From positions 387,515 through 451,514 of the forward strand of contig JBFWNS010000001.1 in NCBI GenBank assembly GCA_050250935.1: a DNA stretch of 64,000 nt, given 5' to 3'. The DNA is from Candidatus Margulisiibacteriota bacterium. Its GTDB lineage: Bacteria > Margulisbacteria > Marinamargulisbacteria > JBFWNS01. This document shows positions 1 through 64,000 of the stretch, piece by piece. The first letter of the stretch is position 1, and each line of letters begins with the position of its first letter. The notes beneath the pieces were generated by a model, which saw only the letters and a list, made by a program, of their open reading frames with translations, was not told where the DNA came from and did not search any database. The translations under genes were made by a program, and so were the position numbers.

Positions 1-12
1 GCTCTGCGGCCT

Positions 13-1281
13 TTAATGCACTGCATGAAGAACTTCCTTAAAGAGACGAAGACCTTGGTTTAGTTCGTCTGGGGTGATGGTTAGGGGCGGCACCAAGCGG
101 ATGACGTTGTCGTGAAGCCCGCAAGAAATCAGGATAAGGCCTTTTTGGATCCCTGTCTCGATACATTTTTTGACGAATTCAGGATGGGGCGCTTTGGTGG
201 TTTTGTCTTTAACGAATTCCAGGCCGATCATCAGGCCCGTGATGCGCACATCGCCCAAGAAGGGGTGGTCGGCCAGTTCGGCTTGGATGAAGTCTTGGGC
301 TTCCCGGCTGCGCTGATTGATCTGGTCCAAGGTTGTTTTTTCCAAAACTTCAAGGGTAGCCAGACCTGCTGCACAGGTGACAGGATTGCCGCCATAAGTG
401 CCGCCATGGGCCGAGGTTGTCCATTTGGACATCAACTCGGCTCGAGACACGCAGGCGCCCAGGGGCATGCCCGACGCAATGCCTTTGGCCAAAGCGATGA
501 TATCGGGAACGACACCCGTTTGCTGGAAGGCAAACCACTGTCCTGTTCGACCAAACCCGGATTGAACCTCGTCAAAAATTAAGAGCACACCCTGCTCGGT
601 ACACAGTTCTCGCAACCGTTTTAGAAACGCTGGGGGTGCCGACACATAGCCCCCTTCTCCCAAGATCGGCTCGATAATCACCGCCGCGGCATCGGCACCG
701 TGAGTCTCGAAAAAGGTCTCTAAAGCTGCAATGGCTTTGGTTTCGGCGTTTTCATCACCCCAAGCACTGCGATACAAATAGGGGTAGGGGAAAAACGATA
801 CTTCACCCAAATAGGGCTCATAGCCCTGTCTGTATTTGTCTTTGGACGTTGTCACCGCCAAGGCCCCAAAAGTACGGCCATGAAAGCCGCCCGTAAAGGC
901 CAAGAACCGGGGCTTCCGGGTCAGGTATCGGGCCAATTTTAAGCTGGCTTCGACGGCTTCCGACCCACTTTGGGTAAAAAACACCGAATCCAATCCATGG
1001 CCCAGTTTTTCGGTAATTTTTTCGGCCAAGGCCACATTGGCATCGTAATAGACCACACCGGCACAGGCGTGGATGAGGGTCTCGGCTTGGGTTTTGATGG
1101 CGTCTACCACATGGGGATGACAATGGCCTGTCGAGGCCACCGCGATCCCTGTGGCAAAATCGAGATAGGCACGGCCGTCTTGGCCATACAAATAGCTGCC
1201 TTTTCCCGATACCACTTCAAGCCGAGAATAATGTCCTAGAACCGGAGACAAAACGCGGTCTGCCCGCGTAAGCAAGCTCAA
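13..1281 (-). CDS. Class III PLP-dependent aminotransferase (GabT/putrescine aminotransferase-like)
   Basis: Motifs FTQSGSEAVEASLK, FHGRT, DEVQSGFGRTG, LAKGIASG (PLP lysine), HGGTYGGNP. Likely TTG start at 1281 overlaps the upstream TGA (TTGA); the ORF track extends it to 1317. Confidence 0.9.
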   Translation of the reverse strand: MSLLTRADRVLSPVLGHYSRLEVVSGKGSYLYGQDGRAYLDFATGIAVASTGHCHPHVVDAIKTQAETLIHACAGVVYYDANVALAEKITEKLGHGLDSVFFTQSGSEAVEASLKLARYLTRKPRFLAFTGGFHGRTFGALAVTTSKDKYRQGYEPYLGEVSFFPYPYLYRSAWGDENAETKAIAALETFFETHGADAAAVIIEPILGEGGYVSAPPAFLKRLRELCTEQGVLLIFDEVQSGFGRTGQWFAFQQTGVVPDIIALAKGIASGMPLGACVSRAELMSKWTTSAHGGTYGGNPVTCAAGLATLEVLEKTTLDQINQRSREAQDFIQAELADHPFLGDVRITGLMIGLEFVKDKTTKAPHPEFVKKCIETGIQKGLILISCGLHDNVIRLVPPLTITPDELNQGLRLFKEVLHAVH

Positions 1282-1823
1282 AGAATTAAAACGGCTCCCG
1301 CAACAACCGTGGTCCAAAGTCCTTTTTTACCGGTTGCTGACTGGGTAACAGCCATGGTGCTGACGATTTGGTCTTGCATTTTCCAAATCTCTTTACGCTC
1401 GTCCCATTTGAGGTTGGTGTCGATGGGAATGCCCAAGGTGGTGGCCAACATTTCGGCTGCCATGTCTTCGGCATAATCGGAAGATTCTTGCTCCGTTTCG
1501 CCATAAGAATGGTGTTCGGACAAATAGCCGTGTTTGCTGGAATCTTGGGGCAAGGCCACGCCAACAGAAGCCGAAATCAATCGGTTTTCTTCTTGAACCG
1601 AACTGTCTGACAAAACACAGAAAACCACTTGGCCATAGCTGAGTTTTTTCAAACCTTCTTCTTTGCTAACAATTTTGCAATGTGGGGGGAAAATACTGGA
1701 CACGCGAACCAAGTTGTACTCGGCAACACCGGCATCCCGCAGGGCCAACTCAAAAGAAACTAATTTTTCGCGATGCACACCCACACCTTTGGTGAGGAAC
1801 AATTCTTTGGGTACAAAATTCAT
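1278..1823 (-). CDS. pdaD: Pyruvoyl-dependent arginine decarboxylase
   Basis: FVPKELFLTKGVG...SFELALRDAGVAEYNLVRVSSIFPP, with the Ser-Ser self-cleavage site; AAGGAG RBS upstream of ATG 1823. Confidence 0.9.
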   Translation of the reverse strand: MNFVPKELFLTKGVGVHREKLVSFELALRDAGVAEYNLVRVSSIFPPHCKIVSKEEGLKKLSYGQVVFCVLSDSSVQEENRLISASVGVALPQDSSKHGYLSEHHSYGETEQESSDYAEDMAAEMLATTLGIPIDTNLKWDERKEIWKMQDQIVSTMAVTQSATGKKGLWTTVVAGAVLIL

Positions 1824-1938
1824 GAGCAAATTCTCCTTTAAACCGAACCGAAAAAAGATGGCGAAACTTCACCGATTTTTTAAATCGGAATAAGTAAAAC
1901 GTATATGGGGTAAAAAATCAATTAAAAATGAACTTCTC

Positions 1939-2673
1939 TTATTTCTTCCGACACAAACAATAAATACTGGGGGTTAGGTTGGTAAACGAGAACAGGCGTT
2001 GGCAGAGTAAATCCAAGGCTACCAAAACCCGGTATGGAATGGTTTTTTTAAGGATGCCGGATCTAAAAAACGAGAGGTTCACTTTTTCTTGAATCTCGAA
2101 ATAGGCCTGCAATTCGGTTAACACGTCGGTGGGGTGGAAATTAAAATAGGCGGTGTTGAGCTGCACTTTGCCCTTTGCAAAGGGGTTGAATTTTGTCTTA
2201 CACAAACTGTAGCGCACAATGTTAAGCACATGGCGCTTGTTGGGGATTTCAAACAACAAATGGCCGCCAGGCTTTAAAACGCGGTATACCTCTTTGAAAA
2301 ATTGTTTGGGGTCTTCGACATGGTGGAGGGTTCGAATGGAAAACACCGTGTCGAATTGGGCATCGGCGAAGGGTAGGTTAATTAGATTGCCTTGTTGGTA
2401 GGTGATGTTGGTTGTTCCCAAGCTGCCTTTGGCTTGGTCGAGCATGGCATCGGAATAGTCCATTAATACAAAATTTTCAGCCCGATCTTGATAGGCCGGA
2501 AACAGACGGCCAAACCCACAGCCTGCATCCAACAGGGTTTTGGCTTTTGGGATTTTGGACAAAAGGCGGTGCAGGGTCTTTTTTTCGATGGTGTCTTCGT
2601 AACGACGATCGACATTCACCCAAAATTGTTGCTTGTAATCGTAGTCGTTGTAGTTGCTAAGCTCGGTTTGCAT
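1939..2673 (-). CDS. Class I SAM-dependent methyltransferase
   Basis: LLDAGCGFG motif I, LPFADAQFD, LKPGG. Confidence 0.85.
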   Translation of the reverse strand: MQTELSNYNDYDYKQQFWVNVDRRYEDTIEKKTLHRLLSKIPKAKTLLDAGCGFGRLFPAYQDRAENFVLMDYSDAMLDQAKGSLGTTNITYQQGNLINLPFADAQFDTVFSIRTLHHVEDPKQFFKEVYRVLKPGGHLLFEIPNKRHVLNIVRYSLCKTKFNPFAKGKVQLNTAYFNFHPTDVLTELQAYFEIQEKVNLSFFRSGILKKTIPYRVLVALDLLCQRLFSFTNLTPSIYCLCRKK

Positions 2674-2683
2674 GCAGGTTCCT

Positions 2684-3298
2684 TTACAGTCGTTTGAGGA
2701 GCAGTTTGATGCCTTCTTCGAGGCTGAGGGTGTCGTGCAGCTGGTCTGCAGCGGTGGTGAGGGCTTTTTGAACTTCGCCTTGGGAATAGCCCAGGGTTTT
2801 CATGGCCAAGGTTAAGTCTGCAATCCAATCGGCGCTGACTTTTGAGGCTGGATTGGCGGATTTAACGGCCATCATATCGGCCGAGGCGCCAAACACTTTT
2901 GCTACCTTGTCTTTAAGCTCGACCACCAAGCGTTCGGCTACTTTTTTGCCAACTCCGGGCACTTGGGTGAGGGCCGCCACGTTTTCGGCCAACAAGGCCT
3001 GTACAAATTCTTGGCTCGAAAACACGGCCAAAAATTTCTGCCCCACCTTGGGCCCAACCCCAGACACCGAGGTTAAGAGCATGAACAATTCCCGTTCTTC
3101 CAGATCGGCAAAGCCAAACAAGGTTTGTTGATCCTCTCGCACATGGTGATAGATGTAAATGGACGCCGCGTTTCCCCCACGGGTTAAGCTGGCCAAAAGC
3201 CGGTCATGCACAAAAACTTGATAGCCAACCCCGCCGGTCTCGATCACCACAGAGTCTTCGAAGGCATGGTTTAGGGTTCCGGTCAGAGAGAAAATCAT
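2684..3298 (-). CDS. ruvA: Holliday junction branch migration protein RuvA
   Basis: GVGY, HHVRED, LFGF, VSGVGPK and VPGVGKKVAERLVVELKDK HhH motifs; ATG overlaps the ruvC stop (ATGA). Confidence 0.97.
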   Translation of the reverse strand: MIFSLTGTLNHAFEDSVVIETGGVGYQVFVHDRLLASLTRGGNAASIYIYHHVREDQQTLFGFADLEERELFMLLTSVSGVGPKVGQKFLAVFSSQEFVQALLAENVAALTQVPGVGKKVAERLVVELKDKVAKVFGASADMMAVKSANPASKVSADWIADLTLAMKTLGYSQGEVQKALTTAADQLHDTLSLEEGIKLLLKRL

Positions 3299-3783
3299 GA
3301 GAGGGATTTTATCCGATAGAAATGGCTGTGACAAATGGCCAAGGCCAGGCCATCGGCGGCATCATCGGGTTTGGGGATGTCAGGCAGGTTTAAGAGCTGC
3401 TTGACCATGTACTGCACCTGCTGTTTTTCGGCCTTCCCATAGCCACAAACTGCGGTTTTAACCTGTAGGGGGGTGTAGCTGCTAATGGCCTCGATGCCCG
3501 CCTGTTCTGCGGTTAACAACAACACCCCACGCGCTTGGCTGACCACCATGGCCGTGGTGACGTTTTTGGCAAAAAACAATTCTTCTATCGCCATCGAGGT
3601 GGGTTGATGGCTGCTCAGCAGGTCTTTGAGCTTGTTCGAGAGCATTAAAAGACGTTTGGACAGTTCCATCTTGGGCGGCGTGGTCAGGATACCGTGTTCA
3701 ATAAACCGCAGTTTTGATCCTTTTTTTTCAATCAGGCCATAGCCGGTTGTGGCCAGGCCAGGATCGAGTCCTAGAATGACCAT
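3295..3783 (-). CDS. ruvC: Crossover junction endodeoxyribonuclease RuvC
   Basis: MVILGLDPGLATTGYG, AIEELFF, VCGYGKAEKQQV, DDAADGLALAICH. Confidence 0.97.
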   Translation of the reverse strand: MVILGLDPGLATTGYGLIEKKGSKLRFIEHGILTTPPKMELSKRLLMLSNKLKDLLSSHQPTSMAIEELFFAKNVTTAMVVSQARGVLLLTAEQAGIEAISSYTPLQVKTAVCGYGKAEKQQVQYMVKQLLNLPDIPKPDDAADGLALAICHSHFYRIKSLS

Positions 3784-3996
3784 TGGTATAACACACCGTC
3801 GGAGCCGGTGTGTGTCGCTGCGTGAAGCAAGTTCACGCTGCTCGCCCTGCGGCATTGATATAACACACCGTCGGAGCCGGTGTGTGTCGCTGCGTGAAGC
3901 AAGTTCACGCTGCTCGCCCTACGGCATTGATATAACACACCGTCGGAGCCGGTGTGTGTCGCTGCGTGAAGCAAGTTCACGCTGCTCGCCCTGCGG
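3781..3996. repeat. Tandem repeat, 3 x 72 bp, each unit with two hairpins (REP/REPIN-like)
   Basis: Units start at 3781, 3853 and 3925 and differ at only two positions. Each has ACACACCG-N7-CGGTGTGT and GCTGCGTGAA-N5-TTCACGCTGC (one mismatch). Confidence 0.97.
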
Positions 3997-4059
3997 GGCT
4001 TGCTTGGGTTTTTTACGGGAGCTTGGCTCTTGCGGCCTGGTTCTGCCTTGTGTGTCGCA

Positions 4060-5019
4060 TTAGGCATAGGCGATGTTGGAGAGTTTGATGAGGAGTGTTT
4101 CGCCGGGTTTTACAAAATCGCGGAAGGTGATTTTTTGGGTCTTTGAAACGGTTGTGGTGGCGAATTGGTCTTGGGTTTCGGGGGTACACGCAACCTCGAT
4201 GCCCCGCAAATCGGCCACCAAAACCCCGTCTTCTTTGATGATTTCGGCTTGGAGGCTGATGGTTTCTGGAAAAGGATGGCCTTGGCTGACACGGTTTTGG
4301 GCCAGAATCAAACCGGCGTCTTCCACAATCATCCATTGCATAATGCCCATCATGACGGGATTGCCGGGAAAATGGCCTCGGCATAACGGGTGGGTTTCAG
4401 GAAAATGATAGGCAAAAACCGATTCGCTTTCGGTCTCGTGAACCCAAGCATCGACCATGACCATGGCCTTGTCTTTATGAAACACCGATTTATCGATGGC
4501 TTTGGACTGGGTTTGGGGGTACACCTCCACTTTCTTTTTGACGGCTTTGGCAGCTTCTTCGGGGGTGGGGGCTTGCATAAAAATGGCCGACATATCACCT
4601 TTGGCCACGGTTTGCCCGGCTTCGTTTTCGATGGTGCCGGTGTAAAACATAAATTCGCCCTTGCTTTTGACTTTGCGTACCGTGCCCACCATGCGGGTTC
4701 CCAAAGGAATAGAGCCTGTGCATTCAAAATTGGAAATGCCTGAAAAATAGGTCATTTGACCCGGCAGCAGCCGGCCTGTGGTCACAATCGAGGCCAGGGC
4801 CAGAACTTCCATGAAGGCCGTGGTTAAAAACACCGAGGTGGTTGGGGTGATTTTTTTGGAAAAAATATGGCGGCCTTGGGCATCGGGATTACCGATGGTT
4901 AAGGCCAGGGTTCCGCCCGGAACCCCCTCGATTTCCTCCATTTCAACGGCATCAAGAACCAGGTTTTCGAAACGGTGGGGAATGCGATCGGCAATGTCGA
5001 TTTGGGAAAGTCTTGTCAT
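4060..5019 (-). CDS. Tandem double-hotdog FabA/FabZ-like dehydratase
   Basis: N-domain IPHRFENLVLDAV...FMEVLALA; C-domain GHFPGNPVMMG; linked by an Ala/Lys-rich segment. Confidence 0.75.
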   Translation of the reverse strand: MTRLSQIDIADRIPHRFENLVLDAVEMEEIEGVPGGTLALTIGNPDAQGRHIFSKKITPTTSVFLTTAFMEVLALASIVTTGRLLPGQMTYFSGISNFECTGSIPLGTRMVGTVRKVKSKGEFMFYTGTIENEAGQTVAKGDMSAIFMQAPTPEEAAKAVKKKVEVYPQTQSKAIDKSVFHKDKAMVMVDAWVHETESESVFAYHFPETHPLCRGHFPGNPVMMGIMQWMIVEDAGLILAQNRVSQGHPFPETISLQAEIIKEDGVLVADLRGIEVACTPETQDQFATTTVSKTQKITFRDFVKPGETLLIKLSNIAYA

Positions 5020-5030
5020 TTAAATAGCCT

Positions 5031-5780
5031 TTACTGGTGGTGTTTCATGGCCTTGCGAAGGCGTTCGAGGGCGCTGGTGAGCAAGCGCGAGATGTGCATT
5101 TGAGAGAGGTTTAGTTTTTCGGCGATTTCCATTTGGGACAATCCCATAAAAAACCGGTAATAGATGATTTTTTTCTCGCGATCGTTCAAAACTAAGACCA
5201 CTTGTTTGAGGGTTTCTTTGTCCAAAACCGTTTCTTCGTGGCCGGCCACACCCAAGGTTTCAAGCAAGGTCCCACCTTCGCCACCCGAGCTATTGCGGTG
5301 AGAGGGCATATCCAAAGAGACCACAGTGCCCGTTTGACTGACTTCCATAGACTCCAAAACTTCTTCTTCGGAAAGCCCCGTATGGGTGGCAATTTCTTGA
5401 ATGGTTGGCGAGCGCCCTTCGGATTCGACTTGGCGCATGTAGACTTTGACTTTGCTGTAGTTTTCCTGCATGCGACGGGGCACTTTGACGAGCCGCCCTT
5501 TGTCTCTGAAATAGTGCTTGATTTCCCCAATAATGTTCGGGGTGGCAAAGGTTGAAAAATCGGTGTCCATGGCCGGTTCATATCGGTCTAGACAGCGCAA
5601 CAGACTGATGCTGCCCACTTGGACCAGATCGTCGAAATCGTTGCGGTTAAAGGCCAATTTTCGGGCAATACTCTCCACCAGAGGACGGTAGAGGAGAATC
5701 ACTTCATCCCTTACAGCGAGATCTCGGGATTCGAAATAGCTTAAAACCAACGCTTCTTTTGATTGTTTTGAAGTAGGCAT
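5031..5780 (-). CDS. SigB/SigF-family RNA polymerase sigma factor
   Basis: DDLVQVGSISLLRCLDRYEP, FSTFATPNIIGEIKHYFRD, VKVPRR, SQMEIAEKLNLSQMHISRL. Confidence 0.92.
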   Translation of the reverse strand: MPTSKQSKEALVLSYFESRDLAVRDEVILLYRPLVESIARKLAFNRNDFDDLVQVGSISLLRCLDRYEPAMDTDFSTFATPNIIGEIKHYFRDKGRLVKVPRRMQENYSKVKVYMRQVESEGRSPTIQEIATHTGLSEEEVLESMEVSQTGTVVSLDMPSHRNSSGGEGGTLLETLGVAGHEETVLDKETLKQVVLVLNDREKKIIYYRFFMGLSQMEIAEKLNLSQMHISRLLTSALERLRKAMKHHQ

Positions 5781-5834
5781 GGGTGAAAGTGGATAGCATG
5801 TTAACACGGTCACTGCTATATTAACAGGATCATC

Positions 5835-7010
5835 ATGTACGTCTGTAATTCCAAACTCTGTCAGCCTGGCGATACCTTTATTTGCCTACCCGGTGGCGAA
5901 GCCTCTGTGGCCGATGCCCAAGCACGGGGCGCCACCACAGTGTTGCACATGACCCGTGCCGAAATGGGGGTTTTCGCCAACAAAACCTTTGACAACCCCT
6001 CGGAAAAATTAACCGTGATTGGGGTTACCGGCACCAATGGTAAAACCACCGTTACCCACCTGATTGCCCAAGGGTTGACTGCGGCTGGGTTTAAATCAGC
6101 CGTTTTGGGCACCCTGAATGCCCCTTTAACCACCCCAGAATCCATCCAAGTTTTAGAGGCCATGAAGCAGCACGTGGATGCCGGCGGCACCCATTTTGTA
6201 ATGGAAGTGTCCTCCCACGCCATCGACCAAGGCCGCATTGATCCCATTCATTTTTCGATTCGGGTTTTAACCAACATCACCCGCGATCATTTGGACTATC
6301 ACGGCACTTTCGAAAACTACAAAGCCACAAAACTGAAGTTTATGAGGGCCGGAACCCCAGCCATTTTCCCCGAAGATTATGCCAAAGAAACCATCGACTA
6401 CCCCACCCAGCTGTTGGGGGAGTTTAATCACCAGAACATCCAAGCCGCCCAAGCCGCGTTAAAAGCGTGCGGATTGGATGCCGCAACCATTGCCAAAGCC
6501 CTGGGCCAGGCCAAACCTCCGGCTGGCCGATTGGAACCTGTTCGGGCCGGACAACCCTTCGATGTGCTGGTGGATTATGCCCACACCCCCGACGGATTGG
6601 AAAACATTTTGAAAACCCTTTCCCCCATTGCCAAGGCCAAACAAGGAAAGCTCTTGGTGGTTTTTGGCTGCGGCGGGGACCGGGATCGGGGCAAACGCCC
6701 CGAAATGGGCCGCATTGGTGCCGAATTGGCCGACGTTGTGATTTTAACCCAAGACAATCCACGTACCGAGGATCCCAAACAAATTATGTCGGATATTTTG
6801 GCTGGCATCCCTGCTACTTTTCAAAAATTACACGTCATCGACGACCGTCGCCAGGCCATTGAATTGGCCATTCGCATGGCCCAAAAAGACGATGTGGTGG
6901 CCATTGCCGGCAAAGGCCACGAAACCTATCAGATCATCGGTACCGAAAAAACCGATTTCGACGACCGTATCGAGGCCCAAAAAGCCATCGAATCCCGGCT
7001 GGCGCGCTAG
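5835..7010 (+). CDS. murE: UDP-MurNAc-tripeptide synthetase (shortened)
   Basis: GVTGTNGKTT, MEVSSH, DHLDYH, DYAHTPDG, GCGGDRD, DNPR (meso-DAP type), AGKGHE. Confidence 0.95.
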   Translation: MYVCNSKLCQPGDTFICLPGGEASVADAQARGATTVLHMTRAEMGVFANKTFDNPSEKLTVIGVTGTNGKTTVTHLIAQGLTAAGFKSAVLGTLNAPLTTPESIQVLEAMKQHVDAGGTHFVMEVSSHAIDQGRIDPIHFSIRVLTNITRDHLDYHGTFENYKATKLKFMRAGTPAIFPEDYAKETIDYPTQLLGEFNHQNIQAAQAALKACGLDAATIAKALGQAKPPAGRLEPVRAGQPFDVLVDYAHTPDGLENILKTLSPIAKAKQGKLLVVFGCGGDRDRGKRPEMGRIGAELADVVILTQDNPRTEDPKQIMSDILAGIPATFQKLHVIDDRRQAIELAIRMAQKDDVVAIAGKGHETYQIIGTEKTDFDDRIEAQKAIESRLAR

Positions 7011-8138
7011 ATGGCCATTTCCATCGATTCCAGAACCCTGAAACCCGGGGATGTGTTTATTCCCATCAAAGGCCCAAGCTTTGACGGCCATGATTTTATT
7101 CCAGAAGCCATCAAAAAAGGGGCCACCATTTTGGATGTGGACCTTCCAAAATACGCGGCCAGCTATCGAAAAAAACTGGGCTGTGCGGTGATTGCCGTTA
7201 CTGGTTCGGCGGGAAAAACCACGGTTAAAGACCTGTTGTATGCTGTCCTTTCCCAGAAATACCGGGTTGTTAAAACCGAAGAAAACCAAAACAACGAAAT
7301 CGGCGCCCCCCTGACCCTATTAAGGGCAGATTTCAACACCGACATTTTGATTGTGGAGCTGGGCATGCGAGGCCTTGGACAAATTCAAGAATTGGCCCGC
7401 ATTGTGCGACCCACCCATGCCGTGATTACCAGCATTGGCCTGACCCATGTGGAATTACTGGGCAATCAGCGCAACATCGCCAAAGCCAAAGCCGAGGTGT
7501 TTTTGCCGCCCCTAAAATGGGAAAAAACCCGAACCGCTTTTCTGAATTTCACCACCCCGTACTACGATTTATTGGCCAAAAAAGCCACTCAAAATCAGTT
7601 TACCGTGCTGCCGTTTAAAGGCGCCGATAAAATCGATCAGAACATCAATTTATGTTATGCCGTTGGGCAACAATTTGGCTTGTCCAACGACGACATTGCC
7701 ACCGGGCTCAAACACTATCAAGGCTCTGCCCATCGGTTACAGGTTCATCATCACCACGGGGTAACCCTGATTGACGACACCTACAACGCCAACCCCGATG
7801 GGGTGAGTTATGCCCTACAATTTTTGCGGCGTTTCTCGGGCCGAAAGATTTTTGTATTTGGGGATATGCTGGAGCTGGGAACCTTTGCCCCAGAGGCCCA
7901 TCAGGCCGTTGTGGACCAAGCCTTGGATGCCGGTGTAGACCTGATGTTTACCTATGGCCCCCTCACCCGAGCCATGCATTCAGACACTTTGTCGATTGAC
8001 CACTTTAAGGACAAAGCCAGTTTGAACACCATGGTGTTGGCCGAATTAAAACCCGGAGATGTGGTGTTGTTTAAAGGGTCTCGGGGCATGAAATTGGAAG
8101 AAACATTGAACACGGTTTTGGAGGACTATCATGGTTAA
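7011..8138 (+). CDS. murF: UDP-MurNAc-tripeptide--D-Ala-D-Ala ligase (shortened)
   Basis: IDSR, GPSFDGHDF, VTGSAGKTT, NNEIG, DDTYNANP, GDMLELG, KGSRG. Confidence 0.95.
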   Translation: MAISIDSRTLKPGDVFIPIKGPSFDGHDFIPEAIKKGATILDVDLPKYAASYRKKLGCAVIAVTGSAGKTTVKDLLYAVLSQKYRVVKTEENQNNEIGAPLTLLRADFNTDILIVELGMRGLGQIQELARIVRPTHAVITSIGLTHVELLGNQRNIAKAKAEVFLPPLKWEKTRTAFLNFTTPYYDLLAKKATQNQFTVLPFKGADKIDQNINLCYAVGQQFGLSNDDIATGLKHYQGSAHRLQVHHHHGVTLIDDTYNANPDGVSYALQFLRRFSGRKIFVFGDMLELGTFAPEAHQAVVDQALDAGVDLMFTYGPLTRAMHSDTLSIDHFKDKASLNTMVLAELKPGDVVLFKGSRGMKLEETLNTVLEDYHG

Positions 8139-9063
8139 ATGGGATGGACTGTCGATCGCTGTTTTTGCCGGTGTCTGCGTGGTTTTAAACCTGATTTTGG
8201 TCTTGATTTTACGCAAACTCAAAGGGTTTCAAGCGATTTATGAACGGTCCCCACAAACCCATCAGGACAAAAAAAGCACCCCGTCGTTTGGGGGTATCGG
8301 GATTTTTTTAGGGATTCTTATCGGAACCGTATTGTTTAAATTGTGGGATTTGTCGGTCTTGTGGTTGATATCTGTCTTTACCGTCTTTTGCGTCATTGGT
8401 TTTACCGACGACTATTTGTCGATTCTCAAAAAAACCAACAAAGGACTCAGTGCCAAACAAAAATTTCTGCTTCAGGTCTTGGCCGCTTTTTATTTTATGG
8501 TGATTTTCCATGTCACCTTTCACCCTTTGGCGTGGTGGGAAATGGGGCTGTTTTTGTTTATGATGGTGGGCACTTCGAATGCCACCAACTTAACCGACGG
8601 CTTGGACGGTCTTTTGGCAGGCTTGTCGCTGTGCACCCTGGGTGGATTTGCACTTTATGCCCACTATCTGGGCGCCCACAGTCTTTTTGCGTTCGCGATG
8701 ATTTGTATGATTGCCGTTGGTGGTTTTTTGCTGTTTAACCTGAAACCAGCCAAGGTGTTTATGGGAGATACCGGGTCTTTGGCCCTGGGGGCTTTGTTTG
8801 CGGGATTTGCCTTCCAGCTTCGAAATCCCTGGATTTTGATTCCTTTGGGTGCCGTTTACATTCTTGAAACACTCTCCGTCATGATTCAAGTAGGCTATTT
8901 CAAACGCATGCAAAAGCGCATTTTTTTAATGACGCCCCTCCATCATCATTTTGAGCTGTTGGGTTTTTCGGAACGACGTGTGGTGCGGCTGTTTTGGGCC
9001 TTTGGGGTTTTGTTTTTATTGTTGTTTGTACTGTTATATTTGCCAAACCAACCTCTTTTTTAA
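8131..9063 (+). CDS. mraY: Phospho-N-acetylmuramoyl-pentapeptide transferase
   Basis: KKSTPSFGG, GFTDDY, NATNLTDGLDGL, FMGDTGS, PLHHHFE. Confidence 0.97.
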   Translation: MVKWDGLSIAVFAGVCVVLNLILVLILRKLKGFQAIYERSPQTHQDKKSTPSFGGIGIFLGILIGTVLFKLWDLSVLWLISVFTVFCVIGFTDDYLSILKKTNKGLSAKQKFLLQVLAAFYFMVIFHVTFHPLAWWEMGLFLFMMVGTSNATNLTDGLDGLLAGLSLCTLGGFALYAHYLGAHSLFAFAMICMIAVGGFLLFNLKPAKVFMGDTGSLALGALFAGFAFQLRNPWILIPLGAVYILETLSVMIQVGYFKRMQKRIFLMTPLHHHFELLGFSERRVVRLFWAFGVLFLLLFVLLYLPNQPLF

Positions 9064-9144
9064 TTCATTTTTGCAATTTTTTGACAAAGATATCGATATC
9101 TATTTGTAACACCATGCTATCTTTAAACAATAAGGATTCGATCG

Positions 9145-10677
9145 ATGATTTCTTCCCCAACACCAGCAGGTTCTGCACCCCCTAAAATCCCGCCATCTGT
9201 ATCTGCCTCACCTAAACCCCGCCGTCTTGGAACAACACCCTCTACTGTAGCGGCTTCTGCTGCCACCATTGCCCAATCCCCAGCATCCAATCCAAGACGT
9301 TTAACCGCGTCTTTAGGCCCAATTGCCCAACCCAGAATTCGTCGTGGGTTTACACACCAAGGCCCAGCCCTGAAAAAACATAGATACCAACATCAACCCC
9401 AAGCCCCTCTGGTCAAACAAGAATCATTAGGGCTGTACCCGCCATCTCCACCCATAACACAAAAACCATTGGGTCTATACAAACCATCGCCAGCAAAACC
9501 AGCACCATTAGGCCTGTACCCACCATCTTCGCCCATTTTAAAACCATCGGCTCCGCAAACATATCCCCATTCCGTTTTTTCAAAACACACTGATCAACAT
9601 CCTAAATTTGAACCTGTTAGACACTTAACACCCCCATGCCCACCGCCTAAACAATCTCAACCTCTAAACCCTTTATCTGCTATTTCAAGCAACCCAATAC
9701 CTCCTAAAGTTGTTCCTACAAACCCCCTTAAACCACCACTACGCGCAGATCGCATTACCTTGAAACTTTTACCTCAGACACCAGCGCCAAATCCAACACC
9801 CACCTTACCCGTGCACTACTTACCAAAAGCGTCTCATCTCGAAACTTTACCAAAAACACCCGCGTCTTCCACAGGTGTATCTGATTCTCCCTCGCAACCC
9901 TTAACACCACGAAGCTTGCCACCCGACCTTGTAACATCTGAGCCGCAACCTTCTCGGGGGGGAAGACAGGTTTCTTTTGAATCTAATGATGATTCCATAG
10001 AACCACAACTAGATCCCAAAAAGAAGGCAGTAAAATTAGTCGAGCGTTTTATAATAGCGGCTAGTTATAAACACAACTATGCGTTATCAACTGTAGCTCC
10101 CCTGCTAGAACGTTTAAAACGTCAGGATGATTGCAACAAGGCAATTCTCAGGCATTTTATATACGACTCAGCTAATCCTTCAGATCTTATGCTTGGGAGC
10201 CTTAAAGATCAACAGGCGTTATCGCATGAAGTAGAAACGGTCTTCAAAAGTTTGTTACAGATAAAAAATTTGAACAGGTCTTTAAGGTCGGCCTGGCAAG
10301 CTCTAAACAAAGGGCTAAAGGATATTGTCGAAGCCCTACAGGGCAAGTTCATAATAACAAACTTTCATCATGCGCTAGACAATCTCTACACAAATATAGG
10401 TAGGCTTTTGGAAAAGAATTACCAACTCACCCTTAAAAGTACTACTTTTATAAATATAACTTATGCTACATATCAAACAATCTTTAACCAAGTACAACGA
10501 ACATTTTTTGCTGGGGAAGCCGTAAAGCTCCCTATTCAATTTTATATGGATGCCTTCCTTACTAACGGCTCCCTTAGAAATATAAACATTAAAATCGCAG
10601 ACTATGCTAGGCAGCACCCTAAAACAAGGGCATACCAACTGCCAAGCGATTTACAAGAACGACATCATTATCAATAG
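9145..10677 (+). CDS. Hypothetical protein: Pro/Ser-rich disordered N-terminal half plus helical C-terminal domain
   Basis: 510-codon ORF with an AAGGA RBS-like element upstream; visibly more AT-rich than neighbours with frequent TTA/CTA/ATA codons; three LGLY(P/K)P repeats. Confidence 0.7.
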   Translation: MISSPTPAGSAPPKIPPSVSASPKPRRLGTTPSTVAASAATIAQSPASNPRRLTASLGPIAQPRIRRGFTHQGPALKKHRYQHQPQAPLVKQESLGLYPPSPPITQKPLGLYKPSPAKPAPLGLYPPSSPILKPSAPQTYPHSVFSKHTDQHPKFEPVRHLTPPCPPPKQSQPLNPLSAISSNPIPPKVVPTNPLKPPLRADRITLKLLPQTPAPNPTPTLPVHYLPKASHLETLPKTPASSTGVSDSPSQPLTPRSLPPDLVTSEPQPSRGGRQVSFESNDDSIEPQLDPKKKAVKLVERFIIAASYKHNYALSTVAPLLERLKRQDDCNKAILRHFIYDSANPSDLMLGSLKDQQALSHEVETVFKSLLQIKNLNRSLRSAWQALNKGLKDIVEALQGKFIITNFHHALDNLYTNIGRLLEKNYQLTLKSTTFINITYATYQTIFNQVQRTFFAGEAVKLPIQFYMDAFLTNGSLRNINIKIADYARQHPKTRAYQLPSDLQERHHYQ

Positions 10678-11216
10678 GTTTTATCCAAATAATAAAACAA
10701 CTGCCCGTCTTTGGCTTTGAGGACGATGTTGAAATCGGAGGTTCCCCGAAAGGGCTCGCATTGTTGGGCACTGACGGGAATCAAGACCCTGGTGCCGGGC
10801 TTGGCAAAGCGTTTGGATAAAAACAGGATTTTTTCCGGGGCGGCAAAGGCCTTTGCGGTGACGGCATCGGCCATAAAAGGGGGCTTGTGAGACAGTTCCA
10901 AAATGTCTTTTTGGAAGACGGTGTAGTTGGTTAAGCCCAATTCAGATGAAATCCAGGTTAAAAACCGACTCTTTTTTTGGGTGGACTCCACGGCATACAC
11001 CTGATTTTGGGGATTGCAAATGGCAATGATGATGGACGGTAGCCCAGATCCAGAGCCCATGTCCAAGACTTTTGCGGGTCTGTTGCCAATCATCTCGGCC
11101 ATAAATCGGCTGTCCTGAACATGAAAAGGCAGGCGATCGTAGGCCTTTTTGGAATAGACATTGGTGTGCTCGTTAAAGGTTTTTAAAAGGTCGATATAGG
11201 CTTCTAGGGTGGGCAT
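10671..11216 (-). CDS. rsmG: 16S rRNA m7G527 methyltransferase
   Basis: LDMGSGSGLPSI, VESTQKK, VTAKAFA; directly downstream of mnmG. Start reassigned to MPTLEAY at 11216. Confidence 0.88.
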   Translation of the reverse strand: MPTLEAYIDLLKTFNEHTNVYSKKAYDRLPFHVQDSRFMAEMIGNRPAKVLDMGSGSGLPSIIIAICNPQNQVYAVESTQKKSRFLTWISSELGLTNYTVFQKDILELSHKPPFMADAVTAKAFAAPEKILFLSKRFAKPGTRVLIPVSAQQCEPFRGTSDFNIVLKAKDGQLFYYLDKTY

Positions 11217-11220
11217 AGGA

Positions 11221-13077
11221 TCAAGCAACTTTACTGCCCAAACGGTCCAGATAGGAGACCAGCACCATAATATCGGCGGGGTTAATGCCTGCAATTTTTT
11301 TGGCATCGAAAAGGGTTTTGGGTTTGAACTGCTTAAATTTTTCCCGGCTTTCTTTTTTGAGACCCATGATGCTGTCGTAGTCGAGGGCTTCGGGAATGGG
11401 CTTGGATTCCAGCTTTTGGATTTTATCGATTTCTTGCTTTTGTTTGACCAAATAGCCTGCATATTTGACTTCCACCAAGGCTTTTTCGGCCACGCTTTTT
11501 TCTTGGGGCGTAAAGAGATTTTCGGCCATCAATGTGTCCATGGTAATTTCAGGGCGTTTGATAAAGTCGTGGATCAGAATTTTTTGTTTGAGGTTGTATT
11601 TATCGATCCAAGCCACGGGAATCGAGGTTTTTTTCCAGGTGTTTAAAAACCCATCCACTTGGGCCCATTCGTCTCTTACCAACTGAATATCGGCTGAACT
11701 TAACAAGCCCAAGTCGTGGGCACGCTCGCTTAAACGGAAGGTCGCGTTGTCTTGGCGCAAGCTCAGGCGGTATTCGGATCGGGAGGTCAGCATGCGGTAG
11801 GGTTCGTAGATGTTTTTGGTGATCAAATCATCGATCATGGTGCCAATGTAGGAATCTTCGCGTTTGAGTACAAATGGCTCCCGGTTTTGGACTTTTAGGG
11901 CCGCATTAATACCGGCGATAATGCCCTGGCCTGCGGCTTCTTCGTAGCCAGAGGTCCCGTTAATTTGACCCGCCAAAAACAGGTTGTGCACCGAACGGGT
12001 TTCCAAGGTGGGCAGCAGTTGATCGGGATACACAAAATCGTATTCCACCGCATAGCCGGGTTTTAAGACCACCACATTTTCCAATCCGGGAATGGTTTTT
12101 AAAAAGGCTTCTTGAACGTCTTCTGGCAAAGACGTATTCAGGCCTTGGGCATAAATTTCGTTGGTGTCTCGGCCTTCGGGTTCAATAAAGATTTGATGCG
12201 TGTCTTTGTCGGCAAATCGAACGACCTTGTCTTCGATGGACGGGCAATACCGTGGCCCAGTGCCTTGGATCACCTTTTGAAACATGGGTGACCGATCTAA
12301 ATTCCCCAAAATAATTTCGTGGGTGGCCACCGTGGTTCGGGTTAAATGACAGTCGATTTGAGATTTAAACCGTTCATGATAGGGCGTGCGAAACGAAAAC
12401 CGCAAAAATTCGGGGTCACCGGGCTGAACTTCCATTTTGTCGTAGTCGATGGATCGGCTGTCCAAACGGGGCGTTGTCCCGGTTTTTAACCGGCCCATGC
12501 GAAGACCGGCCATGGCCAAACTTTCGGACAAATGTTCGGCGCTAAATTCGCCCACCCGACCCGCAGAAAACGAGTTCATCCCAATGTGAATTTTGCCTTT
12601 TAAAAACGTCCCTGTTGTCACCACCACTGCCGAGGCCAAATAGGTCCGCCCCAAGTCGGTGATCACCCCTTTGACGCGGTTGTCTTCAAACAGCAAACTG
12701 CGGATCATGGCCTGGCGAACTTCCAGGTTGGGTTGGTTTTCCACCACTTTTTTCATGTAGCGGTTGTAGTCGGTTTTATCGTTTTGGGACCTCAAACATT
12801 GGACAGCAGGCCCTCGGGAGCGGTTGAGAATTTTAAGTTGGATATAGGTTTCGTCTGCAGCTTTACCCATTTCGCCACCCAGGGCATCGACTTCGCCCAC
12901 AATTTGGCCTTTGGCAGGCCCGCCAATGGAGGGGTTACAGGGCATTAACCCAATGGTTTCCAAATTAATGGTAAACACCAGGGTTTTACACCCCAGGCGC
13001 GCCGAAGCCAGGGCTGCCTCGATGCCGGCATGCCCTGCCCCAATGACAATCACATCATAGTGCTGCGAACTATCCAT
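11221..13077 (-). CDS. mnmG: tRNA uridine 5-carboxymethylaminomethyl modification enzyme
   Basis: [54 protein letters not shown]. Confidence 0.98.
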
Positions 13078-13083
13078 TGCTGA

Positions 13084-14286
13084 TTAGAAGGGGAGACCGA
13101 AGGCCTTTGTCAGATTCACTTGGGTGCCCACAGAAACGGTTTCGTTGAATGCGCCAGAGGCCACATATTCGCGCTTAACCGACACAATATAGTCGAAGGC
13201 CCCACCCGTTTTATAGTGAATGGTGCTGGACAAGGTATGGTTGCCTTGGGCTTGGAAAGGCATGCTGTAGTTGATCACCCCAACCGTATTAAACAGCGAG
13301 TGCCAACCCAAAGCACCGGTTAACAAAGGGGCTCTGTCGTCGTAGCCTTCAAATCCCAACCCTACTTTAAAAATGTCATTGACCTGAGCACCAGCCGATA
13401 TCAAAAAGCCATTGATGTCTTTTTGGGGGGCATCGGTGGGGAAAGTAAAGCTAGAGGCTTCGTAATCTTGGCCAAAATACCCAGGAACAAACCCAGCACC
13501 CAAACGTCGATACTCGGCTCTGTATTCAAAAAAGGACATCAAATCGCCCTTCATTCCAGCCGAAGCGCCTCGGCCCAAAATGGCGTTATCTTTGTCCATT
13601 AACTGTGAGCCTTCCAAATAGAAGGTCAAGAAATCGCCACCCACAGGAAAGGCCAAATCCACACCCAAAGCTGATACTTGGGGTCGGGTTACCGAATTCC
13701 CTGGCACAGGGGTCGCACTAACCCCATCGTCGGTTACATAGGTGGTTCCAATCGCCAAAGGCCAGTTCAATAGAAAAGAGTCGGACCACAGATAGCTAAG
13801 TCGGGCTGCTTTTAGGTTTTTGGCGGTGACCATGGCGTCGACACGAATCGGATCGAGTTGCAGATAGCCTTTTACCCCAGCTTTGTCGGTGGTAAATTCC
13901 CCAGATCCTCCAGCACCGCTGTCATAGTGATCCATCACCAACCCATATCCATAGGTCACATTGGTCAATCGGCCCCATTTTAGACCGGCTACATTTTCAA
14001 AATCAAACCCCACATGGCGCAAACTAAACCATTGCAGTTCGGCAGGTACCGTGGCCCCGTTTAGGGGGATGTAGGCATTCATGTCAAAACCCACTTCGAT
14101 AGGTCCCAAAGCCAGATCGGGACTAATGCCTACTTTGGCCAGGGAATTGCCTTGAACATTCACAAGTCCTGCGTTGCCCATAACCCCAGGCCCTTCGAAG
14201 TCTTCCAAGCGATAGGCGACAGGGGCTGCCATGACACTTGTGCACAATAAAAGGGTTAAAATCGAGGCTAAAAATTGTTTATTCAT
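13084..14286 (-). CDS. Hypothetical exported protein, probable outer-membrane beta-barrel
   Basis: N-terminal signal peptide, alternating amphipathic beta-strand pattern, C-terminal Phe. Confidence 0.6.
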   Translation of the reverse strand: MNKQFLASILTLLLCTSVMAAPVAYRLEDFEGPGVMGNAGLVNVQGNSLAKVGISPDLALGPIEVGFDMNAYIPLNGATVPAELQWFSLRHVGFDFENVAGLKWGRLTNVTYGYGLVMDHYDSGAGGSGEFTTDKAGVKGYLQLDPIRVDAMVTAKNLKAARLSYLWSDSFLLNWPLAIGTTYVTDDGVSATPVPGNSVTRPQVSALGVDLAFPVGGDFLTFYLEGSQLMDKDNAILGRGASAGMKGDLMSFFEYRAEYRRLGAGFVPGYFGQDYEASSFTFPTDAPQKDINGFLISAGAQVNDIFKVGLGFEGYDDRAPLLTGALGWHSLFNTVGVINYSMPFQAQGNHTLSSTIHYKTGGAFDYIVSVKREYVASGAFNETVSVGTQVNLTKAFGLPF

Positions 14287-14319
14287 AGATCGAGGGATCC
14301 TCCAGAAAAAGATGGGGAG

Positions 14320-14328
14320 AGTATACCA
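14320..14328 (-). promoter_or_regulatory. Extended -10 element (TG-n-TATACT) for the 13084-14286 gene
   Basis: Minus strand TGGTATACT, about 35 nt upstream of ATG; GGAGG RBS follows. Confidence 0.45.
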
Positions 14329-14403
14329 CGGCTAGGCTTAAATACCTATTTTGTATTCAGGCTTTTGTATTCCGGGCTTGGGCGACTTTTAGGCGATGGC
14401 TGG

Positions 14404-15741
14404 CTAGGCTTGTTTTTCTGGCAGCAATTTGTCTTGCAAAGCCTTCGACAGCTTGGTTTGAATGTAGTCCTGAACATTGGCCAGGGTGATGTGAACCGTT
14501 TTTGTGTCGCTGCCCGGTGTTTCGAACATGATGTCCAACATAATGGCCTCGGCAATGGCCCGTAGGGCTCGGGCACCAATTTGGCGCTCGACGGCAATTT
14601 TTGCGATTAACGCCAGGGCTTCTGGCGCAAAGGTTAGGGCAACGCCGTCCATATCCATCAGGGTTTGAAACTGTTTGGTGATGGCGTTTTTTGGCTCGGT
14701 TAGAATTTGAACCATGGCGGCTTCGTCCAGTTCTTGAAGCGGGGCCAAAATGGGGAGACGGCCAATCAGTTCGGGAATAATGCCAAACTTCAGCAAATCT
14801 TCGGGTTGAACGTGGTCGAAGAGTTCTTTTTTCTCGACTTTTTCCACGGTGGTATCTTGCAATTCGAACCCGATAAACCGCTGATTCAATCGGGATTCGA
14901 TGATCGGTTCGATGCCATGAAAGGCCCCACCGGTGATGAAGAGAATATTTCGGGTATCCAGGGCGATAAATTCTTGTTGGGGATGCTTTCTGCCCCCTTT
15001 AACCGGAATGTTTACCACAGTGCCTTCTAACATTTTAAGCAGGGCTTGTTGAACCCCTTCCCCCGACACATCTCGGGTGATGGAGGGATTTTCGGACCTT
15101 CGGGAAATTTTGTCGATTTCGTCGATATAGATGATGCCGCGTTCGGCTTTTTGAAGGTCGTGGTTGGCCATTTGAAGCAAGCGAAACAACATGCTTTCCA
15201 CATCTTCTCCCACGTAGCCGGCCTCTGTTAGGGTGGTGGCATCGGCAATGGTGAAGGGCACTTTTAGCAGCTTTGCCAAAGATTGGGCGAACAGGGTTTT
15301 TCCCGTTCCGGTTGCCCCTATCAACAAAATATTACTTTTTTGAAGCTCTACACCCTCGGCTGTGGGTTTCGAAAAAATACGTTTGTAGTGGTTGTAGACG
15401 GCCACAGACAAAATTTTCTTGGCCTTTTCTTGACCAATGATGTAGTCGTCCAAAAAGGCAAAAATGTCTTTGGGCTTGGGCAGGACAAAGGGCTCTTCGG
15501 GTTGAGGGGTTTCTTTGGGAGCTACCGAAAGCTGGGGGGCTTCATGATCCGTCAGGCCAACCGAGGCTTGGGTTTCGGGGGAAGCCAAAGACTCGTCTTC
15601 TTGAATGACACTGCCACAAATTCGAACACATTCGTCGCAAATGTTAACCCCAGGCCCGACCACCAAATGGGCCAAAATGGACTGGGGTTTTTTACAAAAA
15701 GAGCAAACCAGTTCTGGGTTGCCGCTGTTATCCGAGCTCAT
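14404..15741 (-). CDS. clpX: ATP-dependent Clp protease ATPase ClpX
   Basis: CSFC...CDEC zinc finger, [36 protein letters not shown]. Confidence 0.98.
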
Positions 15742-16334
15742 TTTTTGGCCAGGTGACTGGCAGTAATCACTTCGTCAATCAGACCATATTCAACAGCTGC
15801 TTGGGCATCCATAAAGAAGTCGCGGTCTGTATCTTTGACAATTTTTTCGGGTTTTTGACCGGTGTGCTTCACCAAAACATTGTTCAAGATTTCTTTGATG
15901 CGCAAAATTTCTTTGGCTTGAATTTCGATATCGGTGGCCTGACCTTGGGCACCACCCAGGGGTTGGTGGATCATGATTCGGGCATGAGGCAGGGCGAACC
16001 GTTTTCCTTTTTCGCCAGAGGCCAATAACAAAGCCCCCATAGAGGCCGCTTGGCCCATACAAATGGTCGAAACTTTGGCCTTAATGTGCTGCATGGTGTC
16101 GTAAATGGCCATCCCAGCCGTCACCACCCCACCGGGGCTGTTGATGTACATGTAGATGTCGCGCTCTGAATCTTCAGCTTCTAAAAAGAGCAGCTGGGCA
16201 ATAATCATGTTGGCCATGTGGTCGTCGACAGCGTCCGTAAGAAACACAATCCGTTCTTTTAGAAGGCGGGAATAAATGTCGTAAGAACGCTCTCCCCGTC
16301 CGGTTTGTTCAATAACCATAGGTACTAGTGGCAT
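15738..16334 (-). CDS. clpP: ATP-dependent Clp protease proteolytic subunit
   Basis: [37 protein letters not shown]. Confidence 0.98.
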
Positions 16335-16377
16335 TGTGGGCTCCTCTTTATATGGATGGTGAAATTAGGGTGATCTC

Positions 16378-17664
16378 TTATACAAATTTCGCATGTTCAA
16401 CCAACACTGCCAAGGCTTTTCTGCGCTTGAGCAGGCTGCGAACATTTTCTGGATCAATGCGGTGCATGTTCTTTTTCAGATCTTCCAGGGTTTGCACCTC
16501 TGGCAATTGCCAGGTTTTGATTTCGTCTTCCAATTCAGCATCGGTCACGTCGATGGATTCGGCTTTAATCACCGCATCAATGACCAACTCGGTTCTGAGT
16601 TTTTTCTCGGCACTGGGCTTTAGCTCTTCACGAAGGGATTCGATGGGGCGTTGAACCAAGGCCAAATAGTGATCCAAAGACGAATTTGACCGGCGCAAAG
16701 ATCCATCAAAATCGCGCAAGGAAGCATCGATTTCTCGGTCGATTAACACTTCTGGTAGGGCAACGTCGATATCGGTCAAAATGGCGTCGAGAATGCCATT
16801 TCGCACGGCTTCTTCTTGCTCGTTTTTGTGGCGGGTTTCAAGGTTTTTTCGCAGATCGGCGACAAATTCATCAGCGGTTTTAAAGGCCGAGATTTTCGCG
16901 GCAAACTCGTCGGTGAGCTCGGGAAGCTTTTTGCCTCGAACTTCTTCGATATCCACTTTAAAGGCCAGGGTTTGGTTTGCGATATCAGCAATATGAAAAT
17001 CGGCGGGAATGTTGATTTCAAAGGATTTAGACTCGCCAGAAGTCAGGCCTTTTAGGGCTTCATCAAAGGGTTTGCTCATGGTGCCAAGGCCCACTTTAAG
17101 GCCGGCATTTTTTCGGGTCCAGGCATCGTAAGGCTCGCCATTGAGGGTGGCTTCCATGCTGAGTCGGATGATGTCTCCGTCTTCGATGGGCCTTTCGGCA
17201 ACATCGTATTCGGCATAGTTTTCGCGGTGTTGATCAATGGCTTGTTGAATTTGTTCCTCAGAAATGGCTTCTTCGGGTTTTTTGACCTCGATGCCCTTGT
17301 ATTTTTTAAGGGTCAGCTCTGGCAACACATCGATGTCACAAGAAAAAACAACGGGTTCGGCTTCTTTGTACTCACCAATTTTAAGATTTTTAGGGAAATC
17401 AATTACTTTTAAATCGAGGGTTTTAAGGGCAACAACATAGGCGTCGTTAACCGCATCCATTACCCCTTCTTCAATGATGCCGTAAGAACCATAATATTGT
17501 TCATAGATGTGGCGGGGGGCTTTGCCGGGTCTGAATCCAGGGATTTTGGACTGTTTAACCAATTTTCGGTAGGCTTTTTCAAGCGAGGGAACCAAGTGGT
17601 CTTGAGACACCTCGATCTCGATCGATACAACATCGCCTTTGCGGGAAGAGCTTAAGATTTTCAT
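16378..17664 (-). CDS. tig: Trigger factor
   Basis: GFRPGKAP signature; tig-clpP-clpX synteny. Confidence 0.95.
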   Translation of the reverse strand: MKILSSSRKGDVVSIEIEVSQDHLVPSLEKAYRKLVKQSKIPGFRPGKAPRHIYEQYYGSYGIIEEGVMDAVNDAYVVALKTLDLKVIDFPKNLKIGEYKEAEPVVFSCDIDVLPELTLKKYKGIEVKKPEEAISEEQIQQAIDQHRENYAEYDVAERPIEDGDIIRLSMEATLNGEPYDAWTRKNAGLKVGLGTMSKPFDEALKGLTSGESKSFEINIPADFHIADIANQTLAFKVDIEEVRGKKLPELTDEFAAKISAFKTADEFVADLRKNLETRHKNEQEEAVRNGILDAILTDIDVALPEVLIDREIDASLRDFDGSLRRSNSSLDHYLALVQRPIESLREELKPSAEKKLRTELVIDAVIKAESIDVTDAELEDEIKTWQLPEVQTLEDLKKNMHRIDPENVRSLLKRRKALAVLVEHAKFV

Positions 17665-17701
17665 GGGGGAATCCTTCGGTCCCTTTTGTAAACTATAGAT
17701 A

Positions 17702-17777
17702 TGGAGCGGGATATCAGGTTCGAACTGACGACCTTCTGCTTGGCAAGCAGACGCTCTACCAACTGAGCTAATCCCGC
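17702..17777 (-). tRNA. tRNA-Gly(GCC)
   Basis: GCGGGAT acceptor stem, TAGCTCAGTTGGTAGAGC D-arm, TCTGC-TTGCCAA-GCAGA anticodon arm, GTTCGAA T-loop, encoded CCA. Confidence 0.97.
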
Positions 17778-17913
17778 TTAAAAAAGGGTGAAGGAGACTA
17801 TATCACCCCCTCTAGAAATACTCAAGAAGCTGCCTTGCCAAGGCTGTAAATCCGCTTTAGAATGGCCCGTATTCATTTTTTTGATTCTAAAATTTCCCGG
17901 AGGTTCCAGCATC

Positions 17914-18765
17914 ATGTCTAGTTCTAGCAAGTCTCATAAACTGGTCATTGCAACGTTGGTTGCTTGCTCTGTTTCTCTTTTTATTCTTTCTGGCTGTTCC
18001 AACAAAGATACCTTGGCCAAAGTGGATGGCGACACCATCACCACCAAAGATTTGGACGCCCGCATCAAAACCTTCCCTGCCCAATACGCCAGCGCGCTTC
18101 AACAACGGGACAATAAAGTTAAAGTGCTTAACCAAATGGTCGACGAAAAAATCTTGGCCAAAGCCGCAGAAGACGAAGGCATTACCAAACAAGACGAGTA
18201 TCAAACCCAGTTGGAAAGTGCCAAACAAAACATCTTAACCAACCTGATTGTTCGCGAAAAAGTTGAAAAAAACATTCCCCAAGTCACCGAAGACGATATT
18301 CGCGACTACTTCACCAAAAACCCTGCTCAATTTGCCCCTGCAGAACAACGCCGTGTACGCCACATTCTGGTTAAAACCCCCGAAGAAGCCAATCAAATTC
18401 TAGATTCTTTGAGACGTGGTGCCGATTTTGGTGCGATTGCCCGCGAAAAATCTTTGGACCCAACCGGTAAAAACGGTGGGGATTTGGGATGGTTCAGCCG
18501 TGGTCAATTGGTTCCAGACTTTGAACGCGTTGCCTTTGACCTTCGCGAAAAAGGCCAGTTGTCTGGTGTGGTTCAAACCCAATTTGGCTTCCATGTGATT
18601 CAATTGTTGGATACCGGCATGCGCCCTGGCGTTAGCTTCGCCGAAGCCCATGACCGCATTCGAGACATGTTGGTTAATGACCGTCGCAAACAAACCTACG
18701 ACAAATTCATGACCGACTTGAAAACCAAGTACAAAGTTAAAGTTAACGCCGATTTGGTTAAATAG
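17914..18765 (+). CDS. PrsA/PpiC-type peptidyl-prolyl isomerase lipoprotein
   Basis: Lipobox LSGC, HILV, GADFGAIAREKSLD, GGDLGWF, TQFGFHVI; GGAGG RBS. Confidence 0.9.
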   Translation: MSSSSKSHKLVIATLVACSVSLFILSGCSNKDTLAKVDGDTITTKDLDARIKTFPAQYASALQQRDNKVKVLNQMVDEKILAKAAEDEGITKQDEYQTQLESAKQNILTNLIVREKVEKNIPQVTEDDIRDYFTKNPAQFAPAEQRRVRHILVKTPEEANQILDSLRRGADFGAIAREKSLDPTGKNGGDLGWFSRGQLVPDFERVAFDLREKGQLSGVVQTQFGFHVIQLLDTGMRPGVSFAEAHDRIRDMLVNDRRKQTYDKFMTDLKTKYKVKVNADLVK

Positions 18766-18792
18766 GTTCTTTTTTAACCCGATACAATCCGC

Positions 18793-18819
18793 AAAGCCGC
18801 CCTTCTTGGGCGGTTTTTG
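18793..18819 (+). terminator. Intrinsic terminator
   Basis: AAAGCCGCCC-TTCTT-GGGCGGTTTTT downstream of the PPIase gene. Confidence 0.75.
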
Positions 18820-18834
18820 TGTATAATGGCCCCC

Positions 18835-19686
18835 ATGAAACTTGCCTCTTTTGCCAAACTGAACCTATCGCTCTTGGTTTTTGCCCCGAATGCGCGGGGA
18901 TATCATCCCATTTGTTCGGTGTTTCAAACCATTTCCTTGGCCGATACCTTGGACATTGAAAAAACCACAGCGCCCGGATTTCAGCTTCGCACCACCCCGT
19001 CCATTCCTGATGGCGGGCAAAATATCTTGGAAAAAATCTACTCCCACTTTGCCGATTCGATTCCTTTTGGGATTTCTGCATCCCTCTCCAAAGTGATTCC
19101 TTTTGGAGCTGGCTTGGGAGGTGGCAGCAGCAATGCCGCCGCCTTTTTGCGGTATTTGAACCAAGAAGCGGGTTGGAGTTTGTCGCTTGAGGCCCTCAAA
19201 AAACGGGCCCTCCCTTTTGGGGCCGATATTCCCTTTTTTATTGAAGGGGGCACAGCCTTGGTTCGGGGCATTGGCGAAAAAATGCGTCCCCTCGAAGCAG
19301 GGCCTTGGAAAGCATTTGTTTTAATTTGCCCTCCCATTCATTGCAACACCGCAGCAGTGTACAAGGCCTTCGATGCCACACCGGCCGCCACCAAAAAACC
19401 TGGCCCTACCCCCAAAGCTTTATTGACCACCCATCTGGGACCCAACGATTTAAAAGAGCCTGTCTTTGCGCTAGACCCCCGGTTTGGGGCCATTGAAAAC
19501 ACCTTGTTGGAAGCCGGGTTAGGACAAGTTTTGATGTCTGGCTCAGGATCAACCTTGTTTGTACCGTTTCAAAGCCCCGCCGCCGCCGCCCAAGCACTTC
19601 CCAAAATAGCCGACGTGTTGGCCCCCCATCAGGTCCAGGTCCACCTGGTGGAAACCGTGGGTGTTGGTTCTTTGGAGATAGCATGA
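18835..19686 (+). CDS. ispE: 4-diphosphocytidyl-2C-methyl-D-erythritol kinase
   Basis: AKLNLSL, KVIPFGAGLGGGSSNAA, GADIPFF, MSGSGST. Confidence 0.95.
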   Translation: MKLASFAKLNLSLLVFAPNARGYHPICSVFQTISLADTLDIEKTTAPGFQLRTTPSIPDGGQNILEKIYSHFADSIPFGISASLSKVIPFGAGLGGGSSNAAAFLRYLNQEAGWSLSLEALKKRALPFGADIPFFIEGGTALVRGIGEKMRPLEAGPWKAFVLICPPIHCNTAAVYKAFDATPAATKKPGPTPKALLTTHLGPNDLKEPVFALDPRFGAIENTLLEAGLGQVLMSGSGSTLFVPFQSPAAAAQALPKIADVLAPHQVQVHLVETVGVGSLEIA

Positions 19687-19886
19687 TTTCTTGCACCCTT
19701 AACGGCGTTTTGACCCCCATCGAGGACCCTGGGAACTTGTCTGGACTCTTGGTCCGGTTGGGCATTCGACCCACGGGGGTGATTATCGAGCACAATGGCA
19801 CCCTGTTTAAGGAGCCGGATTTTCCCCAGCAGCAGGTTCAAGACGGCGATGTAATTGAAATTATCCATTTTATGGGCGGCGGCTAG
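19683..19886 (+). CDS. thiS: ThiS/MoaD-like sulfur carrier protein
   Basis: 67 aa, VIIEHNG, GDVIEIIHFMGGG C-terminus. Confidence 0.85.
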   Translation: MISCTLNGVLTPIEDPGNLSGLLVRLGIRPTGVIIEHNGTLFKEPDFPQQQVQDGDVIEIIHFMGGG

Positions 19887-20611
19887 TGCAGCACTATACC
19901 TTCCATGTGTCGTCTCGCTGTCAGTTGCGCTGTGGGTTTTGTACCCTGTGGCAAAAAGACCTGCCCTTAACCCCCCAACCGCATTGGGTGAATTTGATCG
20001 AAACCCAACAATTTTTTACCGTTTTTCCCTTTGCAAAGCATTACCATATTGTCGGCGGCGACCCTTCGGTTCATCCCAACCTGCCTTTGTTGCTGTCGTT
20101 TTTGAAAAGCAAGGGCATTCGGGTTCATCTGTGGACCCATGGGGTGGTTCCCCATCCTTTTTGGGAACAGGTGGTGCCCCATGTGGACAGCATTCGCCTG
20201 TATCTGCCGGCCAGCGATCCCGGCGAATACCGACGCATTACCGGCGAGACCTCTTTCGAGACCCTGGCCGATAGCCTGATTTTGCTCAAATCCAAACCCG
20301 TGGACTTGATTTTACACACACCCATCACCTTGGACACCGTGTCTTGGCTGCCCTATACCTATGATTTTGTCTTCAAGCACAAAATCCCCTGGTGGATTCA
20401 TTACCATCCCCAAGACGGCTATGACGACACCTCGGAGGCCTATTTGTTACGGTTCCGAAACATTCACAACGTTTGGGTGTTTAAAACCCAGTTTCAGCCT
20501 CATTTTTTGTGCGCCGCTTTTCCTTTTGATGCCGTTCAAGACCCCTGGCAACGGGCCCAGTATGCGGTTTGGGACTTTTTGAAGGGGATTAGGAAGGCGT
20601 TGGGGTTATAA
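19886..20611 (+). CDS. Radical SAM protein
   Basis: CQLRCGFC (CX3CX2C), GGDP, WTHG; GTG start overlaps the thiS stop. Confidence 0.85.
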   Translation: MQHYTFHVSSRCQLRCGFCTLWQKDLPLTPQPHWVNLIETQQFFTVFPFAKHYHIVGGDPSVHPNLPLLLSFLKSKGIRVHLWTHGVVPHPFWEQVVPHVDSIRLYLPASDPGEYRRITGETSFETLADSLILLKSKPVDLILHTPITLDTVSWLPYTYDFVFKHKIPWWIHYHPQDGYDDTSEAYLLRFRNIHNVWVFKTQFQPHFLCAAFPFDAVQDPWQRAQYAVWDFLKGIRKALGL

Positions 20612-22105
20612 AAACACTTTAAACAAGGCGGCGACATCCCCATCTTCGCCAGACAACCCTTTTAGGGCCAGCTTTTTGCCCAATTCCACCCCTTCTTGAT
20701 CGAAGGCATTAATGTTTAATAAAAAGCTTTGAAACACCACACGGTTTTCGTAAAAAGCGGCCAGGGCTCCGAGGGTTTCGGGGGCCAATTGGGTGCAGGA
20801 CAGCCAGGAAACAGGGCGTCGGCCTGGGAATCGCTTGTTGGGATTGAGGTGATCTTGCCCGCGAACCAAGGCAATGGCTTGGCCACAGAGGTTGGCATTC
20901 AGCTGATGTTGAAGGGGGGTGTCTTCGGTGGTGAAGGGTTGAACCACGCCAATCAGCTCAATCGGAACTATGGCCGAACCTTGGTGAAAGAGTTGAAAAA
21001 AAGAGTGCTGGGCGTTGGTTCCAACATCCCCAAACACCACAGGGGCTGTGGGGTAGTCGATGGGCACGCCGTCCCGGTTAACAGTTTTACCATTGCTTTC
21101 GCAAAACACCTGCTGAAGAAAATGGGGAAAATGCGACAGGGCTGTGGCATAGGGAATCACCGCCAAGGCCGACCGGCGGCATACCGAGAATTGCCAGACA
21201 TCGTAAAGGGCCGACAACAGCGCGGGGTTTTGAAAGGGATCTCGGTTTAATGCCGTCTGATCCATGGCCGCAGCCCCCAGCAACAGGGCTTCGAACACCT
21301 CGGGACCATAGGCCAAACTTAACAAAACGCCGCCCACAGCGCTGGTTAAAGAAAACCGCCCCCCAATGGCCTCGGAAAGGTGGAAAATGGCCGAAAATTG
21401 ATCGGGATTGTCCAAGGGAGAACCCGGCAAGGTGACCGCCACAAACCGGTCTTTGATGGCCGCTTGGGACCATCCCAGGGCCTGAAGCTTTTCTTGGACA
21501 TGGCGGTAAAGGGTGGTTATTTCGGCTGTGGTGCCACTTTTGGACACCACCACAAACAGGGTTTCTTCCAGTGGATGGGCCGACAAACAGGCCTCGACAT
21601 CGACAGCATCAACAGTGGTCAGAAACGAGGTCGAGACCACGGGTTTACCATGACGTTTGGCCCAAGGAGCCAAGGCTTCGGCCACCCACTGCGGCCCCAA
21701 TTCGGAGCCCCCTATCCCCATTTGGACCAGGTGTCGAAGTCCGCCGTTTCGTCTGGCCATGGCAAAGGCTGAAAATTGAGCTTGAATTTCGCCATAAATC
21801 CCACGAATTTTGGCTCGGGTTTGGTGGTGATCTACCCCACGGTTTTCCCCAAGATTAATGGGTTTTCCAGCCAACATGTCGGCCCACAGATCCCAAACCT
21901 GTTGTTCTTGGGCCAGCTCGGCCAGCACAGACCAGGTGGCCTGGGACAAGCCGGTTAGCCCGTGGCCAAACCGAATTTCTTGCTGATAGGCCACATCCAC
22001 CACCAGACTTTTGGCTGTGTCTTTTGGATTCCAAACAAAGGTTGGATCCAAGGCCTGAAGGCGTTTAAAAGCTGTGGTTTGATCGAGATTTTTAGACATT
22101 GGCAT
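20606..22105 (-). CDS. pgi: Glucose-6-phosphate isomerase
   Basis: GIGGSELGP, SKSGTTAE, GGRFS, ESNGK, GTNAQHSFFQ, FDQEGVELGK. Confidence 0.95.
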   Translation of the reverse strand: MPMSKNLDQTTAFKRLQALDPTFVWNPKDTAKSLVVDVAYQQEIRFGHGLTGLSQATWSVLAELAQEQQVWDLWADMLAGKPINLGENRGVDHHQTRAKIRGIYGEIQAQFSAFAMARRNGGLRHLVQMGIGGSELGPQWVAEALAPWAKRHGKPVVSTSFLTTVDAVDVEACLSAHPLEETLFVVVSKSGTTAEITTLYRHVQEKLQALGWSQAAIKDRFVAVTLPGSPLDNPDQFSAIFHLSEAIGGRFSLTSAVGGVLLSLAYGPEVFEALLLGAAAMDQTALNRDPFQNPALLSALYDVWQFSVCRRSALAVIPYATALSHFPHFLQQVFCESNGKTVNRDGVPIDYPTAPVVFGDVGTNAQHSFFQLFHQGSAIVPIELIGVVQPFTTEDTPLQHQLNANLCGQAIALVRGQDHLNPNKRFPGRRPVSWLSCTQLAPETLGALAAFYENRVVFQSFLLNINAFDQEGVELGKKLALKGLSGEDGDVAALFKVFL

Positions 22106-23288
22106 GGGCCTTATGTAGGTGTTGCCACGCCAAAATTTGGTCTGGGCTATAGGTGATGTTCCGCCGAGCCCCCGTCCGTTCCAAGGTTTTGATAAATTGG
22201 TCCCAACGGTAGGAAACAAACCGGCCATATTCGCCCCAAGAAAAGGGCAGAATTTCGCCCCGGTTCAGGGTTGTGCCAAATACATTGGCCCCAGCACCCA
22301 CCACCGTTCCCGCATTGATGAGGGTACCAATGCCCGTTTTAACGTGATCGCCAATCAAGGCTCCCAAAAATTGTTCCGAGGTGGATTCCGCCACACCGTT
22401 TCGGGTGACCATGATGGTGCCATAGGTGTTTTTGAGGTTGGAGGTTGTGGTTCCGGCCCCCAAATTAACCCATTCGCCCAAGACACTATTTCCCAAATAC
22501 CCAGCATGGGCTTTGTTCGAATAGGCCCCCACGCAAGAGGCACTGATTTCTCCGGCCACCTTGGCCCAAGCCCCAATGCTGCTGCCGCTGACCCGACCTC
22601 CCAAGACCGACGCGTGTTTGCCAATGTAAAGGGGTCCTTCCAAACGACTGAAGGCTTGGATGGTAGCATCATCGTCGATATAAACGGGGCCTTTTTCGGT
22701 GGAAATCGACACAAAAGCGTCCAGGGTTACGCGGTGACCAATGTAGACTTTTTCGGAACAATCGATGGCCACTGGCGCCGGAATGGCACTGTGACACTCT
22801 CCACCACGGCCCAAGGTATTAAATTCTTCGGTTAAAAGCGCGCCATGGTGGTTAAACAAATCCCAAGGGCGGTGAATCAGCATTTGGGGTTCGGCTTGGA
22901 CACTGGTCCTATTTCGGCCTTGGGTTGCCAACAGTTCCGCAACCTCGCCCCCATCCACAAGGGCGGCCACCAGGGTTTCCCCAACCTTTAGGGCCGTTCC
23001 GGGTTCAAGATTTTGGATGCGGTCTGCCAAAGCAGCGGTCATCAGCACCCGGCCATTTAAAAGCCGACATGGTTGACCCGGTTTAACATGGTGGTAAAGC
23101 GGATACCCCGAGGGCAGCAACGGCAGAATCTCGGATCTTGCATGCAGATAAATGGGGTCGTGGGGAAAGGCCCGATGGATTTTTTCCAACACCGTCCCAA
23201 TGCCGGTTAGGGCCGTATAAACCGGGCGGGCCAAGGTTAAGGGACTCAGGTCTGGGTACTGTTTGTCTTCAAAAACACAGGTGATCAT
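22092..23288 (-). CDS. GlmU-like sugar nucleotidyltransferase/hexapeptide acyltransferase
   Basis: PLTLARP N-domain without the canonical GxGTR motif; hexapeptide LbH region; HAGYLGNS, NLGAGTTTSNLKN. Confidence 0.75.
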   Translation of the reverse strand: MITCVFEDKQYPDLSPLTLARPVYTALTGIGTVLEKIHRAFPHDPIYLHARSEILPLLPSGYPLYHHVKPGQPCRLLNGRVLMTAALADRIQNLEPGTALKVGETLVAALVDGGEVAELLATQGRNRTSVQAEPQMLIHRPWDLFNHHGALLTEEFNTLGRGGECHSAIPAPVAIDCSEKVYIGHRVTLDAFVSISTEKGPVYIDDDATIQAFSRLEGPLYIGKHASVLGGRVSGSSIGAWAKVAGEISASCVGAYSNKAHAGYLGNSVLGEWVNLGAGTTTSNLKNTYGTIMVTRNGVAESTSEQFLGALIGDHVKTGIGTLINAGTVVGAGANVFGTTLNRGEILPFSWGEYGRFVSYRWDQFIKTLERTGARRNITYSPDQILAWQHLHKAHANV

Positions 23289-24073
23289 GATGTCCCATCA
23301 TACCCCAGGGATCGGGAGCGTATCAACGCAAGCACCACGCCTGCCACCACCATTCCCAGACACAGGTACTGCCCCATGGTCAGGCCTCCCCATAAAAATC
23401 CTACCTGAACATCGGGCTCTCTGAAGCGTTCTAAACAAAAACGAATTAAGCCATACCCCATCACAAAAAAAGCCAGGAGCTGCCCGGGTTTTACCCGGCG
23501 ATGCAAGACCAACAACACCAGCCCCAAAATCAGGCCCTCCCCCACCGCTTCGTAGAGCTGGGAGGGATGCCTTGGCAAAAGCCCACCAGCTGGAAACACC
23601 ATGCCCCAGGGGACGGTGGTGAATCGACCATACAATTCACCATTGATAAAATTCGCGACTCGGCCAAAAAAAATCCCAAGGGTCGAGACCAAGGCCAGTC
23701 CATCCCAGAGCGGCCAGAGGGGTTTTTGATTCTTTTTTGCAAAAAACAAGACGGCCAGACCTGCGCCCAAGGCCCCGCCATGAAAAGACATACCGCCTTG
23801 CCATAAGGCCAGGATATCGCCAGGGTTCTGCCAAAAATAGCCGGGATCGTAGACCAAAACATAGCCGAGTCGTCCACCCAAAACGATGCCCAACATCACC
23901 ATGGCAGCCAAGTCCATCACGTTGTCCCAGGTCAGGGGGCAGGTTTTTTGTACGGCTTTTTTGAAGCCAACGGCACCAAGCAAAACGCCCATCAAATAGG
24001 CCATGCCGTACCACCGAATGGCCAGGGGTCCCAGATGAATCAAAACCGGATCAATGTGGGGATAACGGATCAT
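23285..24073 (-). CDS. lgt: Prolipoprotein diacylglyceryl transferase
   Basis: RWYG, GGRLGY, GGMSFHGG, GRVANFINGEL, RHPSQLYE. Confidence 0.97.
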   Translation of the reverse strand: MIRYPHIDPVLIHLGPLAIRWYGMAYLMGVLLGAVGFKKAVQKTCPLTWDNVMDLAAMVMLGIVLGGRLGYVLVYDPGYFWQNPGDILALWQGGMSFHGGALGAGLAVLFFAKKNQKPLWPLWDGLALVSTLGIFFGRVANFINGELYGRFTTVPWGMVFPAGGLLPRHPSQLYEAVGEGLILGLVLLVLHRRVKPGQLLAFFVMGYGLIRFCLERFREPDVQVGFLWGGLTMGQYLCLGMVVAGVVLALIRSRSLGYDGTS

Positions 24074-24112
24074 TCTTGTTCATAGGATACCCTAAAAGCT
24101 ATACTACTCCCA

Positions 24113-24961
24113 ATGGCCATTCTAAAAAAATCACAATTGACCTCTTCAGAGCCGGTTTCTCGGGCAAAATCTCATGCCAAAACCCACGCGACTCCCAAGC
24201 TGATCCAAGCCGATAAAACGGCCACAGCCTTGCCAAGGTCCACCACCACGGCTCGACAACTTCCCAAATTAAAAGATCTCGAAAAACCCGTTGCCTCTTT
24301 GTCTGACCCTCACTTTAATCCCCAATTGGAAGCCGAACTGGCGGCATTAAAAGAACGCTACAGTGCCGAGGTTCGCCAAAAGATCGACGCGGATATTGCA
24401 GCCTACCGCGAGTCGCAATTTCATCAAATTGAGTTTGAAAAACAAGCCATTTTGGCCAAAGCCCAAAAAGAAGGCTACGAAGCCGGTAAACGGGAAGCCG
24501 ACAAAATTGTGACCGAAAAAGCCCAATTGTTTGTAACAGGCATGAGCGATATTGCCAAAGAAAAAAATCGGATCCTCGAAAACAGTACCGAACCGGTGTT
24601 GGATTTGGCCATCGACATTGCCAAGCGCATCGTGGAAGAAGAAATTAAACTGACCCCAGACCTTTGCATAGGGCTGGTCAAAGAAGCCCTGCGAAAAATT
24701 ACCGACAAAGACCGGGTGGTCATTCGGGTTAACGAAGAAGACGAAACCCTGATTCGGTCTCAAAAAGACGCCATCTTGCAGCTGATGAACGACATTAAAC
24801 AACTCGAAGTGCAAGTCGACCCCAAAGTGGATCGGGGTGGCTGCATTATCGAAACCAAACTGGGCTATATCGATGCCCGGGTGTCCACCAAGTTGGAAGT
24901 GATCCAACTGAGCTTGAAACAAGAATACGCCGAAGAGAAACGCGAACGGGGCCTGCTGTAG
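24113..24961 (+). CDS. fliH: FliH/SctL type III export stator
   Basis: AxxEGYEAG repeat, LAIDIAKRIV, GGCIIETKLGYIDARV. Confidence 0.88.
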   Translation: MAILKKSQLTSSEPVSRAKSHAKTHATPKLIQADKTATALPRSTTTARQLPKLKDLEKPVASLSDPHFNPQLEAELAALKERYSAEVRQKIDADIAAYRESQFHQIEFEKQAILAKAQKEGYEAGKREADKIVTEKAQLFVTGMSDIAKEKNRILENSTEPVLDLAIDIAKRIVEEEIKLTPDLCIGLVKEALRKITDKDRVVIRVNEEDETLIRSQKDAILQLMNDIKQLEVQVDPKVDRGGCIIETKLGYIDARVSTKLEVIQLSLKQEYAEEKRERGLL

Positions 24962-26268
24962 TGGCCTTGGATTTAACCCGCTATCACAAAGCGATTGACC
25001 GTCACGACATCATCAAGGTGGTGGGCAAGGTGATTGAGGTGGTGGGACTGGTCATCGAAGCCCAGGTTCAAGGGGTTTCTGTGGGCGAGGTTTGCCACAT
25101 TTATTTGGACGACGACAATTGGATTCGCAGCGAAGTCGTGGGCTTTCGCGAGGAACGGGTGTTGTTGATGCCCCTGGGCAGCATTGGTGGCATTCGCCCC
25201 GGCAGTAAAATCTATGCAACCGGACATCCCCTGGAAGCCAAAGTGGGCATGAATTTGTTGGGGCGAGTTTTGGATGGACTTGGCAACCCCATGGATGGCA
25301 AAGGCGAGCTGGAGTTCGAGACTGTGTACAACATCGATCGCGATCCTCCCGATGCCGTAATGCGGCCTCGCATTACCGAAGTTTTGAAAACAGGGGTCAA
25401 GGCCATCGATGGATTGTTGACCTTGGGAAAAGGACAACGGGTCGGTATTTTTGCCGGTTCTGGGGTCGGCAAAAGCACCCTGATGGGGATGTTGGCCCGA
25501 AACTGCGAAGCCGATGTCAACGTGATTAGTTTGATTGGCGAACGGGGCCGCGAGGTTAAAGACTTTATTGAAGAATCCTTGGGCGAAGAAGGCCTTAAAA
25601 AATCGGTGGTCATTTGTGCTACCTCGGACAAACCGCCAGTGGTTCGGCTCAAAGGCGCCTTGGTGGGCACAGCCATTGCCGAATATTTTCGGGATCAAGG
25701 CAAAAACGTGTTGTTTATGATGGACTCGGTCACCCGATTTGCCATGGCCCAACGCGAAATTGGTCTGGCCACCGGAGAGCCTCCCACAACCAAAGGATAC
25801 ACCCCCTCTGTGTTTGCCATGTTACCCCGCCTGATGGAACGGGCTGGCACCTCGGAAAAAGGAACCATCACCGCCATTTATACGGTTTTGGTCGACGGCG
25901 GCGACATGGACGAACCCATTGCCGACGCAGCCCGGGGGATTTTGGACGGGCACATGGTTCTGTCCCGAGATCTGGCCTCTAAAAATCATTATCCCTGTAT
26001 TGACATTGGGCCCAGCATCAGCCGGTTGGCTTCGGCCATTTCCGAAGCGGGACACAAAAAAGCTGCGGGTCAATTGCGGGAAGTGTTGGCCCGATACCAA
26101 GAGGCCGAAGATTTAATTAATATTGGCGCCTACGTCAAAGGCAGCAACCCCAAAATCGACTATGCCATCGACAAAATTGATGGGGTAAACAGCTTTTTGC
26201 GGCAAGCCACAGACGAAAACATTCCTTTTGACGACTCGATCAAAGCCCTGGTCCGGATGTTTTCATAA
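24961..26268 (+). CDS. fliI: FliI/SctN type III export ATPase
   Basis: GIFAGSGVGKS, LIGERGREV, MDSVTRFAMAQREIGL, LMERAG, GILDGH. Confidence 0.95.
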   Translation: MALDLTRYHKAIDRHDIIKVVGKVIEVVGLVIEAQVQGVSVGEVCHIYLDDDNWIRSEVVGFREERVLLMPLGSIGGIRPGSKIYATGHPLEAKVGMNLLGRVLDGLGNPMDGKGELEFETVYNIDRDPPDAVMRPRITEVLKTGVKAIDGLLTLGKGQRVGIFAGSGVGKSTLMGMLARNCEADVNVISLIGERGREVKDFIEESLGEEGLKKSVVICATSDKPPVVRLKGALVGTAIAEYFRDQGKNVLFMMDSVTRFAMAQREIGLATGEPPTTKGYTPSVFAMLPRLMERAGTSEKGTITAIYTVLVDGGDMDEPIADAARGILDGHMVLSRDLASKNHYPCIDIGPSISRLASAISEAGHKKAAGQLREVLARYQEAEDLINIGAYVKGSNPKIDYAIDKIDGVNSFLRQATDENIPFDDSIKALVRMFS

Positions 26269-26279
26269 GCCTTTAAGCA

Positions 26280-26851
26280 ATGGCCAGCAAACCCAAAAAA
26301 AGCAAACGATTTAACTACAACCTCACCGCAGTTCTCAAGGTTCGAGAAATTCGTGAAAAACAGCGCCAAGAAGCCTTTATGGAGGCCCAACGAGAACTCG
26401 AAGAAGAGCAAAAAAAAGAAGCCGAACTCAAACAAAACATCGCCGACAAATATCAAGAATTGCGGGAAGTTTTAACCGGAAAACGCCCCTCTACCGACAT
26501 CGCAGGGGAAGTCATTCAGCGTAAAACCAACCTCGAATCGCTTAACGAAAAATTGGCCGAACAAATCCAAAAACGGGAAGAAGCCGAAAAAAAAGTCGAC
26601 GAAGCCCGAGAAGAACTGATCAAAGCCGTTAAAGACAAAAAAATCATCGAAAAAGACAAAGAACACAAGCGGGTGGCCTGGCAAAAACTAATGATCAAAG
26701 AAGACAACAAGTTTATGGACGATATTTCCACAGTGGGTTTCGACCGAAAACGCCGCAAGGCCGAGGCCCTGGAAGAACAAGAAGACCAAGCCGATGCCAA
26801 AAAATTCGCAGCCGAAAACGCCGCCGAATCCAACCCCTTTAAGCTGAATTA

Positions 26852-26852
<1 letters not shown>
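26280..26852 (+). CDS. fliJ: FliJ/SctO coiled-coil export protein
   Basis: RFNYNLTAVLKVRE start, long charged coiled coil, KIIEKDKE, position after fliI. Confidence 0.8.
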
Positions 26853-29117
<2,265 letters not shown>

Positions 29118-29132
29118 TTATGTATCCTTTTT

Positions 29133-31505
29133 CTAGATGCCCAGTCCCAACCGTCGCAAAAACGAAACCAGGCCATCTTCTTTTCTAAAAAACACCAACT
29201 CGGGTTCGCCTTTAATTTTAGTGGCTTTGGCCAAATCGTCCACCGCATCGTAAAAATTACCCAATTTATCCACCAATTTCAGATCCAAGGCCTGTTTGCC
29301 CGTAAACAACTGACCCTGCGCGACATCGGCCACTTCTTTGTCGGTAAGGGACCGGTTTTGACTGACTTTGCGGGTAAACCCAGTATATTGCAAGGTTTGG
29401 AGTTTTTTAATCATGCCAATTTCGTCGGCAGTGAAGGTTTTATTCGGGCTGAAAAGATCCATATATTTGCCTGTTTTGATGACATCTCGGTCGATGCCCA
29501 ACAAATGGTGTAGCCCTTCGATGGTTTGGAACATGGAAATCACCCCAATGCTACCGGTTAGGGTGCCCGGGTTGGCCACAATTTTGTCCGAGTTCATGGA
29601 TACATAATAGCCGCCAGAAGCCGCCAAATGCCCCATCGAGGTATAGACCATTTTGCCGGATTTTTTGAGTTTTTGAATCGCGGTATAGATGTGATCCGAG
29701 GCCAATACACTGCCCCCAGGGCTATTGACCCTCAAAATCACCCCTTTGATGGTGGGGTCGTCTTTGATGCGGTCCGTAATGGCGCTGATTTCGTCTGAAC
29801 CCGTGCCTTTGCCGCCATACAAAAAGTTGGTCTCGTTTTGCCCCAAATTAATCATGCCATCGATTTCAACCACTGCAATTTTGTTGAAGGATGGAAATAA
29901 AAAAGTTTGGCGATCGGTGTTGTCGAATTCGGCCAATTGCGCCACTTTTGGCTTTTCGTTTTCGCTGGAAACCAGGGCCAGGGCATCGTCGTAGAAACCC
30001 AATTTGTCGACCAAGCCCTTGCTCAAGGCTTCTCTGGCCGAAATCAGTCGACCATCAAAAATGTCGGCGGTTTTCTTCCAATCCAAATGCCGTGCGTCTT
30101 TAATGTCGAACAACACCTGGCTGTAGAGACTATTGACCACATTTTCCCAAACAATGCGCTGAGAGGCCGACAAGGGCGCGGTGGTTCCCAACAAATTATC
30201 CTTGTACGCCCCATTGGCAATCACCACCGGTTCGATGCCAAAATTATTCAAGAAGGTTTTGGTTTTAACCAACTCCAAAGCCAAGCCCAAGTGGCTGATA
30301 ACCCCCAATTCGGGCATGACAATTTTATCGGCCACCGAAGCCAAATAGTATTCTGGCAACATGGACCAATCGTCCAAATACATAATCACTTTTTTGCCAT
30401 TGGCCTTGCTTTTGGCCAATTCTTCGCGAATATCTTGAACCATGCCCACCGAGGCAATGGTATTGGGCAAACTGCCGATACGAACCACAAACCCTTCGCA
30501 GGTGGGGTCGTTGGCTGCTTGGTGGATTAAATAAACCAGATCGTTGGTTCCAATTTTCTCGCCACCCATCAAGCTGATCTCGGATTTGCCTTCCGTTACG
30601 TTTCCGCCAAGGGCAAATTCGGCATAGGCCTTGGATTTGAAGAGGGTATATTGCCGCCGGGGCAGAGGACGGGTTCCCCCTCGTCCAATTTTGAAGCCCA
30701 ACATGTGCATGGATGTCGGATTTTGATCGGAGGCCGAAACCACGGCATAGTTTACTTCAACAAAGGGCAATTGAATGGACAAACCGCCTGTCAATTGCTG
30801 CTCTAGCATCCCACCCCGAATCGTTAATCCATCGGAAATGGCGTACTCGGCGCCAACGCGTCCCAAAGCCGCAGCCTGGCCTTCTTTTTTGTCGTAGATC
30901 AGATCGGCTGTCAGGGTGAAATCTTGATCGGGATTAAACAAGGCTACCCCACCCGTAAAGGTGGTTGGAACAGCCACGTTTTGTTTAAACACATCTTTGG
31001 CGGTGAACCCCAAATTCATGTAGCGGTTAAAATGGACCAACAACCCAAAATCGCTGGACCAGCCTGTATTTTGGGCCCCAGGATAGGCCTCGTTAATGGA
31101 TTTATAGGTGATGCCCCAATCTACCCCTTTACTGCCTTGACGCCCAAACCCTATGGCCGACACCTGGACAGAGCTCCCTGTTTTATCCTCTTTTCGCCAG
31201 GACGCATATTCAAAGGGGGCAAACACCAACTGACTGCTGGTGAAACTGGCATAGCGGTTGGCTTGGTAATCGCCATTATCCGTTTTGTAAAAAAGGCCAG
31301 GCAAGGCATACCCGGCTGGGTTGTAGAACACGCCTTCGCCATTTTCGGCAACGGCCGTATAGGCACCGCCCATGCCATAGGCCCGGATGCCCCCACCACT
31401 TTTAAGGGTGTCATAAACCAAGGTCTGGGCTTGAAGGGTGGATGTGATGAATCCAACCCACAGCAAAGCCCAAAGGTATTTTTTGAAACGTAAAGGAAAC
31501 TGCAT
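29133..31505 (-). CDS. sppA: Signal peptide peptidase SppA fused to an N-terminal beta-barrel-like domain
   Basis: Signal peptide; GIRAYGMGGAYTAVA...VFYNPAG (FadL/PorV-like start); two S49 domains with GAYK, RVNSPGGS, AASGGYY, TGSIGV. Confidence 0.9.
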   Translation of the reverse strand: MQFPLRFKKYLWALLWVGFITSTLQAQTLVYDTLKSGGGIRAYGMGGAYTAVAENGEGVFYNPAGYALPGLFYKTDNGDYQANRYASFTSSQLVFAPFEYASWRKEDKTGSSVQVSAIGFGRQGSKGVDWGITYKSINEAYPGAQNTGWSSDFGLLVHFNRYMNLGFTAKDVFKQNVAVPTTFTGGVALFNPDQDFTLTADLIYDKKEGQAAALGRVGAEYAISDGLTIRGGMLEQQLTGGLSIQLPFVEVNYAVVSASDQNPTSMHMLGFKIGRGGTRPLPRRQYTLFKSKAYAEFALGGNVTEGKSEISLMGGEKIGTNDLVYLIHQAANDPTCEGFVVRIGSLPNTIASVGMVQDIREELAKSKANGKKVIMYLDDWSMLPEYYLASVADKIVMPELGVISHLGLALELVKTKTFLNNFGIEPVVIANGAYKDNLLGTTAPLSASQRIVWENVVNSLYSQVLFDIKDARHLDWKKTADIFDGRLISAREALSKGLVDKLGFYDDALALVSSENEKPKVAQLAEFDNTDRQTFLFPSFNKIAVVEIDGMINLGQNETNFLYGGKGTGSDEISAITDRIKDDPTIKGVILRVNSPGGSVLASDHIYTAIQKLKKSGKMVYTSMGHLAASGGYYVSMNSDKIVANPGTLTGSIGVISMFQTIEGLHHLLGIDRDVIKTGKYMDLFSPNKTFTADEIGMIKKLQTLQYTGFTRKVSQNRSLTDKEVADVAQGQLFTGKQALDLKLVDKLGNFYDAVDDLAKATKIKGEPELVFFRKEDGLVSFLRRLGLGI

Positions 31506-31515
31506 GGCCCTTATC

Positions 31516-32121
31516 TTACATCCAATCGGTAAGATAGGGGAGGGTTTTTGCCTTGTCCAAAATGGCTTGCCGATTGGCAGACAACAACGAAATCGAATCC
31601 CAAGTGCCGTGCACAAAGGCTTCCCTGCGGTCTGCAGAAAGACCCACTGGCCAAGATTGGGTTCCTGCCGCAAGGGTTTTTTCGGCAATATTCAGTTCAA
31701 ATTGCGTGGTCGGCTCTGCTTCGATTAAGGCTTGAAGCTCGGTAATGGTGTCTCTTGAAACCGTCACCACCGGAATGCCCAAGGCTTTGCAATTCCCCGA
31801 AAAAATTTCAGAAAAAGACTCGCCTACTATGGCTTTAAACCCCGCCCGTAACACAGCTTGTGCCGCGTGTTCCCGAGAAGACCCACAGCCAAAATTTCTA
31901 CCCACAACCATCAGGGTTGCGTCCTTAAATTTTGGGCTGTTCAATGGGAAGTCTTTGGGCTGGCCTTCTGGGGTGTATCGGGCATCGCAAAACAAATATT
32001 TGCCCATGTTTTCAAAGGTGATTTCTTTTAAAAAACGGGCGGGGACAATGCGGTCTGTGTCGATATCGTCGCCGTAAATGGGAACGGCAGATCCGGTCAA
32101 CTTGGCCCTGATTGCATTCAT
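31516..32121 (-). CDS. leuD: 3-isopropylmalate dehydratase small subunit
   Basis: [25 protein letters not shown]. Confidence 0.96.
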
Positions 32122-33524
32122 GATACGACCTCCCGTACATCGGCCACGTGCCCGGCAACCGCAGCAGCGGCCACCATGGCGGGGCTCATTAACAGGGTGC
32201 GCCCGGTTGGGCTTCCCTGACGGCCAATAAAATTTCGGTTGCTGGACGAGGCACAAATTTGGTCGCCCATTAACCGATCTGGGTTCATGGCCAAACACAT
32301 CGAGCATCCAGCATCCCGCCATTCGGCACCGGCGCTTTTGAAAATCTCGTGCAAACCTTCCGCTTCGGCCTGAGCTTTAACTTGTTGAGAACCGGGCACC
32401 ACGATGGTTTTTACCCGAGACGAAACCCGTTTGCCAGCCAACACCTTGGCCGCTTCTCGTAAATCCGAAAGTCTGGAATTGGTGCAAGATCCAATAAAGG
32501 CCACATCAATGCCAACGGTTTGAATCGAGGCACCGGGGGCTAATTTCATGTGGGCATAGGCTTCTTCGGCCACCCCTCGTTCATCGTCTTTAAGCTCGTT
32601 TAATGTGGGAACATGACCCGAAACGCCCACCGATTGGCCTGGGGTGATGCCCCAAGTCACCATGGGTTCCAAGGCGTTGCCATCAAACACCACTGTGTCG
32701 TCGAAGACAGCATCGGATTTGGAGGCCACAGAAGCCCAAAAGGCTTTGGCTTTTTCAAACGCTTCGCCTTTGGGGGCAAATTCTCGGCCCTTCAAATAGT
32801 CAAACGTGGTTTGATCGGGGTTCACATACCCAATTCTGGCCCCGCCTTCAATGCTCATGTTACAGACTGTCATGCGTTCTTCCATGGTCATGGCGTCGAA
32901 GACCTGCCCAGCAAATTCGTAGGCATAACCAATGCCACCTTTAACCCCCAAAATTTGAATGATTTTCAAAATCACGTCTTTGGCATAAACGCCCGGTTTC
33001 AAACGGCCATCAAACTGGATTTTTCGAACTTTTAAGGGTGACAAAGCCAAGGTTTGGGTTTGCAGCACCTGCTGAACCTCAGTGGTCCCAATACCAAAGG
33101 CCAGGGAACCAAACGCACCGTGGGTGCTGGTGTGGCTGTCGCCGCAGGCAATGGTCATACCGGGCTGGGTAATGCCCAATTCGGGGCCAATCACGTGCAC
33201 GATGCCTTGTTTATGGCTGGCCAAGTCAAAATACCGAATGCCGTGGCGTTTGACGTTCTCTTCCAAAGCACGGGTCATGGTCTCGGCTTGGCCATCACTG
33301 AAGGGTCTGGCTTGATTGGCGGTTGGCACAATGTGGTCGATGGTGGCGAAAGTTCGGTTGGGAAACGCAACGGTTTGGTTGTGCTCGTTCAGAACCGCAA
33401 ACGCTTGGGGCGTCGTCACCTCGTGAATGAGGTGAAGCCCGATAAAAAGTTGATCTTGTCCGGTTGAAAGCGTGGCGACTTTGTGTAAATCCCACACATG
33501 GTTATAAAGCGTTTTTGCTGCCAT
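32118..33524 (-). CDS. leuC: 3-isopropylmalate dehydratase large subunit
   Basis: [38 protein letters not shown]. Confidence 0.97.
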
Positions 33525-33599
33525 TGGTCTCACCTCTGGTACAACTGTAGAGGAAACCCAAATCGCAGACAAGGCAGAAAATGTCAGTGGCGCTTGATT

Positions 33600-34475
33600 T
33601 TAGGCCAACAGTTTTTCTTGGATTTCTCGGTATTTGGCCGCTGTTTTTTGGACGATGGTATCGGGCAGCGCCGGGGCTGGGGGTTGTTTGTCCCAGGTAA
33701 TGGATTCCAAATAGTCGCGAACGATTTGTTTGTCGTAGCTGGGTGGGGAAATACCAGGTTCGTAGGTGGCCGCATCCCAATATCGGGACGAATCGGGGGT
33801 AAAGATTTCATCGATCAACAAAATTTCGCCATTTACAATGCCAAATTCAAACTTGGTGTCGGCCAAAATAATGCCCCGTTTTTGGGCATAATCGTGGGCG
33901 TGATTGTACAGCGCCAAACTGATGGCTTCGAGCTTGTTGGTTAAATCTTTTCCAATCACCGAAACCATATAGGCCGTCGACACATTTTCGTCGTGGCCTG
34001 AGGCAGCTTTGGTGGCTGGGGTGAAGATGGGGGTGGGTAATGGGTCGGCCAACTTTAAATTCGCCGGCAAAATGTGGCCACAAACAGCCCCTGTTTTTTG
34101 ATAGTCCTTCCAGCCCGAGCCGGCCAAATAGCCGCGAACCACGCATTCAAATTCAATCAAATCGGTTTTTTTCACCAAAATGGACCGGCCCCGAAGTTGG
34201 TCTAGGTAGGGTTTGGCCAGGTCTGGAAATTGGGTTTCGTCGGCCGTAATGATGTGATTGCCCACAATATGCCGGGTTTGCTCGAACCAAAACAGGGACA
34301 CCGCTGTTAGTACAGCCCCTTTGTTGGGAATCCCGTTGGGCATGATGCAATCAAAGGCCGACACCCGGTCCGAGGAGACAATCAGCAGATTGTCTCCGAA
34401 ATCGTAAACACTACGAACCTTGCCTGTTTTGAATAAAGGGAGTGTGGGGAAATTAAGGTTCAATAAGGGTTCCAT
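33600..34475 (-). CDS. purC: SAICAR synthase
   Basis: GKVRSVY, SDRVSAFD, ECVVRGYLAGS, ADTKFEFG, DEIFTPDSSR, DKQ. Confidence 0.97.
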   Translation of the reverse strand: MEPLLNLNFPTLPLFKTGKVRSVYDFGDNLLIVSSDRVSAFDCIMPNGIPNKGAVLTAVSLFWFEQTRHIVGNHIITADETQFPDLAKPYLDQLRGRSILVKKTDLIEFECVVRGYLAGSGWKDYQKTGAVCGHILPANLKLADPLPTPIFTPATKAASGHDENVSTAYMVSVIGKDLTNKLEAISLALYNHAHDYAQKRGIILADTKFEFGIVNGEILLIDEIFTPDSSRYWDAATYEPGISPPSYDKQIVRDYLESITWDKQPPAPALPDTIVQKTAAKYREIQEKLLA

Positions 34476-34478
34476 AGC

Positions 34479-37400
34479 CTAGTCCTCAACCCCAAAGAGC
34501 CGCTTCATCTTGCCCAAACTCCAGACTCGGAACCGTTCGATAAAACTATAGGCCGCGGGAACGACCACCAAGGTTAAAAGGGTCGAGCTAATCAACCCCC
34601 CAATAATGGCCACACCCATGCTGGTGCGTTGTCGAGAGGCTTCGTTTAAACCAATGGCAATGGGCATCATCCCGGCAATCAAGGACAAGGTGGTCATCAG
34701 GATGGGGCGTAACCGGGTTTTTCCGGCTTCGATGACAGCGTCGTGGTGACTGAGGCCTTTTTGGACCAACTGGTTGGTATAGTCCACCAACAGAATGGAG
34801 TTTTTAGACGCGATCCCCAACAGCATGATGCACCCAATCATCGAGAAAATATCCAGGGATTTTCCGCCCACAAAGAGCCCGTAAAAGGCCCCGCAAGCCG
34901 CCAAGGGCAACACCAACATAATGGTAAACGGTGTTACAAACGACTCGTACAAACTGGCCAAAACCAAATAGATGAACAGAATGCCCAAACAGGCCGCGAT
35001 CATCATGTTTTGTCCGAGCTCTTGGAAGTTTTCGGCTTGTCCAACAAAGCTATATCGAACCCCTTCTGGCAATTTAATGTCGTTTTTGAACATCTCGTCG
35101 ATGTCTTTCATCGCGCCACCAATACCAGGACCGTTGGGGGTGATATCCGCGGCAATTTGCACATATCTGGCCCGGTCTTGTCTGGTGATGTTGGTGGGAC
35201 CTGTGGTTCGGTAAGGCCTTGCAACACTGGATAGGCGAACCAAGCTTCGGTTGATATTGGGAACATAAACCTCGTCAAATCGGGCTTCCAAATCGCGTTT
35301 ATCGGGCTGGAGTCGAACCCGGATATCGTATTCTTCGCCATTGATGCGGAATACCGCAGGAACCGATCCTTCCACCTGGGTCCGAAGTTCACTACCCAAA
35401 GCGGTGCTGGAAATCCCCAATTGATCGGCTTTTCGACCTTCTAGCACAACCTGAAACTCGGGTTTACCGGCTTTAAAGCTAAATTCGGGATCCAACAAAG
35501 CGGGATGGTTTTTCAACCGTGCAAAGACCTGAGTCCCGATGGCCTCAAGTTGGTGTAGATCGCTGCCCACAATGTTCAGGGTAAAGGGCCGTTGTCCCCC
35601 ACCCACCGCGTCATAGTCTTTGACGATGGGTTTGGCATCAGCAAAAGGCTTCAACTGGTCTCTTAACAGGGCTTTAAAGTCTGAAGTGTTCATTTTTCGG
35701 TGTTTGCTGTCCACCAAACTGACATAGATATTGGTCACGTTGGGCGCACCTTCTGCACTACCAATCGTCATGATCGAGGTTTGAACTTCTTTGTTTTGGC
35801 GCACCAAAGCGTCGACCCGTTTGGCCACCACAGCCATGCCATCCAAACTGGTACCAGGAGGGGTTTCCAAGCTCACCATAAACTCTCCAAAATCTTGGGC
35901 TGGCAAGAAGGTTTTAGGTACTTTTTTAACAATTTGGATACTGCCCACAAAAATCACAATGGCCAGAAAAATAATCAAGAGTGGGAACCGCAGGGTGAAC
36001 TTTAAGACGCGGCCATAAAGCGCTTCAAGACCATCTTGAACTTTGCCAAAACCGCGCACAATCAAGCCCACAGAATTGTTCCAAAGGCCCGTTGTTTTAT
36101 CTTCGTGCTTGTTGGCAAAATAGGCGGAAAGCATGGGCGCAATGGTCAAGGCATCAAACAAACTAATGATCATGGCAAAACAAATGGTCATGCCAAATTC
36201 TTTGAAAAACTGCCCCACCATCCCTTGCAAAAAGGCAATGGGTCCAAACACGGCAATCACCGATAGTGTGGTGGCAATAACGGCCAGCATAACCTCTTTG
36301 GAACCTTCCAAGGCGGCCAGTTTTCCCGACTTGCCCATTTCGATGTGACGGAAAATATTTTCCCGAACCACAATGGCGTCATCCACCAACAAGCCCACGG
36401 ACAAACTCAGGGCCAACAAACTCATCACGTTAATCGAAAAGCCAGCAAAGGCCATCAGCATAAAGGCCCCCAACAACGAGTTGGGCAAAGCCAAGGCTGT
36501 GATGATGGTGGAGCGTCCACTGCCCAAAAACAAATAGACCACCAAAATCGTCAGGGCAATCCCAATGATGATGGATTCTTTAACGTCATCCACGTTGGCG
36601 CGGATCATTTTGGCCCCGTCTCGAACCACCACCACTTGGGGAGAACCGGATTCTGCTTCGAGTTCTTTATTCAGTTGGTTCACCCGTTTGATAACGGCAT
36701 TCACCACCTCGATGGTGTTGGATCCCGATTGGCGATACACCTGCAAAAAGAGGGTTTTTTGACCATCGACAAAGGCCCTGTTTTTTTCGTCTTCCAGGTC
36801 TTCTTTAACCGTTCCAAGATCTTGAACTTTAACCGCAACGTCGTTGCCCATGAAGTTCACCACGGTTTTGCCAATGTCTGACAACGAGTTGTATTCGCCC
36901 AGGGTTCTAAGGACTGTTTCGCTGGTGCCTTGATCCACTTTCCCAGCGGGCACATTCATGCCCGAATCGGCGATGGCACTGCTGACTTTCGAGGCCGACA
37001 CTTCGTGGGCCTTTAGCTTGGCGGGGTCAAGATCGACATGGATTTCCCGTTTTCTGCCGCCGATAATGCTGACCAATCCCACTTGGTTGACCTGCTCGAT
37101 TTTGGGCTTGATCCGCAAATTGGTTAGGTCGAACAATTGGGCTGGTGGCAAATTGGACTTGATGGCCAAAATCAGAATCGGTTGATCGGCCGGGTCAATC
37201 CGCCGAATGGTGGATTCTTCGGTATCGTGGGGGAGCTTGCTTCGGGCCGAAGACACCCGGTCTCGAATTTGTTGCTCGGCATATTTGACATCTGTTTTGA
37301 GTGTAAATTCGGCGACAACCACGGACACCCCTTCCGCGCTGGTCGAGGTCACCCGCTTAATGCCGGGCAAGGTGCTGATTTCTTCTTCCAACACCTTCGA

Positions 37401-37592
37401 AATCAGGGTTTCAACTTCAGAGGGCCCTGCACCCGGATAGGGGGTGGTGATGGTTACAACCGGAAAGGTTACATCTGGAAACAAGTCGACTGGCAATTTT
37501 TTAAGGGATAAATAACCCAATGCCAACATCAACACGACGATACAGGTGATAAAAATAGGGCGTTTAATGGCGGTATTTGCTAGGCTACTCAT
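34479..37592 (-). CDS. RND efflux transporter (HAE1/AcrB-like)
   Basis: IKRP start, GLLVDDAIVVRENI, KNSILLVD and RLRPILMT proton-relay motifs. Confidence 0.97.
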   Translation of the reverse strand: MSSLANTAIKRPIFITCIVVLMLALGYLSLKKLPVDLFPDVTFPVVTITTPYPGAGPSEVETLISKVLEEEISTLPGIKRVTSTSAEGVSVVVAEFTLKTDVKYAEQQIRDRVSSARSKLPHDTEESTIRRIDPADQPILILAIKSNLPPAQLFDLTNLRIKPKIEQVNQVGLVSIIGGRKREIHVDLDPAKLKAHEVSASKVSSAIADSGMNVPAGKVDQGTSETVLRTLGEYNSLSDIGKTVVNFMGNDVAVKVQDLGTVKEDLEDEKNRAFVDGQKTLFLQVYRQSGSNTIEVVNAVIKRVNQLNKELEAESGSPQVVVVRDGAKMIRANVDDVKESIIIGIALTILVVYLFLGSGRSTIITALALPNSLLGAFMLMAFAGFSINVMSLLALSLSVGLLVDDAIVVRENIFRHIEMGKSGKLAALEGSKEVMLAVIATTLSVIAVFGPIAFLQGMVGQFFKEFGMTICFAMIISLFDALTIAPMLSAYFANKHEDKTTGLWNNSVGLIVRGFGKVQDGLEALYGRVLKFTLRFPLLIIFLAIVIFVGSIQIVKKVPKTFLPAQDFGEFMVSLETPPGTSLDGMAVVAKRVDALVRQNKEVQTSIMTIGSAEGAPNVTNIYVSLVDSKHRKMNTSDFKALLRDQLKPFADAKPIVKDYDAVGGGQRPFTLNIVGSDLHQLEAIGTQVFARLKNHPALLDPEFSFKAGKPEFQVVLEGRKADQLGISSTALGSELRTQVEGSVPAVFRINGEEYDIRVRLQPDKRDLEARFDEVYVPNINRSLVRLSSVARPYRTTGPTNITRQDRARYVQIAADITPNGPGIGGAMKDIDEMFKNDIKLPEGVRYSFVGQAENFQELGQNMMIAACLGILFIYLVLASLYESFVTPFTIMLVLPLAACGAFYGLFVGGKSLDIFSMIGCIMLLGIASKNSILLVDYTNQLVQKGLSHHDAVIEAGKTRLRPILMTTLSLIAGMMPIAIGLNEASRQRTSMGVAIIGGLISSTLLTLVVVPAAYSFIERFRVWSLGKMKRLFGVED

Positions 37593-37595
37593 GGT

Positions 37596-39005
37596 TTAAC
37601 TCCCAAACCGTTTCAATTGAACATAGGCGGCAATAACATCGGATTCTGCCCGCAGTCGATTCAACTGTGCCAAGGCATAATCTTGTTCGAACAAGAGGAC
37701 TTGATACAAGGTACTGCGACCTTTTTGGTGTTTTTCAACCTCGTATTGCCATTTGCTGTACTGTGTTTTTTCAATGTGGGCCACTATATTGAGGCGTTTT
37801 TTGGCATCTCCCAGCTTTTGGGTCCAATCCACCCATTCTTGGTCTTGATCGAATTGACGTTGTTGCAAGGTGGCTTTGGCAGACTCGTAGTCTTTAACAG
37901 CCCCTTTGAGGATATCGTCGACCAAAGGACCGTCCAGAGACGTGGAAAATTTAAGACCAATCATGCCGGTGGGATACCGTGTGGACAGGGTGCTGGTCGC
38001 CGCTTCTGTAAGCGTGGGGTAGTGTTGATTCAAGGCCACACTGGCAAAAGCATCCAACACAGGGGTCAAGCGCTGGCGATTGATTTCCACATTGGCCGAG
38101 GTGGCTTCAAGCCCAGCATAGGCGGCTTTTAAGTCGTCTCTGAGTTGAGGCTTTACGGGTTGGGCCATGGCCATTAAGGCGTCGTCGGATGGGAAATCCA
38201 AGGTTTCGGTTGCAGTCCCTTCCGAAGCATTGCGATAGGCATTGAAGGCCCGTTTTGCCCCCCGCAATTCGTCTTCTGCCGTTTGAAGTTCCAAGCGCCG
38301 AAGCTCTACGTTGGCTTGGGCTTGAAGTGCATCCGAGCGATCGCCCAATTCCAAGGCATTTCGCCGGGACACCCAATCCGACATTTTTTGGGCCCTTGCC
38401 ACTCCGTCTTTGTAAATTTTGACGGCTTGCTGAGCCAAGGCCAACCGCCAATAGACGGCTTCGGCCTGATTTAAGACCTGGGTTACCACATACTGATTGG
38501 ACAATTGTTGGGCATTGGCCTGGGCCATGATGACCCGTTTATTGGCCCCGATTAAACTTCCGCCAGCCCCTCTCCACAAGGGATGGGTGATTTCGATCAT
38601 GGGCTTGGCATCGTAATAGGCGGTTTGTGACACAAAAAAGGGATTGGCCCCGACCAAGGAAGTGTAGGCCAAGCTATAGCCGGCTTTCAATTGGGTCCCC
38701 ATAGACAATTGGGTCGAAACCCCTGCATCCACGGAATAGGCCAAGGTTTGTTCGCCTGTAAAGGTGGTCATCGGGCCCAATTTAGAGTCGGAAAGCGCTT
38801 GCCCATTGGAATAAAAAACCGGCGTGGTCGATAGATTGCTTTCTTTTTGTTTTAACGCTGCAGCTTCAATGGCCAGCTTAGCCCCCACAATGGTTTTGTT
38901 CTGTCGCTGAACCTCTTGCAAATAGCTTTGCAGGGGCATTGTTTTGGGTTGAGCCATTAAGGGCGAGGCCAGTAAAAGGGCAATAGCCCCAAGTTTGATT
39001 CTCAT
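37596..39005 (-). CDS. TolC-family outer membrane efflux protein
   Basis: Signal peptide, repeated helical/beta TolC pattern, position between the TetR and RND genes. Confidence 0.88.
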   Translation of the reverse strand: MRIKLGAIALLLASPLMAQPKTMPLQSYLQEVQRQNKTIVGAKLAIEAAALKQKESNLSTTPVFYSNGQALSDSKLGPMTTFTGEQTLAYSVDAGVSTQLSMGTQLKAGYSLAYTSLVGANPFFVSQTAYYDAKPMIEITHPLWRGAGGSLIGANKRVIMAQANAQQLSNQYVVTQVLNQAEAVYWRLALAQQAVKIYKDGVARAQKMSDWVSRRNALELGDRSDALQAQANVELRRLELQTAEDELRGAKRAFNAYRNASEGTATETLDFPSDDALMAMAQPVKPQLRDDLKAAYAGLEATSANVEINRQRLTPVLDAFASVALNQHYPTLTEAATSTLSTRYPTGMIGLKFSTSLDGPLVDDILKGAVKDYESAKATLQQRQFDQDQEWVDWTQKLGDAKKRLNIVAHIEKTQYSKWQYEVEKHQKGRSTLYQVLLFEQDYALAQLNRLRAESDVIAAYVQLKRFGS

Positions 39006-39008
39006 AAG

Positions 39009-39650
39009 TTAGTCCTTTCTTGAAAATTTTTCAGATAAAATGCCATGCACATGAATGGCCACAACATGGTCGACCACTTTTTTGCGGTAGTCTGCAAACT
39101 GAATGGTGCGTTCAAAATAGCGGTTTCGCACATCATCCATACGGCCCACATCAACCAATGCCCCAATTAACAGGGACACACAGATGGGCACTTCAATATC
39201 GGCTCTCAAAAACCCCTTCTCTTTTGCATGGTTAAAAAAATCACACACCACTTCAAACGATTTTAAAAAGACATTTTTGAACATGTCTTCCATAAAGGGC
39301 AATTGAATTTCAAATTCTCGGTGTACAATTTTCGTTACTTCTGGATTTTCAGCATAAAACAACACCAATTCTTCCACGAACATCTGAAGGCGGATTTTAA
39401 ACTCGGCCACAGACTGGGGTGGGGTTAAAATGCGTTGCATCATGGCCAGGTTTTGCTGAGCCCCTTGCCCGATACAGGACTGATACATCCCCTCTTTACC
39501 ATTAAAATGATAGCTGACGGCCCCAATGTTGACGCCGGCTTCGTCGGCAATGTCTTTGACGGTTGTCCCATCGAAGCCATTTTTGGCAAACATTTTTTTG
39601 GCTGATTTAATTAGAAGGGCTTTGGTTGAGTCGTCTTGTGGGGAAATCAT
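39009..39650 (-). CDS. TetR/AcrR-family regulator
   Basis: FAKNGFDGTTVKDIADEAGVNIGAVSYHFNGKE HTH. Confidence 0.95.
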   Translation of the reverse strand: MISPQDDSTKALLIKSAKKMFAKNGFDGTTVKDIADEAGVNIGAVSYHFNGKEGMYQSCIGQGAQQNLAMMQRILTPPQSVAEFKIRLQMFVEELVLFYAENPEVTKIVHREFEIQLPFMEDMFKNVFLKSFEVVCDFFNHAKEKGFLRADIEVPICVSLLIGALVDVGRMDDVRNRYFERTIQFADYRKKVVDHVVAIHVHGILSEKFSRKD

Positions 39651-39663
39651 AAAAGCTTCTCAA

Positions 39664-39704
39664 AATTTAAAACATGCTTTCGAAAACGTCAAACAATCGT
39701 TTGA
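39664..39704 (-). promoter_or_regulatory. Sigma70 promoter of the TetR-TolC-RND operon with an overlapping palindromic operator
   Basis: Minus strand TTGACG-17 nt-TAAATT; inverted repeat TCAAAC-N4-GTTTGA at 39689-39704 overlaps the -35. Confidence 0.65.
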
Positions 39705-39721
39705 ATTTTTGGGACTGGATT

Positions 39722-39798
<77 letters not shown>

Positions 39799-39811
39799 AT
39801 ATTAAGAAAAC

Positions 39812-40306
39812 TTACCGCTCGTCGAAAAACTTAGAGAAATCTTCGGGCTTGATGGAATCGATGAAGTCTTTGAATTTTTGGGTATCTTCTTCATCTTTTT
39901 CGGTGTTGACCATCTTGGCCTTCAGCATCACGGCTTCGGACACAAAGATGGGCACATTGGCCCGAACGGCAATGGCGATGGCATCCGAAGGTCTGGCATC
40001 CACAGCGACTGGGGTTTTTTGACCTTCTGGCAACACCTCGACGATGGCATAAAAGGTGCTATCCACAATCTCGTTGATGATGACCTTTTGGATGGTCCCC
40101 TTCAACACCGTCACCATTTTGGTGATCAAATCGTGGGTCATGGGGCGTGGGGGACGAAAGTCCTGAAGCTCCATGGCAATGGCCGCAGCCTCAAACATGC
40201 CGATCCAAATGGGCAAAAAATTCCGTTCTTCGAGATCCCGAAGCAACACAATCGGCGACATGTTTTTGGGATCAAACCCCAATCCACCGAGCTGCATTTC
40301 GATCAT
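39812..40306 (-). CDS. Bifunctional nuclease family protein (DUF151)
   Basis: LPIWIG.FEA.AIA, RPMTHDL, DARPSDAIAIA. Confidence 0.92.
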   Translation of the reverse strand: MIEMQLGGLGFDPKNMSPIVLLRDLEERNFLPIWIGMFEAAAIAMELQDFRPPRPMTHDLITKMVTVLKGTIQKVIINEIVDSTFYAIVEVLPEGQKTPVAVDARPSDAIAIAVRANVPIFVSEAVMLKAKMVNTEKDEEDTQKFKDFIDSIKPEDFSKFFDER

Positions 40307-40324
40307 GGGATGAACTCCGGTAGG

Positions 40325-40669
40325 CTACTGTTCGGCTACTGCAACGATTTGGTCGAAAATAGCTGGGTTTTCGATGGCCAAAGACGAAAGCATTTTGCGA
40401 TTCAACTGAATGCCTTGCTTGTGCAACGCACCAATAAATTTGGAATACGAAATGCGGCCAGCCAAAGCCGCACCGATGCGGACATTCCACAAGGCACGGA
40501 ATTCGCCACGTTTATTGCGACGGTCGTTGTAAGCATGGCACAACGCGTTGATAACCGCTTGTCGGGCTGGGCGATACAACTTGGACAGGGGCCCACGGTA
40601 GCCCTTGGCTAGCTCTAGAACTTTTTTATGACGTTTCCGGGATACGTTCCCGCGTTTAACTCGAGACAT
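40325..40669 (-). CDS. rplT: 50S ribosomal protein L20
   Basis: MSRVKRG, AKGYRG, FRALWNVRI. Confidence 0.97.
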   Translation of the reverse strand: MSRVKRGNVSRKRHKKVLELAKGYRGPLSKLYRPARQAVINALCHAYNDRRNKRGEFRALWNVRIGAALAGRISYSKFIGALHKQGIQLNRKMLSSLAIENPAIFDQIVAVAEQ

Positions 40670-40697
40670 GGATGATTCTCCTCAACTGAAATGAATT

Positions 40698-40895
40698 TTA
40701 GGCGTAGGGAAGCAATTGCTTCATGGATTTTTCGTCGGATGCAGAGACGGTTAGGTTACCGCGTTTGTTCCGCTTCAATTTTGAACTTTGGTGCTCCAAC
40801 AAGTGGCGCATGCCGGTGCGTTGGCGTTTTAATTTACCGGAGCCTGTCACTTTAATGCGCTTGGCAGCGGCTTTCTTTGTTTTTAATTTTTTCAT
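40698..40895 (-). CDS. rpmI: 50S ribosomal protein L35
   Basis: KLKTKKAAAKRIKVTGSGK, RHLL. Confidence 0.96.
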   Translation of the reverse strand: MKKLKTKKAAAKRIKVTGSGKLKRQRTGMRHLLEHQSSKLKRNKRGNLTVSASDEKSMKQLLPYA

Positions 40896-40925
40896 AAATA
40901 AACTCCTTAAGACGAATAAAACAGG

Positions 40926-41432
40926 TTATTTTGGGTTCAAAATGACCACCAAAGACCGGTGGGCACTTTGGACATCTGCTTGGCCTGGGGCGATCAGATC
41001 GGTCACACTTTCGAGGTATTTTTGAACCAACGCTCTTCCCAATTCGGGGTGGACGATTTCTCGGCCACGAAAGGGGATGCATAATTTAACACGAAATCCC
41101 TTTTTCAAAAACTCTCTGCCGCGATCCACACGAACTTGGTAATCGTGGGCCGAGATTTTGGGGCTCATTTTAAGTTCTTTAAGAACCTGACCCTTCACTA
41201 CTTTTTTTGCTTGTTTTTCTTTTTTGTGTTGCTGATATTTAAACTCACCAAAATCGATTAAGCGACACACAGGGGGGTTGGCTTCTTCGGAGACCAACAA
41301 CAGATCGAGGTTTTTTTGTCTGGCCATCTCTCTGGCTTCTTCGATTCGAACAACGCCAGCCTGGTTTCCTTCATCATCAATCAAACGAACGGTGGTCGCT
41401 CTGATTTTTTCATTTAAAATATACTTTTTAAT
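40926..41432 (-). CDS. infC: Translation initiation factor IF-3 (AUU start)
   Basis: LNEKIRA, PPVCRLIDFG, KELKM; AAGGAGG 8 nt before an in-frame ATT at 41432. Confidence 0.95.
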   Translation of the reverse strand: MKKYILNEKIRATTVRLIDDEGNQAGVVRIEEAREMARQKNLDLLLVSEEANPPVCRLIDFGEFKYQQHKKEKQAKKVVKGQVLKELKMSPKISAHDYQVRVDRGREFLKKGFRVKLCIPFRGREIVHPELGRALVQKYLESVTDLIAPGQADVQSAHRSLVVILNPK

Positions 41433-41478
41433 ACAACCGGCCTCCTTGTGGACATTTGGAACGGGCAGTATACACCGC

Positions 41479-43206
41479 TTATTGGGTTCCTGCCAACTGG
41501 GCTTGTAAGTGCTGGACCAGATCGGCAACCGTCATGCTGCCCAGGTCGTCGTTGTGCTTGCGAACCGAGATGGTGCCTTGTTCGGCTTCCTTGCCTCCGA
41601 TCACAAGACTGTAGGGTACTTTTTCGAGGGTGGCTTGGCGAATTTTTTGGCCCAGGCGATCGGAACTGAGGTCTGGCTCTACCCGAAAACCATGGGCTTC
41701 CAGGGCGTCTTGCACCGTTTGGGCATAGGCGGCCACCGAGTCGTTAACGGTGATCAACTTTACTTGAACCGGGGCCAACCACAAGGGGAATCGGCCTTCG
41801 TAATGCTCGATTAAAACCCCAAAAAACCGCTCGATGGAGCCCAACAACGCCCGATGGACCATATAGGGTCTTTTTTTAGCGCCATCGGAACCGATATAGG
41901 TCATATCGAAGCGTTCGGGGAGGTTAAAATCGAATTGAACCGTGGAACACTGCCATTCTCGGCCAATGGCATCTTCAATTTTGATATCGATTTTAGGGCC
42001 ATAAAAGGCACCGCCACCGTCGTCCACTTCGTAGGGAATGCCAAGCTGTTCGATGGCTCTTGCCAGGGCCGCTTCTGCCGCTGCCCACAAGGTTAAATCG
42101 CCGACATATTTTTCTTTGGGGCGGGTGGATAAAAAGACCTTAAAACGATCAAACCCAAAGGCTTTAAGCATGTCTGTACAAAAGGTTAGTACCCGCATGA
42201 TTTCGCCTTCCATTTGCTCTTCGGTGCAGATGATGTGGGCATCATCTTGGGTGAAACCGCGAACCCGCATCAATCCATGCAAAACCCCAGACCGCTCGTA
42301 GCGATAGACCGTGCCCAGTTCGGCAAAACGCAGGGGCAATTGGCGGTAGGATCGGGATTGGGTTTTATAAATCAGACAATGAAACGGACAGTTCATGGGT
42401 TTTAGAAAATAATCGTGGTCTTCCACATCCATGGCGGCATACATGTTTTCTTTGTAAAAATCCAAATGCCCGCTGGTTTTCCACAATTCGGCCTTGCCAA
42501 CATGGGGAGTGCTTAGCAAATCGTAGCCGGCTTTAAAATGCTGTTGTCGCCAAAACTCTTCGATGAGGTAGCGCACCTTGGCCCCTTTGGGATGCCACAA
42601 AATAAGTCCGCCACCAATTTCGTCGCTGACGCTGAACAGATCCAATTCTTTGCCCAAAAGTCGATGATCCCGTTTTTGAGCTTCGGCCATGCGATGCAAA
42701 TAGGTGTCCAGCTCAGCTTGGGTGTGAAAAGCGGTTCCGTAAATACGTTGCAGCATTTTGTTTTTTTCGGAGCCTTTCCAGTACGCCCCGGCCACTTTTA
42801 ACAGTTTTACAGCCCCAATGGACTCGGTATTGTTAACATGAGGCCCTTTGCATAAGTCCAAAAAGGGTCCATTTTCATAAAACGAATAACTGGGCAGTTG
42901 CAGGTCGTTTATCAGCTCTAATTTGTAGGACTGATGGCGACTTTCCATGAGTTCTTTGGCTTGATCAGCCGGCAAATCGTATTGCTTAAAGGTCTGATGC
43001 TCGGCAATAATCTGCTTCATTTTGTCTTCCAAAACCGTCAGATCTTCCGGGGTTAAAGAGCGGGGCAAATCAAAATCGTAATAAAACCCATCGTCGATGG
43101 CTGGGCCTATGGCCAATTTTGCATCGGGAAACACGTTTAAAACGGCTTGGGCCAAAACATGGGACGCGCTGTGACGAATTTCGAACAAAGAAGCTGACTG
43201 TGACAT
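41479..43206 (-). CDS. thrS: Threonine--tRNA ligase (no N-terminal TGS domain)
   Basis: RHSASH, DLCKGPH, RDHR, KPMNCP, RVRGFTQDDAH, GAFYGPKID. Confidence 0.98.
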   Translation of the reverse strand: MSQSASLFEIRHSASHVLAQAVLNVFPDAKLAIGPAIDDGFYYDFDLPRSLTPEDLTVLEDKMKQIIAEHQTFKQYDLPADQAKELMESRHQSYKLELINDLQLPSYSFYENGPFLDLCKGPHVNNTESIGAVKLLKVAGAYWKGSEKNKMLQRIYGTAFHTQAELDTYLHRMAEAQKRDHRLLGKELDLFSVSDEIGGGLILWHPKGAKVRYLIEEFWRQQHFKAGYDLLSTPHVGKAELWKTSGHLDFYKENMYAAMDVEDHDYFLKPMNCPFHCLIYKTQSRSYRQLPLRFAELGTVYRYERSGVLHGLMRVRGFTQDDAHIICTEEQMEGEIMRVLTFCTDMLKAFGFDRFKVFLSTRPKEKYVGDLTLWAAAEAALARAIEQLGIPYEVDDGGGAFYGPKIDIKIEDAIGREWQCSTVQFDFNLPERFDMTYIGSDGAKKRPYMVHRALLGSIERFFGVLIEHYEGRFPLWLAPVQVKLITVNDSVAAYAQTVQDALEAHGFRVEPDLSSDRLGQKIRQATLEKVPYSLVIGGKEAEQGTISVRKHNDDLGSMTVADLVQHLQAQLAGTQ

Positions 43207-43208
43207 GG

Positions 43209-43703
43209 CTAGTTAAAACTTAATGGGAATCCAAATCCCATTTCCTCATTTTGAGATTGCCCAGACAATAAAGCCTGGGTGAGTAAATCGAGCAGCTGAC
43301 CATTACCCGGCTCTTGGAGTGCGGTCTGAACCGTTTGGGTTACCGGATTTTTTTCGGCTTTTGTGGCTGACGATTTGTCTTGAAGTTGCTCGACCGCCTT
43401 CAGTCGCAAGGATACCCCGCGGTGAAGGGAAACCAGATTGGGATCCAAATTGAAGATCTTGCGCTGCTTGGCCGGCACTTCGGTTTGATCGAAAACAATT
43501 TCGGCATAATTTTCGGAAGTGAGGAGTCCGGTCATGGATTCGTTAACCAACTTGGACACGGTTCTGGCAATGGCCGCGCTGAGCTTTTCCAAGGCCTCTT
43601 TTTCTGTAGCCCCAATGCCACGACAAGCAGGAAAGGACGGGGTTTTGGCCAGAATTTTTGATTTATAGGGGGTTACAATCACTTCGAGTTGGCGGTAATC
43701 CAT
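43209..43703 (-). CDS. Hypothetical protein with HicB-like N-terminal domain
   Basis: AKTPSFPACRGIGATEKEALEKLSAAI resembles the HicB a.pdlpgc.t.G.t.eEA pattern. Confidence 0.6.
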   Translation of the reverse strand: MDYRQLEVIVTPYKSKILAKTPSFPACRGIGATEKEALEKLSAAIARTVSKLVNESMTGLLTSENYAEIVFDQTEVPAKQRKIFNLDPNLVSLHRGVSLRLKAVEQLQDKSSATKAEKNPVTQTVQTALQEPGNGQLLDLLTQALLSGQSQNEEMGFGFPLSFN

Positions 43704-43713
43704 GGGTGCTTCT

Positions 43714-44382
43714 TTACATAAATTGGGAATAGGAAACACCGATGGTGAACCCAGTGCCATAGCCCAAACTGTTGCTTAAATCGGTAAAGGCGGCGCGAAC
43801 CGCAAAATCAGGAAAATCGGAGAACACATAGCGAACCCCTGTATTAACTTGATACACTTTTTTGTTGCCATTGATATCGCCAATTAGCGACAATTGATTG
43901 GTCATCAGGTATTCCAACCCAGCCATCACGGTGGCGTTGACTTCGCTTTCGCCAAAATTGGCCTTAAATCCGAAATGCCCTTGGAAATTGGGGAATTTTT
44001 TACTGGCCACCATGTAGACATCGGTTAAGGAGTGGGAAGACAGGTTTTGAATCCCCAACGCCAAAGACAAGGGATATCGGCTTTCTTCGGCCATCAGATG
44101 GTATTTAACGTTTACAAACACCCCTTCTGTGGGAACTGATCCTCCAACAAACCCCAATTCCATGTTTTTGAAAGCGCCTAAATTAAATTTGTAGAACAAA
44201 CTGCTTTTTCCGTTGGATTGGGAAATCGAATCCACACCAAAATTGTATTCTTTGTACTGTAGGGCTTCGGCTGAAGGCACCATAATCAGGCCGGTTGTAC
44301 CCCCGATGGTTGGGGTGGCCAATACTGGGGTGGCCAGGGCCAGCATCAACACCAATCCGTAGCAGAGTTTTTTAATGTGCAT
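43714..44382 (-). CDS. YjbH-domain-like outer membrane protein
   Basis: Signal peptide, GGTTGLIMVPSAEAL start, beta-strand pattern. Confidence 0.6.
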   Translation of the reverse strand: MHIKKLCYGLVLMLALATPVLATPTIGGTTGLIMVPSAEALQYKEYNFGVDSISQSNGKSSLFYKFNLGAFKNMELGFVGGSVPTEGVFVNVKYHLMAEESRYPLSLALGIQNLSSHSLTDVYMVASKKFPNFQGHFGFKANFGESEVNATVMAGLEYLMTNQLSLIGDINGNKKVYQVNTGVRYVFSDFPDFAVRAAFTDLSNSLGYGTGFTIGVSYSQFM

Positions 44383-45367
44383 GTTTTTTTCCACCTTGTT
44401 TTTTATAGTTTTGAATTAAGCGACGTAAAATGGCCTGATCTTCGAGCTCCTGTTGATGCGGTCTGGCCGGATAGCCCGACAACATGCCTTTGGTCTTGTG
44501 GGACTTGGTAACCCCGCCTTTGGCAGCCACCACAATATCGTCCCCCAATTCGATGTTGTTGACGCCTACCTGGCCTGCCAAGACCACCCGACGGCCAATT
44601 TTAGCGCCGCCGACAAATCCAACTTGAGCCGTAATGATACAGTCCTCGCCGATGACGGTATTATGGGCGATATGCACCAAATTATCAATTTTGGTTCCGG
44701 ACCCAATGATTGTATCACCCAGGGTTCCGCGATCAATGGTGGCATTGCTGCCGATTTCAACCGCATCGCCAATGCGAACACGGCCCACTTGGGGAATTTT
44801 ATGGGATTTACCCGTGGCATCTTGGTGATAGCCAAACCCATCCGAGCCAATTACTGTACCTGCATGAATGGTCACATGGTTGCCCACGACAACCCCGGGG
44901 TACAACACGACTTGGGCAAACAGCCGAACATGGGTACCCACCACGACCCCAGAGCCAACACAGGCGTGGGGGCCAATGGACGTCCCTTCGCCAACCACAG
45001 CGCCGGCCTCGATACAAGCAAAGGGCCCCAGCACCACGGAGGGATGCACCTGGGCCGTGGGATGCACCCAAGCCGAAGATCCTGCCCAATCTGGGGGCTG
45101 CTCTGGATTAAACCTGGCCAACAAAACCGCCATAGCCTGGCGGGGATTTCCCACCACCAATTGGGGCAAAGACGAGGTTTCAATCGCGGTTTTAACCACA
45201 AGCGCAGCAGCCTGGGTTTGATCCAAAAACGGCTTGTATTTGTCTTCAAAACAAAAGGAAATATGGCCAGGTTGGGCTTGATCTATGGACGAAACCCCGA
45301 CAATTTCGGTGTCGGGGTCGCCTATTACGATTGCGTTTAATTCAGACGCGAGTGCTGAAAGTTTCAA
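44372..45367 (-). CDS. lpxD: UDP-3-O-acylglucosamine N-acyltransferase
   Basis: IGSDGFGY, VEIG.NATIDRG, KIDNLVHIAHN, hexapeptide repeats. Confidence 0.96.
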   Translation of the reverse strand: MKLSALASELNAIVIGDPDTEIVGVSSIDQAQPGHISFCFEDKYKPFLDQTQAAALVVKTAIETSSLPQLVVGNPRQAMAVLLARFNPEQPPDWAGSSAWVHPTAQVHPSVVLGPFACIEAGAVVGEGTSIGPHACVGSGVVVGTHVRLFAQVVLYPGVVVGNHVTIHAGTVIGSDGFGYHQDATGKSHKIPQVGRVRIGDAVEIGSNATIDRGTLGDTIIGSGTKIDNLVHIAHNTVIGEDCIITAQVGFVGGAKIGRRVVLAGQVGVNNIELGDDIVVAAKGGVTKSHKTKGMLSGYPARPHQQELEDQAILRRLIQNYKKQGGKKHAH

Positions 45368-45829
45368 CTATTTGTTCAGTTTTTCCAGTACAAAATCGGT
45401 TAAATCGAAACCGCCAGCATAGACCACCCGTTTATCCAACACGGTGTCGATGCCATATTCTTTGGCTGTTTTTTTAGAAACTTCCACAATTTTAGACAAC
45501 AACGTGCGTTGCTTTTCGGCTTCGTATTTCAACATGGATTCTTGTTTGGGCTTTAATTCACCCTCGATTTTATCGATCATTTTTTGGATTTCTTCGTCTT
45601 TTTTGCCTTTTCTTCTGGCGGTTTCCACTTCTTTTTGTTTTTCTTCAAAGATTTTTTGATACTCCAAGCGTTTTTGTTGAAGCTCGTCTTGGACTTTTTT
45701 GGCTTCTTTATAGTTCACAGAAATTTTTTCCATATCCACAAACCCGATGCTATCCGCAAACGATTGAGTGGCAAATGACAACGCAAAAACAGCAACCAAA
45801 GCAAACAGGGCGATTTTGAGGGATTTCAT
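45368..45829 (-). CDS. skp: OmpH/Skp periplasmic chaperone
   Basis: Signal peptide, IGFVDMEKI, coiled coil, DLTDFVL; position between bamA and lpxD. Confidence 0.9.
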   Translation of the reverse strand: MKSLKIALFALVAVFALSFATQSFADSIGFVDMEKISVNYKEAKKVQDELQQKRLEYQKIFEEKQKEVETARRKGKKDEEIQKMIDKIEGELKPKQESMLKYEAEKQRTLLSKIVEVSKKTAKEYGIDTVLDKRVVYAGGFDLTDFVLEKLNK

Positions 45830-45870
45830 GATAAATTTTGTCCTTTCTTTAAACACAATTAAACGCGGGT

Positions 45871-47760
45871 CTAGAATGCTTGACCAATGCTGAAGTGTAG
45901 CCTAGACACACCCAGATCGTCTAGCCCAAAGTCCAGGCGAATGGCCCCCAAGGGCGGAATATTAAACCGAACCCCAACCCCTTTTCCCACAATAAAATTG
46001 GCGGGCTGCAGGAATTTGGAATAGCCTTGAAGGGTTGCAAACCCCGTGTCCATAAACAAGATAAATTGGAAACTGTCGGTAAACAGAAACCGATATTCCA
46101 CGCTGGCCAACATTTTGGCATTTCCCGAATAACGGGGAGGCCAATCCGCAAATCCACGAACCGTGTCTGCCCCACCAATGCGGTAATATTCGCCACTAAA
46201 CAGATCTTGATCCGTGATGTTGGGCGCTGTCATAAAGCCCACATCATAGCGAAGGGCCAGCACTTGCTGATCAACCACCTTAAAAAATTTCCGTAAGGAC
46301 AAATCAATCCGGGTAAAATCCAAGGAATCTTCGGTTAATTTAAAGCTTTTTTCGACATTAAGGGAATGAAACTCCCCTTCGGTGGGGTTGAACCAGACAT
46401 CCCGGGTGTCATAGCTGATACCAGACAACAAGCTGTGCACTTTGTAAGACTTTTTTACATCGGGCAAAGTGACGGTTTCATATTTGAACCCAGTGTTGGT
46501 TTTGAGCTCGTAAGAAAAAGGAATTCCAAAATCGATCTCTACCCCTTTCCGGCGTTCGTTACGGTTGGTGAATCCGCCGCTGAGGGGGGTAACAGGGACC
46601 TGTCCATCGGTGGCCCAGGTTTTTAGGGTTAAAGACTTTCGTTTGTCCCACATCCATGGATTTACATATTTAAACTGATAGGTGGTGCTTTGCCCCGACG
46701 TCGAAGTCCCACCCAAATTGAACTGTCCTTTGAGCATGATGACTTGGCCTTCGCCAAACAAATTGTCCCAATACAAATCGGAGAAAATATTAAACCCACT
46801 GTATTGGCTGAAACCGCCGCCAAAGGTGAAGGTGCCACTAGATTCCCGTTCGGTCACATTAATTTCCATGACACTGGTGTTGGCTTCTTTTCCAGGTAAA
46901 AAATTGGGCTGCAAATCGGTAAAATAGTTCAGGTTATAAACGCGTCGAAGGTCTTCTTTAAGGGTTTTTTCTTGGAAGGGCTCGCCTGGCTGGGTGACCA
47001 TTTCTCGAAGAATGACATGGGATTTGGTTTTGAAATTGCCTGTTACAGTGATGTCTTCGATGACCCCTTCGCTGATTTTGTAGATCAAGGGCTGGCCACT
47101 GGCATCGGGGGTCTCGACGCTGACAACCTTGGCCATGGAATAGCCTTTTTGATGGTAAAAATCTTGGAGGATGTCGATATCGGCCCGAACCAAGCGCAGG
47201 TTCAGCACATCGTTGGCCTTGGATTTGAGAAGCGCTTCCAATTCCCAACCACTAAAGACTGTATTGCCCGTAAATTGGATGGCCGAAATTGTGGAATTTT
47301 CTTGAATAAAGAAAGTTAAGCGGCGCCCTTTTGGTGTGTTGTCCACAGCCGTTCTGACGGATTGGAAAACACCCAGAGACTGGATCAGTTGGATATTGCG
47401 GTTAATCAGGGCCGGGGACAAACCATCGCCGGGTCTTAACATGATTTGATTGAGGATGAGTGTGGTTGGGATGGTTTTGTTCCCTGTTACCACCATTTCG
47501 AACAACCGGTTTTCGGTGGATACTTTTTCGGGAACCGAAACTTTGTTGGACACTGGCGCATCGACAGCTTCGAGAATTTTTTTAAGGGAAAGGGGATTTT
47601 TTTGATCGGCGTTGGCAGAAGGCGAAGACTGCTTAACCGTGGTGATGACTTTTTTTAGGGTGATGGGCTTTTTGGGCGGGGTTTTAGACCAGGCTGGGGT
47701 TGCCAATAGGACAAGCACCACAGCCAAACTTACGCGGTTGCTTTTGAAAAACTGTCTCAT
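45871..47760 (-). CDS. bamA: Omp85/BamA with three POTRA-like repeats
   Basis: Three xxGNx POTRA starts, VRGF loop-6 motif, C-terminal FSIGQAF. Confidence 0.9.
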   Translation of the reverse strand: MRQFFKSNRVSLAVVLVLLATPAWSKTPPKKPITLKKVITTVKQSSPSANADQKNPLSLKKILEAVDAPVSNKVSVPEKVSTENRLFEMVVTGNKTIPTTLILNQIMLRPGDGLSPALINRNIQLIQSLGVFQSVRTAVDNTPKGRRLTFFIQENSTISAIQFTGNTVFSGWELEALLKSKANDVLNLRLVRADIDILQDFYHQKGYSMAKVVSVETPDASGQPLIYKISEGVIEDITVTGNFKTKSHVILREMVTQPGEPFQEKTLKEDLRRVYNLNYFTDLQPNFLPGKEANTSVMEINVTERESSGTFTFGGGFSQYSGFNIFSDLYWDNLFGEGQVIMLKGQFNLGGTSTSGQSTTYQFKYVNPWMWDKRKSLTLKTWATDGQVPVTPLSGGFTNRNERRKGVEIDFGIPFSYELKTNTGFKYETVTLPDVKKSYKVHSLLSGISYDTRDVWFNPTEGEFHSLNVEKSFKLTEDSLDFTRIDLSLRKFFKVVDQQVLALRYDVGFMTAPNITDQDLFSGEYYRIGGADTVRGFADWPPRYSGNAKMLASVEYRFLFTDSFQFILFMDTGFATLQGYSKFLQPANFIVGKGVGVRFNIPPLGAIRLDFGLDDLGVSRLHFSIGQAF

Positions 47761-47766
47761 GCCCAA

Positions 47767-47982
47767 CTACATCAATGCCAGCAAAAGGGACAAAAGCAAA
47801 AACGCCGCAGCCAATCCTGAGGTGACCTTATTTAAACCGGCTTCCAATCCCCGTTGGGAATTGAACATTTTGGCAGGGGCTCCAATGCCACCCATGCCAT
47901 CGCCCTTGGCGGAATGCAACAGAACCGCCACAACCAACGAGATCCCCGTTAACGACGCTAGAATAAAGAGAAACGATTTCAT
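47767..47982 (-). CDS. secG: Preprotein translocase subunit SecG
   Basis: VLLHSAKGDGMGGIG, LNKVT; two TM segments. Confidence 0.92.
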   Translation of the reverse strand: MKSFLFILASLTGISLVVAVLLHSAKGDGMGGIGAPAKMFNSQRGLEAGLNKVTSGLAAAFLLLSLLLALM

Positions 47983-48037
47983 TGCTGTCGAGTATACCTT
48001 TATGCCCGGGATTTTAGAAGCATGAATCGCTGAGCCC

Positions 48038-49063
48038 TTAGCCCAAGCGGCTTTCGCCCAATTGCCCGCAGGCAGCTGAAATATCCTGCCCTTTTCGGAA
48101 CCGAATGGTCACAGGAGCGCCCATGGCATGGATTTTTTCTTTAAAGGCCGTCAGAACAGCACTGGACACCGGTTTAAAGGGGATTCTGGAATGGGGGTTC
48201 AAATTGATCAGGTTAATTTTGGCATTGAGGTATTTGGACAGCCCCACCAATCCTTTGAGGTCTTGATCGCTGTCGTTTTTGCCTTCCAAAAGCGTGTATT
48301 CCAAGGTTAGCTTTCGGTTGTGCATGTCTTGGTATTGTTTGATGGTTTTGACCACTTCCATCAACGGATTTCGGTTTTCGATGGGCATGAGGGCCGCACG
48401 CTTGATGGGATCTGCATTTCCCACCGAGAAAGCCAAATTAATAAATTGTTGGTCTTTAATCAGGCGTTTGATGCCCTGCAAATAGCCAGCCGTGGACACG
48501 GTTATTTTTCGCTTACTGATGCCAAACCCATCGGGAGAGGTGATGATTTCGATGGCCTTAAACACATTGTCATAGTTCAACAGCGGTTCGCCCATGCCCA
48601 TAAACACAATGTTGGAAATGGGGTAGCCATCGGCAAAAGACCGGTGCAATTGACCAATGATTTCTTGGACTTCCAAATTACGCTTAAACCCGGACACACC
48701 GGTCAAACAAAATTTACAATCGACGGGACACCCACACTGGGACGAAATACACAGGGTGTTATAGGACTTTTCCTTGAGCACCACCATTTCGATGTAGGAA
48801 TTGTCGGTAAGGGTATGGATGTATTTGACCGCCAAGCCGTCTTTTGAGACCAGTTTTTCAACTTTTGTAAACACCAGGGTGTCCAAGGCTTCGGCCAAAG
48901 TGGCTCGGAGAGGCTTGGCCAGGTTGGTCATTTGCTCGAAGTCCAACACATAGCGTTTGTAGACCCAGTTGAGCAACTGGTCCGCGATAAAGGGTTTTAA
49001 CCCTTGCTCTTGGACCCAGTTTCTGAGTTCTTCGCGATTAAACGAGAGGAGATGAGGCTTCAT
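48038..49063 (-). CDS. rlmN: Dual-specificity RNA methyltransferase RlmN
   Basis: [30 protein letters not shown]. Confidence 0.96.
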
Positions 49064-51549
49064 GCTTCTGGGGCATTTTCCTCGGAAATGTCCACTTCGC
49101 TGATTCCGATGACCGAATCTTTGGGATCCAGTTTAACAATACGCACCCCTTGGGATTCGCGTTTTTGAATAGAAATGGTGGCGATTTTGAGCTTACACAC
49201 CGTACCAGATTTGGTGACGATCATGAGCTCGTTGTCTTTTTTGGCAATGATAGCATCACGGATGCGGTCGCCTTCGACGGTTTTTCTGAAGCGAAGGGAT
49301 TTCACCCCAATACCTGCCCGTTGTTGGACACGGAATTCGTTAATGCGCACGTTTTTGCCATAGCCATTGTCGGTAATCAACAAGAGATTGTGCGTGTTGT
49401 CTTCGGGATCCAGGGCATCCATGCTGACCAACAAATCTTCTTTTTTGAGCTTAATCCCTTTAACCCCTCGGGAGGTTCGGCCCATGGGGCGCACTTGCTC
49501 TTCATCGAAGCGAATCACCATCCCGGCCGAGGTGGCCAAGACGATGTCTTTTTTGCCGTTGGTGCGTTTGACCCATTTTAGTTCGTCACCATCGTCCAAA
49601 GTCAGGGCAATGATGGCTCTGTTTTTGAAGTGAATAAAGGCGTCTAAAGGCGTCTTTTTCACAATCCCTTTTTGAGTGGTCATAAACAGATACTCATCGG
49701 GGGTAAAGGTGCGGGTGGTGATGGTGGTGGTAACAATTTCGCCTTCTTCCAAATTCAAGAAATGGGAAATGGACACACCCTTGCTTTGACGAGACGCTTC
49801 TGGCACTTGGTACACCTTCATTTTGAAGACCCGGCCTCGGTTGGAAAAACACAAGAAATAATCGTGGGTATTGGCCACCACAAATTGCTCGATAATGTCT
49901 TCTTCCCGGGTTTCCATGCCCATCACGCCCCGGCCGCCCCGCTGTTGGCTGCGGAACAAGGTTACGGGCATGCGTTTTACAAAGCCTTTTTCAGAGATCA
50001 GAACGGCCACTTGTTCGTCTGGAATCAAATCTTCCAAATCCACTGTACCTTCGGCATCGATGATTTCGGTGCGGCGTTTGTCGCCAAATTTGTCGCGAAT
50101 TTCGATATGTTCGTCTTTGATGATCTGAAACACGCGGCTTTCGTTGGCTAAAATGTCTTCCAAATCTTTGATGTGGGCCAAAATGTTTTGGTATTCGTTT
50201 TCGATTTTGTCGCGTTCCAAACCGGTTAACCGTTGAAGCCGCATTTCCAAAATGGCGTTGGATTGTTTTTCGGATAACCCAAACGTCTCCATCAACCCTG
50301 CACGGGCCACATCGGTGTTGGCGGATTGCTTAATCAGGGCAATCACCGCATCAATGTTTTCCAAAGCAATCCGCAACCCTTCCAAAATATGAAGGCGGTT
50401 TTTGGCATTGGCCAGATCATATTGGGTACGACGCACAATCACTTCTTTGCGGTGGGCAATGTAGTGCACCAAAATTTCTTTGATGTTGAGTGTTTTGGGA
50501 ATGCCACCCACCAAGGCCACCATGTTCACCCCAAAAGTTGTTTGCAATTGGGTGTGTTTATACAGCTGGTTTAAGACAACCTCCGCAGAAGCATCTCGTT
50601 TTAATTCCACATAAATCCGCATCCCTTTACGGTCGGATTCGTCCCGCAAATCGGCAATGCCGGTGATTTTTTTATCTTGAACCAATTCCGCAATTTTAAT
50701 AATCAGATTGGCCTTGTTCACTTGGTAGGGGATTTCGTGAATGATGATGGCGGATTTGCCCTTTTTCTTGGACTCTTCAATGCTGGTTCGACCGCGCATG
50801 AGAATGCTTCCACGACCGGTGTGATAGGCGTTATAGATGCCCTGGCGACCACAAATCATGGCTGCGGTTGGGAAATCGGGACCGGTGATGTGTTCCATCA
50901 ACCCATCAATTTCAATGTCAGGGTTATCCACCAACGCAATAATGCCATTCACCACTTCGGTTAGGTTGTGGGGGGGAATGTTGGTCGCCATCCCAACGGC
51001 AATCCCTGCCGTACCGTTAAGAAGCAAGGTTGGCAATCGGGTGGGTAATACGGTGGGCTCTTCCAAAGACTCGTCAAAATTGGGGGCAAAATTTACGGTA
51101 TTTTTTTCGATATCGTCTAGCAAACTCATGCTGATGCGGGACATTTTGGCCTCGGTATACCGCATGGCCGCCGCGTTATCGCCGTCAACGGACCCGTAGT
51201 TGCCTTGACCATCAATGAGGGGATAGCGCAGTGAAAAATCCTGGGCCATCCGCACCAAGGAATCGTATACCGCGGAATCGCCATGGGGATGGTAACGCCC
51301 CAAAACGTCGCCCACGATCCTGGCACATTTTTTATAGGGCTTACCCGAGGTAAAACCGGCATCGTACATGGCGTACAAAATACGGCGGTGAACCGGCTTT
51401 AAACCGTCCCGAACATCGGGCAAGGCACGGCCCACAATAACGGACATGGCATATTCCAAATAGGAATTTTTCATCTCGTCATCGATGTTGATGCTGGGCT
51501 TTTTGGGTTCTTCAAATAGGGGTTCTAAGAGGGATTGTTGTTCGTCCAT
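49060..51549 (-). CDS. gyrA: DNA gyrase subunit A
   Basis: [14 protein letters not shown], GyrA-box QQRGGRG. Confidence 0.98.
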
Positions 51550-51561
51550 TGTGGTTTCTCC

Positions 51562-61949: not shown

Positions 61950-63888
61950 GTTTCAAAATCCGGATTCCTGCAACGGCAACCAGTCCCAACATTAATCCCA
62001 GCAGGACCCCAACGGCAGAGCGATATACCGTCACCAAAAAGGGGGTGTGGGCATGGCAAAACGAATTCATCATCGACACCAGGGCAATGGCACCCAGGGT
62101 ATAGACCAACCAGGCCAAGGCCTTGGGAATTTCTCGGCCCAACATCAAAAAACCGGCCACAAAAATCGGGTATCCCACCAAAAATTCTTTGGTTCGGGGG
62201 CGAATGCCAAACACCCGTTCAAGAGTTGATCTTAAAAATAATTCGGAGGCAGGAAGGTCGGATCCAGGGTGATTGCCGCTGCGCATCAGAAAGACGCCAA
62301 CCACTGCCGCAGCGCCACCCAGAATGACCATGCCCAAGAGCGGCATGGGTTTTTTGGCCCAATTGGCCAGTAAAATCGTCCCAGAGCGCCATTGGGCCTT
62401 CGAGAAATACATGACAGTGGCACTACCCAAAAGACCGGCCACAATGGCTATTTTTACCCCTCCAAACACCGCTATGTTTTGCAACAAGGCCGGAGAGGTC
62501 AATAAAGCAGCCACACAGCACCCGCCAACTAAAATTCCGACTGTCGCTTTTCCCAACAATTGAACACAGGGCCATATCCCACGGTTTGGGCTTTCAACAA
62601 AGGCGTCTCGAAGCCACAAAGCCACCCCAATGGGAACCATGACGGTGTAGCCCAGGGCAAGCAGTTTGGCCAAGTCCGACCACCTATCTAGGGGGGCAAT
62701 CAAAGCAACCAGAACACCCAACCCCACTGTTTTTGCAAAAACCAACCGCAGGGTTAGGGGGGCAAAGGCGCTGTAGATCCAAAGCGACACCCCGATCAAC
62801 CCCAAGCCCAAAAGAACAATTTCAAGCGGGGTAATGGGGGTAAAGGACGCCCAAGGCCACACCACAGGGCCAATAGAGACCTTGGCTTTGGACAATTCTT
62901 GTTCCAAACTTGCCAGTGATTCATGGTTCAACTGCCACAAATCACCTTTGAATTTGGGATCGTTAACGGTGGTCAAAAACGGATGCAAAAACAAAATGGG
63001 CACCTTGCGTTCTTTATTGGCCCGGACATAGCGATCGATGGTTTTTTGGGGACTTAGGGTTAACAGTTCGGCTTCGGGAACGCTATGAACCCTGTACACA
63101 TGGGTGGGCATACTGGCCGCCAACTGGGGCGCACCCACTTGTTCGACAAATTCCAAATAGCCCATGGCAAAATTTCGGGCGATTAGGGCTTTTTTAATGT
63201 CGGCCAAATAGGCGGAATAGCCCACAATTTGGGTGCCTTCAAAAATAACGGTTGAAGGGGTTGGAATCGAGTCTAGGGTACTTAGTTTATACGAAATATC
63301 GGCTGAACTGATGCGGGACACTTGCTTGAGTCTTGGCAAAATTCGAAACCCTTTTTCCCGAAGAAACTGAACATCGGCGGCTTCGATGCCCAAACCCATC
63401 AGTTCTATTTCGTCTTTGTCGGCGGCCACTTCGATCCAAGGGCTTCCGGCCAAAGGCTGGGCCAAAGCATTGCCCAATTCGGCTTTCAACCCGGCCAACA
63501 CTTGGGATCTGCGCCCTTCGTCGGGCACAAAAACATAATAGCGATCGGCGCGAACTTCCTTGGGGATGATTCCACCAAGGGTTTGGCGTTTTAACAGATC
63601 GCCACCACTCCACAGAAAGGCTTTGCCTTCAACTTCGAGTTGTTCGAGGGTATCTTCTTCCAGAACGATGGCCGTGATTTGGGTTTGTTTTAGCCAGTCC
63701 AAAACAGCGGTTGTGTCTTGCCCCGTGGCTTGGGCCAAACGCTTGAGTTCACGGTACGAATAGACCAATTCCACCTTTTCGAGTTTTTGCTCGAAAACCA
63801 CCCGCCGCACCAACACCGACCCAGCAGCCAGCAGCGCGAGAATGATGAAGACATAAAGACATTTTTTTAAAAAGGGGAATTCAAACAT
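61921..63888 (-). CDS. DUF5693-like membrane protein
   Basis: Periplasmic N-domain, RYVRANKER, multi-TM C-terminus, RPRTKEFLVGYP, NSFCHAHTP. Confidence 0.75.
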   Translation of the reverse strand: MFEFPFLKKCLYVFIILALLAAGSVLVRRVVFEQKLEKVELVYSYRELKRLAQATGQDTTAVLDWLKQTQITAIVLEEDTLEQLEVEGKAFLWSGGDLLKRQTLGGIIPKEVRADRYYVFVPDEGRRSQVLAGLKAELGNALAQPLAGSPWIEVAADKDEIELMGLGIEAADVQFLREKGFRILPRLKQVSRISSADISYKLSTLDSIPTPSTVIFEGTQIVGYSAYLADIKKALIARNFAMGYLEFVEQVGAPQLAASMPTHVYRVHSVPEAELLTLSPQKTIDRYVRANKERKVPILFLHPFLTTVNDPKFKGDLWQLNHESLASLEQELSKAKVSIGPVVWPWASFTPITPLEIVLLGLGLIGVSLWIYSAFAPLTLRLVFAKTVGLGVLVALIAPLDRWSDLAKLLALGYTVMVPIGVALWLRDAFVESPNRGIWPCVQLLGKATVGILVGGCCVAALLTSPALLQNIAVFGGVKIAIVAGLLGSATVMYFSKAQWRSGTILLANWAKKPMPLLGMVILGGAAAVVGVFLMRSGNHPGSDLPASELFLRSTLERVFGIRPRTKEFLVGYPIFVAGFLMLGREIPKALAWLVYTLGAIALVSMMNSFCHAHTPFLVTVYRSAVGVLLGLMLGLVAVAGIRILKHGYSFFSRR

Positions 63889-63916
63889 CGGTGGTCCATT
63901 TAAGCATGATTAAATC

Positions 63917-64000
63917 TTAATCTGAAGGGGCGAGCTTTAGGCGTAAATTTGCTGCAATAAACCCATCCAAATCCCCGTCCATGACGGTTTGGATGTCGGT
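63917..64000 (-). CDS. prfB: Peptide chain release factor 2, 3' end (truncated by window edge)
   Basis: Translates TDIQTVMDGDLDGFIAANL..., matching the RF2 C-terminal V.DGDLD.FI motif. Confidence 0.75.
   Translation of the reverse strand, partial: TDIQTVMDGDLDGFIAANLRLKLAPSD

Follow-up and report, generated by a model that had tools for sequence, protein, structure and literature searches.

A tandem array of 72-bp units that ends on the ruvC start codon in a Candidatus Margulisiibacteriota bacterium

Introduction

What does an array of three near-identical units do when the last three letters of the unit next to a gene are that gene's start codon? The question arises at the ruvC gene of a Candidatus Margulisiibacteriota bacterium (assembly GCA_050250935.1, contig JBFWNS010000001.1), which we analysed within a stretch of 64,000 nucleotides, hereafter the window. 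An earlier interpretation made from the letters of the DNA (the sequence-only reading) had proposed either a REP-like element amplified in tandem or a translational control of ruvC that varies with copy number, and had added a speculative link between cruciforms extruded by the array and the RuvC protein.

Results

Three units in the assembly and in the reads

The array occupies positions 3781-3996. Tandem Repeats Finder reports 3.0 copies with a period of 72, 97% matches, no indels and a score of 418, and a second repeat search delimits the same three units at 3781-3852, 3853-3924 and 3925-3996. The repeat extends into neither flank, and the copy number is thus exactly 3.0. The units differ at two sites, as the sequence-only reading had stated. 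Unit position 6 is G at 3786 and A at 3858 and 3930, while unit position 69 is A at 3921 and G at 3849 and 3993. The ruvC-proximal unit (unit 1) and the middle unit (unit 2) therefore carry one private change each, and the distal unit (unit 3) equals the consensus.

Such an array might be an assembly artefact, or might have the wrong copy number, the true genome carrying a single unit or some other count. The source is a metagenome-derived NCBI contig, and short-read assemblers struggle with near-identical 72-bp repeats. We regard this explanation as extremely unlikely on the following grounds. A Logan contig from SRR27751816 matches the window sequence through the upstream gene and a 63-nt spacer and then ends exactly 30 nt inside the distal unit. 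Logan graphs are built from 31-mers, each of which is stored once (PMC12424806). The contig ends at k-1 = 30 because a repeated 31-mer has two different left neighbours, meaning that the first 31-mer of the unit must occur in two left contexts in the reads. A lone unit would have been assembled straight into ruvC, and the break therefore places the repeat in the reads and argues against expansion from a single unit during assembly. Furthermore, each unit has its own combination of the two variable letters, so that every 127-mer, and every array-crossing read of at least 150 nt, should by this reasoning be unique. The array is present in the reads, and the count of three comes from this one assembly.

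Each unit ends in a start codon

On the minus strand, the end of each unit is an ATG. The ATG of unit 1 (3783..3781) opens a 162-aa RuvC (3295..3783, minus strand) with a match to Pfam RuvC PF02075 (E = 3.9e-53) that spans residues 3-152. RuvC has 5868 homologues at E <= 1e-20, and homologues beginning MIILGLDPG or MRILGIDPG start at the same residue as the 162-aa protein. Because homologues align there and the Pfam domain begins at residue 3, alignment identifies this ATG as the true ruvC start. The ATG of unit 2 (3855..3853) opens a 186-aa ORF that corresponds to RuvC with 24 additional N-terminal residues. The ATG of unit 3 (3927..3925) is followed by CCG TAG and yields a Met-Pro-stop mini-ORF (3927..3919), its TAG being created in the ruvC frame by the private A of unit 2 at 3921. 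Homology and translation thus agree with the sequence-only reading, which had assigned the last ATG to ruvC and had predicted a mini-ORF, an extended RuvC and a native RuvC from the three starts. A 187-aa homologue (P0005) also carries an N-terminal extension; its sequence is unrelated, it looks like an over-long start call, and we rejected it as a counterpart.

Also in agreement with the earlier claim that ruvC lacks a Shine-Dalgarno (SD) sequence, no GGAG, GAGG or AGGA precedes any of the three ATGs. The three AUGs share the same context and have similar predicted accessibilities (0.67, 0.65 and 0.53). A clear SD is also missing before the ruvC genes of relatives, which is consistent with reliance on coupling to the upstream gene. 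Given this arrangement of starts, a putative translational control of ruvC that varies with copy number is plausible.

A lineage-specific interval at a tight operon junction

The array lies between genes whose order is conserved. A gene for a sigma-70-family sigma factor (5031..5813, minus strand) comes first, followed by a gene for a 319-aa hot-dog-fold ApeI-like protein (4060..5019, minus strand), then ruvC and then ruvA (2684..3298, minus strand; RuvA_N, HHH_5 and RuvA_C domains). The same sigma - ApeI-like - ruvC - ruvA synteny is found in six relatives, whose RuvC proteins are only about 62% identical to this one. The ApeI-like protein is the orthologue of the product of the gene that abuts ruvC in one of them (L002), full-length, with 39% identity over 318 aa and the same C-terminus. 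The distance from the upstream stop to the ruvC start is 0 nt in L002, -4 in L004/L005, L009 and L011, +7 in L010 and +22 in a 404-kb JGI contig. Against this range of -4 to +22 in the six relatives, the gap here is 276 nt, made up of the 63-nt spacer and the array. Downstream, the ruvC TGA overlaps the ruvA ATG (ATGA), and translational coupling between these two genes is still in place. From such conserved overlapping junctions we infer that the operon is co-transcribed.

The lineage-specific interval (3784..4059) has a GC content of 0.59, compared with 0.495 for the window, and folds more strongly than any other of 25 intergenic intervals (-0.39 to -0.43 kcal/mol per nt). It is both the most GC-rich and the most structured intergenic stretch in the window, and the fold of the leader has a z of -3.45. 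The spacer (3997..4059) is non-repeated and weakly structured on its own. We rejected it as a decayed fourth unit (p = 0.18); the 10-mer GCGACACACA that it has in common with the unit is (CA)n-like.

At the upstream edge of the interval, the stop codon of the ApeI-like gene overlaps an unused ATG within TAATG (4058..4062), which, as read from the sequence, could be the ancestral overlapping stop/start. The insert closes at its 3' end with CAATG, and 273 nt are thus bracketed by a direct repeat, AATG...AATG; AATG on both sides is expected by chance with a probability of about 1/16 to 1/64. On the ruvC strand of the interval we found no sigma-70-like promoter and no intrinsic terminator, and inspection by eye revealed no sigma-54-like motif. 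We also rejected a replication-origin role: dnaA adjoins the operon in relatives, but the window has no GC-skew switch and the array is intra-operon.

Two hairpins per unit

Every one of the three units contains two palindromes. Hairpin 1 (3791..3813, and likewise 3863-3885 and 3935-3957) is ACACACCG-N7-CGGTGTGT, a perfect 8-bp palindrome, and its 3' foot on the mRNA strand lies 10 nt from the unit end, or 7 nt 5' of the A of the ATG. Hairpin 2 (3817..3841, 3889-3913 and 3961-3985) is GCTGCGTGAA-N5-TTCACGCTGC, a 10-bp stem with one mismatch. The sequence-only reading had described precisely these stems, but had called the mismatch central; the layout is 7 bp, mismatch and 2 bp, which puts the mismatch third from the base of the stem.

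The hairpins exceed chance. When folded as single-stranded DNA, the unit has z = -4.4 on the plus strand and -3.7 on the minus strand, and none of 200 shuffled sequences matches its stability. As RNA, the values are weaker (-1.4 and -2.2). Furthermore, shuffling the window gives an expectation of 0.00 for either hairpin pattern, even with up to three mismatches allowed. The Rfam 15 covariance models yielded no match at E <= 10 to either strand of 3200-4600, and the whole window contains only two tRNAs. Stems of 8-10 bp with 5-7-nt loops are short for cruciform extrusion in vivo, and the idea of a feedback between cruciforms and RuvC finds no support.

The palindromes are purely Watson-Crick, and a role at the DNA level is therefore equally compatible with them. 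Specifically, ACACACCG-N7-CGGTGTGT and/or GTGAA-N5-TTCAC could be sites for a dimeric regulator, triplicated before ruvCA, with an SOS-type or sigma-linked repressor as an example. The palindromes are symmetric on both strands, with centres of 5-7 nt that are typical of operator geometry, and the E. coli ruvAB genes are under SOS control. However, no similar palindrome precedes any other gene of the window, where a relaxed CACCG-N9-CGGTG pattern matches once, at 41734 in the coding region of ThrRS. The interval lacks a promoter-like site on the ruvC strand, the site lies within the operon rather than at its head, and no candidate for the regulator was found. An operator array, whether bound by a repressor of either type or by another dimeric regulator, is accordingly very doubtful.

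The unit is confined to one locus in the window

Searches for hairpins 1 and 2 (up to three mismatches), together with blastn-short searches with the unit and its halves, found no copy in the other 63.8 kb of the window. Outside the array, even relaxed half-site patterns matched only chance 8-11-mers. Zero copies in 63.8 kb sets a 95% upper bound of about 47 copies per Mb, which excludes a density like that of REP elements in E. coli and is still compatible with about 100 copies per genome. We also scanned species-representative genomes, JGI metagenomes and IMG/VR for an exact IUPAC pattern of hairpin 1 plus linker, scanned JGI metagenome contigs for a pattern of hairpin 2 plus tail, and ran a distant blastn against plasmids and phages. 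None of these collections contained a real match to the unit patterns; we rejected as chance the single match, inside an Actinomycetospora coding region.

These results bear on the proposal that the unit is a REP element, or belongs to a REPIN, acted on by a RAYT transposase. REP elements are defined by a conserved GTAG or CGTC tag beside a palindrome (PMC3733652), and in BIMEs and REPINs one REP occurs in alternating orientation (PMC2817692). Here, the unit consensus reads CCGCAG, and GTAG is found in unit 2 alone, created by the change at 3921. CGTC appears in the unit only where the stem of hairpin 1 meets its loop. No sequence is common to hairpin 1 (ACACACCG...) and hairpin 2 (GCGTGAA...), and the units are direct repeats. 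Among the ORFs of the window, Pfam identifies no Y1_Tnp (PF01797), and when the window was searched by tblastn with a Y1_Tnp query, the best match (E = 0.37) fell in a biotin-synthase-like gene. Of what the sequence-only reading had suggested looking for, dispersed copies were thus found neither in the 64-kb window nor in the collections, and a RAYT gene was not found in the window. Its REP/REPIN-RAYT interpretation finds no support in the tag (one of three units), in the unrelated hairpins or in these searches.

A broader version of this explanation is that the unit is a REP/BIME-, REPIN- or IS200/IS605-derived (PATE-like) element moved by a Y1 HUH transposase encoded elsewhere, and that the tandem copies accumulated through successive insertions on the 3' side of an AATG target, which every new copy would restore. 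The two subterminal palindromes of each unit, one perfect and one imperfect, are stable as single-stranded DNA, and AATG ends each unit as well as the left flank. In addition, the right hairpin foot lies 10 nt from the unit end, which is also the distance at the right end of IS608 and offers a lead. These features are to be weighed against the lack of a conserved tag, against hairpins that do not represent one REP in alternating orientation and, having no common sequence, would not both be recognized by one transposase, and against the negative searches of the window's other intergenic intervals, its genes and the collections. Although in one other contig (L007) an array of 8.5 units of 72 bp comes immediately after a Y1_Tnp gene, a similar layout, the arrays are unrelated. 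Short protein hits in our searches (P0152 and P0226) were ORFs running through tandem arrays of L007 and L008, and were rejected since the DNA units are dissimilar to ours (p = 0.57 and 0.9, respectively). The Y1_Tnp gene of L007 is therefore no evidence on the ruvC locus. On balance, we judge mobilization by a Y1 transposase to be very unlikely.

A 98-codon frame bridges the insertion

In the +1 frame, a 98-codon ORF (3771..4067, minus strand) spans the insertion and is a candidate relay between the flanking genes. Its ATG (4067..4065) precedes the upstream TAA by 2 nt (ATGCCTAA), and its TAG (3773..3771) ends 13 nt past the first base of the ruvC ATG. A phmmer search with the 98-aa product against 1.8 billion representatives returned 262 hits (best 6.7e-35), most of them BspA-type LRR_5 proteins, whose repeats measure 23-24 aa. 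We judged these matches to be an artefact of repeat against repeat and rejected the case that they make for a real protein: with one repeat unit as the query nothing is left (E >= 3e3), and a 30-aa unit query gives a best value of 0.019 summed over nine stretches. Pfam finds no LRR in the 98-aa ORF, and a word-indexed search with it found nothing.

Mycobacterial interspersed repetitive units (MIRUs; Supply et al. 1997, summarized in PMC12548453 and PMC3184786) provide a precedent for such an ORF. They insert at start codons and contain an ORF that is coupled to the gene behind them (PMC12548453; PMC3184786). By analogy, the insert might be one copy, or three, of a small dispersed element that settles at start codons, supplies an ATG and leaves one frame open from end to end. 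Ribosomes would restart at the ATG at 4067, read through the hairpins in the 98-codon ORF, terminate at the TAG at 3771 and reinitiate at the ruvC AUG 10 nt upstream of that stop, so that coupling would be kept despite the insertion. As the unit is 24 codons long, the frame would be kept whatever the copy number.

Several features fit such a relay. The ORF overlaps both neighbours, the unit length is a multiple of 3, both variable letters are third-position synonymous in the +1 frame (TAC/TAT and CGC/CGT), and this frame is the best of six by codon log-odds (-0.08). The insert is flanked by TAATG...CAATG, and ruvC has no SD here or in the relatives, which depend on abutting or overlapping junctions. 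Moreover, a MIRU density of 40-50 copies per genome predicts about 0.6 additional copies in 64 kb, and finding zero is thus uninformative. However, 40% of dinucleotide-preserving shuffles of the spacer and unit also contain an open frame with these ends, and the codon log-odds of -0.08 lies 3.4 SD under that of real genes (0.58 +/- 0.19), which places codon usage between coding and non-coding DNA. The ORF is absent from the source annotation and has no true homologues, the phmmer hits vanishing with a single-unit query. Its stop, 13 nt past the first base of the ruvC AUG, departs from the -4/-1 geometry of MIRUs, and no second locus is known. The bridging ORF is therefore a candidate for the kind found in MIRUs and is compatible with chance. 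The MIRU-like explanation, with restart, relay, reinitiation and frame retention as its parts, seems to us unlikely.

A more specific version is distinctly unlikely. It treats the unit as a single copy of a mobile element like a MIRU, which would target start codons in an uncultivated Gram-negative-type lineage and insert 3' of (A)ATG where a stop and a start overlap, supplying an AUG of its own. Its stop-free frame of 24 codons would relay ribosomes so that operon coupling survives, and copy number would determine how much of a Holliday-junction resolvase is made and with which N-terminus.

Discussion

A probable minisatellite that would uncouple ruvC

The explanation that we favour, with somewhat more confidence than doubt, treats the array as a lineage-specific minisatellite, located between two cistrons, which would uncouple the translation of ruvC and supply decoy or extension start codons. 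Comparison with the relatives shows that the boundary of the ApeI-like gene and ruvC, otherwise tight and coupled, has in this lineage taken in 276 nt of GC-rich palindromic DNA. A 72-nt segment, consisting of the final 69 nt of this leader and the ruvC ATG, would then have been amplified into three head-to-tail copies. Slippage during replication or unequal recombination is the probable cause, and the hairpins would have favoured it. This amplification is presumably recent, because there are only two differences in 216 nt. Nothing that we found is evidence for a dedicated transposase or regulator.

Transcribed within the operon mRNA, the array would fold into six local hairpins and would abolish direct termination-reinitiation coupling from the upstream gene to ruvC. 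Ribosomes would instead meet three identical SD-less AUGs, each in the same unpaired linker of roughly 20 nt. The distal AUG would be neutralized by the TAG, the middle AUG would give RuvC with 24 extra residues and the proximal AUG would give native RuvC. The likely net effect is a lower, uncoupled synthesis of RuvC and RuvA, and a change in copy number may alter the ratio of decoy to productive starts.

Some coincidences at the locus suggest targeting or selection. The boundary of the unit coincides with the third base of the start codon, and neither side of it shows microhomology. TAATG at the upstream stop is echoed by CAATG at the close of the insert. The lengths of the spacer (63 nt) and of the unit (72 nt) can both be divided by 3, and both variable letters are synonymous in the 98-codon frame and lie outside the hairpins. 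Noticed post hoc, each with a p of roughly 0.06-0.3, these coincidences weigh weakly against neutral duplication.

If the array is only a minisatellite, then it is a naturally occurring case in which a tandem duplication took in a start codon, created decoy and extension initiation sites and broke an ancestral coupling in a DNA-repair operon, and it would offer a useful strain marker for an uncultivated lineage. If its copy number changes, ruvC would be an essential-pathway gene whose initiation sites vary with unit number. Were copies to occur at other start codons, the MIRU principle, by which a small element is tolerated at a start codon through its own start codon and a coupling ORF, would extend beyond mycobacteria, and this idea would be open to simple reporter constructs.

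Comparison with known systems

PATEs, which are non-autonomous derivatives of IS200/IS605 elements, have subterminal hairpins near both ends, as does the unit, and resemble it further in inserting 3' of a short target and in lacking classic inverted terminal repeats. At 72 bp the unit is much shorter, its left and right hairpins are dissimilar, and it comes with no transposase or copies that we could find.

REP, BIME and REPIN elements, mobilized by RAYT (Y1 HUH) transposases (PMC2817692, PMC3333891, PMC3116915, PMC3733652), have in common with the array short palindromic hairpins, here of 23-25 nt, at an intergenic, intra-operon site, with regular spacing and two hairpins per unit. In contrast, the array has no conserved GTAG/CGTC tag, its hairpins are unrelated rather than the same REP in alternation, and the window contains neither another copy in 63.8 kb nor a RAYT gene, which is usually flanked by its REPs. 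REPs are dispersed through intergenic regions and number more than 100 per genome. Intercistronic REPs of enterobacteria stabilize upstream mRNA and lower downstream expression, which is the kind of effect proposed for the array.

The inverted repeats inside MIRUs are rich in G-C; the elements also carry direct repeats of 4 nt and are found in polycistronic operons (PMC12548453; PMC3184786). The array resembles them in its 72-bp tandem unit, within the 40-100 bp range, and in its three copies between co-oriented, probably co-transcribed genes of a syntenic operon. Its inverted repeats are likewise G-C-rich and internal, the element ends on the start codon of ruvC, a candidate ORF inside it reaches into both flanking genes at their stop and start, AATG is a possible 4-nt direct repeat, and the orthologous junction is empty in the six relatives examined. 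Several differences remain. One locus is known here, from 64 kb of genome, compared with 40-50 in mycobacteria; one candidate ORF runs through all units, whereas each MIRU unit has its own; and this ORF stops 13 nt past the first base of the start codon, instead of at a -4 overlap. The host belongs to an unrelated Gram-negative-type lineage, and the likeness described here is one of anatomy.

With ordinary bacterial intergenic VNTRs and minisatellites that arise by slippage, the array shares near-identical head-to-tail copies without indels, restriction to one locus, absence from relatives and a unit length near that of many typing VNTRs. It differs from them in being unusually structured for its genome and in a unit that contains, and ends on, a start codon, so that copy number alters the set of ruvC initiation sites. 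The anatomy of the array is thus closest to that of mycobacterial MIRUs rather than REP elements, and the array itself looks like an ordinary bacterial minisatellite.

Structure of the array and its presence in sequencing reads

Tandem Repeats Finder reported a single strong tandem array in the window, at 3781-3996 (period 72, 3.0 copies without indels, 97% matches, score 418). A second repeat search of the window recovered the same units in the same register, in agreement with the sequence-only reading of three 72 bp units that differ at two positions. These are unit position 6 (G at 3786, A at 3858 and 3930) and position 69 (A at 3921, G at 3849 and 3993). Reading of the sequence shows that the repeat is not continued in either flank, and the array therefore comprises exactly three units.

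Each unit carries a perfect 8 bp palindrome (ACACACCG-N7-CGGTGTGT) and a 10 bp palindrome with one mismatch (GCTGCGTGAA-N5-TTCACGCTGC). Both hairpins are as originally described, except that the mismatch is not central and lies third from the stem base. Folded as single-stranded DNA, the unit gives z = -4.4 and -3.7 relative to dinucleotide shuffles, with 0 of 200 shuffles equalling it. As RNA it gives z = -1.4 (plus strand) and -2.2 (ruvC strand), and a 325 nt leader gives z = -3.45. All pairs in the stems are Watson-Crick, which makes the structure identical on both strands, and predicted folding alone does not discriminate between DNA and RNA as the relevant molecule.

In Logan assemblies, which are built as 31-mer graphs, each 31-mer occurs once by construction (PMC12424806). 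Logan contig SRR27751816_18598 (35.8 kb), whose upstream gene is identical to that of the window, matches the window through the 63 nt spacer (3997-4059) and exactly the first 30 nt of the distal unit (3925-3996), where it stops. A contig ends at this point, k-1 = 30 nt beyond the last unique base, because the next 31-mer has two predecessors; the first 31-mer of the unit is preceded by C after the spacer and by G after the preceding ATG. A single unit, the outcome that would have pointed to an assembly expansion, would have been traversed into ruvC. The repeat therefore exists in the reads, the array is real, and an assembly artefact or a wrong copy number is extremely improbable. By reasoning only, the SNP combinations, which differ from unit to unit, should make any read of at least 150 nt across the array unique; the count of three is that of the assembled contig.

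Start codons supplied by the array

The ruvC gene (minus strand) starts at the ATG at 3783..3781, in the proximal unit, and encodes a 162 aa protein with a Pfam RuvC match over residues 3-152 (E = 3.9e-53). Its N-terminus, MVILGLDPG, aligns with the first residues of homologues (MIILGLDPG, MRILGIDPG), and the source annotation has the same start, which confirms the ATG of the last unit as the native start codon. The middle ATG (3855..3853, minus strand) is in frame with ruvC and would add 24 residues to give 186 aa. The distal ATG (3927..3925, minus strand) is followed by CCG TAG, the TAG being due to the SNP at 3921. The extended RuvC and the Met-Pro-stop frame proposed earlier are thus both encoded.

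Inspection found no GGAG, GAGG or AGGA before the three array ATGs, in line with the earlier remark that the ruvC start is not preceded by a Shine-Dalgarno sequence. Other window genes have clear ones (e.g. aaaggagaat, taaggagaaacc and ataggagcaccc), and the ruvA start is overlapped by the ruvC stop (ATGA). The predicted probabilities of being unpaired around the three AUGs are 0.67, 0.65 and 0.53. The array supplies three identical start contexts of similar predicted accessibility.

An insertion in a conserved operon junction

The nearest RuvC proteins among 5.8 billion sequences, from unclassified MAGs and Candidatus Firestonebacteria, reach only 62-63% identity. None is a close relative, and intergenic DNA is beyond alignment at this distance. 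The order kept is murF-murE, then divergent sigma factor-(ApeI-like hot-dog protein)-ruvC-ruvA-(methyltransferase)-dnaA, and ruvC starts at or beside the upstream stop in every syntenic relative. Where the upstream gene is ApeI-like, the distance from stop to start is 0 nt (TAAATG) in contig L002, -4 in L009 and L011, and +7 in L010. Where it is the sigma factor gene, the distance is -4 (ATGA) in L004 and L005 and +22 in a 404 kb JGI contig. No clear Shine-Dalgarno was found before ruvC in these syntenic relatives, in keeping with coupled translation. In the short contig L003 the gap is 211 nt long, AT-rich and free of repeats.

The 319 aa protein encoded upstream of the array is 39% identical to the L002 protein over 318 aa (E = 2e-70) with the same end position and, on this alignment, is its full-length orthologue. 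Together with the closed junctions of relatives, this places 276 nt (the 63 nt spacer and 3 x 72 nt, less the ATG), and with them the array, in an operon junction that is conserved and normally closed, as an insertion specific to this lineage. The interval has a GC content of 0.59 (0.495 for the window) and the lowest folding energy per nucleotide among 25 intergenic intervals, one of which actually holds rsmG. That interval, a 543 nt gap in the longest-ORF gene list (10678-11220, minus strand), is coding: Logan gene calls (L012:3804-4349) place a 181 aa GidB/RsmG methyltransferase there, downstream of mnmG.

Overlapping stop/start junctions are a common operon arrangement, and those of the relatives read TAAATG or ATGA. 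The upstream stop here reads TAATG, with an ATG that opens only a 15-codon ORF, and the insert ends CAATG, leaving AATG on both sides of 273 nt. These flanks would fit a scenario in which the element entered immediately 3′ of an ancestral start codon and brought along the one now in use; their chance probability is ~1/16 to 1/64, and they were spotted after the fact. A 10-mer common to spacer and unit (GCGACACACA) does not stand out significantly from dinucleotide shuffles (p = 0.18).

In the relatives compared (L002, L004, L010 and L011), dnaA-dnaN follows ruvA, with or without the methyltransferase between. In the window, a methyltransferase (1939-2673) is followed by a pyruvoyl-dependent arginine decarboxylase (1278-1829) and a class-III aminotransferase (13-1317), so synteny with origin-proximal genes is broken. 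Elsewhere, a 473 aa ORF (56157-57578, plus strand) with a FabA/FabZ-like dehydratase domain (residues 73-194), LpxA-type hexapeptide and Acetyltransf_11 looks like a FabZ-LpxA fusion and is followed by lpxB. The 570 nt at 22715-23284, between co-oriented genes (GC 0.55, relatively strong predicted folding at -0.32 to -0.34 kcal/mol per nt), have no ORF of at least 90 aa in the gene list and no Rfam match, and may hold a small gene or unannotated RNA. Flagellar export genes (FliH, FliI-type ATPase, FliJ) and outer-membrane biogenesis genes (BamA/Omp85, OmpH, LpxD, LpxB) at 24113-27520 and 44372-47766 indicate a flagellated source organism with an outer membrane.

A locus-specific minisatellite as the favoured reading

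We lean towards a minisatellite specific to this locus, which would have arisen by slippage or unequal exchange of a 69 nt leader plus ATG. Transcribed within the operon mRNA and folded into six hairpins, the array would uncouple ruvC from the upstream gene. Initiation would be split among a dead-end AUG (Met-Pro-stop), an AUG for the 24 aa-extended RuvC and the native AUG, making RuvC/RuvA output lower and dependent on copy number. Scanning the ruvC strand of the interval turned up nothing resembling a promoter or a terminator, and that the repeats form an operator array is very improbable. Feedback through cruciforms resembling RuvC substrates has no support when the array's 8-10 bp stems and 5-7 nt loops are judged against the requirements for extrusion.

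Comparison with REP elements

REPs are 20-40 bp palindromes, mostly tagged at one end by GTAG or CGTC (PMC3733652). A genome holds more than 100 of them, and in BIMEs they follow one another at regular spacing with alternating orientation (PMC2817692); Y1 transposases are associated with them (PMC3333891). The array had been read as a possible REP-like element, but its GTAG occurs in one unit only, created by a SNP, and the two hairpins of the unit are unrelated to each other. No further instance of either hairpin (allowing 3 mismatches), of the unit (blastn-short) or of relaxed half-site patterns was found elsewhere in the window, and no window ORF matches Y1_Tnp (PF01797), the RAYT/HUH transposase domain. 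Exact degenerate patterns gave no real match in species-representative genomes, JGI metagenomes and IMG/VR, the single match, inside an Actinomycetospora coding region, being due to chance; distant blastn against plasmids and phages gave nothing. An HUH/REP-like element is thus very doubtful. Zero copies in 63.8 kb set a 95% upper bound of ~47 copies per Mb, which excludes enterobacterial REP densities and is still compatible with a sparse family such as MIRUs, whose 40-50 copies per genome (PMC3184786) correspond to ~0.6 copies expected in 64 kb.

A bridging ORF and the likeness to MIRUs

A 98-codon ORF (4067..3771, minus strand), +1 relative to ruvC, crosses the spacer and the whole array. 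It opens 2 nt ahead of the upstream TAA (ATGCCTAA), and its terminal TAG ends 13 nt past the first base of the ruvC ATG. With this ORF as query, phmmer gave 262 matches (best 6.7e-35) to BspA-type LRR proteins with 23-24 aa repeats. These were rejected as a periodicity artefact, since none is left when the search is run with a single unit; Pfam and a word-indexed search gave nothing.

A translated tandem repeat of 24 aa period can reach E-values down to 1e-35 against LRR_5/DUF285-type repeat proteins, and searches that use ORFs read through minisatellites call for caution over spuriously strong E-values. Such repeat-against-repeat matching was the only route to L007:1-2249 (JGI 3300031901, Ga0307406_10073424), an unrelated high-GC metagenome contig with a Y1_Tnp gene (600-1331) between arrays of 42 bp x 7 (1-291) and 72 bp x 8.5 (1346-1953), with a 212 aa ORF (P0152) called through the second. 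Its 72 bp unit is not similar to ours in DNA (p = 0.57), and its folding is not unusual (z = -1.5). In L008:521-683 (Logan SRR25727942_74014), a 95 aa ORF (P0226) is called through a 63 bp x 2.7 repeat whose unit is likewise unrelated at the DNA level (p = 0.9).

MIRUs insert at start codons and carry an internal ORF coupled to the downstream gene (PMC12548453; PMC3184786), which the bridging ORF resembles. A MIRU-like relay or mobile element is nevertheless fairly unlikely. The unit equals 24 codons, each SNP changes a third codon position of this frame synonymously, and the ORF has the highest codon log-odds of the six frames. However, that value (-0.08) falls between real genes (0.58 +/- 0.19) and off-frames (-0.77 +/- 0.28), dinucleotide shuffling of the spacer and unit with flanks fixed leaves the same frame open in 40% of cases, and the ORF is absent from the source annotation. 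The two SNPs lie, moreover, in the unpaired linker, and conservation of the hairpins would account for them equally well. The array sequence is without relatives in the collections searched, and its kind, a structured intergenic tandem repeat in an operon, is a known one, of which MIRUs are the closest in anatomy.

What the first reader, a model, noticed from the sequence alone, without database searches (positions are those of the whole stretch)
24113..26852. Stand-alone FliH-FliI-FliJ export ATPase module, with no other flagellar or injectisome genes in the window
Seen: a three-gene unit divergent from lgt across 39 bp and coupled downstream to bioD; no fliF or fliG upstream. FliH has a long Ser/Thr/Lys-rich N-extension and FliJ an acidic tail. 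Known: flagellar operons normally run fliF-fliG-fliH-fliI-fliJ. Inference: a dispersed, possibly non-motility type III export system. With the two effector-like ORFans (9145, 58799) and the sigma28-like promoter, this is the best candidate here for an undescribed secretion system in a poorly studied lineage.
Basis: partly seen in the sequence, partly recalled or inferred. Interest (0 to 1): 0.62.

Follow-up and report, generated by a model that had tools for sequence, protein, structure and literature searches.

The report
Detached flagellar export-ATPase operon (fliHIJ)
This is an ordinary flagellar-type export ATPase operon (fliH-fliI-fliJ) in an uncultured Margulisbacteria genome that became separated from the rest of the flagellar basal-body genes, not evidence of a new secretion system; whether this organism still has the rest of the flagellar set could not be checked directly.

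Summary
Three coupled ORFs (24113-26852) encode FliH, FliI and FliJ, divergent from lgt across 39 bp and overlapping bioD by 1 nt. No other flagellar or T3SS gene lies in the 64-kb window.

FliI is flagellar type: FliI_clade2 scores above its curated cutoff, and the SctN model scores below its own. The organism is a Margulisbacterium from a landfill metagenome.

The order lgt|fliHIJ, usually followed by an unknown outer-membrane-like protein and mnmG, is conserved in about 30 related loci that form one clade. All three genes are under purifying selection there.

Other Margulisbacteria carry fliHIJ at the 3' end of a conserved cluster of about 17 flagellar basal-body genes. On the FliI tree the detached state looks derived.

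One published Marinamargulisbacteria genome ('Ca. Ruthmannia eludens') also has FliI flanked by two unannotated genes. Its FliF, FliG-MotAB, FlgE, rod and ring genes and FliMNPQR-FlhBA are annotated at other loci.

So this is most likely one piece of a dispersed flagellar gene set. I could not show the other genes in this genome or clade. The 'effector-like' ORFans have no homologues in related loci. Interest is low to moderate.

The parts
23285..24073 (-). lgt (prolipoprotein diacylglyceryl transferase). It is the conserved divergent neighbour and marks the 'lgt-type' clade. It is not part of the export module.
   Evidence: PF01790 240 bits and TIGR00544 226 bits. lgt lies immediately upstream and divergent in L002-L010 and in L102-L114 and L171.
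24100..24105 (+). TATACT, a -10-like hexamer ending 7 nt before the fliH ATG. It is the putative promoter of the module and implies a leaderless or near-leaderless fliH mRNA.
   Evidence: Read directly from the sequence. A TATAAT or TATACT box, often preceded by TGn, sits 6-10 nt before the fliH ATG in L002, L003, L004, L005, L006 and L009. The consensus scan found no full -35/-10 promoter here. Function is inferred.
24113..24961 (+). fliH, the stator and regulator of the export ATPase. It has an N-terminal MAILKK motif, a low-complexity linker, a coiled coil and a C-terminal FliH domain (residues 143-262).
   Evidence: PF02108 E=2e-21. The best NCBIfam hits are FliH and SctL models, all below their equivalog cutoffs. 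The N-terminal M-x-[ILV]-[ILF]-K-[KRQ]-type motif is shared with most cluster-type FliH. dN/dS is about 0.2.
24961..26268 (+). fliI, the flagellar type III export ATPase.
   Evidence: TIGR03497 FliI_clade2 651.9 bits, above the 629.8 cutoff; SctN TIGR02546 597 bits, below its 604.75 cutoff. The P-loop AGSGVGKST, GERGRE and LFMMDS motifs are present. It is 75-82% identical to lgt-type relatives, 73-76% to cluster-type relatives and at most about 65% to other phyla. dN/dS is about 0.03.
26280..26852 (+). fliJ, the central-stalk-like chaperone and coupling protein, with a lineage-specific acidic, Ala-rich C-terminal tail of about 35 aa.
   Evidence: PF02050 34.7 bits, above the 28.4 cutoff; TIGR02473 39.4 bits, below its 50.45 cutoff. 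It is 37-57% identical in lgt-type loci. Relatives are 151-168 aa. dN/dS is at most 0.09-0.27.
26852..27520 (+). bioD (dethiobiotin synthase), a passenger gene translationally coupled to fliJ in this lineage only.
   Evidence: TIGR00347 125.9 bits, above the 83.3 cutoff. There is a 1-nt TAATG overlap. No relative has bioD after fliJ.
13084..14286 (-). A 400-aa secreted protein that looks like an outer-membrane beta-barrel ('OMP400'). In most relatives it directly follows fliJ and precedes mnmG. In the window it has been moved 10 kb away together with mnmG. Function is unknown, and it is linked to the module by synteny only.
   Evidence: Full-length homologues (33-47% identity) lie downstream of fliJ in L002, L004, L005, L009, L019, L020, L102-L104, L106, L109, L110, L115 and L121. 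It has no Pfam, NCBIfam or PDB-sequence match. The structure model was unusable.

Best explanation
The three genes are a working flagellar-type fliH-fliI-fliJ operon. FliI is the hexameric ATPase, FliH its dimeric stator and regulator, and FliJ the stalk-like subunit. In known flagella these three load and energise export of rod, hook and later substrates through the FlhA/FlhB/FliPQR gate.

In an ancestor of this Margulisbacteria clade, the operon was detached from the 3' end of a large flagellar basal-body cluster: flhB-like, flgF, flgG, flgA, flgH, flgI, a FliA-like sigma, flgB, flgC, fliE, fliF, a short fliG, then fliH, fliI, fliJ. It came to lie next to lgt with its own housekeeping-type promoter. 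The partner genes are expected at other loci of the genome.

Shown here: the identity of the three genes, their conservation and purifying selection, the derived detached arrangement, and the absence of partner genes nearby.

Inferred: that the partner genes exist elsewhere in this genome, the promoter and leaderless start, and the docking of the FliH N-terminus on a FliN-type partner.
For: - Identity: the FliI_clade2 equivalog scores above its cutoff, and FliH and FliJ score above their Pfam thresholds. The catalytic motifs are intact.
- Relatives: the closest FliI sequences are all Margulisbacteria.
- Conserved arrangement: 13 genome loci and 17 metagenome loci share lgt|fliHIJ.
- Cluster-type arrangement: 20 other Margulisbacteria loci have fliHIJ at the end of the basal-body cluster.
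- Polarity: on NJ FliI trees the lgt-type group is nested among, or sister to, the cluster-type lineages. The L014-L017 cluster-type clade lies outside.
- Selection: dN/dS is about 0.03 for fliI, about 0.2 for fliH and at most 0.27 for fliJ.
- Precedent: in the RAST table of 'Ca. Ruthmannia eludens' (PMC6784892, supplement 3), FliI is peg.232, flanked by hypothetical genes 231 and 233 and by dnaA. FlgI/H/G/F are pegs 304-308, FliG-MotA-MotB 420-422, FliF 514, FlgC 518 and FlgE 763. FliM/N/P/Q/R-FlhB-FlhA are pegs 1251-1260.
- Shared motif: the FliH N-terminal motif is shared with cluster-type FliH.
Against: - I found no other flagellar gene from the window's organism or from any lgt-type genome.
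- None lies in the 64-kb window or in about 400 kb of flanks from relatives.
- Three profile searches seeded from the sister lineages (FliF, FlgI, FlgH) returned only proteins that I could tie to cluster-type genomes or to other phyla. None was on the window's 576,121-bp contig (look-ups).
- These searches list only 120 rows. The FliF search even missed sequences that were in its own query alignment, so the negatives are weak.
- R. eludens is not shown to belong to the same clade, and its fliHIJ is not next to lgt.
- The per-genome KO table of Carnevali et al. lists no FliH, FliI or FliJ for its three Marinamargulisbacteria SAGs, so it cannot be used either way.
- Bootstrap support for lgt-type monophyly is only 103 of 200.
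Confidence: 0.72

Rival explanations
1. Orphan module. The lgt-type clade has lost the flagellar basal body and export gate but keeps FliH, FliI and FliJ under selection. The module would then work with an unknown partner or in a new role.
For: No FliF, FlgI or FlgH attributable to this clade turned up in three profile searches, although 20-54 cluster-type homologues were found each time. No partner gene lies in about 460 kb around fliHIJ across about 30 loci. The module has its own promoter-like element and a conserved new neighbourhood of lgt, OMP400 and mnmG.
Against: No function of FliH/I/J without the FlhA gate is known (established knowledge of flagellar and injectisome export). The searches were capped and had demonstrable false negatives. 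The FliH N-terminal motif is still conserved with lineages that have the basal body. FliI shows no rate acceleration on the tree. R. eludens shows that a stand-alone fliHIJ can coexist with a dispersed set.
Confidence: 0.14
2. Filament-less, flagellum-derived export machine. The partner genes exist, but the apparatus is a basal body, with or without a hook, that is used for protein export rather than swimming, as proposed for Buchnera.
For: The R. eludens table has no flagellin and no hook-associated protein (FlgK, FlgL, FliD) annotated. The three Marinamargulisbacteria SAGs have no KO calls for FlgK, FlgL, FliD, FliK, FlgD or FliM. In cluster-type relatives the FliG next to FliF is only 161-177 aa and lacks the torque-generating FliG_C domain. 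Their FliF has no hit, or only a marginal one, to the C-terminal domain PF08345.
Against: R. eludens has FliG, MotA, MotB, FliM, FliN and FlgE annotated, which fits a rotating motor. The flagellin KO is missing from all 46 genomes in the Carnevali table, so that row is uninformative. The authors read the gene set as polar flagella. The absences come from automatic annotation of incomplete or divergent genomes. Nothing here bears on the window's own genome.
Confidence: 0.1
3. One reading: a new non-flagellar type III secretion system (injectisome-like) that delivers the ORFans at 9145 and 58793 as effectors.
For: The module stands alone, and the two ORFans have no known family.
Against: The ATPase is a FliI by curated cutoff and falls below the SctN cutoff. 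Its relatives sit in flagellar clusters. There is no secretin, SctV, SctJ or translocon gene in the window. The ORFans have no homologue in any related locus, so they do not co-occur with the module.
Confidence: 0.02
4. A decaying remnant with no function.
For: It is isolated from the other flagellar genes.
Against: The ORFs are intact in about 30 loci spanning 32-54% GC. dN/dS is 0.03-0.27, and the catalytic motifs are intact.
Confidence: 0.02

Closest known systems
Canonical flagellar fliH-fliI-fliJ, as in the Salmonella fliFGHIJK operon or the spirochaete and Firmicute flgB-flgC-fliE-fliF-fliG-fliH-fliI-fliJ operons
   Same: The same three proteins occur in the same order with the same tight coupling. 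FliI is of clade-2 type with intact motifs. Classical operons of this kind were recovered as the nearest non-Margulisbacteria relatives (L090, L093, L094).
   Different: No fliF or fliG lies upstream and no fliK, flgD or flgE downstream. The module has its own promoter-like element next to lgt.
The Margulisbacteria basal-body cluster (Ca. Termititenax and many MAGs): SLT, fliK-like, flhB-C-like, flgF, flgG, flgA, (panD), flgH, flgI, a small unknown ORF, FliA-like sigma, flgB, flgC, fliE, fliF, short fliG, fliH, fliI, fliJ
   Same: FliH, FliI and FliJ look orthologous. FliI is 73-76% identical, and the FliH N-terminal motif is shared.
   Different: In the window's clade only the last three genes remain together, relocated next to lgt.
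'Candidatus Ruthmannia eludens' (Marinamargulisbacteria symbiont of Trichoplax H2; PMC6784892)
   Same: FliI is flanked by two unannotated genes among housekeeping genes. The rest of the flagellar genes are scattered over at least five other loci.
   Different: Its neighbours are an epimerase and dnaA, not lgt. Only the annotation table was available, not the sequences, so its relationship to the window's clade is untested.
Dispersed flagellar genes of Helicobacter and Campylobacter
   Same: From general knowledge, in these bacteria flagellar genes, including fliI, are scattered among housekeeping genes. A stand-alone position is therefore not unusual in itself.
   Different: A different phylum. 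Not examined here.
Reduced flagellar sets without filaments (Buchnera basal bodies; chlamydial FliI, FlhA and FliF)
   Same: From general knowledge, these are examples of flagellar export components kept without swimming. This matches the rival readings, not the best one.
   Different: No evidence here that the filament or the basal body is missing in this genome.

Membership tests
Flagellar export ATPase FliI (NCBIfam TIGR03497, FliI clade 2) | Scores above the curated equivalog cutoff and higher than the paralogous models (SctN, F1 and V1 subunits) | tested here: met
   651.9 bits against a cutoff of 629.8. SctN TIGR02546 scores 597 against 604.75. atpD scores 209.
Flagellar export ATPase FliI (NCBIfam TIGR03497, FliI clade 2) | N-terminal beta-barrel, RecA-like ATPase core with P-loop, catalytic Glu and Walker B, and the T3SS-ATPase C-terminal domain | tested here: met
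   PF02874, PF00006 and PF18269. AGSGVGKST, GERGRE at residue 193 and LFMMDS at residue 251.
Flagellar export ATPase FliI (NCBIfam TIGR03497, FliI clade 2) | Encoded with FliH and FliJ | tested here: met
   Adjacent and coupled genes.
Flagellar export ATPase FliI (NCBIfam TIGR03497, FliI clade 2) | The same genome encodes the flagellar export gate (FlhA, FlhB, FliP/Q/R) and the MS ring (FliF) | not testable with these tools
   Only 64 kb of the genome, plus the same region from a second assembly (L001), could be read. Profile searches found none attributable to this organism. The gate and FliF are annotated in R. eludens.
FliH (PF02108) / SctL stator family | C-terminal FliH domain above the Pfam gathering score | tested here: met
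   76.5 bits against 24.1, residues 143-262.
FliH (PF02108) / SctL stator family | Reaches an NCBIfam equivalog cutoff for FliH | tested here: not met
   The best hit, NF005198, scores 118.1 against a cutoff of 200. The protein is a divergent member, as in its relatives.
FliJ (PF02050, TIGR02473) | Coiled-coil FliJ domain above threshold | tested here: inconclusive
   Pfam 34.7 bits against 28.4 is met. TIGR02473 39.4 bits against 50.45 is not met. Position after fliI and conservation in relatives support the call.
Non-flagellar type III secretion system (injectisome) | SctN-type ATPase above the equivalog cutoff | tested here: not met
   TIGR02546 scores 597, below its 604.75 cutoff and below the FliI model.
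Non-flagellar type III secretion system (injectisome) | Secretin SctC, SctV, SctJ, needle or translocon genes nearby | tested here: not met
   None in the window or in about 30 related loci. The rest of the genome was not examined.
Sigma-28 (FliA) dependent late flagellar operon | A FliA-type sigma factor and a sigma-28 promoter upstream | tested here: not met
   The window's sigma factor (5031-5813) is best matched by the SigB/F/G model at 221 bits, against 113.6 for FliA_WhiG. The sigma in the relatives' cluster is FliA-like. Upstream of fliH there is a TATACT/TATAAT-type -10 box, not GCCGATAA.

The most novel reading that the evidence does not exclude
A whole clade of Margulisbacteria, mostly aquatic and here from a landfill, keeps FliH-FliI-FliJ under strong purifying selection without a conventional flagellar basal body. 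Either the module serves a reduced, filament-less export device, or it has a partner that is not the flagellar gate. Possibly this involves the conserved, unclassifiable outer-membrane-like protein that normally follows fliJ.
Probability: 0.15. Interest if true: 0.75.

Novelty: new member of a known kind. Interest (0 to 1): 0.3.

Why it matters
As it stands, this finding mainly corrects an over-reading. A fliHIJ unit without fliF or fliG next to it does not signal a new secretion system. In this phylum it results from the break-up of an ancestral flagellar cluster.

It would matter more if the negative searches hold up on complete genomes. A lineage that keeps the export ATPase complex without the gate or basal body would be unprecedented.

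Separately, the widespread Margulisbacteria cluster deserves a specialist's look. It pairs a truncated FliG that lacks the torque domain with a FliF that lacks a clear C-terminal domain, and it carries an embedded FliA-like sigma factor. Published work simply reads these genomes as 'motile by polar flagella'.

Tried and rejected
**Profile searches**
- I ran three profile searches of the large protein collection (FliF, FlgI, FlgH from cluster-type relatives), followed by 11 context look-ups.
- Every hit I could resolve was a cluster-type Margulisbacterium (L082, L086, L088, L089, L095, L098, L099, L100) or a classical operon of another lineage (L090, L093, L094).
- The lists are capped at 120 rows. 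The FliF search omitted the L014-L017 FliFs that were in its own query alignment. These negatives therefore cannot prove absence.

**Contig-length matching**
- The window's contig is 576,121 bp. No FliF, FlgI or FlgH hit shares that length.

**FlhA seed**
- A regex for the FHIPEP motif found no FlhA in any fetched locus, so no FlhA seed from this phylum was available.

**Carnevali et al. KO table**
- The table first looked like direct evidence. But it lists no FliH, FliI or FliJ for the three Marinamargulisbacteria SAGs.
- Those SAGs may belong to the AT-rich cluster-type clade. I therefore use the table only for context.

**Literature**
- The Termititenax genome paper (PMC6331581) is not held.
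- Other literature searches gave nothing specific.

**OMP400**
- It has no Pfam, NCBIfam or PDB-sequence hit.
The single-sequence model had a pLDDT of 32 and was discarded.

**Sigma factor at 5031-5813**
- I considered it as a flagellar sigma and rejected it, because it is SigB/F/G-like.

**Promoter scan**
- The consensus promoter scan found nothing above the shuffled expectation. The -10 observation comes from comparing loci.
Full report
**What is there**

The window holds three tightly packed ORFs on the plus strand: 24113-24961 (282 aa), 24961-26268 (435 aa) and 26280-26852 (190 aa).

- Pfam assigns them to FliH (PF02108, 76.5 bits), to the T3SS/F1-type ATPase architecture (PF02874 + PF00006 + PF18269) and to FliJ (PF02050, 34.7 bits).
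- NCBIfam places the ATPase in FliI clade 2 above the curated cutoff (651.9 against 629.8). The injectisome SctN model scores lower and below its own cutoff (597 against 604.75).
- The P-loop (AGSGVGKST), GERGRE and LFMMDS motifs are intact.
- fliH and fliI overlap by one base (TAGTG), fliI and fliJ are 11 nt apart, and fliJ overlaps bioD by one base (TAATG). lgt starts 39 bp upstream on the other strand.
- A second assembly of the same organism gives identical gene calls.

**Is it alone?**

Yes, within what can be read.

- tblastn with the proteins of Margulisbacteria flagellar clusters, and then with about 1,900 ORFs from classical and cluster-type flagellar loci, finds only FliH, FliI and FliJ in the window.
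- The remaining window ORFs are housekeeping genes (gyrAB, BamA, Skp, lpxD, TolC/AcrB, nadA, IF3, bioB-like, DUF5693 and others) or have no family.

**Whose genome**

The closest FliI sequences (68-82% identity) are all Margulisbacteria: UBP8_UBA817, 'Marinamargulisbacteria' MAGs and SAGs, and Ca. Termititenax. Other phyla reach at most about 65%. The DNA comes from a landfill metagenome. It lies on a 576,121-bp contig held by NCBI and Logan.

**Two arrangements in the phylum**

1. The 'lgt-type' arrangement has lgt(-)|fliH-fliI-fliJ.
   - It usually continues with a 400-aa secreted protein of unknown family and then mnmG.
   - It occurs in the window, in 13 genome loci (L002-L011, L018-L020) and in 17 metagenome loci (L102-L116, L121, L171). 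These span 32-54% GC.
   - In the window, the 400-aa gene and mnmG have moved together to 11221-14286 on the other strand, and bioD has become the gene after fliJ.
2. The 'cluster-type' arrangement puts fliH-fliI-fliJ at the 3' end of a conserved cluster.
   - The gene order is: (SLT, fliK-like, flhB-C-terminal-like, flgF), flgG, flgA, (panD), flgH, flgI, a small unknown ORF, a FliA/WhiG-like sigma, flgB, flgC, fliE, fliF, a short fliG, then fliH, fliI, fliJ.
   - It occurs in Ca. Termititenax and many MAGs: L012-L017, L022, L082-L089, L095, L098-L100, L117, L119 and L120.

On neighbour-joining FliI trees the Margulisbacteria are one clade.

- The lgt-type sequences group together in 103 of 200 bootstraps.
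- They come out as sister to the main cluster-type clade, with the L014-L017 cluster-type clade outside.
- The simplest reading is that the cluster is ancestral and that fliHIJ was detached once.

**Is the detached module alive?**

Yes.

- On unsaturated pairs, dN/dS is about 0.03 for fliI, about 0.2 for fliH and at most 0.09-0.27 for fliJ.
- FliI branch lengths are like those of cluster-type lineages.
- The first residues of FliH (MAILKK in the window; MPLIKK, MSLIKK, MGIIKK, MVLFKG or MGLLKQ in relatives) are conserved across both arrangements.
- In known systems the FliH N-terminus docks on the FliN/FliM platform. So I infer that the partner is still there.

**How it is expressed (inferred)**

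In the window a TATACT box (24100-24105) ends 7 nt before the fliH ATG.

- L002, L003, L004, L005, L006 and L009 have TATAAT or TATACT, mostly with an upstream TG, 6-10 nt before their fliH ATG.
- This suggests a dedicated housekeeping-type promoter and a leaderless or near-leaderless mRNA. It does not suggest sigma-28 control.
- The sigma factor in the window (5031-5813) is SigB/F/G-like. It is only about 27% identical to the FliA-like sigma embedded in the relatives' cluster.

**Are the partner genes elsewhere?**

This is the point that decides between 'ordinary' and 'strange', and I could answer it only indirectly.

Evidence for:
- The RAST table of 'Ca. Ruthmannia eludens' covers a 1.51-Mb high-quality Marinamargulisbacteria MAG (PMC6784892, supplement 3).
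- It lists FliI at peg.232 between two hypothetical genes, next to an epimerase and dnaA/dnaN. No FliH or FliJ is annotated anywhere else in that genome.
- The other flagellar genes sit at separate loci: FlgI 304, FlgH 305, FlgG 307, FlgF 308, an FlhB-like gene 309; FliG 420, MotA 421, MotB 422; FliF 514, FlgC 518; FlgE 763; FliM 1251, FliN 1252, FliP 1254, FliQ 1257, FliR 1258, FlhB 1259, FlhA 1260.
- So a stand-alone fliHIJ does coexist with a dispersed, largely complete set in this class.

Evidence against, or at least not for:
- Profile searches with cluster-type FliF, FlgI and FlgH returned 20-54 Margulisbacteria-type proteins each. Every one I could place was cluster-type.
- None lies on the 576,121-bp contig.
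- About 400 kb of lgt-type flanks hold no partner gene.
- These searches are capped. The FliF search missed members of its own query alignment. So absence is not shown.

The KO table of Carnevali et al. (PMC6349859) needs care.
- It lists FlhA, FlhB, FliO-R, FliN, FliF and the rod, ring and hook genes for SAG AAA071-K20. [quoted passage not shown]
- It also lists no FliH, FliI or FliJ for any of the three ocean SAGs, and those SAGs may belong to the cluster-type clade.
- I therefore give it little weight.

**Verdict**

- The most likely explanation (about 0.7) is an ordinary flagellar export-ATPase operon that has been separated from its cluster. Its partner genes would lie elsewhere in the genome.
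The ATPase is a FliI, there is no injectisome gene, and the two ORFans (9145-10677, Pro-rich; 58793-59413) have no family and no homologue in any of 180 related loci.
- Two less ordinary readings remain open. In one, the clade has lost the basal body but kept the ATPase complex (about 0.14). In the other, the apparatus has no filament (about 0.1). The second is hinted at by the lack of annotated flagellin, FlgK, FlgL and FliD in R. eludens. The truncated FliG and atypical FliF of the cluster-type lineages point the same way.
- A whole-genome scan for the flagellar gene set would settle this in minutes. I could not run it because only the window is available.

Noticed in passing
window 13084-14286 (-); L002 11759-12973, L005 11833-13041, L103 11838-13010, L104 6681-7883 and others: A 400-aa protein has a signal peptide and a C-terminal aromatic residue, like an outer-membrane beta-barrel. 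It directly follows fliJ and precedes mnmG in most lgt-type genomes. In the window it has moved 10 kb away together with mnmG. It has no Pfam, NCBIfam or PDB-sequence match, and it was found only in the lgt-type loci.
   Followed up: partly
L082 11668-12159, L095 15062-15550, L100 14680-15165, L016 8475-8999 (and every cluster-type locus): The fliG next to fliF in cluster-type Margulisbacteria encodes only 161-177 aa. It has partial FliG_N and FliG_M domains and no torque-generating FliG_C. The adjacent FliF has no hit, or only a marginal one, to the C-terminal domain PF08345. Whether a full-length FliG exists elsewhere in those genomes is unknown.
   Followed up: partly
L095 4008-18314 (also L088, L098, L099, L100, L086, L089, L016): A conserved cluster of about 17 flagellar basal-body genes carries an embedded FliA/WhiG-like sigma factor, a stand-alone FlhB C-terminal-domain protein, a FliK-like protein and, in many lineages, panD (aspartate decarboxylase) between flgA and flgH. 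No flhA, fliPQR, fliM/N, motAB or flgE lies in or next to it.
   Followed up: partly
window 24100-24105; L002-L009 upstream of fliH: A TATAAT or TATACT box, often in the extended TGn form, ends 6-10 nt before the fliH start codon in most lgt-type loci. This suggests leaderless or near-leaderless fliH transcripts.
   Followed up: partly
PMC6349859 Supplementary Data 2 (not window sequence): In that per-genome table the Saganbacteria columns lack KO calls for FliG, FliM, FlgK, FlgL and FliD but have the gate, rod, rings and hook. The three Marinamargulisbacteria SAGs lack FliH, FliI and FliJ calls. The flagellin KO is absent from all 46 genomes. The text nevertheless infers polar flagella.
   Followed up: no
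window 56157-57578 (+): A single 473-aa ORF carries a FabZ domain (residues 68-200, 193 bits) followed by a full LpxA (residues 207-465, 351 bits). This is an apparent FabZ-LpxA fusion, upstream of lpxB.
   Followed up: no
window 9145-10677 (+) and 58793-59413 (+): The two 'effector-like' ORFans. The first has a proline-rich, low-complexity N-terminal half of about 300 aa and a C-terminal part of about 200 aa that looks globular. Neither has a family match or a homologue in any related locus. The second may not be a real gene.
   Followed up: partly
L118 1361-3887 (Tara contig CERI01004013.1): A further stand-alone fliH-fliI-fliJ (FliI 72% identical to the window's) with no lgt, fliF or short fliG detected in the 1.3 kb upstream. 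It may be an independent or older break of the cluster.
   Followed up: no
window 4060-5019 (-) and 5031-5813 (-): A 319-aa protein with two FabZ-like hotdog halves lies directly downstream of a SigB/F/G-type sigma factor. Neither has an evident link to the flagellar genes.
   Followed up: no
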